A stretch of DNA of 64,000 bases, taken from NCBI RefSeq assembly GCF_009914755.1, contig NC_060925.1; one strand, given 5' to 3'. Positions 1 to 64,000 of the stretch are shown piece after piece. The notes beneath the pieces are model-generated. The model was not told the DNA's origin. It did no database searches and worked only from the letters and a program-made list of their open reading frames with translations. The position numbers and the translations under genes are program-made. Each line of letters starts with the position of its first letter. Position 1 is the first letter of the stretch. Source of the DNA: the human T2T-CHM13v2.0 reference genome, Homo sapiens.

Positions 1-257
1 TTTTTTTTTTTTTTTTTTTTTTTGAGACAGAGTCTCACTCTGTCACCCAGGCTGGAGTACAGTGGGGCGATATTGGCTCACTGCAACTTCCACCTCCTGA
101 GTAGCTGGGACTACAGACATGCACCACCACGCCCAGCTTATTTTTGTATTTTTAGTAGAGGGGGTTTTGCCATGTTGGTCAGGCTGATCTCTGGTGATCC
201 ACCTGCCTCTGCCTCCCAAAGTGCTGGGATTACAGGCGTGAGCCACCACACCCAGCA
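1..257 (-). mobile_element. Alu with internal deletions
   Basis: Poly(T) followed by the antisense Alu consensus (gagacagagtctc...gctgggattacaggcgtgagccacc). Confidence 0.95.
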
Positions 258-1800
258 ATGAAACATTCTTATCCGTTTCCCTATCCTGTCCTCTGGAAGG
301 CCTGTCAGCCCAACCCTGCTCCTCTGACAAAGCTCTATTACCCTCAGGAGAGAGATTCAGGCAGCCAAGGCAATGAAGTAGAAGAAAGCTCTGACAGCGT
401 TGGAGAGACTTCAGGCCTAGAAGAGGCAGGGACTTAGAGTCAAGAGCCCTGCTATTTCTATCTTCTCTGAGATTACCAGTCTCCAGGCAGGCATCTCTAT
501 CAAGAGAAAGTTGCAAAGCCTGTGAGCCAGTGGGTCATACGTATCTGATGAATGCTCACTCCCACCCCTGCCCCACCTCCCAACACACCCCCAGCAACCT
601 CTGTCATCAGTAACCTTAGTCACTGCCAGCCTAAGATAGAGGTGTCCTGGAGCCCTAGAAGGAAAGGTCAGTCGATTTAAATAGCTACAGCATCTACAGC
701 AACTTTCCTGGCCTCAGAAAGGAAACCCAAGCTGTGAGAGATGACGCTCCACTGGCTCTACCCCCGGTGGGGGGACAAAAAGGGAGATGTCTGCTGTGTT
801 CCCTACAGTGTGCTTTGTCACGTAAATGCAGCAGCCTTACTTCATCCTGAGGGCTGTACATCACTGTAACCATTTTATAGACGATGAAACTGAATCTCAG
901 ATTAACTGACTTGCCAAAGGCAATAAGATCAGATACTGCTCCTTCACTGAAATCTTTTCATAAGATCTTATGATCTTATGAAAAGATCATAAATGCATTG
1001 TTTAAAAAAAAAACACTTTAAGCTTGGAGAAAAACATCAACACAAATTTCTCTCCTAACCCTGCCTCCAGGTTCCCTTCCTAGAATAAGTCACTGATATC
1101 AGTAATTGTAGACTTTCCAGGGATAGTATATGCGTCTGGAGTGTGTGTGTGTGCTTTTATATATATGCATATATACACACACACAAATGGTGGGATGCAA
1201 TATGCTGTTTTGCACCTGTTTTGTTCACTGAACGGCATAGCTTCAATTTCCTTACCAATGCACATAGATCTGTTTCATTCTTGTTAACAACTGCATAATG
1301 TTTATATGTAGATGGGCCATATTATCTAATCAGTTGTTTCTTCCAGTAGTTTGCTAATATAAACAATGGGGCAATGAACTTTCCTGTACATATGCCGTTG
1401 TGCACATATGCAAGTACATCTGTAGATAAATTCCTGGAAGGAGAGTTCCTGGGTCAAAATGACATGTCCATTGGAAATAATGATTAAAATTGCAAAACTA
1501 CGCTCCCCAAAAGATGTCCCAATTTACGTTAACCATACTTGAGAGGCTGCCAGTGACTTCAACCTGCCAGAAAGGTTTGGAGCCTTCTCTACCTAAATTG
1601 TGTCTAGCAGAACCAGTGCCCAGACCCAAAACTTGTTTTTAAATCTAGTGTTTGTTTATTTTTCCTTTTATACAAAAGTTCCCTTCCACACATACATGAT
1701 TTAAAGGAGCTGGGAGAAAGTTAGAATTTAAATGAAATAGAAGGAGTAGCGTCTTTACTCTTGGAGCTTAACTTCTAGGAGTAAAGAAAGCAAATTCTTA

Positions 1801-5560
<3,760 letters not shown>

Positions 5561-7544
5561 TTAATGTACGGAGGAGGGGACTAGGCTTTTAGCAACAAGC
5601 TCTCATCTGCAGTTTAGAGTATTATAATTCCCACTCTACAAGTATAAAAAAATTAATCTGGATGAATTTAAGTAAATCAGTGCCAGATGGAGAGTGACCA
5701 AAAGTCCTTGGAGTCCAAAATCAAGGTTTTGCTCAGCACTCTAAAGCCGGCTGTTAGGTATTTCCTGAACTGAACTAATAAGAACCATTTGAGATGGTTC
5801 ATAAAAATACATACTCCCTCTCTCCCTCCTCTGGAGTTAGGTCTAGAGTGATTTTTAAAGTTTACAATTATCTCATACTGCAGGTATAGAAAGGAAATGG
5901 TGCTAAGAACACAGAAGTCTTTGGCTTGGGTAGTTTGGAATTTCAGAGGACTGACTCTTCTATGGTTGTGATGTTTGAGGAAAAGGTGGAAGGAAGGTGA
6001 AAGTTTATTTCTAGCTTAGTCTAGTGTCTCCCTGACAGTTAAAAACAAATAGCATGCAAATAAGTGCTTTGCTTTTTGAAAAGCAAAACATATGTGGCCA
6101 AAGAATATACTCGCTGCATACTAATTGCCACTTTCATATTGAGAAAGCATTTTAGAGACTTCAGGGACACCACCCTTAAATGCTGTGTTCCTTTCTTTAC
6201 TCGAATCTCCCCTCTACCTGCCTTATAGGAATATCCTGAAGCTGCGACAGGTTTGCTATCCCGTAGTACTTAGATGGAGGGAGCCCAGTGAACAGTGAGA
6301 ATCATAGGGGAAAATTCAAGCTGTTTGTGTTCCCTCCCATCTGTTTATTTTATCTCCCACTGCAGTACTTTAAAAATATATTAGAGCCATCTTTGTTACG
6401 CTTAAGTCTTTTCAGATCACAAAGGAAAGCGAAAAAGGATATGACATATTTCCTTCAGGATCTTCTCTTGTTCTCTCCCTTCTCTATCCCAGCAGAAAGT
6501 CACCTCCCAGTCAGTGTTCATTAAAAACTGGACGGCTCTGCTTTGCAAGGGAGAAGACAGAACACGGAGGCACCAAGAAGTCAAACTTCCCTGAGTTATA
6601 AATGTGCCTTTTCTGTGACATGAAAGCAAAGGACCACGCACCAAGAATACAGTTTCTTTTTTGTTGTTCTTCTTCTTTTTGAGTCACAGTGTCACTCTTG
6701 CTTAGGCTGAAGTGACATGATCATAGCTCACTACAGCCCAAACTCCTGAGCTCAAGTGATTCTCCCACCCCAGCCTCCTGAGTAGCTGGGATGACAAACG
6801 TGCACCACCATACCTGGCTATTTATTTATTTATTTATTTATTTATTTATTAGACATGGGGTCTTTCTATGTTGCCCAGGCTAGTCTCAAACTCCTGGGCT
6901 CAAGGGATCCTCCCACTTCAGCCTCCCAAAGTGCTGAAATTACGGGCACGAGTCATGTTGTCTGGCAGAAGAATATAGTTTCTAAAATAAAACGGTGCCA
7001 TGTCACAAAAAATTAAAACAGAAAGAGATCCGTAACTCTTGCAACTAAAATAAACACACGCTGTTGTCGCATTCATACAATGGTATACATAGGGAAGTTC
7101 TCACTGCCATTTTAAGGATGAGAAAAAAAGACTCTGAGTCCTAGCAAACTGCAGGGCTACACTACCTGGGATCAGATCCTTACTGCTTCTTACCAGTGTT
7201 TGGTCATTGGCAAGTCATTTAACCTTTAAGTACCTCAATTTTCTTCTCTATAAAATGAGGATAGTAAGGCCAAGCACAGTGGCTCATGCCTGTAATCCCA
7301 GCCCTTTGGGAGACTGAGGCAGGCAGATCACTTGAGGTCAGGAGTTCGCGACCAGCCTGGCCAATATGGTGAAACCCCATCTCTACCAAAAATACAAAAA
7401 TTAGCCAGTTGTGGTGGCAGGTACCTATAATCTCAGATACTCAGGAGGCTGAAGCAAGAGAATCACTTGAACCTGGGAGGCAGAAGTTGCAGTGAACAGA
7501 GATGGTGCCACTGCACTCAAGGGCAATAGAGTGGGACTCAGTCT

Positions 7545-7547
<3 letters not shown>

Positions 7548-7588
<41 letters not shown>
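7548..7588 (+). repeat. (CA)n microsatellite forming an Alu tail
   Basis: About 20 uninterrupted CA units. Confidence 0.95.
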
Positions 7589-7590
<2 letters not shown>

Positions 7591-7723
7591 ATAATAATAA
7601 AATGGGGATAGTAATAGTAACACTACCTCATAGAGTTATTGTTCAATTAAATGAGTCAACACAACTTAGCATGCAACAACTACAATGCAGGGAAAAAAAA
7701 CAACAGACCTTTTTTTTGGGTGA

Positions 7724-7903
<180 letters not shown>

Positions 7904-9252
7904 TAAAGTGCTGGGATTACAAGCGTGAAACACCATGCTCGGCCAACAATAGACTTTTCAGATAAAGTCTTTTATCATATAGAATTTTGTAGAGCTTATA
8001 ATTTTTTAAAGCACAAGCTCAAAAGATAGAGGAATACAAGCAAATAGCTTAGATCCCTAAGAATTCATCCACTCCTTCAACAACATTTACTGATTATCTT
8101 CTAGGAACTTGGCTAGACACCAGAAGCAGATGCCAGTAACAGGTTAGAGGGTTCTGAATTTGCACCCACACCATGTCACTTTATTTCATTTGCTTTAATC
8201 AAATTAAATCTGAAGCCAATAATGGTGGTGCTGAGACATGGCCTGGTGGCTTTAGTAATACCATTAGAATCCCTACTCAGCCATTCCAAATAGATTTACA
8301 AACTAAGTAAAAATAGTGTCCCTGCTATGCAAACGCAGCTCCCTCATATGTCTTCTAGCTGCCCTCACACCCAAAGGGCTGCCCTGTCTCTCTTTTTAAA
8401 AATGAAGCTCTCACTTAACTCTGAGCCTTCATCCCGTCAGCCTGGCAGGAAATTCTGCAGTGTTGCTGGGGTCCGTATCCCTGCCCAGACTTGGAAATAA
8501 ATTCAAGAGAATTACCTAGTGCCCAGAAAGCAAGGGAAAGGTAGCAAGTGGCTGCAGCTATATGGTTAAAGATCCTGTGGTCTCTCGGAAGCAGGTGGCC
8601 TGCTCAGTTCTTTGAACCAGCCTCTTCAGGTCCTATAGTCCATTCCATTTTTCTAAAAAGTTCTCTCACCTTCCCAGCATCCCCTCATCTCCCACAAGCA
8701 ATGTCAATGTCTTTTCTGTCTTGGGGAATATTTCCTTCAAGGATTCTCGGGGGGTCCCTTTCTTGGGTAGCCTCCTCTCCCATTCCCCATAAGATTCAGT
8801 GTTTGAGCTTTCACTAAGGACTATTGGAGAGGTGGCCTTGCAGCAGCTTTGCATTTCCACCCAGTAACCCAATCCTCCCTTGAGTCAAAGAAGCAAAAAT
8901 CCTGCTAATCTCTGGTCCAGGGAGTGAGGCCCTCCAGGACTAGGGAAAAGGAGAAATACCTGCTAATGAGATCCTGGAACCATTCTCAGTAAACACGCAG
9001 AAATGTTCAGAACAGAAGTATACTATATGCTGGGTGAATGTTGCCCACATTTCTTTCTTTTTTTTTTATTTTCTTTTTCTTTCTCTTTTTTTTTTTTTTT
9101 TTTTTGAGACCAAGTCTCACTCTGTCACCCAGGCTAGAGTTCCATGGCACAATCTTGGCTCACTGCAGCCTCCACCTCCTGGGTTCAAGTGGTCCTCATG
9201 CCTCAGCCTCCTGAGTAGCTGGAACTATAGGCGCACCACCATGCCTGGCTAA

Positions 9253-9408
<156 letters not shown>

Positions 9409-11263
9409 TGATAATGAGACTGACAAGTTTTGTAATACTGGCAAAATTATAGAAAAATTATTAGAGCAAAGTTTCAAGTGGTAATCAGAAACAAAAATTG
9501 TGATCATGATGAACAAATAGGCTAATGAAGAGAAAGTTATGACAACTCAGATTTTCTTTTTCTTTTTTCAAATAATGTCTCCAGACTAACAGATAAGGAC
9601 AATATTTTATTTTGACATAATGCATCAATTTCAGTAAGACATTTGAAATAAAACCTCTTATGAGCAAACAAAACAAGCTAAAAAAATGAACTGGATAAAG
9701 GAAAGTTACATAGATGGTATCTGGTGAAGCAATCACTATTCATAGAACATTGATTCTAACCTGAAAGGAAGACTTTTGAAGTTTTGCAACAGAATGTTCT
9801 ATTGACCTGTGCCCCCATTCAGCTTTTTGTCATTTACTTGATTGAATAATTTATAATAATGCACTTAATAATCTATCAGTAACTCAAAGAGAGAGAACCA
9901 AGGTAAATTCAGAAAGATCACAATGGCCTGAAAAAGATGTACCAAATTAGCAGGATAAAATTTTATGAGGATAAACTTTAGATCCTTATGATGTCCCAAA
10001 AATCAAGAGTGCAAGTGGACAGATGCTGGATTTAAGAGCAATGTATCCTTTCTTTCAGGATTTTAATAGGACTGCAAAGGAACAGGTGTGATAAGACTTC
10101 AAATAAGTCAGTGACATTTTTATGTTAATTAGAAATTTGGTGTCTTCTGAATAGGCATCTGCTTCTTCTGATGCCTATTCAGAAAAGACCCTGTCTTAAC
10201 AACAGCAAAAAAGACCTTTCACCAGCCAGCTCAGCTCTCATTCCTGTAGATATTTTTTGGATTATCAATCCGGAGAATAGTTCCCTAAGACTGGTCTTAT
10301 GGGTGTAACTTCTGAATAGACATTTGCTTAGCCTTAGAGAACTGGCCTTTTAAAGAACTGGGTTGACAATCCAGAGAATATCTAGAGGAATGAGAGCTGA
10401 GCTGGCAGGTTAAAGATCTTTTTTTGTTGTTATTGAGACAGGGTCTCACTCTGTCACCCAGGCTGGTGCAATCATGGCTTGCTGCAACCTCAATCTCCTG
10501 GGCTCAAGCGATCCTCCCACCTCAGCCTCCTGAGTAGCTGAGACTACAGGTGTGCACCACCTCACCTGGTTAATTTGTTTTTTTTTTATGGAGATGAGGT
10601 CTTACTATGTTGCTCAGGCTGGTATCCTCCTGCCTCAGCCTCCCAAAATGCTGGGATTACAAGCATGAGCCACTGTTCCCAGTGAAGGTGAAAGATCTTG
10701 AAGTCATGATGAAACAGAAGTAACTGAGAATGTTTAATCTGAAAAAACAAAAAGGACTCAATGGAGATGTGAGTCCTGTCTTCAACTCTCTCAAGGATTG
10801 CCATGTGAAAGAAGCATCAGGCTTGGTCTGTATAGTTTCAGAGGGCAAAATAAGGATAATGGCAAATGCTACATAGAGACACATATGACCTCATCATAAA
10901 GAAAATCATAAAGCAGTTCATAAATGGAAAGGGCTTCCTTATTATATATTGACCTCCCTGCCTTAGAGGGTTTGAGCATATATTGGATGACCACCTAATA
11001 GTGCAGCACTATACAGCAAAAGATTCTTTACAAAAGATTCCTAAACAAACAGAGTGACCTGGAGACAAGAGATTCTTAACCCCAATCCCTGGTTGAGCTT
11101 CAGGGAGACTTTAAACACACTGAAATTATATTTAAAGCATATTTTCAAGAGAGAATATTTGTGGCTGTTTTGTTTTAACCAGAGTATCAAAGAGGAGAAT
11201 AACCCAAAATAAGTTTAGGGTGACTGACCTAGGATGACTTTCAATTCTGAGATTCTAGGATTA

Positions 11264-11812
<549 letters not shown>

Positions 11813-12325
11813 TCATGTCTGTTTGCCTTCCACCAAGAACTGTCAGTGCCACACCATGCCAGGCAGCTGCTGCCTCCAATAGGGATTCCTGCAGGATGCT
11901 GGCACTCAGCTAGCTCCTCCCAATAGTGTGAGCTGAAGACCTGATGCCCAGCTAAAATGAGGGAAGAAGAACTTTTCAGGTAGCATATCCTGTCCACTAG
12001 AGCCCAAGAACATATGAACAGGCAGTAGAAATTACATAGTCTCACTCTGTCTCCAGTCTTGCCTCCATTTTTTTTCTCTTTCCCTTCCACTTCTCCGGTC
12101 TTTCTCTCTCCTTCCTAATTCTCTGTTTCTTTGTTCTCCTCCCCATTCCCCTCCCCTTCTGCTGTGACCTCTAAGTTGGCTCAGCATCATTGTTCAAGAT
12201 GTTGGTTATATAACACGGCTTATGAAAGCAAAAGCAAAATAATATGCTGCCTGCCATGCCAGGTGAAACCCAGCATGAAAAGAAAATACTGGTACGCGGC
12301 ACTTCTGGGCTTTTTTGGGCTATGA

Positions 12326-12562
<237 letters not shown>

Positions 12563-13129
12563 TGAAGGTGCCTGCCACCACACCTGGCTAATTTTTGTAT
12601 TTTTAGTAGAGATGAGGTTTCACCATGTTGGCCAGGCTGGTCTCGAACTCTAAGTTGTTTTTAGAGTTCTAAGGTGATCCACCTGCCTCAGCCTCCCAAA
12701 GTGCTGGGATTACAGGTGTGAGCTACCACACCCAGCCATTTTTTTTTTCGAGGCACAGTCTCACTCTATTGCCCAGACTGTAGTACAGTGGTGGGATTAC
12801 AGCTCACTGAAGCCTCCATCTCCCAGGCTGAAGCCATTCTCCTGCCTCAGCCTCCTAAGTAGCTGGGACTACCATACTCGGCCCATTTTTAATTTTTGTA
12901 GAGATGGGGTCTCACTATGTTGCCCACGCTGGTCTCAAACTCCTGGGCCTAAGTGATCCTCTCACCTTGGCCTCCCAAAGTGCTTGGATTACAGACATGA
13001 ACTGCCACACCCAGCCAAGAAGATATTATTAAAGGACTTATGATATTAAAGGAATCAAAGGAAACCAAAACCTTTCTCCCTAGGATAACACTTTAACTTT
13101 GACTATTTTCTCAGGGCCAAACTGCTCAT

Positions 13130-13586
13130 TGTGGTAATTTAAAGATAGTTCCACAAATTCTTTGATACCTCTTCCTTCAAGAAATGGAGCTTTCCCTTCC
13201 CCTTGAATATGGACGAAATTTAGTGATTCACTTTTAGCAAATGAAGTATGGTAAAAGTAATGGGATGTCCCTTCCAAGATTAGCTTATAAAGGAACTGAG
13301 GCTTCTCTCTCTCATTTTCTTCTTTGGATCACTCACTCCGGAAAAAGACATGGCATGGGCAGCGCTATGAAGAGGCCCACATGGCAAGGAACTGAACCCA
13401 GTCAGATCTTCAGAGACTGCAGCCCTCACAGTCTGGCTGCAACCTGCTAAGAAACCTCAATGCAAAAGCACTCGGCTAAGTCACTCCCAGATTCCTGATC
13501 CTTCAAAATTGTATAAGATAATAAATATTTCTTATTTTAAGCTGCTACATTTTGGGGTAATTTGTTATGCAGCAACAGATAGTACA
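13130..13586 (+). mobile_element. MaLR LTR (MLT1-like)
   Basis: Starts tgtggt and ends with the MLT1-type tail aataaat...ttttaagctgct...ttttggggtaatttgttatgcagcaa. Confidence 0.75.
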
Positions 13587-13598
13587 CTTGTGATGCTT

Positions 13599-13633
<35 letters not shown>

Positions 13634-14131
13634 TTTTTGAGGTGGAGTTTCACTCTTGTTGCCCAGGCTGGAGTGCAATGGCGTGATCTTGGGTCACTGC
13701 AACCTCACCTCCCAGGTTCAAGCGATTCTCCTGCCTCAGCCTCCTGAGTAGCTGGGATTACAGGCATGCGCCACCACACCTGGCTAATTTTGTAGTTTTA
13801 GTAGACACAGGGTTTCTCCATGTTGGCTAGGCTGGTCTCGAACTCCCGACCTCAGGTGATCTGCCTGCCTCGGCCTCCCAAAATGCTGGGATTACAGGTG
13901 TGAGCCACCACACCCAGCCGATGCTTTTAAATGATATATAAACCCTCAGGGTTAGAAAGTGCTGGGCTGAGTTACCTGAGGATGATGGTTATATAGCTTT
14001 AGGACTCCTAAAGCACAGAAGCCAGAGCCCTGGAACAGAGAGAAATGGTTCTTCCTAACCTGAAATAAATGTATGCTAAATCATTTTATGATTAAATATT
14101 CCTATCACTACTAATATAAAATGCTGCCTCA

Positions 14132-14515
<384 letters not shown>

Positions 14516-15664
14516 TCAGCTGTGAACCTTGATGACAAATAACCAGTCATAAGTTGGAGGAGCTCTTTTACCCTCTAAGGTAGCACATTTAACCAAAAAC
14601 TGCTTAACTTCAATATTGGGTGTGATGGTTCACAGCATAAAATTCCAAATTTGGAAGGAATTTTGGGGATGTCATAGCTTATCTCAGGCTGATTTTGTAA
14701 AGAATGGTGTCAATTCCTGGAGGAGTGAATCACTTAATGACACAGATAATCTAAGTATATTCCCAACCATCCTCTTCCAAGAGAAGGGAAGAACCTGGAA
14801 ACTCAGCAGCTTCCAGGACATAGCATTTCAGATGACCACCCCAAAGGCCCTGCATTTGGCATCAGGAAGAGGAGGATATTTCTGAACTAAGTAATTTGGA
14901 ATTTACTGCAGGAGTGAGGCAGCTCATACACAAACCTTTAATACCTATGATTAATACTATGATTAATAGGCCTCACACCCCAGCCTTCTACCTACTTTCT
15001 TTAGCCAGTGACATAGTAGTGACCTTTCTCTGATAATGTAAACAACAAACATTTATTGAAGGCTTCCTTGGCTAAGTGCTATGCCATAGCAGTATTTATA
15101 TAAAAATGTTAATAGATTGGTAGTTTCTGGATCTTAGGCCCACCTAGGAATGAGCCTGGTGGTAGATTGTTTGAAGAGATGGATCCTCTCTTGCAAAGGA
15201 AGCTCTGGAAAAGTGCATTCTCTTACTGTACTGTCTCTCTAAATTTAGCTAATTAGATCACAGGTTCCTTCCCAGAGTCCAGGCAAGTGTTCACTTCTTC
15301 CAAAAAACGAAAAAAGGAATCCTTTTCCCTCTCCTCCCACAATGTGATACTACATTTCATTCTGTAGCCTTATTTAAACAGTTACCAAAACAGCTCACAA
15401 AATCATTTGAGAATAAACTGGGATACATAGCAATGGGCCCAGGAGTCCCCTTCCTTTTGGTGCTGCCAGTGACAACCTTTAGCTATAAAAGGAGGGTCAT
15501 AAAGGAGACTTGACCATTCACTTGACCACCCCTCATTCATATGCTTTCCCCAACACACCAAACTAGTGCCTATTTGACCCCCATTTCATTTGATTATTAA
15601 TTTTTTCACATCTTAAATGCTGATTCAATTTACTGTCAATAGAGGAGTAAAACAGAGTCACAGA

Positions 15665-15689
15665 GAAGGAGTTATTCTAAACCTTTATT
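15665..15689 (-). terminator. GLUL: Distal GLUL poly(A) signal candidate (would give a ~6.3 kb 3' UTR)
   Basis: AATAAA at 15684-15689 followed by a U/GU-rich tract (tctctgtgactctgttttact). Fits my recollection of the ~14 kb annotated gene span. Confidence 0.55.
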
Positions 15690-16355
15690 GAAAGGCAAAT
15701 GCAGAAAGCCTTCAACACAGAGGATAGATTTAGTGACTGAGGGCCCACTGGAGTTTAACTAATAGATCTGCTGACTACGCCGTACAGTGGAGGAAACACG
15801 CTGCAATCTCAAGACAATGCAGGTAACTCAATCTGAAATCCATCAAAAAGAGGACAACTTGCTCAGGTACAAGGCCCCTGAAAAGTAACTCATCAAATGA
15901 CAATAGGAACTGTGTGGACACTCCCTCTGTAACATGCACTAGGATATCACTCTCCTATATTAGAGGAGCTCCAAGCAGTGTATCATGCTCAAATATTTAT
16001 TAATTGACAGTGTCCGACAACCTCCTGTCCATAAAGCATGGCAGAGTGGGTAATTAATTGGAAAGAGTTGGCAGTAGAACTTTAAGAACAATTATACCTT
16101 CTACATCTTACCACTCCCCATTCCTAGTGACAACTTTCTCATCTCGGCGAATTCTCTTGTGTACTGTTTCTGGAACATATATTACTAAATTCCTGTCTCC
16201 TTTACAAAATGCTGTATCTTGGGCAAAAGACATATGTATTGTGCTTGTATTGTGTATCTAATGTGTACATATATGCATATTCTCACAAATATGGTATACA
16301 TTTATATTATGCATGTGTATGGACATATATCTGCATATTGTAAAATGAAATAGAA

Positions 16356-18169
<1,814 letters not shown>

Positions 18170-18540
18170 TGATTCTTTTTAAGCTCAATAAAAATGGAAC
18201 TTTGTCTTGCTGTCATGGCCAGAGTTAAAATACAGTCAAACAACAAAGACCTCATAGAGTTAAAGCTCACAAAACTGATACTTAAAAATAACTTATTAAA
18301 TAAGTATTGCAGGCACTACAACAGGTCTCAAGATACAGTGGTGAGCAAGAAAAACAGGATCTCTTGCTTTCATGAAGTTCAACTAGAAAGTCCTGTCGAA
18401 TGATGAGACATCTTTCTTTGGGGCAGCAAGTTACTTTCACTTAGTGGTAAAAGGGCCAAGAATAGTTCAGGAACTTCTCATCCACTTGTCTACCCTTCTA
18501 CACAGACAGCAGCACAGATCTGGCTTTTTACATGGCCCTA

Positions 18541-18851
18541 GGCCGGGTGCAGTGGCTCACGCCTGTAATCCCAGCACTTTGGGAGGTGGAGGAGTTCAAG
18601 ACCAGTTCAAGACCTCACTTTGGGAGATCAGGAGTTCAAGACCAGCCTGGCCAACATGGTGAAACCCCATCTGTACTAAAAATACAAAAATTAGCTGAGC
18701 ATGGTGGTGCACACCTGTAGTCTCAGCTACTTGGGAGGCTGAGGCAGGAGAATCGCTTGAATCTGGGAGGCAGAAGTTGCAGTGAGCCAAGATTGCGCCA
18801 CACTATACTCCAGCCTGGGTGAGAGTCAGACCCCGTCTCAAAAACAACAAA
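18541..18851 (+). mobile_element. Sense Alu with a rearranged left arm
   Basis: Starts ggccgggtgcagtggctc; TSD-like ggcccta on both sides. Confidence 0.92.
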
Positions 18852-20439
18852 AGGCCCTAGACAACACCCATCCATGGAATTCTTTCAAATTCCCTATAGC
18901 TTGTGCTATCAGTTGTTATTTAGTACCTGGCAAGATGATATTAGGGGAACTCATATTTAAGGAGTTCATGGAGACCTCCTTTTGTAAATACTGGCCTGAC
19001 TCCTTAAGGTTGAAAGCTTGGTCATTATTCTGTTTAATCTATCACTGATAAAAGTTATCACATAACCCATTGTCTGCAAATGAACTATAAAAAACACCTT
19101 AGAAATACAAGGGGATTGCACTGTGACCTGTAGGTCAAAGCTAATTCTAGGTGAGAGGGTGAAGAAACAAATATGCTGGTTGTTTTCACCTAAATTCTGA
19201 TCCTATGAATTTAAAATTCCTTCTCATGCAATCATTTTGTCATGGAATTGATTACAATGAACAAAATCCAAAGTGCTCAGGTCACTGCCTCTTCAGTTTA
19301 GTGCTTACACTGTAGGATACACCATCCAAGAGGCTGTAAGGGTGGCCAAGCAAAGGGAAGACAACTTCAGTTGGGGGGGTGGAAGCACAGATTCAATGGA
19401 AATAAGGGTATACATCATTTAACAACAAAATCAAGAAAATGCTAAGGATGAAACAGGGTACTCAACAATCATGCTGAAACAGGCATAAACTAGGACCACG
19501 CCAGCAAGCTAATAGGTAGATGACTCTACTTTGAATATTAAATCATATTACGAGCCAACTTTCTTAAGAAAAACCACGGATATCTAGGATTACTTGACTA
19601 GTGTAAAATACACAGTTGCCTGAAGAACTTATCTCTAAAAACTATCACAGGCCCCAGCTACCTCGCACTGGTAAGAGTATACTGCCTTTTAAAAACAATC
19701 ACTATTGCCCACATTATTAGTAGTATTAATGCTATTAATAATATTGCACTCCAATGTGTCCAATAATTGCTTTTTGCTAGGTATATGCACAGCATCATGG
19801 GAGCCGGAGGGAGCTTTTACCCAACCTCATGAGGAATGAACGAAGGTAGGAATTGGCCAGGATAAGGTGGAAGAACTCCCAGATACACGGACCAAGATAA
19901 GAGCAAGGGGCAAGGGCACAGGTGACAACACAGAGCTTTTGAGAATCACAATCGGTCCACTGGTCTTCCTGCAAGGCAAGATACACCCAAGGATGAGCCC
20001 ATGCCTAGGGCATAGCCAGCCTTGGAAGGCTTCAACCAGGGTAGCAGGGTAGCTAATATTTGTTTCTTATCACTGAGAGCAGAGAATAGAAATCGTAAAG
20101 CCAGTTAATCTTACATTATGTTAGGCTATTGTATTAGGCTAGGAATGGTCAAAACAATGTTATGGTAAGCCAAAACCAAACTCAGGGGAGCAAAGGAAGG
20201 GGGAGGAGTGGGGCTTGTACCCTGCTACAAACCTCTAGGCTAGGAAATGCCAAGATTGTGTGTAACTAAGTCTAGGTGAAAAACTTAATCCCTTAAGTCC
20301 CAAATACCCAACTTAGAGAGGTACAGGAAACGGCTGGTCAGCAACATCACTCCAGTGTTTTAAAAACTCAGAGTACATAAACTTGAGCTTATTTTGCCTG
20401 TTTTAGGAAATAAAGAAATATAATGGCACATAGGGATTT

Positions 20440-20560
20440 GAAAGAATCACAAACACATCAGAGAGATCTTATGTTAGGCTGATTTATAAGTGCTGCTTTG
20501 GGCAGTTACACAGTTTGTTTACAATGAGGAGTTATTTGACTTTGAACATACTGTACATGG
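20440..20560 (-). terminator. GLUL: GLUL poly(A) site candidate with variant hexamer TATAAA
   Basis: TATAAA at 20483-20488, three upstream UGUA motifs (20507, 20520, 20554), and a GU-rich element (tgatgtgtttgtgattcttt) just downstream. Confidence 0.6.
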
Positions 20561-21977
20561 CAATTAGAAGTTGTCATGGCAAAAGAAAACCACAGCTGGC
20601 CTGCCACAGCCAACACAAGAACCAGAAAATGGTAGATGAAATGAAGGAATAAAGGTGGGGTTTATTCCTTATTATAAAAGAAAAAAAATAATTCTTCAGC
20701 AGTCTTAACAAAGACATCAAGATACAAAATTACAAGTGTTTTGACTCCAGCCCTGTCCCCATCTCCTCCAAGAGCAGAGGTAGGAGACAGTTGAAGCAAA
20801 CAAGCAATTCTGTAAAAATTACCTAGAAACCCTACAAATTTGATTAAAATCTAAACTTCTATAATTTTGCTTTTTAAAAAATTTAATATCAAAAGGCCTG
20901 CTTTAGTGACATGCTATTCCTACCAGAAAATAACCCCAATACCCCCTCTGTCAGTAACATGCTCAAGTTGACCAGCCAACTCTTATCTCTAAACCTATGT
21001 GGACAAGTGTGTCTTTTAAACCAAAGCCACGGAGATCAAGTGACTGCTAGTAACGTGTTGTCTGTTAACTAATCCAGTGCCCACCTTCTCCAGAGGGTGG
21101 GCAGGGCAGAAACCCAAAAGGGTCTTGAGGGCCTAATCCCAGATCACCATCTAAGAACCACTTCCCTTGCTCTCTACTCAAAATGAGATGCTTTATTTCT
21201 AATCCGACTATTTGTCTCAAATTTGGTGCCCCGTGACCTGGATGGTTTTTTCCTTTAGCAAAACACACATAATCCACAAAACCATACATATAGTTTTTTG
21301 TCTTTACATTTAAATATAAAAATACTATTCTGCTTTGTGTGATAAATCAAGGACCAAGCAGTAAGAACCTTTTCTTCTTTCAAGGTAGGGATATCCATCA
21401 GTTTATACTAAGCTTCGTGTTCAGAGCAGGGCATTTAGTCCCAAGCCAGGCTAGTCCCACAAGCAAGAGACCAAAGCCATTCTCTCTGATTCCCAACCCC
21501 TACCTTCTCTCCTAATTCCCACTTTTAATAGAAAAGTTGGTTATAACTTTTTAAGAAAAGTTTCCACCACGAGGGCAAGTCCTAACCTAACCAGAGTACG
21601 TCAGGTCTTCCCCTTTCAGCTACCTGGAAGAAGAGACCCCCTTCTGCAAACGTGCTCTGTCCGGATAGCTACGCCTATTGGACAGGTGCACCCCATTAAA
21701 TGGAAGCAGTGGTTATGTCTCCCCACCCTCCTCCCCACTAATGCACTAAAAAGCTTCAGTGATAGGGAAAAAAAGGAGGGTAGGTGTGAAGAAATTAATA
21801 ACTTGACCCCTCTATCCCAGCCAAACAAAGAAAGCAAGATTAACTGGGCACATGGAATGAAAAAAACGACCTTGATATTCCACCCTTTGAGTTACAATCG
21901 GGACAACTGGGAGAGGGGGAAGAGTTGGAGTGGGATGAAGAACTAGGAGGGGCTCAACAGCTGGAGGTCTAGTCCAC

Positions 21978-22430
<453 letters not shown>

Positions 22431-22928
22431 TCAGTGGTGAGAACAGTGCCCGACAAGCAGTACAAAGTTACTGTTTGTTGAAAAGACTAATCATTTGAAA
22501 CTTTCTCCCCCTCATAAGCATTAAGCTTATCCACATGCCTGTATTGTTACTAATTTAGTTCTAAAAGATTTTCAAATGCATGAATTTGTCAACTTTTCCC
22601 TGTCACCATGACATATGTCACAAATATATATATCGATATATATTTATATAATGATATATGACTAATATATATTATATAAATTATAACAAATATTTATCAC
22701 TGTGAATCAGAAGTATTATTTGGTATTTTTCAAATAGGAACAAAATGAGAGAATGTGAAGGCAAGTGTCAACACCTAAAGTACGTCCAGACTGAGAAGTC
22801 AAGTTTACTCATCTTTGGCAAATATTTGCAAGTCATCCTGCAAAGGAGACTTTGCTGAGAGATTGCTAAGTCTCCTCCCAAGTTTTCTGCCACAGGAGAT
22901 TAAAGATGGCCCCAGCAGAAGGTACTCA

Positions 22929-23129
<201 letters not shown>

Positions 23130-23308
23130 CTAGAAACGAGAAGCTTGGCCATTAAAACAAAGCTAACTGCTCACTCCAACTCAGAATCTCCTAAACCTGT
23201 TCTCTTCTCACCTGTACTCCAACCCGTTCTTAGGTTTTGGGTTAGTGAGTGGTGTATCAGCAGCCCTTACTAGCAAAAGTCCTATGTACACCTACCTACC
23301 CTTCTTCA

Positions 23309-23491
<183 letters not shown>

Positions 23492-23787
23492 TCAAGAAAT
23501 CCAGAGAATCCCAAAGTCAGAGATCAGAAGGCCCTTAAGCCTTGCCCTCTTGAATCACTATCCTTGCCTTCATCTGCAGGTGCGGGGCAGGGGAGGGGCA
23601 ATAGGGGAGTTCCTCTTCACCACAGCTTCAGTGGGGCCAAACGTTCCCCCTAAAACCTTACTTTATATATTCATATCCATTTTTGGACTTTGGTGATGTG
23701 AGGGCTGTTTCGCCTTTACTGTATTATTTTGCTTCTTGATTCTGAAAGTCATTCCCATCCCTGGGAAGGGGCATTCCTGCACAGTTA

Positions 23788-23988
<201 letters not shown>

Positions 23989-24695
23989 TCAATAATACGC
24001 CATCAGGGATCTAAAGACATAGATGCTGAATACCGATGCTGATGGGAGAATAGTCCTTGGATTCTATACAACTGAGGTGTGCACTATGGTATGAACTGAC
24101 CCAGTATAGGCCTTCTTGGGATCACCGAGTCAGAAAAATGAGAGAAGCTGTTAATTGTACATCTGTAGGAAGACTCTGAAAGACTTCAGTTTTAACTAAA
24201 CTCAGTTACAACCAAGTCACATGGGAGTGGATTTAGAACAGGGCAACTTTCACCTTATCTGCATTCTGGCCACCTCCCAAGCACCAAATGCCAGGCACTT
24301 AACCCTCTATTCACAAGACAGCTGCTTCTGGTTGTCAGATTTATTCTTCATTTCTCAGGCACTTGGAGCCATTCTATAATTTTTGAGAAACATTTGTCCA
24401 TTGGTTTACATTTGTCCTGGCCTACATTCCAGGCAGGAAGGCTGTTACTGGGGACTCCAAGACCGGCAAACAGATCTGGACAAATCCAATGCTATTTTAT
24501 GCAACCAACAGAGAAGACCATAGAAAGATGGGCCATATTATCTCTTCCTCAAAGCAGAAGTTCAGGGAAAAGAATCACTCAGATTCTTAAAATAGTGCTG
24601 AAATTGCCTAGTCTTCCCAATGCTGATTTCAGAATGTCTTCTCCCTCCCCTTCACAGCATTCACAGATTGAGGAGGGGTATCCATAGCTGTGCTA

Positions 24696-24980
<285 letters not shown>

Positions 24981-26061
24981 TCATTAAGGTATAAATGCCA
25001 TCATTAATATGTATACCCTGGCACCTGTACCTGATCTTATAGCCCTTCCTATTTGAGTTCCAAGTAAGACCATTGTACCAATTCCTTAAAAGAAATATAT
25101 CAGATACTCCCTTCCCAAATGTCTTCCAGGAGACAAGCTGAAGCATTCTGTTATCACTACCATCCTATCAATCACTTAAAATATTGAGATAGTGAAGGAT
25201 TCTGATTCTTCCATTAGGTAATGTGTTGCATCCTTCTTATGCCCCCAGTGTATTCTGGCAAGTTATGTCCTTATTTTATAGATGAGGGAACAGACGACTA
25301 GCAGGATGACTTACTCTAGGATGCTCCCTTATCACCTATCCACCTTTCCCACTGTTTTGAAGGCTGCTTGGTCTCTCTAGCTGACTGAGTTCTCTGAAGG
25401 CAGAGACGAGACTCTCACTTTGTATCTTCAGTGTCTGTGCACTATCATCTGCCACATAGCAAGTACACAATATAGGCTTTGTATTATGATCATTCACTTA
25501 CTCAAAAAGGAAAAGTAAACTACCCTAAACTAGGTAGGATATGATACTTTCCTCTGGCCCCTTTCCAGAAGAGGGAAGACTATGGCTTGTTCTAGACTGA
25601 AAAATGAAGGTCACAACTATAATCTAACTGTAGCTCCTAGAGGGATACGCAATTAGTTTAAGAATTTCCAAAAGTGGCATCAACTAAAAATTAGTCCTAT
25701 TTAAAAACCATTGTAGAGCATTTGCTTCACATCTAGAAGCCAGTGATATGAGTATTAAACACAGTTTTCTAAGAGTTTGTAAACTAGATGGCATTCTCAG
25801 GTTAGAGCAGTGGTTTTCTGAGGGTGCCTTAGAGCCAGCTAAGTGGGGATGTCCAGGTCGGCAACCTCTAAGCCCCATGCCAACTCTCCATAAACCAGAC
25901 TTAGTTTTTCTTCAATACACTGGCCTACGTGCACAATTCCATTGAAATAAAGGGTTCCATCGTCGCTCTGCTTTGAGGCAGTGTAGGAGCTTAATGTTGA
26001 CTGAATAAAGTCTGAAAAGCCCTGCCTTAGAAAACCTTTACAAACAGAAGAAAGAGGCCTA

Positions 26062-26388
<327 letters not shown>

Positions 26389-27317
26389 TCAAGAAGGACG
26401 ACTGAATCAAAAGTCAGAGTGTAAGTGCCAACTCCTTCCCTTGTGGAAGTCAACACACAAAAAGTTATGTTTACTCACTCTTTCAGGGGGATTAGTTTTA
26501 TAGTAGGCAAAAATCTCCTTTATAATAGGCTGTAAAACTGATCACCACCTTTTGAAACAATTAACACAGATGCCTGCTAAAGAAAAGATCAGGCCCTTGG
26601 TAGTAACTCAATGCCTCTGCATCCCTGAGCTCACAGGCTTAAGTTCCACAGCTACTGCAGAACCCAGGCTTCCAAGCTAGAACTTATACTTGTGAGGACT
26701 AAGGTCTATTCCTTCAGTGTAGCTGAGGTTAACACTAAACTATCCAAATACTAAACTATCAGAGGAAACAAATCAAAACCAATACACAAATTTACAAAAC
26801 ATAGAACTTCTTCCAATATAAGTAAAATCCAGCCACAGAACAGGCTTGGCTTCCACAGTTTGTTTTTCTCTTTGTCTTTCATCCTAGCTGTGGTCTTAAC
26901 TCAAACCCACCGCCCCTCCCCACCAAAAGAAAACTCATTACACATTTAGATTTGAGGATGAAACAAGGTTACAATATATTTTTTTAGAAGGCTAGCAGTT
27001 TCCTACACAAAAGCTGATTCAAGCCAGATTCTAAGGGGAATGCTGCCATAATTTCCATAGGTCTCATGCAAAGTCTCACTTAAGATAGTGGGCAAGAATC
27101 ACAACATTATGGAATTCTACAAGACTTGTCAAGTAATTAGGAAATTTCCACTTCTAAATCAAAAAGATCTGGAAATTTAAAAGCCATGAGGCATACTAAT
27201 AACTGCCAGCCACTACCACAAAACCTCCGAAAGAAGAGAAACTCTCAAGCCACAACAGCCGAAGAGGAAACATTCTCTCTCTCCCTCCTCCCTCCGTGGA
27301 CCAGGGTGGCTAGAAAG

Positions 27318-27332
27318 GGAACACATTGTTCT
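27318..27332. promoter_or_regulatory. Glucocorticoid response element in GLUL intron 1
   Basis: GGAACAcatTGTTCT matches the GR palindrome RGAACAnnnTGTTCY. GS is a classic glucocorticoid-induced gene. Confidence 0.7.
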
Positions 27333-27559
27333 CCTCCAACGACTAGGGCAACGTTCTGAAGTACAGTGGCAAAGTTTCTACGGGCAACCGTCCATGTTTG
27401 CCCAGCTGAAAACATAACTGCTTCTCCCTCAGCCTCACCACCCTTCCCCTTGGGGAAGACCAACACCCCAATATTGCCTCTAGAAGACTCAGCCGGCCAA
27501 ATCCTACTTCCCACCTCCATCCCAGAACCCTTTAGCTCCCGCTAAAAGCTACAACCCAC

Positions 27560-27815
<256 letters not shown>

Positions 27816-28069
27816 CTACAACCCAATTTCTCGGCTGTCCTCTCCAACATGTTACACCACCAATATCATGCACACTTTGTCCTAAGCCTCAGTTTCGGAT
27901 CTCTTGCTCTTTTCCGTGAGCCGAGTTGCATGCCAGCAGCCTAGTGCCACTCTATCAACTGCTGCTGCTGCGGTGCCAAGTTTACGTGGGGGAAATGGAT
28001 TCTGAAGTTTTCAGCAGTTTCTGCAGCTCCCACCAACTCCGGGGTCGTCCTCCCTGCCCCCTCACTCAC

Positions 28070-28425
28070 CCCAGCCACAGAAAGTCAAGCGTATCGTTAG
28101 GGTTGCCCTCTTTAACCCTTCTCTTTTTGGAGTGGCGTTCGCGCCTCTCCTCTTTCTCAGACTCTAGCTGGTCCAAGCACCGGAGCTTTCTGGGAGAGGG
28201 CGATGGAGAAGGGGACAGACAGCGGCCGGCCCGGGGGGTGTCCGAACAGGCAGGTTGGTGGGTTAAGGTCTTAATCTTGACTCGAGATCTCTCCCCGGAG
28301 TTCACAGAGTAGGCGACGAAGCCGAAGCAGCTGGAGCGCGACCCGGAGGAGTCTGACTTCTCGTTGTCTTCATAATTTTCATTCGTTGCTTTCTTCGTGG
28401 ACTTGCGGCTGGGGGAGGATCCCCG
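28070..28425 (-). other. GLUL: GLUL alternative 5' leader cassette exon (356 nt)
   Basis: Consensus donor GG|gtgagt at 28069. The acceptor aag|cgggga at 28426 is weak (no good pyrimidine tract) and is assigned from my recollection of the long-leader GLUL transcript. Confidence 0.65.
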
Positions 28426-29251
28426 CTTCCCGCCCCCGAGGGAGTTATAATTATCCACTTTGAGAGCAGCCCCTTCCCACTGAAATGTCCCTAAAGTGGG
28501 CGCCCTGCCCCTCGGGCCCCCGTCCGAATCTCAGGGCCTCACGGAGGTGGCCATACCCTGCCGCCGAGGGGTTGGGGGGTCCGGGGGAGGGTGGGGGCGC
28601 AGGCCGTAGGGACTGCGCGCTGCTGCTGCCTCCGCCCGGACCGGCTTCTCCACTGACTGCGCCGAGGCCCGGGCTCTCCATTGTTCGGTCACATTGGAAG
28701 GCCCCCGGGACCCCGAGGCGGGAGCCGGCCGCCCAAACAACGCTCACCGTTACACGCCGCAATCGAGGCGTCTCAACCATCGCCAGAACCAGGACGATTG
28801 CTCCGAAGGCCCCACCACGAGGAAGGCAGCCAGGCGCCCGCGCCAACCAAGCGCCTTGTTTGCGCTCCACAGGGGACCGCACCGCCACTCCATCCACAGC
28901 GCAAACAAACCACTGCGAGCCCCAGGGCGCAGGCCGGCCCAACGGCCTCCAGGGGCGGCGCTTCGGCCGCAAGTAGTGAAAAGAAGATCAAAACAACTCA
29001 CCCCGCCCTTCCCAGAGCCTGGCCAAGGGCGCGCCCCACCAGCGCCAGCCCCGACGGGTCCAAGCCACCAGCGGCGGAAGCACGCGGGAGGAGCACTCAT
29101 GCCGGATCTCAGGCATGGGCCGGAGAGGCCGCAGCGTAGGGCTGGGACTGGAGGGGCAGGCAGCCGAAAAAAGAGGCTGGGCGGCGCGCCTCGCGGGGTA
29201 GCAGGGGCGGCGCGCCTCGCTTGCGTGACACCGGGCCGTCCGGGGGCTTAC

Positions 29252-29363
29252 CTGGTCGCCGAGCAGGCGGGCGGGTAAAGCTAGGCCGCGAGAGCGAGGT
29301 TAGGAGAGGAGAGGAGGCCGCAGTACTGCTCACACGCTCCGCTCTTCTCCCACTCTCGACTCT
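29252..29363 (-). other. GLUL: GLUL non-coding exon 1 (5' UTR); TSS approximate
   Basis: Strong donor CCAG|gtaagc at 29251. The start lies ~30 nt downstream of a GATAAA TATA-like box, and the sequence matches the GLUL mRNA leader as I recall it. Confidence 0.85.
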
Positions 29364-29600
29364 GCAGAGCCGCCAGCAGCCCCGCACCCTTTATCCGCGG
29401 CCCGGGGCCGCCCCCGGTGCCCTGATTGGCTCCCAGCGGCCAGGAGCCCGGGCCGATCAGCTGATGCGGTCCCGGGCCCCGCGGCCATTGGGCGAGGAGC
29501 CCGGCGGGCGCCGCTGGGGTGGGGGCAAGCGAACTGGGAAAGAAAGAAAGAAAGAGAAAGGGGCGTGGGGGAGGGGCAGGGCGGCGTGGGGGAAGGGAGC
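29364..29600 (-). promoter_or_regulatory. GLUL: GLUL core promoter
   Basis: GATAAA at 29390-29395; CCAAT boxes (plus-strand attgg at ~29425 and ~29487); GC boxes such as ggggcgg at ~29408-29414 and G-rich Sp/KLF-like runs at 29560-29600. Confidence 0.8.
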
Positions 29601-30476
29601 GGAGCCGGGAGGGCTGAGGGCAGAGGGGCGAGTTGCCGCCAGGCCGGGAAGCCTCGGCTCGCCGCCCACCCGCCAGCTCGCCAGGTGCCGCCCCACGGCC
29701 CCCAACCCGGGGTCCCGAGGCTCCCAGCAAAGCCCGCCCTGGACCTCTGCCCTGCCGCCTTCACGGGGAATAGTTTTACGAGGAGAGCTCCCTGGGGAAA
29801 TGCGGAACCAGGGAAACCGAATTTAGCCTTTTGTTGCGAGGGAGCCTCCGAGCCCCGCTTCCTGCGGGCAGGGGTTAGCTTGAGAGGGAGCGCGGGGCGC
29901 GGGACCCGAGGGAACTTTGGGCGGGCCTGGGCTAGGGCGGGTGCCGCGCGGGCCTGGGGACAGGCCGGGGTTCCCAAGGCCTGGAAGAGCCGCCCGCTCC
30001 GGCTCTCTTGGGTCTGGGGAAATAAACAGAACTCTGCCATTTCACATTTGAAATCAACGTGCTGTTTCTCTAATTTTACAGAGAGGATTCTGGAGGGCGG
30101 TAGAAACTAAGTCTGGAGACCTGTCTCATACTGCTGGCCAGACCCTAGGCAGGTCTTTCAGGGCCCAAGTTTCCTCATCTGCAAAATAAAGTGGTCATCG
30201 AAAATGACCTGTGGAGCCGCCCACTAGATTTGAAATTCTGTGTGCAAACTGCCCCCGGAGCAGCTGAAAGGAAATCGAGGTGTTCACTTGCCCCCTTTGA
30301 AGTCCAGGGATTGTCAAGAAATTCCTTTAACGAATTCTCCCTGATTTTGCTTTATCAAGTGCGGCTTCTTGTTAATCTGGAAAATGGGAATACATACCTC
30401 TCCTCTCAGCTTGCCGTGATGGTTGGGAAAATGTGTATGTGAACACAATATTGAAATGTACCTAGAGACACAACAT

Positions 30477-30502
30477 AGGTAGGTAGGTAGGTAGGTAGGT
30501 AG
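30477..30502 (+). repeat. (AGGT)n tetranucleotide repeat ~1.1 kb upstream of GLUL
   Basis: aggtaggtaggtaggtaggtaggtag. Confidence 0.9.
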
Positions 30503-31659
30503 ATACTGCTATCCGTACTATTACTCGATCATTCTATTTTTAGTGCCTGAAATCTACCTGATGGTGTCCAGATTTTATTGCTTCTTTCAGTTTAAAGAGC
30601 AAGAATTTATGCTTCCAGTGCCTTTGGAAGAGGAAGGGAAGAAGTTTGTTCTGGTTATGTTTTGTACCGCAAATGTGGAAAAGAAATGTTGCCTGCAACC
30701 ACACACACATAACTTGGCTTCTTTGGTCAACATCCCTTTCCTTTAAGAGTGTATAACACTGTAGTGCTTTTACATGACAGATGCAGCATTCATCTCAAAC
30801 AGGGTTTTTTGGGATGTTTCAGACTGGTGACATTTTGGATTGGGTAAGGTGCCTTACAAATTCCTTGTTAAATTTCAGTGCTGCCCCTTGAAGCATTACA
30901 TTGTGGTGGCTAAAGGCACGGCTGCAAGTCAGGTAAACCTAGGTTCAAATCTGGGCTTTCCCTTCATACCAGCTTTGTGTTGGCCAAATCACTTAGCCAC
31001 ATGAAGCCTGTTTCTTTGTCTATAATAAAAGAGGGATAATCATTTTTACCTCATAAAAGGATTAATTGTGATAGCACATGCAGAAGAGATTGAGTAGTCC
31101 TTGGTGCATCGTAAATGTTTAGAAAACAGCAATTATAATTATCATAGGCCAAGTTCTATAATCTGAGGTGATTGGATTCTTTCTTTCCCCATAGCGACTT
31201 TTGAATACAACTTTTCTGACTCAGTGTAATGCTTTACCATTCATTATATCAAACTGGACTTAACCTTGGTAACACAGTGAGCTGTCTTCATCTCTTTCTG
31301 TAAAGGTTTGAGTTTAAATGGTCGAGGAAGGGGAGCAAAGGAGGAGAAAAGTGATATTTTTATTTTAAAAGATGTTATTAATCATTTCCAGATACCAAAC
31401 TACCGAACCATAAGCCAGAGCCTCTGCTGCACACACCACCAGCCCCTGAGGTGGGGATGACAAACATAACAGAGAACGGAATGGTAAGGCGTGAGTGCGG
31501 TTCTGCAGGCTTATGGTATTTCTGCCATTTGAGTGCCTGCTTCCCTTCCTAGATGTCTTGACCTCATTGAGCAGTTTATTCATTGTCATATCCCCCAGTA
31601 GTGTCCACGGTGAGTGTTCAATAAATGATATTTGTTAACCACACAGAAGTGACAGCAGC

Positions 31660-32190
31660 ACCATCAAGAGAACATGTGCTTTGAGCTGCTTTTCCAAGAA
31701 TGGAAATGGATTTGCTTTGATCCATTCATGTGACCAGGGGCACGCTTTGTAAGGGTTAGGAACATAATACATGACCACTGACTCTTTCAGGAGTGAACAA
31801 GAGGCCTTGTCCTCCTTGGCCAGCCCCACATTTACTTAAAATGATGAAATTAGGGCGCAGATGAGTCCAAGAACTGACCAGGGAGGCTTGAGCATAGGCG
31901 AGAAGTAAAAGCAGAAGAAAACCCTTAACTGGTTCACCCGCAGAAACCCAGACTGTACTTTTAGAGAAGTTAAAAGTAAAACAGCCTGTTTCATCCAGTT
32001 TGACTTTGCTGTGTCTGCTGCCCTTTCTTCTCCTTCCCCTTCTTCCCTAAATTGCCACCCGCCCCCATTCTTCACCCCCACCATAAAAAGAGCATTAGAA
32101 TGCTTGAACCCATGAACTTTTCTGTTTCTTGGTACACACCATATCAGTGCTGACAAGGGGTTCCATTGCATGTGCTTTGAAGTCATATTT
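31660..32190. promoter_or_regulatory. Putative GLUL upstream enhancer (~-2.3 to -2.8 kb)
   Basis: STAT GAS site TTCCAAGAA (31692-31700) next to TCF/LEF site CTTTGAT (31715-31721); HNF4-like TGACTTTG (~32001); second CTTTGAA (~32175); non-repetitive context. Confidence 0.55.
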
Positions 32191-32388
32191 TTCTCTCTTA
32201 GAGTAGAATTGCCATGTCCAAGGGGTGGGTGGAGTGGGAGAGCAATTACAGGGAAAGATTTTGTTCCAAATCTGCAGAAATAGCCTGAGATTAAAAGTAT
32301 TTCTTCAATGTTGTTCTGCTGCCTGAAATAAAAGCTTTGTATTAGGATTTTGCTCTACTCCCAAATCTTATCTCTATTAGGAAACAAC

Positions 32389-32426
<38 letters not shown>

Positions 32427-35007
32427 AGACGGAGTCTTACTCTGTTGCTCAGGCTGGATGCAGTGGCGCAATCTCGGCTCACTGCAACCTCCACTCACTG
32501 TAACCTCTGCCTCCCGGGTTCAAGCAATTCTCCTGCCTCAGCCTCCCAAGGAGCTGGGATTACAGGCGTGTGCCACCACACCCAGCTAATTTTTTGGTAT
32601 TTTTAGTAGAGACGAGGTTTCACCATATTGGCCAGACTTGTCTTGAACTCCTGACCTTGTGATCCGCCTGCCTCGGCCTCCCAAAGTGCTGCGATTACAG
32701 GCGTGAGCCACTGTGCCCGGCCCTTTCTCTGTCTTTTAAAGGATCCATTCTCACTCTGCAAGTATGAAGTCCTTTACCTGGGGATCTGGAGTGCCTTCCC
32801 AGGGCCTGTGTGGTTGCCTTATACACATTAGACACAAAATTTAGGGTAGGGCTCACATTGACCAAACCTTTTCTGTTTAGGAAATGGAGTTTTCCCTGTG
32901 TATGAATGATTTCAATAGGCATTCAGTGAGACCTTTAAATCATGTTAAAGAGATACAATTGAGACTCAGGGTTGGGGAACACCCTGGAAACCCAACCCAG
33001 AATTGTAAAATATTCTTTTAAAAATTATTATTATGTAATAAACCAACATCAGTTCTTTCCAAAAGAATGGACCATAGTAGAATCTTAAACCAAATCAAAA
33101 TAATAATAATAAAAATGAAGAAGAAAAGAAATAGCTCTGGAAGTTGATAGCATTATTCTTAAACCATAATTTAGGGAAAAGCTGTAGTTGGCCAAGCTTT
33201 CAAATTTCACTTTATACAATTAGAGAAGGAAAGACTACATTTACATTATACTTCAGTTCAATAACTAGCACTAAGAATGGAGGAATTGTTCTTTACAGTT
33301 TTTGATTGTTTGATATTCTTCAGTTCAAGACAGGAAATTGGAAATTCACGTCTCAGCCATATCTGTAGCCTGATTTGAGTTTTGTAGGATGCGTGCTGAA
33401 ATCAGTCAAATACAAGGAACACTTCATTTCCCCAACTGCGTGTTATGATGGAAGGTTTGGGTCTGTTTGAGCTCTACCCTGAATCATGTCTCTAGCAGGA
33501 AACTACGTGGAAAGTTGGGAAGAATCAAGTTCATCTTAGTTAACAACCTGGGGAAAATGTCCTATTGAGAAAATTAAAGCCATACAATTCTAGAATTAGA
33601 TCTTCACATCATTCTATCTTAAAGATGAGGAACTGAGGCTTAGATAACTCATAGTAACTTGATGAAGTCATGTTTGGTTAGTATTTTAGAGCTTAATGAG
33701 CTTTCAAGGTGCTGTTCTTTTTCTGTTCCCTTTCCTTTAGTCGCTTTGGTCTGTGGGTGATCTGTTCCGGGGCCACCATCTCTAAAATACTGAAATTCCT
33801 ACAGTCCTCACTGAGGGAGGTGCAGAGGACAGGGAGCAACCATTTACCTCTCAATCCTGGGTATGCTTACCCAGTGACTTCTGTATAGCAGACACTCAAT
33901 ATATATTTTCTTTGTGAATAACTAGATTAGCAGAAAAAAACAACACCATAGGAAAGATTCTCTTTGAAGGACTCTTTGGAGATCATTTTTCACATCTGAT
34001 AATCTGCCTCCAGTTTCATTGTTTTGTGAATCGGGTTTTTTTAGATACATTTTGTCCTTTATTCTCAATTTACACTGTACAGATCGTTGTTCTGTAGATT
34101 GATTGGAACATTATTGAAGCTAATTAAAAAATTTAGAGAATTTAGCATTCTGATCAAAAAATTATTTAGATCAGAGTATGTGCTTTAGTTGGTACCATTC
34201 CCAAAGAAATCCTCAATGGGATCCACAGCCCTTCCTCCCTCCCCTCCCACCTCATTAGTTAATTTGGATCCCTGTTTATTTCACATTGACTCGCCAAATT
34301 TTAACAGGAAACAAACAGCCCTAGGGTATGTTTTCTGGATGCTTGGGCAATTCTTAGTCTGCTTCTGGATTTTTCCTGTCCGTTCTCCTCTTCCACTTCT
34401 TTTAAACCCGTTCTCCGGAGACTTGTTTACTGGGGTTGGAGAATCAGAAGCTTGGCCGGGGTGGTGTGAACCTAGTGCCCTCTTGTGGAATTTTGTGAGA
34501 ATGACAAACTCCCCCAAAGCTTGAGTGCTTTGAGTTTTTTCTTGAGTAGCCTTTAGTGGGAGGACCTTTCTGTTACATCTTAAATCTAGTAAGTTAATAA
34601 CATGCAGGCTTATTGCCTACACTGAATATTTGAAAGCTATTATGTTGGGGGGTATCACTTGATTACCAGAGGCTTATTGTTATAGAATTAAGCCTCATTA
34701 CAGGAAACAGGCAGCTAAGTGTTTGTGCTTTTTCATCACCTCCCATTAATGTGTAAGAGAGGTAAAGAGAAAAGGAAGGCTCCCAAAGAAAAGTAATTGA
34801 AAAAAGGCTAGGAACCAAGAGTAAAGGGGAAATGGCAAACTTTAGAAGCCTTGGTCAAAAACAAGTCTTATCCCCAGCTCTTGCTTTGGATCTGAGCCCA
34901 GAAATGTAAGACCCAGCCAGAAGTTGAGAGTCTGCCAGATTCTCACCCCCCGGGGGAGATGGGGGTCAGGGTAGGGGACAGAAAGTGTTGCATAAACCCA
35001 CTCCTAA

Positions 35008-35301
<294 letters not shown>

Positions 35302-35304
35302 TAG

Positions 35305-35595
<291 letters not shown>

Positions 35596-35689
35596 TGAGA
35601 CTTGGGCAAGTCAACCTGCTGGAGTCTCAGTTTTCTAGAGACTCCTTATAGAAACATTTGTGAGGATTAAAAACAATAACAGAGTCAAC

Positions 35690-35716
35690 TTCAGAAACAA
35701 GTTACTGGATTTTATT
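35690..35716 (-). terminator. TEDDM1: TEDDM1 poly(A) signal candidate
   Basis: AATAAA at 35711-35716 followed by GU/U-rich sequence. Alternative AATAAA hexamers at 35876-35881 and 36664-36669. Confidence 0.5.
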
Positions 35717-36851
35717 ATACCCCAAAACAAGGAAGAGAGTGGGTGCATTACTAAGGCAGTGACTCAGTGTTCAGGACTGTTGTTGTCACCCAGAGAGATT
35801 CACAAAACCTCCAACCTGTCCAGCAATACATTTAGAAGAAACAGGATTAGGGAAGACTCTGGAAGCAAAGAAGGCTTTATTAAACATAACCATGATCCAT
35901 AGCTGGAGTATACATAGGAAATTTGGTAACTTGGATAAGGCAAAGTCTTTTCCCTTTAGGAGCCTGTACTTTAGTGGGTGAGGAAGAACCTTCTGAAAGA
36001 AAATGATTTCAGCAGCAGTATAAAAGAAAGTGGGTCACCTGTATGAGCAAACTAACAAAGCAGATTTAATGTAAGTGCCCAAGAGTTCCAAAACAAGGGA
36101 ATCAGTAAGAGTTCTGGAGAAGGCCACCTTGGGGATACTTGGTGCGGTGTGGGGGTGGATGTAGGTTTATTCTGGGAATCGAATAACATGGTAAATATGT
36201 GACTGTAGGATGACTGGCTGTGATTTGCAAGGAAAAGAAATTTGCAAAGACCCAAGAATGGTATCTGCTAAATTGCATGTGCAAGGGTGGTCATGGTGAA
36301 AAGGAAAGTTTGGGCTAGAATAAGAGTAATAAAATGAGAAGTCAGGGAAGTACCAAGCATTTGAATGCTATAAAAATGCTATAGCAGTTGAATTCTATAC
36401 AAATTTAAATTATGGAAATTTGAAATGTTATTAAGTATTTAAAAAGTCTCACTTTATATGTAAAGTTTGAAATGAAGCCAATTCTTGAAAGCTGCGGAGA
36501 GAGAAGGAGGCAAAGCGAGCATAATTTCAGCCTGTATGAATTAATTATAAATTCTATCATGCTATTTCCACATGGTGGCACCACTTTGGTGAGCACGTAA
36601 AGTACCCACTTTTCTTTATCAAGATGAGATTTGAATGGGTCCAGTTTTGAGTTGTGAGAAGTCTTTATTCCCTCAGGTAAAAGGCAATCCCTTGTGCCTG
36701 ATGACGCTAATGACAGCATAACTGCTAGACTCTGTTCTCCTCCCTTCACAGCTCTTCCTTTTGTTGCATTCTCTTCCCCCAGTGGCTTTTCTTGCACACT
36801 AAGAAGAAGTGTTCTCCTCGTCCTTTTCCCTCCCTCCCGCAAATCCCATCA

Positions 36852-37134
<283 letters not shown>

Positions 37135-37236
37135 TCAAGGCCATTACCTTTACCAAGGAGGGTACCATGCTCGTGGCTGAGGAGCCAACAGGAGGAAGAT
37201 GAGGTGGACGATGTGCCAGCCACTGTAGGCCCTGTC

Positions 37237-38058
37237 TCAGGGGGAGCTCTTTGGAAGGAGGAGAGCCTGGTCCTCTTTCTCTGACTGCTCCACTTCCTGT
37301 AGCAACTTGTAGAGGGGTCCTGGAGTGCTTGCATAATATGGAGCTTCTTTGGGCCCAGTCAGCTTCAAGCTGGGTCTGAAACAATGATACCAAAAGGAAG
37401 AGAAGCCATAGATTCCCAACAGGAATGAGGCATTGATCATCACATGCCAGCAGAAGAAGGTGGTGACAAACATGATGTCACTGATGTCATCGTCCTGCCA
37501 TGGGTAGCCAGAGACGGGTCTGTATAGAATAAAGCCTGCCTGCATCAGCCAGGAGCCCATCATCAGAATCAGAAAGGTCTCCATCAGCTGGAGATGACAC
37601 ATGTTGGGAGCCCACAGCTCTGCAGTCAACACCAGCAACAGCAGGAACACCACCAAGATGAGCAGAGAATAAACGTGCAGCTCCACCCCTTCTGAATCTT
37701 TAACATGTGACACCATCAGCAGCAGGAGCTCGTAGATGATCAGGACCAGGGTACCTTTTTCTAGGCCCACACACCTCTGAGGCAGCACATTCTTGCTCAT
37801 GAAGTCCACACAGCCATTAAGAGTGAGGAGGATGAACATGGTGAGGTGCTGCCACTCTTTGGGGTACATGAACCTTGATGGCACTTGCTTCCTCATGAGC
37901 ACCATCCCGCCATCAAGACAGAGAACCACATAAAATGTTAAGAGGGAGCCAGTCACTATCTTTAGTAATCCTCCATAGGCTATTTTCCACAGCCTGGCAC
38001 ATCTTTGCTTATTCCTGGGAGAGCACAAAGGATACAGGAGACAACCTTTGAGTATCAT
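37237..38058 (-). CDS. TEDDM1: Transmembrane epididymal protein 1 (TMEM45 family), single coding exon, 273 aa
   Basis: ggcATG at 38058, MILKGCLLYP...LLLPKSSP. Multiple hydrophobic helices and TMEM45-type motifs (WQHLTMF, GSWLMQAGFILY, W-DD, FCWH). The ORF-track start at 38073 is a GTG. Confidence 0.93.
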   Translation of the reverse strand: MILKGCLLYPLCSPRNKQRCARLWKIAYGGLLKIVTGSLLTFYVVLCLDGGMVLMRKQVPSRFMYPKEWQHLTMFILLTLNGCVDFMSKNVLPQRCVGLEKGTLVLIIYELLLLMVSHVKDSEGVELHVYSLLILVVFLLLLVLTAELWAPNMCHLQLMETFLILMMGSWLMQAGFILYRPVSGYPWQDDDISDIMFVTTFFCWHVMINASFLLGIYGFSSFWYHCFRPSLKLTGPKEAPYYASTPGPLYKLLQEVEQSEKEDQALLLPKSSP

Positions 38059-38233
38059 GCCCTTGGAGACCACTGTGGCCTGATATAGTCCATAAGAGAA
38101 AAGAAATAGCCCCAGTTAAAAATGGCCAATGGACTTTCCCATGGAATACAGGCCTGTCCGACTGAAGCGTGAAGAGCAATACTCAGGACCTCTCTGCTCT
38201 CCTCTCCCTCACAGGCCTCTCGAGTTCTGGGCC

Positions 38234-38241
38234 TATATATA
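38234..38241 (-). promoter_or_regulatory. TEDDM1: TEDDM1 TATA box
   Basis: TATATATA about 90 nt upstream of the relic ATG (38142); typical of a tissue-specific promoter. Confidence 0.6.
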
Positions 38242-38618
38242 CAGAGCTAAGTTCTACCTACTTTTATCATCTCCTTCTGCCCACTGCTCTCTCACAGACT
38301 GGAAAGTTCTGGACAGGAGCCTAGGTTTTTAGTGAGGTGGGTCTCATTGTTCCATTTCATTCCAGTACACTGGGAACTAATTGAGTTCTGCCAAAGTAGA
38401 AACATAAATATTTTTTAGTATGCACCTGTGGGAATTTGTGCTCTCAGGAGCTCTGCTTTTGGACCCTTGAGGACCTTCTGGTTACACTTGTCCCTCTCTC
38501 TCATGGCTTGCTTCCTTCTGCCCCTGTTCAATGCTCGGAGTAGAAAAAGAGAGGTGCCTGAGCACGGAGATTATCCAGAGAAGACCCGGGTTACTCACAA
38601 ACCTTAATGCATCCTTTA

Positions 38619-38903
<285 letters not shown>

Positions 38904-39810
38904 TCAAAAAAAAAAAAGACTCCTTACTCATATGTTGGGTCATATACTGAGAGCAAATACATTCTTCCTAGACATAAAAGTTTATAAACGTTTGGATGTG
39001 TGCTCATATATATAGATACTGAGCTCTTGTCCTCTTCATTCTTCTGTAACAGTTTTTGGGGATCACAAAGAAAGCAGCTCAATTGCCCCAAATTATCTTT
39101 CCAAAGAACAGTAGATGAATGTAAAATGTCACCTTTTGAGATCAATTTTGGAATGTTAAGGTATAATTTTTTATTAAAATGCAGATATGTTGAGATAAGT
39201 AGATCCAACAAACTGCTTATATTTTAATGTGAATTAGGTCCTCAACTTTATTCTCTCTTTAATTATCATTTACTATGTGTCTAACACATATAGGCAGAAA
39301 GAGTTCTAAGCACTAGGTAGCAGCCAGCTGCATATGAGGGGTTGCATCCAAGGCAAGAGTCTTCATTTATTTATTTTTATTTCTATTTTTATTTTTATTT
39401 TTAGACAGTGTCTCGCTTTGTTGCCCAGGTTGCAGTGCAGTGGCTTGATGACGGCTCACTGCAGCCTCAACCTCCTGAGCTCAATCAATCCTCCTGCCTC
39501 AGCTGCTGAGTAGCTGGGACAACAGACATGAGCCACCACATCCAGCTATTTTTTGTAGAGATGAGGTCTCACTACATTGTCCATGCTGGGTCTCAAACTC
39601 CTGGGCTCAAGTGATCCACCCACCTCAGCCTCCCAAAGTACTGGGATTACAGGCGTGAGCCACCGTACCTGGCCCCATTTATTTATTTATTCATTATTTT
39701 TTATTTTTTAAAATGAAAGCACATTTATTAAGAAAAAAAGGAATAAAAGAATGGCTACTCTATAGGCAAAGCAGCCCCCATTTATTTTTTTTATAAAAAT
39801 TAATGTCTAT

Positions 39811-41730
<1,920 letters not shown>

Positions 41731-41756
41731 AGTGGGTGGTCAGGTGTGGTGGCTCA

Positions 41757-42235
<479 letters not shown>

Positions 42236-42659
42236 GCCATATATTTGGTAAGAGGCAAATTTCCAAAATATGTGAAAGTCTTCATTTAGAGGGTGTGGAG
42301 AACAAGGTACAGGGAATGTGAGGCATCCCTAGGCACACAAATATTTCTGGGTTTATTACAGAGGGTACATGGAATAGGAATTTCTCTGAGGGTGATAAGT
42401 GTGCTTAGGGGAGAGGAAGTTCATCATAGAACATAAACCGTGCTAACTTTGATCCTCCACATCTTGTATCATCTGTCCTCATGATACAAGCAATGCTGTA
42501 GGGCAAAGAGACAGCATCTGTGTGCTGACACCCCCAGTGGGGACAAGGAGAGTTTACACCTAGGTCACAGCACTGCCTCTGAGCTCTCTCTCCCATCCAA
42601 GTATGTCCCCACTTAATCCCATCTCATCCAAATATTTCTCACACTTACTTAATAAAATT

Positions 42660-43835
42660 ATGTGCTGCCTAATAATGGACCACATATTCAACCATGGTCC
42701 CATAAGATTATAATGGAGCTGAAAAATTTCTGTCATGTAGTGACATCATAGCTATCCAACATCATAGGTTAACACATTACTCACGTGTTTGTGGTGATGA
42801 AACCGTCCATATAAATTTTATAAATTTAATCAGGGAAGAAGGAAGGGGGAGAAATAAAAATAAACCAAGCTTGCGGCACATTCAGCATTAATCATTAGGT
42901 GAGCTTGCTCTCTGACCTGCTTCCTCATAGTTTTTTGCTGTCTATCACCCCAGAATCATGCAGAGCCTAGATTGTAGTTCTCCTTAACTGCTCTATAGGC
43001 AACAACTTGAGCATTGTGAAACATTACGTTTTTCATTTGAGATATTCTTTCAGGTCCTATATATCAGTGAAACTACTGATGTCAGCTAGTCCGAAAGACC
43101 CCACAAAGAACTGACTCACTAAAGAATTCAGTCTCAACATCCTGATGGTTTCATCGCCTTTACCCCAACCAATCAGTTACCTCAATTTTCCAGCCTCTTG
43201 CCCTCCATGATCCCCTTAAAACTTCAGCCCAAAATTCCTCAGGGAGATAGATTTGAGGGTTTCTCCTATCTCCTCACTCAGCTGCCTTGCAATCCTTAAA
43301 CTCTTTCTCTGCTGCAAACCCTGCTGTCTTGGCATATTGATCTGTTGCTGCACAGTGGGCAAATGAACCTGTTGGTCCTGTAACAGTAATGCTGGCATAA
43401 AAAAACCTACTGCACTGCCAGTCCTATAAAAGCATACAGTAATGTCCCAGGCCTTCACATTCACTCACCACTCACTGATTCACCCAGAACAACTTCCAGT
43501 CCTGCAAGCTCCATTCATGGTAAGTGCCTTATACAAGTATACTATTTTTCTTAATCTTTTATACCATATTTTTACTGTATATTTTCTATGTTTAGGTATG
43601 TTTAAATACATAAATACTTAGCATGTGTTACAATTGCTCACAGTATTCAGCACAGTAACATGCTGTACAGGTCTGTAGATTAGGAGCAATAGGCTATTCC
43701 TTTTAGCCTGGGTGTGTAGGAGGCTATACCATCTAGGCTTATGTAAGTACTCTCTAAGATGTTTGCACAATGATGAAGTCACCTAATGACACATTTCTCA
43801 GCACATATCCCCGTCATTAAGTGACACATGATTGT
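42660..43835 (-). mobile_element. Tigger3 (Golem)-derived DNA transposon, split by an LTR
   Basis: 43390-43835 is the reverse complement of the Tigger3 5' end (atttctcagcacatatccccgtcattaagtgacacatgattg-TA); 42660-42797 continues the element. Confidence 0.8.
42798..43385 (+). mobile_element. Solo ERV1-class (MER4-group-like) LTR, 588 bp
   Basis: TG...CA termini; 4-bp TSD gtga/gtaa; U5-like taaactctttctctgctgcaaaccctgctgtct. Subfamily not determined. Confidence 0.75.
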
Positions 43836-46800
43836 ATCAGGAAAATCCAATCTCTCTATACCCTGGTGGGTGGAGGCCACTTTTTGCCAGTGGGAGAATG
43901 GAGATTTGCATGTGAAAATACTGTAGGAAAGAGAGCATAAGATTGCTTTCCAGAGGGACTTGACTTCCTTATTCCATTTTAACTTCAACCTTTTTTTTAC
44001 ATATATACAAATGTGGCATATACTGGCTAGCAATTCATAGAATTTGTTTCTTTTTCTTCTTTTGTTTGCCATCCTTCCTTGCAGTTAGATGCAGGCTTAT
44101 AACTGAGTCCTAGCCAATGAAGTGTGAAGGAAGTGATATATATTACTTTCTGTTCTTACCCATAAAATCCTCCCTCACATACTTTTCTATGCTACTTTTC
44201 TTTCTTCTGGCTTAATACAGAATATCCCAGCCTAGTTAAAAGTCATATTTTGTTGAGGATGGAGGAGCTCCAAGGTATAAGGGACAGATTTCCTGGATTA
44301 CTCATTGTAGGAGGCTTATACGCAGATCATGAACACTCATTTTGGACTATGCATGAATATAAAAAGAAATTAACTTTTTTAAAATTAAGGAATGGAAATT
44401 ATTGCATTTGTTTGTTAGTGCAGCTAGTTCATCCAAGCTAATGCAAAGCTAATACATAACCCTTATAGAAAAATCTGGAAAAATACAGAAGCCAAAACTG
44501 AGAGAAAAAGAAACACTTGCAATCCCATAACCTGATGATAACCACTGTTGACATTTTGTTGTAGAAACCCAGCTTTAGGAAGACAGGGTGATGAAATGGA
44601 AAAAAAAGATTGACTGGAAATTAGGAGATCAGGGTTTTGGTCCCAGTTTTCTCTTAATTAGCAAAGCCTTTATTTCCGTTAGAGGAAGGAATGACTTCGA
44701 CATGTGTTTTCTAAATTGAGAGAGAGAACAGGGTTGTTGCATAGAAAGGGAGTATTTATTACCCCACAATTGTCTTCTTTTAGCTAGTGGTCAAAACATT
44801 CAGAAAACTTCAAAGAGCTGCATGCTTAGGGAGAGGAGGTACAAGGGAAGCTGTGGGTGTGACTTTGTGATGGAGCGGACCAGGGAGGAGAAATGGTTGG
44901 GATTCCCTTTGGTTCTTGCTTTTGCTCTGGGAAATCACTGAACTGCCCTGAGGAAAAGTGGCTCCTGGTGTAGTGAACTCCAATGCTCCTATAAGTGTTT
45001 ACCATCAGCAAAGAACCAGTGCCTGCTTCTGAGTAACCTAGTTCTACCTAGAATGGACTGCAGGCATGCAGGTGGGCTGAATTTGTTCACTAGTAATATT
45101 ACTTCTACTGCCTTTGGGGCAGTGGGTCTAGGGATGCAGTGGATGTGGGGGACAAACAAATACCATTCATCTTCTGGCTACCCTATTTAACTCCTGAAAA
45201 CTGGAACAGGGATGTCGACAGTCAGAGGAGGAGAAGGGCAGAAGTGTGCACTAGAACACCAGATGTTTGAGGCTGAAAATGATATGGATGCAGAATAAAT
45301 AGCCCCAAAATAACCTTCTATCTGTGGTGTCCCGTCCCCCTCCTTGGCCAGGCATCAAAGCTACATGTTGTTCATTTAAAACATGAACATCCTGATCCCA
45401 GGACTTTGAAGATAGGAATCACCCATCCCAAACCAGACACACTGCCCACAGTAGCTGAGAAAGAAGCCAAAGGTGGTGAATGATTAGCAGAACTGCAAGA
45501 CAGCTCCAGAATCTAAACACAGAGTACTGGGAAAGCTGTTTTGTGGGGGAAACTCAGACTGACCAAAAGAGCCGAGGAGGTCCTTTGTGGCCTGTCTGCT
45601 CCATGGTGAGTCTCCCCCAACGCCTGTCTCCCCAATGCACCATCCCACAGTCCCAAGGGGCCCCAGGCACAGCCTTTACCACTGTGTCTAGCATCATGAA
45701 ATGCTCCAGTGAGCAAGAAGGTCCTCAGGAATCCAGTAAATATGAATTTACTAATTGTGACGTAATCTTGTCCTCACAGAGCTTACAATATTGCTAAAAG
45801 TGTAGTACACATACTCACACACTACATATACAAACCTATATTAAAGAATTATTTAGAATTACAGAGTATCATGCTGAGTAATGTGTAGAATGCATTTTAG
45901 AGGATTTCAATAACAAGATTTGTTTGTGGGGTAGATACAAGTAATCATCTCTAGACATGTCATAGAAAACTGCCCGTTACTATGTTTTTACTATAAGATT
46001 CTTTCAAAATCACCTTTTTAATTTGTCCCACTTTGGTTGCTTAAATTTTCCTCACTGTGTTTGTCATCGTTAATGTTTGTAACTCATTTGATTTCATTAG
46101 GGAATAGCTCCAGGAGAGGGAAGACCAGCTGCCTTCATCAGGAACTCACAGGTGGCATTTCTATGGGGAATCAGCACAAGGTCAGAGTCCAGGCCTCATC
46201 TGTCCAGACTTTTTTCTTAATAGTTCAAACATGGGTGAGCTACTGTAGTAGCACAAACAGAGAAATGTTTTGTTTGCTACTCTAGAACCACCCTCCACCC
46301 TTACCCACCCTCTATGCCTCTGGAGGCTGTACTTTATGGATGGCAATAACAACCTTCTTCACATTCTGGCTTCTGGTTGGGTTTGTTAAAGGAAGGCACA
46401 GGAAGGAGGAAGGAGGGTGGTGAGCAGGAGGAGAGTGGGTCTGACGTATCCATTCCCAGGTAGCCTCTCTGCTGAGTGCAGAGATTGTTTACATCACCTA
46501 CAGAGGGCCCCAGCTCCAGCAGGAGGCCAGCTCCTACAGCTAGAGCTACCCCTCAGGTCTGGTCAGCTGCTTCCCTGTACCTAGGTGTGGTTAGTGGCTC
46601 TTTACTGTCGCTAACCCTTGGGTATGTTAGCTTTCCTGCCAACAGTGTTTTAAATGGCCCCTTTAGTTAACACTTAACAGTTTTACCCCTTTTGAGTGTG
46701 CAATTCTAGATCAATGATTGATAGAGTAACAGATATCAAGAGTGGCCCTGAAGATAGAATTCTGGGACTAGGTTGCTCTCACACTTGAGAAATTCATGGA

Positions 46801-46998
46801 TAACCTCCTTGCCAGGGAAAAGGAGACATTTCATTTCCAAGTTATGGTGGCATCGCAATTACACCATTATTGCATGGACTGAAGTGCAAGTGGAGGACAA
46901 GGGGTTGGGAGAGGAAGTGGCTTTGGCAAATTGGTAAGATGATGACAATAATGAGTATAAAAATTTTGGGTCAGCTAACTCCTTTTGGTGCCCTAGAG

Positions 46999-47216
46999 CT
47001 GTGCTGTCCAGTCTGGTAGCCACTAACCACATGTGGCTATTTACATTAAAATTAAGATTAATTAAAATTAAATGAAATTTAAAATTCAGTTCTTCAGTCA
47101 CACTAGCCACATTTCAAGTGCTCAAAAACTGCATATGGCTAGTGACTGCTATATTATAGGGCAGCATAGGTAGAGAACATTTTTATCCCTGCAGAAGGTT
47201 GTATTGGACAGTGCTG
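46999..47216 (-). mobile_element. MER3 (hAT-Charlie)
   Basis: ctgtgctgtcca...tggacagtgctg TIRs and the gccacatgtggcta core. Confidence 0.8.
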
Positions 47217-47512
47217 CCCAAGAGAGTGTACAGAGTGAAAAGAAAAATTGAAGGCCTTAAATACTCAATTCAGAAGATGGGTGGGAAATGAAAGCACTTT
47301 TATGCCATCTTTAAAGGAATCCCTTATTTCTTATAGTTTCATGGCAGATATGGCAAAGATGACATCAAATGCTGTATTGTATGGCTTGTACAGTGGCAGA
47401 ACCAATTAAATGCTTGCCCCTGCCAGTCTCTAAGACTAAGTTAAGGGCATTGGTGGGAGAAGGAGTGAGATCCTGAGATATGAGAGGGAGAAAAGGTGAG
47501 GCTGAAAACTTT

Positions 47513-47544
<32 letters not shown>

Positions 47545-47546
47545 GA

Positions 47547-47684
<138 letters not shown>

Positions 47685-48389
47685 TAGCTAATTTTTGTAT
47701 TTTTAGTAGAGACGGGGTTTCACCATGTTGGCCAGGCTGGTCTTGAACTCCTGACCTCAAGCAATCTGCCTGCCTCAGCCTCCCAAAATGCTAGGATTAT
47801 AGGTGTGAGCCACTGCGCCTGGGCAGGCTGAAAACTTTGAACTCCCCAATTCCATATGACCTCCTTTTTTGATTGAGGAAACTCCTCTTCCCACCAGAGA
47901 GGGCACCTTTCTCTGTATGGGCACGTTTCTCTGTATAAACACCTTTCAATCACTGCACCTGGGAGAATGCCATCCCCGTGGGATGCTGACCTCTGTAGGA
48001 TTCACTCCCACTTCTCTAAGTACCTCCAGGACCATAACAAGAGTAGGTCCAAGGTAAGGATGTACAAGACCTGGTCTGAGGTGGGAGAGGAAACTGATAC
48101 ACTACAATAATTATGAGACTTTACCAATCAGTTTTGGCCAGAGTTTGGGGAGCATGGCTATGAATGAATCCTAAAGCTATTTGACCATCTAAAGTAAAAT
48201 TGAAGAGCTGACTTAACCACATTCCTTGATATGAGTTTACTTCCCTGAGATTCTGAATTTAATATGTTGGCTTGAGCAAATAGAAGTAGTACATACAGTC
48301 TGCTAGGTTGGCCAGTTGAAACCTGGACTCAGTGGTGGCCTACAGTCAGTGGAATTGACATTTTGGAATGTCCCTGGCAAACATTAGAG

Positions 48390-48597
48390 AAGCACTGCCA
48401 AACAGAACTTTCTATTTCTACGATGGAATGTTCTGTAGCTTGTGCTGTCCAGCACAATAACTTCCAGCCACCTGTGGCTATTGAGTACTTAAAATGTGGC
48501 CAGAACAACTAAAACACTGAATTTTAAATTTTATTGTTACTTTAGTTAATTTAAATTTAGCACTTGGGGCTAGCAGCTACTGTATTGGATAGTGCCA
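48390..48597 (+). mobile_element. MER3 (hAT-Charlie), second copy in the opposite orientation
   Basis: agaactttct...tgctgtcca...gccacctgtggctattgagtacttaaaatgtggc. Confidence 0.7.
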
Positions 48598-50070
48598 CTC
48601 TAGTTTAAGAAGTCTGAAGGCTCAGGGGAATTGGCAATGTGGGATGAACCTATAAGGGGCAACTAGCTCAGCCACCCCTTAATCATAATCCCTGGAGGGT
48701 TTGGAGGAGACTTCCTTTTTCTTCTGATTCTACTCTGGCTGCAGTCTAGAGTCTCTGATACATGGAGTTACCATTCACTTCTTACTAGTTTTTCCATTTT
48801 TATTTTTATTTTCTCTTTAACACAAAAGTTACCTAGAAGAATGTCTTAATTTCCAAATAAATTATTTTGTTTTCTTTTTACCGTTCTTTTTATGTTGATG
48901 TTACTTCTGTTTTGAGCGGGGCGGGGGGGAGCAAGGGGATGTATTTTTTTCTTAATAAATATTCCTGTGCAGTATGCAAATTTTCAAAATAATTCAAATC
49001 TTCAAAATTAATTCAAAATAATTTTTATTAATTTTGTATATGATATGATTATTTCTGAAATGAATGTATTATGTTCTTTGACCATGGCTCTGTATTATTT
49101 CTCTTTATTTCCATCAGCATTTATTTAATGCACATATTTATATATACAAAAATATAATGCCACATTGTCAATGCATTAAGATTCATAACTTATATCTTCT
49201 TGGTGAATTGAATACAATTGAAAGAAAAATATCTTTGTCCCTCTTAATTGTTAATGCTTCTCATTTCATTTTCTTTTGTTAGATATTAGCATTATAGCAT
49301 GTGCTTTCTTTTACTATTTATCTAGTATACTTTAATGCCTATTTTTCAGCCTTTCTGTACCCCCTTAGTTTAAGAATATGTCTTAAATATTATATAGTTT
49401 AACACTATAGCTTAGAGTATTCAGAAAATCTGTGTTACTTTGACAAAGGAATTTAAGATACTTAAATTTATTGTGATTATTCATGTATTTAGACTTACTA
49501 ATATATTTTGGACCCCAGTTCTTCCTTTAAAAAGAATTCCATAGGAATGAGTAACTTACACTTACTAGAATTAAAATTTCCCCTAAAACAAAGATAAGTA
49601 TGTTAGAATGGAAGATTAGAGAAGTCTGAGATTGGGGACAATTTACCGTGTCTCTGTGTTCTCCAGCTTTCCTGACTCCTCCAGCTCCAGCTTTGTCAAA
49701 CTTTACAAACAATCCCATTGGATCTTAAGAATCTTGACATGCCATAGAGGCATGTCACAGGCAAAGATGTCCTTGGTTTCTCATAGCACCAATAGTTTGT
49801 GTGAAGCCCCTACTTTTTTATTCCTCAAATAAATGAATTTTATATATAAGATTTAATTAACATCAAGTCCTCACCTCGCTGGTACCTCACTCAGAGCAGC
49901 ACCATCTAATGCAGCAGTTATTGGCTAGTGTCTTTTCTTCCTGTTAAGAAGGACAAGGTGCAATCCCAGCACTTTGGGAGGCCAAGATGGGCGGATCACG
50001 AGGTCAGGAGATCGAGACCATCCTGGCTAACACAGTGAAACCCCGTCTCTACTAAGAATACAAAAAATTA

Positions 50071-50238
<168 letters not shown>

Positions 50239-50575
50239 CTAACAAGCAACACAGTGAGGCATTTAGTGGTACGGACTCTAGGACTACTCCTGCCATGGTT
50301 GGAGCCTCACCTTTGTCTTGTTTTCTGCCATTCAGTAGTTATAAGAGCTCAGGCCAATAGCTTAACTTCTCTCACTTCAGAGGGTTACTGTTACTGTATG
50401 GATTAGAAGACATAATTTATGTAAAAATACTCAGCACAATCTTTGTAGTAACTCAGAAAATGGTAGCTGATATTAATAATTATTAATAATTGGTATCTTA
50501 GTCCTTTTCCAGGACTCTAGATGACACTTTTTACAAAAATTGTCATTTCTTTCTTTCTTTTTTTTTTTTTTTTGA

Positions 50576-50683
<108 letters not shown>

Positions 50684-53600
50684 TAGCTGGGACTACAAGG
50701 GTGCATCACCACGCCTGGCTAATTTTTGTATTTTTACTAGAGACGGGGTTTCACCATGTTGTCCAGGCAGGTCTCGAACTCCTGACCTGAAGTGATCAGC
50801 CCGCCTCGGCCTCCCAAAGTGCTGGGATTACAGGTGTGAGCCACTGTGCCTGGCCAGTTATTTCTTTAATACCCCAAGAAGGAGAACTGAGGAGCTCCTT
50901 GAATACTTAAAATATCTCTATAAAGAGACATAATTGGCTTCCCCTGATATTCTTAGCATCCCCCAAGCTGACTGAAGATATCAGCCCATGAACAGAGGGC
51001 CTGAGGTTTAAACAGGTGCCACATTTGCTGGCCTCATACTCAGAACCTCTGCCCTATTTTTACCTGTTTTGTCTGCAGTTGCTGCATTAAGACCTGGCCT
51101 TAATGAAATATTTGGTTCTGGATCTTTTCATGTCCAAAATTAACTTTAATGAGCAAATAGGGAAAGATCAAGAGAGCTGCGGCTGGGACTTAGGAGAAAC
51201 TTTGAAGCAGAAGCCAGGATGGGGTAGATGCCCTCTGGCAACTGGCCAGCGTTTGCTTTTGATGACAGCGAACCCTCAGATCTAGTTCATCTGAGCTGCA
51301 AACAAGGGGCTGTGGTACCAGCATACCTGAGATTTCATCTTTTGCAATGCCTCTGTGTTTCTCATGCAACCAACATGTGTCAAACACCTACTGTGAGCAA
51401 GAAACTTCTCTAATGCTCCTATGAAATTCTTTGGGTCATACCTAGTTGAATGAGACACTGTTACTCTTCTTAAGGATTTCACATTCTAAGAGAGGAAAAA
51501 GATGTACATAGGTGGCCACATTAGGAGAAGACGGTGACATGTCATAAAAGAGGTAAAAGTCCCATCTGATAGAGGAAGATGCGCTTGCTTCCACCTTGGA
51601 GTCATCTGAGATGGCCAGATGCAAGAGTTAGATGAGAGTTGCCCTTTTAAGAATAATGGGGGTCGGGTGCAGTTGCTGACACCTGTAATCTCAACATTTT
51701 GGGAGGCTGGGGCAGGAGGATCACTTGAACCCAGGAGTTTGAGACCAACGGGGCAACATAGTGAGACCCTACTCTACAAAAAATAAATAAAAAGTTAGCC
51801 AGGTGAGCGTGGTGATGCATGCCTGTAGTCCCAGCTACCTGGAAGGCTGAAGTGGGAGGATCATTTGAGCCCAGGAGGTTGAGGTTGAGCCGTGATCACA
51901 TCACTGCACACCAGCCTGAGCAATGGAGCGAGACCCTATGTCAAAAAAAAAAAACAGTGGCCCTTTAGGTGGAACACACAATGTGAGCACTGGCAGGAAA
52001 GTCCAGGGAATGTTCTGGGAGAAGCAAGTTATACCTACCCTGTTTCTTCCATCTGTGTTTTCATGGGAAAATCTCTCAATCAGTTTGAGCCTCGTTTTCC
52101 CTATAAGTTAAATAAAGCTAGTTCCATCCACTCCTCAGAATTGTAAAGGTCAAATGATTTGTATTGTAATAGGCTAGGGTGGTAGATCATTGTATATGCT
52201 CAAATAATGGTGGTTAGTGTCTCTCACATGTATTTCTGTTTCTCCTTCTTTATTCTAGTCCTTAAGCTGGTAAGAAGCAGATCTCCAAGACTTTCTACTG
52301 GGATATGGAGTTTTGGGGCAAAAAGGAGAGTGGAGATCAACACTAATATTTATTTATTCATTTTTAAATAATACACTTTCAGATAGAAGTTGAGAAGTAC
52401 TGATATTTAAATAAGGAGGTTTGGGATTGCCAAAGGCAGCCCCCAGCAGGGGCAGTTCCCTTCTGTCATAAAAGGACCTCAGCGTCCTAGGGAGAATGAG
52501 TTCTGGCTTGGAACCTCCAGACTGAATGCTCCCACCGTTCCCCTCCTTGTTACAACTTCCCCAGTGGTGTGATCTTTTATTCCCAGTGTCCTGCCACATT
52601 CACATCCCCAAAGAACTCTTTTTTCAAAGACATTTCTTTCCCTGCCTCCCCAGTCTGAAGATGTTCCCAGCAAGGTGCTTAAGAATTCATCAGATGCTCT
52701 GTTCTTGGCAGCACTGGTCTTCTGGGTATGGCTCAGGAGCAGTAGACCTCCTTTGGAGCCGTATCTTGTCATTTTCCATTTTTGGAATTCATTTCAACCT
52801 ACATTTGAAACAAGATCTTCACAGTAGCCAATCCTCTTGTCTCTGAGTTTCAGCAGAAGCTAGTAATAAAAGTGTTGGTGGGAAGTCCCACAGTCATTCC
52901 AAGGCATGGTGCTGGAGCGCCTATGCAGGAGTTTGAAATACAGTGCCGCCATCAGTCTTTGGTCATCCCCAGCTTTAGCCCATGTAAGGAATAGAGGTTG
53001 GCAAGAGGTTGACAAGGGAGATTTCTCTGCAGAGAACTGTCAGTGTCCTGTGCACTCTCTGCAGCCCACCCTTCCCCTGATAGTGGGAAAGATGAGGGGT
53101 ACCCACCCCTGCCCTTCAACCACGTGAGAAAGGCTTCAAGGATGCCATGTGGAGAGCAGGCGTGTGTTCTTCGGGGTCTGAGGGACCAAGAGGCTGTGTC
53201 TGACCCTCATGTGGGGCTGGGCCTGCCTGGTCAGAGGGAGGAGGGGCTCAGAGTGGGAGTTGAGCACACACCCACTGATGGGAGAAGGGCAGTGGCAGTT
53301 GTCTGTAGGGTGTATATATGAACCCCAGGGAAGCCAGCAGCATTGGGATCTTCTTCATGGGTTCTTCCCCCAGAAGACACCCTGGAGGGGTAAAAGAGAC
53401 CTTTGGAGTTAGAGGAGGAGTAGAAGGCTCCTCCTTCTATTTCACTGTCTGGAAGAGGGGTATTGGAGACATCAAGGATACCTCAGTGCTTGATCTCAGG
53501 ATCTCTGCAGCAGCCACAGAGACACCTCTGGAGAGAGATGACTCAGAGGACATGAGCAAATGCATCAGCCACAGAAGACAGTGCTCTTTCCCCAGTCTCT

Positions 53601-54349
53601 CCTCCCTGGGCCCCGGGGGAGCAGGATAGCAGAGGGCAGTTACAGAGTGGGTAGGAGGTGAAGCCAGGAAGAGAGAAGCTGACCAAGGCCCTGCCACAGC
53701 CACCTCCAACCTCTGAAGGCTCCTCAGCTTAAGCAGCCCAGCAAGGGGGAGGGGAGTTTTAAGTTGGAAAGATGTTTATAGTTTAGATATTACCTTGAAT
53801 TGGGATGAATTATTTGATGACTATACTGGACTGGACCTTTGTTATCTGAGTGACTGAGGTTTTTCCCCAAGAGCAAAGAAAATTAGTTCCACAAGGCAGG
53901 TTTATAGGGGGCTGCAGTAAGAAAGATAAACTGCTTTCAGCCTGCACTGGGATGGGTTGAGCTCATTTCGTTAGCCACAGCTTGTGTCATCTACCATACC
54001 ATTAGGAGCTGTCTGAGCCACAAAGACAAGACCCAATACCTGCAATTTAGGAGCTGGTAGAGAACAGTGACAACTTTAATAAAAGGCACACCCTTGGGAA
54101 GAAAAGAATTTTGGGAAAAGACTAGGAGTTTACATGGGGGCATTTAAAGTTTGAGCTGTTCAGAATAGTAGGAGTGATAAAAAAATAAAAATAAAAAATT
54201 TGAGATGCCTGAATGATGTTTAAGTATTGATGGCCGTTGCTGGTTATAAAAGTCTGAAGTTCAAGGAAAGGTCAGGAAGAGAGTATAGATAGATTTGGGA
54301 GTTAGCATATAGTTCTAGTGATTTTCAGTGGAGTAGGTATGAGGAACTA

Positions 54350-54791
54350 TGAAGAAAGTGAGATTTTTCTCCAATTTACAGGCTAACAAGTTAGCCTGCC
54401 ACAGGTTCATGGATGCTGCAGAAGACACAAGACTCTCAGCTCACAGACAAAGGGCTTTACTGCAGCAATAGCAGGAGCCAGAGTATCTGCAGTTTGCTAC
54501 CCCAGATCCCAGGGCCTCAATTCCTCAAGCCGCATGAAGAGTGCAGAAGATGCCTGCACATGCAGTAAGTCGCATTAGAGGAAAGGAACCCAGGCTTAGG
54601 AGGCCTGAACCTTTTCTAATGAGCAAGAAACATACGTACCTTTTGCTCCAATGGATCCACTCTTTCCATATCCCAAAGCTTTTTGCTGTACAGTTATCCT
54701 TGAAAAGACAGTCCAGAATAAAGCCAGTCAGTGGCCCCGCTCATGAGCTATGCAGAAATGAGACAGATCCGTGGGAGATTGTCTCTCAACA
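54350..54791 (-). mobile_element. LTR40-like (ERVL) LTR
   Basis: The reverse complement begins tgttgagagacaatctcccacgg...tttattctggactgtcttttcaaggata, matching the LTR40 5' end as recalled. Confidence 0.6.
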
Positions 54792-57344
54792 AAGTATCAC
54801 CTTCCTAAGGAGCACTGTGGAAATTTTAAAGGGCATTTTTGATTTTCACAATGACTGACAGTGCCACCGTCATTTCATGGGCCAGGGCCAGGTACATTAG
54901 ATATTCCACAATGTATGAGAGAGTATCAAGAAAAATGAAATATCTCATGAGCCACACAAGTTTTGAATGTTCTGGTAAGCATTTACTTAAGTGGGGAAAA
55001 CATAAACTTTACCATTTTTTTTTAATGTTCTGTTTTTTGAGACAGGGTCTCACTCTGTTGCCCAGGCTGGAGAGCAGTGTTGCAATCTCATTTCACTGCA
55101 ACCTCCGCCTCCCAGATTCAAGCAATCCTCCCGCCTCAGCCTTCCTAGTAGCTGGTACTACAGGTGCATACCATCGTGCCTGGCTAATTTGTGTAATTTT
55201 TGGTAGAAACTGGGTTTCACCATATTGGCCAGGTGGGTGTTGAATACCTGACCTCAAGTGATCCACCCTCCTTGGCTTGCCAACATGCTGGGTTTACAGG
55301 CAAAACACCTATAATTTCTGAGCCTACACCCTGTCTCCACTCTACAAAGTATTCTTAGCACAGCTTTAATATACACTTAAAATTAAATCATTTAAATAAA
55401 GAAATGTACTTTGTTTTGTTCAGAATTCTATCAAAAGTTATTCAACATTGGGGGAAAAATACATTGCTAGCAGCAACATCAGTTGTTTGAATCACCACAC
55501 TTGTATCAGACTCCAATTATAGCTGATATAATTATAGTGATTTTGTGTATATATAAAAATGTACTTATTCTGCCTTTAGTTCATAAGGTGAAATATGAAG
55601 AAAAATATTTTCTGGAACATTATCTTACTTCTCTTAAATAACACTTCTTCATTAAAATAACATGTTGTCAGATGCTTGTATCAAATATTGTTGAGAGGTT
55701 AACGAAGAATAGGATTAAAAATTGACCACTGGGTTTAGTAGTGTAGAAATCATTACCGACTTTGAACAATTTCAGTGGAGAGGTGGGGTCAAGACTCTGT
55801 TTGAAGTTGGTTCAAACAGCAGGGGAAGACAGGAATTGAGAAATGACTATAAACGGCATATCTGAGATTTCCTGTAAAGAGGAGCAGAGAAATAAGGTGG
55901 TATGCAAGGCAGTTGATGCCTAGGACATAAAAAAGGCTCAATAAGTGTTGTCCAAAAAGGAGCTCCATGACCCATAGGAGGTGCCCAGTAACTGGGGGCC
56001 TACTGAATAAGTATTAGTAAAAAGGAGGAGCATCTTTTCATTTGAGTTTTAAAAGAAATTATGCTGTTAGAGGAGGAACATAGAGGTGAAAGGGAGTTTT
56101 AAGCATAAGCCAAGGCACAAATATGGGAGGGAGAGGGGTTTGGGGAGGAGCAACTTGCCTGCCAAAGTTGCAGGGGGAAGGGGGGGTTGGTATAAGGGGA
56201 GGTGAAGGGGTGGGAGGACCAGAAGGCTTGAATAGAGGGACCTGGAGAGACAGCTGACAGATCTTGAAGGCCTGATTGTGGCGTTTATGTTGCGTCTGAT
56301 CAATAACAAACAAGCCAGAGGTCTCGAGCAGTCAGGGACATAATGGGAATGTAGCCGTAGTTCTATTTTTCTGTGCTGTGCTTCTGTTCCAAGTGTTGAA
56401 ATGGGGCAGGTTACAGCTCATGCTCTGGACAATCTAATGAGAAGTGCATGTTTTTATGCTAAGCTAACTCCAACCTTCAGTTTCTTCTCTGAGTTAGGGC
56501 AATCTTGGGAGTAAAATCCTGGGGATAAAGAGTCATAGGAAATAGAAACTTGCTTTAGGCATTTAAGGGTGGGCTGGGGAGAATGGGTCCTCCTGAATGA
56601 ATGCATTGGATGCTGGCTTTACAACATACTGTGCAGAAAGCCAGGCACCGTCCTTTCATCTGGCTGTCAGCAGCAAGCTCTGGTTTCTCAGACAGGGGCA
56701 TGTATGCCTTAATGGCCCCTCTCCCATTTCCATGGATCCAGGTGATAAAACAGTGAAAACTCAGACCTAATTGAGTACCTCAGAGGCACAGTAATTCATC
56801 TTGTCACATATGGTATTGAGATTGGCCAGGCATGTTGGTGAAGTCCATTTACCCAGAGGATAGAGTGGTGAGGATGGGTCCGAGAGGCAGTGAGTATGGC
56901 ACAGCCACAAGCAAACCAGGCATTGGCCCCAGCTGGACCTGGCTTTGAATCCCGATTCCATCTCCTGGCTGCATGGTCTTTGACAAGTTCTTGAGCCTCG
57001 ATTACTTTACATGTCAAATAAGAATGATGCTGATTATGAGGATTAACTATCTACAGTGTTTGTTGCATAAGAAGAATGTTTCTTGTCAATGCTAATTTTT
57101 AAAAATATCATCCTGTTCTGGCCAGTTGGTAAATGACGGAGCAAGCGGACAACTGCAGGAGAAGCACTGATGTTTTTCTGGCCTAAACTTGACAATTCCG
57201 CCTGGTGAAGTCCACTCAGCTGCAGATGATAGTCTACTCTTTGACAATCCTATTTTGTTCATATGGTCCATGTTATCAGGAAAGCTCTAACAGGAGGATG
57301 CCATCATTTTGAAATTCTTCAGACTATGACTCAATATTCTTTTT

Positions 57345-60428
<3,084 letters not shown>

Positions 60429-61818
60429 GGGGCTTTTGATACTGAGAGGCTGGGCAGCTGCATGGGCAGAGGGAACAAGTAGGCAAAGACAATATTTGTA
60501 AACTGGTGAGTTTTGGCTCTATCAGTAGCTCAAAACTATAGCTTTCTATTGGATTATTAACTGTTTTTTACTTTTCTTTTCAAATAAACCTGTTTGACTT
60601 GGAATGAAATATCTAAAGCTACAAATTCTTATTGCAAATAAAAAATCTGAAGGCTGGTTAGTAGCTGGGCTGTGAAGAGGTCTTAGGCCCTGGCTGGGAT
60701 TATCTAGACATCAGATATATTTCCCTGAGTGCTATGGCCTTGCTTGTTTCATTCTGCCATGGAGAAGCTGCAGTGTCAGCTCCATATGGGCAGGCATAGA
60801 AGCCCACTGTGCCCTATGAGGGAAGAAAGTCTGACACCTCCTTCTAGAATGGAGTTTGAATTTCTTCAAAGTGGAACTCTGAAGGTTAACTATGGGAACC
60901 AGCAGCCAGGACTGCCTCTGGGGTGTGATCGGAGGGGCCTTTGCAAATTTCATCCCCTAAATCACCTCTTCTATTTCCCTGATCCCCAGCCCCAACACCC
61001 CAAGCCAAGATATCTGAATTCTGTCATTGTGTGGAGACTTGGGGCTGGGGTCTGGACTTGGTCTGCCTGAACTTAAACCCTGACTGTAACGTGTATTAAC
61101 TGCATGAACTTTGGGTTAATTACTTAGGCTTTCTAAGCTTCAGTTTCCTCATTCTCAAAATGAAGATACTAACTGGCATTATTATTAACATAAATTAGGA
61201 TTTTTTGTGAGATTGAATGATAAAAAACATATAAAACCTAACTTAGCATCTGTCACAGAGTAACTCACAATAAACCTTGGCAAAGGAGCACTAAAAGCTT
61301 AAAGAATAAAATAGATAAATAGATAAAAAAGAAAGAATAAAATAGATAAAACATGGACATGTGAAAATGTTGCCTTGGATAATGATAATATTTTTAGAAA
61401 ATACTCTTACTAGCATTATTATTCTCAATTTTGACAGCCCCCTAGTGACTAAGTACAATTATCAGTCTTTTAAAATAGATGATGATTTCTGAGGTTCAGA
61501 GTAGCTATGTGACTTTCCAAGTTTATGTAGCGAGAAAAATTAGGAATTCAACTGGATGGCCCAACTTTGAAAGCCAATTTTTTCATTACAATGTGCTGCC
61601 AGCATGAATGCTTAGAGAGGAGAGGACAGGGCAATATTCGATGTCACACAAGAAGGAAATGTGAAAGGGTGCCCAGATTGACACTTTTGTGCATGGAATT
61701 AGGTGTTATCGTGGAATCATTGAGAATCCACATTCAGTTGCACTCCACTATCTTTTAAAAAATCATATATAAGAAACTTCAAGTATTCAAAATATAGAGA
61801 ATGTTCAAAAAAGGACAG

Positions 61819-63501
<1,683 letters not shown>

Positions 63502-64000
63502 TAGAAAAACTGGAAAACTGAAAAAGAAAAAGAAAGAAGGGATGAAAGTTCTTGTCCTGGGTCTACCAAAAGGGTGGCAAATAAGCCTTTGTGTTCCTGA
63601 AGTCTGGATCCTTCTAGTCACCCAGGAGAGAAGACAGTTTTTTTGTTTTGCTTTGTTTTTTGTTTTTTCCCTAAAATGCAAGCCCCTTCTGGTGGTACAG
63701 TACTCAAACTATTGAAGAAGGGTCAGGATGGACCTTTTGGGTTTTAGGAGATTAAAAAGCAAGCAACAGTCCACCCTGCAAGAAATCCCAGAGACTGGGA
63801 AGGGCACAAGACTGTGGGTTTGGCTGGCAGTAGATGCAATCACTCATTCTGAGCAAGACCTCAGAGGAAACAGCAAGAGCTGATGGGATCCAGTGGGTCA
63901 GAAGGCTCTGAGGCCCATGAAAGGAGCACTGGTGTTGGAGGTGGCTCAGGGTGAATGTGGTCGCTCAGAGAGCTGTCCTCCTAAAAAAGCCCCTGCTGGC

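What the first reader, a model, noticed from the sequence alone, without database searches (positions are those of the whole stretch)
28070..28425. GLUL leader cassette exon is stop-free and in frame with glutamine synthetase, and encodes an NLS-like motif
Seen: all 356 nt are open in one frame (RGSSPSRKSTKK...LSPSPSPSPRKLR...ERRERHSKKRRVKEG...DFLWL). Splicing GG|gtgagt to 26323 gives GGA ACA CCT TCC ACC ATG, in frame with Met1. The peptide has a basic cluster (KKRRVK) and SP repeats with a CDK-type SPRK. There is no in-frame AUG inside the exon; near-cognate starts exist (CTG at 29264-29266 in exon 1, ACG codons in the exon). Recalled and to be verified: an intron-1 exon was reported to extend canine GS N-terminally and to reduce translation of human GS. 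Inference: a latent N-extended, possibly nuclear GS proteoform that would also displace the N-terminal degron.
Basis: partly seen in the sequence, partly recalled or inferred. Interest (0 to 1): 0.72.

Follow-up and report, generated by a model that had tools for sequence, protein, structure and literature searches.

The report
Conserved coding-like GLUL leader exon
An optional exon in the leader of the human glutamine synthetase gene keeps the enzyme's reading frame open in human and in many other mammals, so it probably encodes a little-known N-terminal extension of the enzyme, although human production of that longer protein is unproven.

Summary
Exon 28070-28425 (minus strand) is 118 sense codons without a stop, and it joins exon 2 in frame with the GS start codon. 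It has no in-frame ATG, and its two ATGs open an out-of-frame 26-codon uORF. In human DNA alone this is only mildly unusual: the frame stays open in 350 of 20000 shuffles.

The comparative evidence is new. Protein searches gave 40 non-human mammalian ORFs with the same frame open. About 44 in-frame indel events lie outside the SP repeat. Five proteins are spliced to full GS. Just upstream of the exon, frames shift between species.

Frame conservation starts near a GTG (28456-28458) with A at -3 and G at +4. This GTG lies 33 nt upstream of the RefSeq acceptor. The peptide is predicted disordered. It carries a conserved FGFVAYS block, a CDK-type SP site and a KKRR cluster.

Best reading: this is an ancient alternative coding exon giving an N-extended GS of about 57 kDa. 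The RefSeq splice form is a uORF-bearing leader. The canine long GS was already published. Human protein, start codon and nuclear targeting are untested.

The parts
28070..28425 (-). RefSeq alternative leader exon of GLUL: 118 open codons plus 2 bases, in the GS frame
   Evidence: hub annotation gives the exon bounds
28426..28458 (-). 11 further codons of the same open frame upstream of the RefSeq acceptor, conserved in other mammals. They start at GTG 28456-28458 (A at -3, G at +4), the candidate GUG start
28459..28481 (-). Possible alternative acceptor (tttcag, AG at 28480-28481) that would start the exon at 28479, on a codon boundary and 54 nt upstream of the RefSeq start. Inferred only
   Evidence: conserved FQW/KW residues at this point
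28531..28533 (-). First in-frame stop (TGA) upstream of the open frame in unspliced DNA. The stop-to-stop ORF is 154 codons
28068..28069 (-). Donor GT (GG|gtgagt). In unspliced DNA the frame ends here at TGA, which explains why many database ORFs end in LWLG
28302..28382 (-). Out-of-frame uORF (26 codons from ATG 28380-28382, 23 from ATG 28371-28373, stop 28302-28304)
28291..28329 (-). Most conserved block of the peptide (CFGFVAYSVNSGE). The FGFVAY-type motif is present in 38 of 40 non-human rows
28168..28215 (-). SP repeat with a CDK-type S-P-x-K/R site (SPRK at 28186-28197). A site of this type is present in 38 of 40 rows
28111..28131 (-). Basic cluster SKKRRVK (NLS-like by pattern). Four consecutive K/R occur in the last 40 residues in 35 of 40 rows
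26308..26323 (-). First 13 nt of exon 2 plus the GS ATG. Read in frame they give the five linker codons between the extension and Met1
29252..29363 (-). Exon 1. The last in-frame stop is TAA 29300-29302, and the in-frame CTG 29264-29266 has a poor context (C at -3, C at +4)
28748..28914 (-). Second alternative leader exon. ATG 28778-28780 (G at -3, G at +4) would be in frame with the cassette and GS if both exons are included (507-codon ORF). It lies inside a 48-codon uORF that starts at ATG 28891-28893

Best explanation
The exon is the human copy of an old (placental-wide) alternative 5' exon of GLUL that evolves as coding sequence. When it is spliced to exon 2, its frame runs straight into GS. 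It adds about 134 residues: a disordered, basic, Ser/Pro-rich extension with a conserved FGFVAYS block, a proline-directed S-P-x-K/R site and a KKRR cluster. The predicted product is about 57 kDa, against 42 kDa for GS.

Frame conservation begins at a GTG (28456-28458) that sits in a strong initiation context. I infer that this is a GUG start used by transcripts whose exon reaches at least 33 nt further 5' than the RefSeq exon. Such transcripts could use an upstream acceptor or begin inside the CpG island.

In the RefSeq splice form the GTG is spliced out, so the exon acts as a long leader. Its two out-of-frame AUGs open a 26-codon uORF that should lower GS translation.

Shown here: the open frame, the in-frame junction, the uORF, frame conservation with in-frame indels, and spliced GS-fused ORFs in other mammals. 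Inferred: GUG initiation, that human cells make the long protein, and any nuclear role.
For: - Frame and junction.
- Homologues: 11 hits among longer proteins; 25 hits of similar length; 8 related clusters out of 10 hits in an exhaustive scan of 1.84 billion representatives; 7 hits. Together these give 40 distinct non-human sequences.
- Fusion to GS: five are fused to complete GS at the junction predicted from the human splice sites. These are P0002 (507 aa), P0004 (508 aa), the Lemmus and Scotinomys models and a Myotis brandtii model of 413 aa.
- Named species span rodents, a bat and a sloth.
- In-frame indels: searches show the region from the GTG codon to the donor takes 20 different lengths (102-152 codons; 117-152 without frame-broken P0043). 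One search gives about 64 in-frame indel events by parsimony on 39 rows, 44 of them outside the SP repeat.
- Internal control: in 7 rodent-like rows the median pairwise identity is 0.79 in the exon but 0.47-0.53 in the 90 codons upstream, where the rows switch frames.
- Neutral simulation: with substitutions alone, only 8.7-11.5% of runs stay stop-free at the observed 60-65% identity.
- Start context: in all 23 rows that read through the codon it is V, preceded by K in 23 of 23 (A at -3). The next residue is D, A, E or G in 40 of 40 (G at +4).
- Motif conservation.
- Literature: the titles and a review passage on the canine splice-variant long GS and the human leader variant.
Against: - No nucleotide sequences of other mammals were available, so there is no dN/dS, PhyloCSF or codon-position test. 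All comparative evidence is from ORFs that a database kept because they were open (ascertainment bias).
- Two of 40 rows (P0017, P0043) look frame-broken in the last third.
- The extension evolves much faster than GS. In the nearest relative it is 109 of 118 identical, against 373 of 373 for GS.
- There is no in-frame AUG in the RefSeq-type human transcript, and the candidate GTG lies outside the RefSeq exon.
- GLUL does not occur in the 13 supplementary files searched of a genome-wide Ribo-seq plus PhyloCSF screen for non-AUG extensions. Two files were not searched.
- The peptide has no predicted fold (mean pLDDT 59.8, pTM 0.15), no Pfam family and no relative with a solved structure.
- The first-residue M of 17 database ORFs cannot be taken as ATG.
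- In human DNA alone, the chance of an open frame is 1.75%.
Confidence: 0.55

Rival explanations
1. The exon is a purely non-coding leader exon in human (and perhaps in all species). It only lengthens the 5' leader and brings in a uORF that lowers GS translation. The open frame is a by-product of GC-rich sequence conserved for splicing, RNA or enhancer functions.
For: No in-frame AUG, and the out-of-frame uORF is present. The title of Shin et al. 2003 says the extra leader decreases translation. The frame is open in 1.75% of shuffles by chance. The CpG island reaches to about 28400. GLUL is absent from the non-AUG extension lists searched. The peptide is predicted disordered. From memory, GS intron 1 holds enhancers; no paper on this was seen here (searches found none).
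Against: The same frame is open in 38 of 40 non-human ORFs despite 35-60% amino-acid divergence and about 44 in-frame indel events outside the repeat. The sequence immediately upstream shifts frame between related species. Charge-preserving K/R and D/E exchanges are seen in the conserved blocks. The canine long form is a splice variant with altered enzyme properties (review passage).
Confidence: 0.25
2. Human N-extended GS is made, but from an AUG. Transcripts that include both leader exons (28748-28914 and 28070-28425) place ATG 28778-28780 in frame with the cassette and GS, giving a 507-codon ORF.
For:: the four-exon splice product is open from that ATG to GS, and the ATG context has G at -3 and G at +4. 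Coordinates were checked.
Against: Whether the two exons ever occur together was not testable here; the hub table only lists them as exons of other transcripts. The ATG lies inside a 48-codon uORF that starts at a strong-context ATG (28891-28893), so it would be reached only by leaky scanning. No database protein shows this junction. The 11 codons from this exon are not conserved as protein in rodents (rows).
Confidence: 0.1
3. The conserved ORF makes a stand-alone protein of about 130 residues from unspliced or otherwise spliced transcripts, not a GS extension.
For: In unspliced DNA the frame ends at the donor (TGA in G|GTGAGT), and most database ORFs end there. NCBI models a separate 'uncharacterized protein LOC119512080' in the sloth, which joins this ORF to non-GS sequence.
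Against: ORFs that end at the donor are what any ORF caller gives from genomic or pre-mRNA contigs. Five proteins are spliced in frame to GS. The exon length stays compatible with the GS frame through all the indels, which a stand-alone protein would not need.
Confidence: 0.07

Closest known systems
Canine long glutamine synthetase (Shin & Park, J Biol Chem 2004; only the title and one review passage were seen)
   Same: An extra exon spliced ahead of exon 2 extends GS at the N-terminus. [quoted passage not shown]
   Different: The paper itself is not held, so I could not check whether the dog exon is this one, where its start codon lies or how long the extension is. My memory of about 40 residues is unverified. 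It would match the 40-residue extension from an internal ATG in the Myotis brandtii model. The RefSeq human exon has no in-frame ATG.
Human GLUL splice variant with an extra transcript leader region (Shin, Park & Park, Biochem J 2003; title only)
   Same: A leader-extending splice variant of human GS that lowers translation. The uORF found here gives an obvious mechanism.
   Different: The paper is not held. That it concerns exon 28070-28425 rather than 28748-28914 is assumed, not checked. The title does not mention coding conservation.
Conserved non-AUG-initiated N-terminal extensions, such as the PTEN 5'-leader proteoforms (PMC4892431, listing and abstract only) and the PhyloSET genes of PMC9789052 (passages and methods read)
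   Same: An open, conserved frame upstream of the annotated AUG, a candidate near-cognate start in good context, and an extension that may change localisation.
   Different: Here the extension sits on an alternative exon, and the candidate GUG lies outside the annotated exon. GLUL is not in the supplementary lists searched. No Ribo-seq or mass-spectrometry support was seen.
NCBI predicted glutamine synthetase of Myotis brandtii, 413 aa (P0044)
   Same: The same exon is read in the same frame and spliced to GS. It includes the KKRR cluster and the LWLG end.
   Different: It starts at an ATG inside the exon that human lacks, so it covers only the last 35 codons of the exon.

Membership tests
Splice-generated N-terminally extended GS (canine long GS type) | An exon from intron 1 is spliced between exon 1 and exon 2 | tested here: met
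   The hub annotation lists 28070-28425 as an exon of another GLUL transcript. AG and GT splice sites are at its ends.
Splice-generated N-terminally extended GS (canine long GS type) | The exon is stop-free and in phase with the GS start codon | tested here: met
   The same junction is seen in five non-human GS-fused proteins.
Splice-generated N-terminally extended GS (canine long GS type) | An in-frame AUG upstream with no intervening stop | tested here: not met
   there is none in exon 1 + cassette + exon 2. One exists only in a hypothetical transcript with both leader exons.
Splice-generated N-terminally extended GS (canine long GS type) | A larger GS protein is detected | not testable with these tools
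   It needs western blot or mass spectrometry. A review reports a larger 'GS-like protein' (about 540,000 versus about 440,000 for the native enzyme) in human brain; its identity is not stated in the passage seen.
Conserved non-AUG-initiated N-terminal extension | The frame upstream of the annotated AUG is open back to a near-cognate codon | tested here: met
   the frame is open from GTG 28456-28458 (and in the RefSeq form from CTG 29264-29266) to the GS ATG.
Conserved non-AUG-initiated N-terminal extension | The extension evolves as coding sequence across mammals | tested here: inconclusive
   The protein-level evidence is strong: 38 of 40 frames intact, about 44 in-frame indels outside the repeat, and frame shifts only upstream. 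There was no nucleotide-level test, and the database is biased toward open ORFs.
Conserved non-AUG-initiated N-terminal extension | A near-cognate start in a strong, conserved Kozak context, present in the mRNA | tested here: inconclusive
   The context A-3/G+4 is inferred for 23 of 23 and 40 of 40 rows. The GTG lies 33 nt outside the RefSeq exon. Two transcript-like ORFs from other species (P0002, P0004) begin exactly there.
Conserved non-AUG-initiated N-terminal extension | Ribosome footprints or peptides from the extension | not testable with these tools
   No such data are held. GLUL is absent from the 13 supplementary files of PMC9789052 that were searched.
uORF-bearing inhibitory leader | Upstream AUG(s) out of frame, with the uORF ending before the main AUG | tested here: met
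   ATGs at 28380-28382 and 28371-28373, stop at 28302-28304, about 245 nt of mRNA before the GS AUG.
uORF-bearing inhibitory leader | Lower translation of the main ORF | not testable with these tools
   Only the title of Shin et al. 2003 was seen.
Classical monopartite NLS | K-K/R-x-K/R core | tested here: met
   Human has KKRR at 28111-28131. The pattern is in the last 40 residues of 35 of 40 non-human rows. The consensus is recalled, and this is a pattern match only.
Classical monopartite NLS | Drives nuclear import | not testable with these tools
   It needs a reporter fusion.

The most novel reading that the evidence does not exclude
Placental mammals, human included, make a second GS proteoform of about 57 kDa. 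It would start at a conserved GUG on a 5'-extended form of this exon. Its disordered N-terminal domain (FGFVAYS block, proline-directed phosphosites, KKRR cluster) would send part of the enzyme to the nucleus or to cell-cycle partners. This proteoform would be the unexplained larger 'GS-like protein' purified from human brain.
Probability: 0.15. Interest if true: 0.85.

Novelty: new member of a known kind. Interest (0 to 1): 0.6.

Why it matters
GS is a central enzyme of nitrogen and glutamate metabolism and a standard astrocyte and pericentral hepatocyte marker. It is treated as a single 373-residue protein in human and mouse.

A conserved extension of about 134 residues with its own motifs would mean a second proteoform. 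That proteoform could differ in localisation, regulation or partners, and its level would be set by alternative splicing and start-codon choice. It would also give a concrete candidate for the larger GS-like protein reported in human brain. It would show that the dog long form is the visible tip of a mammal-wide feature rather than a species oddity.

If the coding reading is wrong, the exon remains an ordinary uORF-bearing leader exon.

Tried and rejected
1. ATG lost in human. I first read the M at the head of 17 database ORFs as an ATG that human had changed to GTG, and I counted 7 M/V changes on a tree. I reject this as evidence. M occurs only as the first residue of ORFs from the lgn/ena sources or the unnamed representative library. 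All 23 rows that read through the codon have V, including four NCBI models and human. A second column shows the same pattern (first-residue M in P0032 and P0034-36 against V in sister P0012). The ORF caller therefore probably writes M for GTG or TTG starts. Whether any species has ATG there is unknown.

2. Primary papers. The two papers (PMC1223576 and the 2004 JBC paper) are not held. Only titles and one review passage were seen.

3. Literature searches with no relevant result:
- GLUL + N-terminal extension + non-AUG gave 0 papers.
- GLUL + N-terminally extended / near-cognate / proteoform gave no paper with GLUL among the 12 listed.
- The search for the GS-like protein gave only unrelated GSLP acronyms among the 12 of 163 papers listed.
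- The search on the first intron and enhancers gave nothing relevant.
- GLUL + nuclear localization + isoform gave 17 papers; none of the 12 titles and abstract openings listed concerned a GS isoform.
- GLUL + uORF gave 6 papers; the one opened does not link GLUL to a uORF.
No description of a human or mammal-wide N-extended GLUL was found by these searches. This library lacks most subscription journals.

4. No hit reached the gathering score in Rfam. No tandem repeat lies inside the exon. The extension has no Pfam family and no relative with a solved structure.

5. The human genome holds only this one copy of 28070-28540. No processed pseudogene preserves the splice form.

6. AlphaFold2 with 22 aligned sequences gave no fold.

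7. One regular expression (for the W..LG end) was malformed, and its count is disregarded.

Full report
**1. The observation**

On the minus strand, window 28070-28425 translates into 118 residues without a stop. The other two sense frames have 3 and 7 stops. The exon is bounded by AG (28426-28427) and GT (28068-28069). Its last two bases join exon 2 (26323) so that five codons lead into the GS ATG at 26308-26310.

There is no in-frame ATG. The exon's two ATGs (28380-28382, 28371-28373) are in the +1 frame and open a 26/23-codon uORF that ends at 28302-28304. With exon 1 in front, the frame is closed by TAA 29300-29302. Neither it nor any of the other nine in-frame near-cognate codons has both a purine at -3 and G at +4.

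In human DNA alone the open frame is only mildly unusual. It is open in 350 of 20000 dinucleotide shuffles, and in 12 of 682 GC-matched stretches of the window.

**2.

In unspliced DNA the same frame continues 35 codons upstream of the RefSeq acceptor, to TGA 28531-28533. Eleven codons upstream of the acceptor lies GTG 28456-28458, with A at -3 and G at +4. A possible acceptor (tttcag, exon start 28479) lies 54 nt upstream of the RefSeq one, on a codon boundary.

If both alternative leader exons were included, ATG 28778-28780 would be in frame with the cassette and GS, giving 507 codons. That ATG sits inside a 48-codon uORF with a strong start. Whether such a transcript exists could not be tested.

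**3. Relatives**

The 118-residue peptide (P0001) was searched three ways.
- Among longer proteins: 11 hits.
- Among proteins of similar length: 25 hits.
- Exhaustively against 1.84 billion representatives: 10 hits, of which 8 are related and 2 are weak repeat proteins that I set aside.

A profile search among longer proteins gave 7 hits and added one new protein. Together there are 40 distinct non-human sequences, with 40-92% identity to human over the region.

Five carry complete GS behind the extension, at the junction predicted from the human splice sites.
- P0002 (507 aa): GS part 373 of 373 identical to human, extension 92% identical.
- P0004 (508 aa): GS part 359 of 373 identical.
- Genome models named Lemmus lemmus (574 aa) and Scotinomys teguina (584 aa).
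- The NCBI prediction for Myotis brandtii (413 aa), which starts at an ATG inside the exon.

Other named records are Sigmodon hispidus and a separate 'uncharacterized protein' of the sloth Choloepus didactylus. The frame is therefore open in rodents, a bat, a xenarthran and a close primate relative. Most other rows come from unnamed contigs. They end at the donor, as any ORF read from genomic or pre-mRNA sequence would.

**4. Is the frame kept by selection?**

From the GTG codon to the donor the rows have 20 different lengths, 102-152 codons, or 117-152 without the frame-broken P0043. Simple indel coding on a quick tree of 39 rows gives about 64 in-frame events, 44 of them outside the SP repeat. 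P0017 and P0043 were left out because their last third looks frame-broken. The count depends on the alignment.

An internal control comes from seven rodent-like rows that also cover at least 90 codons upstream. Their median pairwise identity is 0.79 in the exon but 0.47-0.53 upstream. There the rows visibly switch between the three frames seen in the human sequence. In the murid-like rows the frame switch lies only 5-7 codons upstream of the GTG codon.

Random substitutions applied to the human sequence down to 60-65% identity leave it stop-free in only 8.7-11.5% of 3000 runs per target level. That is before any indel is counted.

Against this, three limits apply. I had no nucleotide sequences from other mammals. 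The database holds only ORFs that stayed open. A genome-wide PhyloCSF and Ribo-seq screen does not list GLUL in the 13 supplementary files I could search, with 2 files not searched. I rate coding-type constraint across mammals at about 0.75.

**5. The start codon**

In all 23 rows that read through the codon aligned with human GTG it is V, preceded by K in 23 of 23, so A sits at -3. The following residue is D, A, E or G in 40 of 40, so G sits at +4. In 17 rows the ORF begins there with M.

I first took this as an ATG lost in human. But M appears only as a first residue, and never in the NCBI models. A second column behaves the same way. The ORF caller probably writes M for GTG or TTG starts, so these rows say nothing about ATG.

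What remains is a conserved GTG in a strong context, at the point where frame conservation begins. That is the usual picture of a non-AUG start. P0002 and P0004 show that spliced RNAs in two other species include this codon. The human RefSeq exon does not include it.

**6. The peptide**

The peptide has no Pfam family and no relative among solved structures. AlphaFold2 with 22 aligned sequences gives mean pLDDT 59.8 and pTM 0.15, with only a six-residue helix at the end. It is best read as an intrinsically disordered region.

Of the human 118 residues, 20 are Ser, 24 are Lys or Arg and 16 are Asp or Glu. Three motifs are conserved among the 40 non-human rows.
- The FGFVAY-type block: 38 of 40.
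- An S/T-P-x-K/R site: 38 of 40.
- Four consecutive basic residues near the end: 35 of 40.

The basic cluster fits the classical monopartite NLS pattern, a consensus I recall rather than tested. Import itself was not tested. A protein started at the GTG would have 507 residues, 57.0 kDa and pI 8.5, against 42.1 kDa and pI 6.4 for GS.

The extension would make the GS N-terminus internal rather than remove it.

**7. Literature seen**

Shin & Park 2004 and Shin et al. 2003 are not held. I saw their titles in reference lists. One review passage says that canine brain has two GS forms with different properties and that the larger is a splice variant. The same review reports two forms from human brain, about 440,000 and about 540,000. 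The link I draw to a 57-kDa subunit is speculation.

None of my ten searches found a description of a human or mammal-wide N-extended GLUL.

**8. Verdict**

The exon is most likely the human copy of an ancient alternative coding exon of GLUL. The annotated human splice form is a uORF-bearing leader. A long GS in human would need a 5'-extended exon with GUG initiation, or both leader exons with leaky scanning to an AUG.

The kind of thing is known: the dog long GS and non-AUG extensions in other genes. What I did not find in print is the mammal-wide conservation of the whole extension of about 130 codons and of its candidate GUG start.

Noticed in passing
window 28748-28914 (-): The second alternative leader exon has two ATGs, both with G at -3 and G at +4. 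In exon 1 + this exon + exon 2, the first ATG opens a 48-codon uORF in the GS frame that stops before the GS ATG. The second opens a 25-codon ORF that overlaps the GS start out of frame. This exon alone should therefore strongly depress GS translation.
   Followed up: partly
window 28451-28987 (-): A 178-codon stop-to-stop frame in the GC-rich intron contains an ATG (the 'MES...' start). It ends at TAA 28451-28453, three bases after the candidate GTG start. In several rodent rows the corresponding ATG is in frame with the extension, which is why automated rodent models start there.
   Followed up: partly
P0005 (Choloepus didactylus LOC119512080): NCBI models the conserved ORF in the sloth as a separate protein-coding locus whose 3' part is not GS. 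The sloth row also has a 22-residue expansion of the SP repeat.
   Followed up: no
window 27920-28312 (+): The antisense strand has a 130-codon stop-to-stop frame across most of the exon. No evidence that it means anything was sought.
   Followed up: no
window 29292-29362 (+): A sub-threshold Rfam match to mir-483 lies antisense to GLUL exon 1 (25.7 bits against a gathering score of 60, E 0.056). It is most likely chance in GC-rich sequence.
   Followed up: no
window 28400-30000: The promoter CpG island (GC 0.67-0.75) runs from upstream of exon 1 down to just 5' of the cassette exon. Transcription starts inside intron 1, upstream of the GTG, are therefore conceivable.
   Followed up: no
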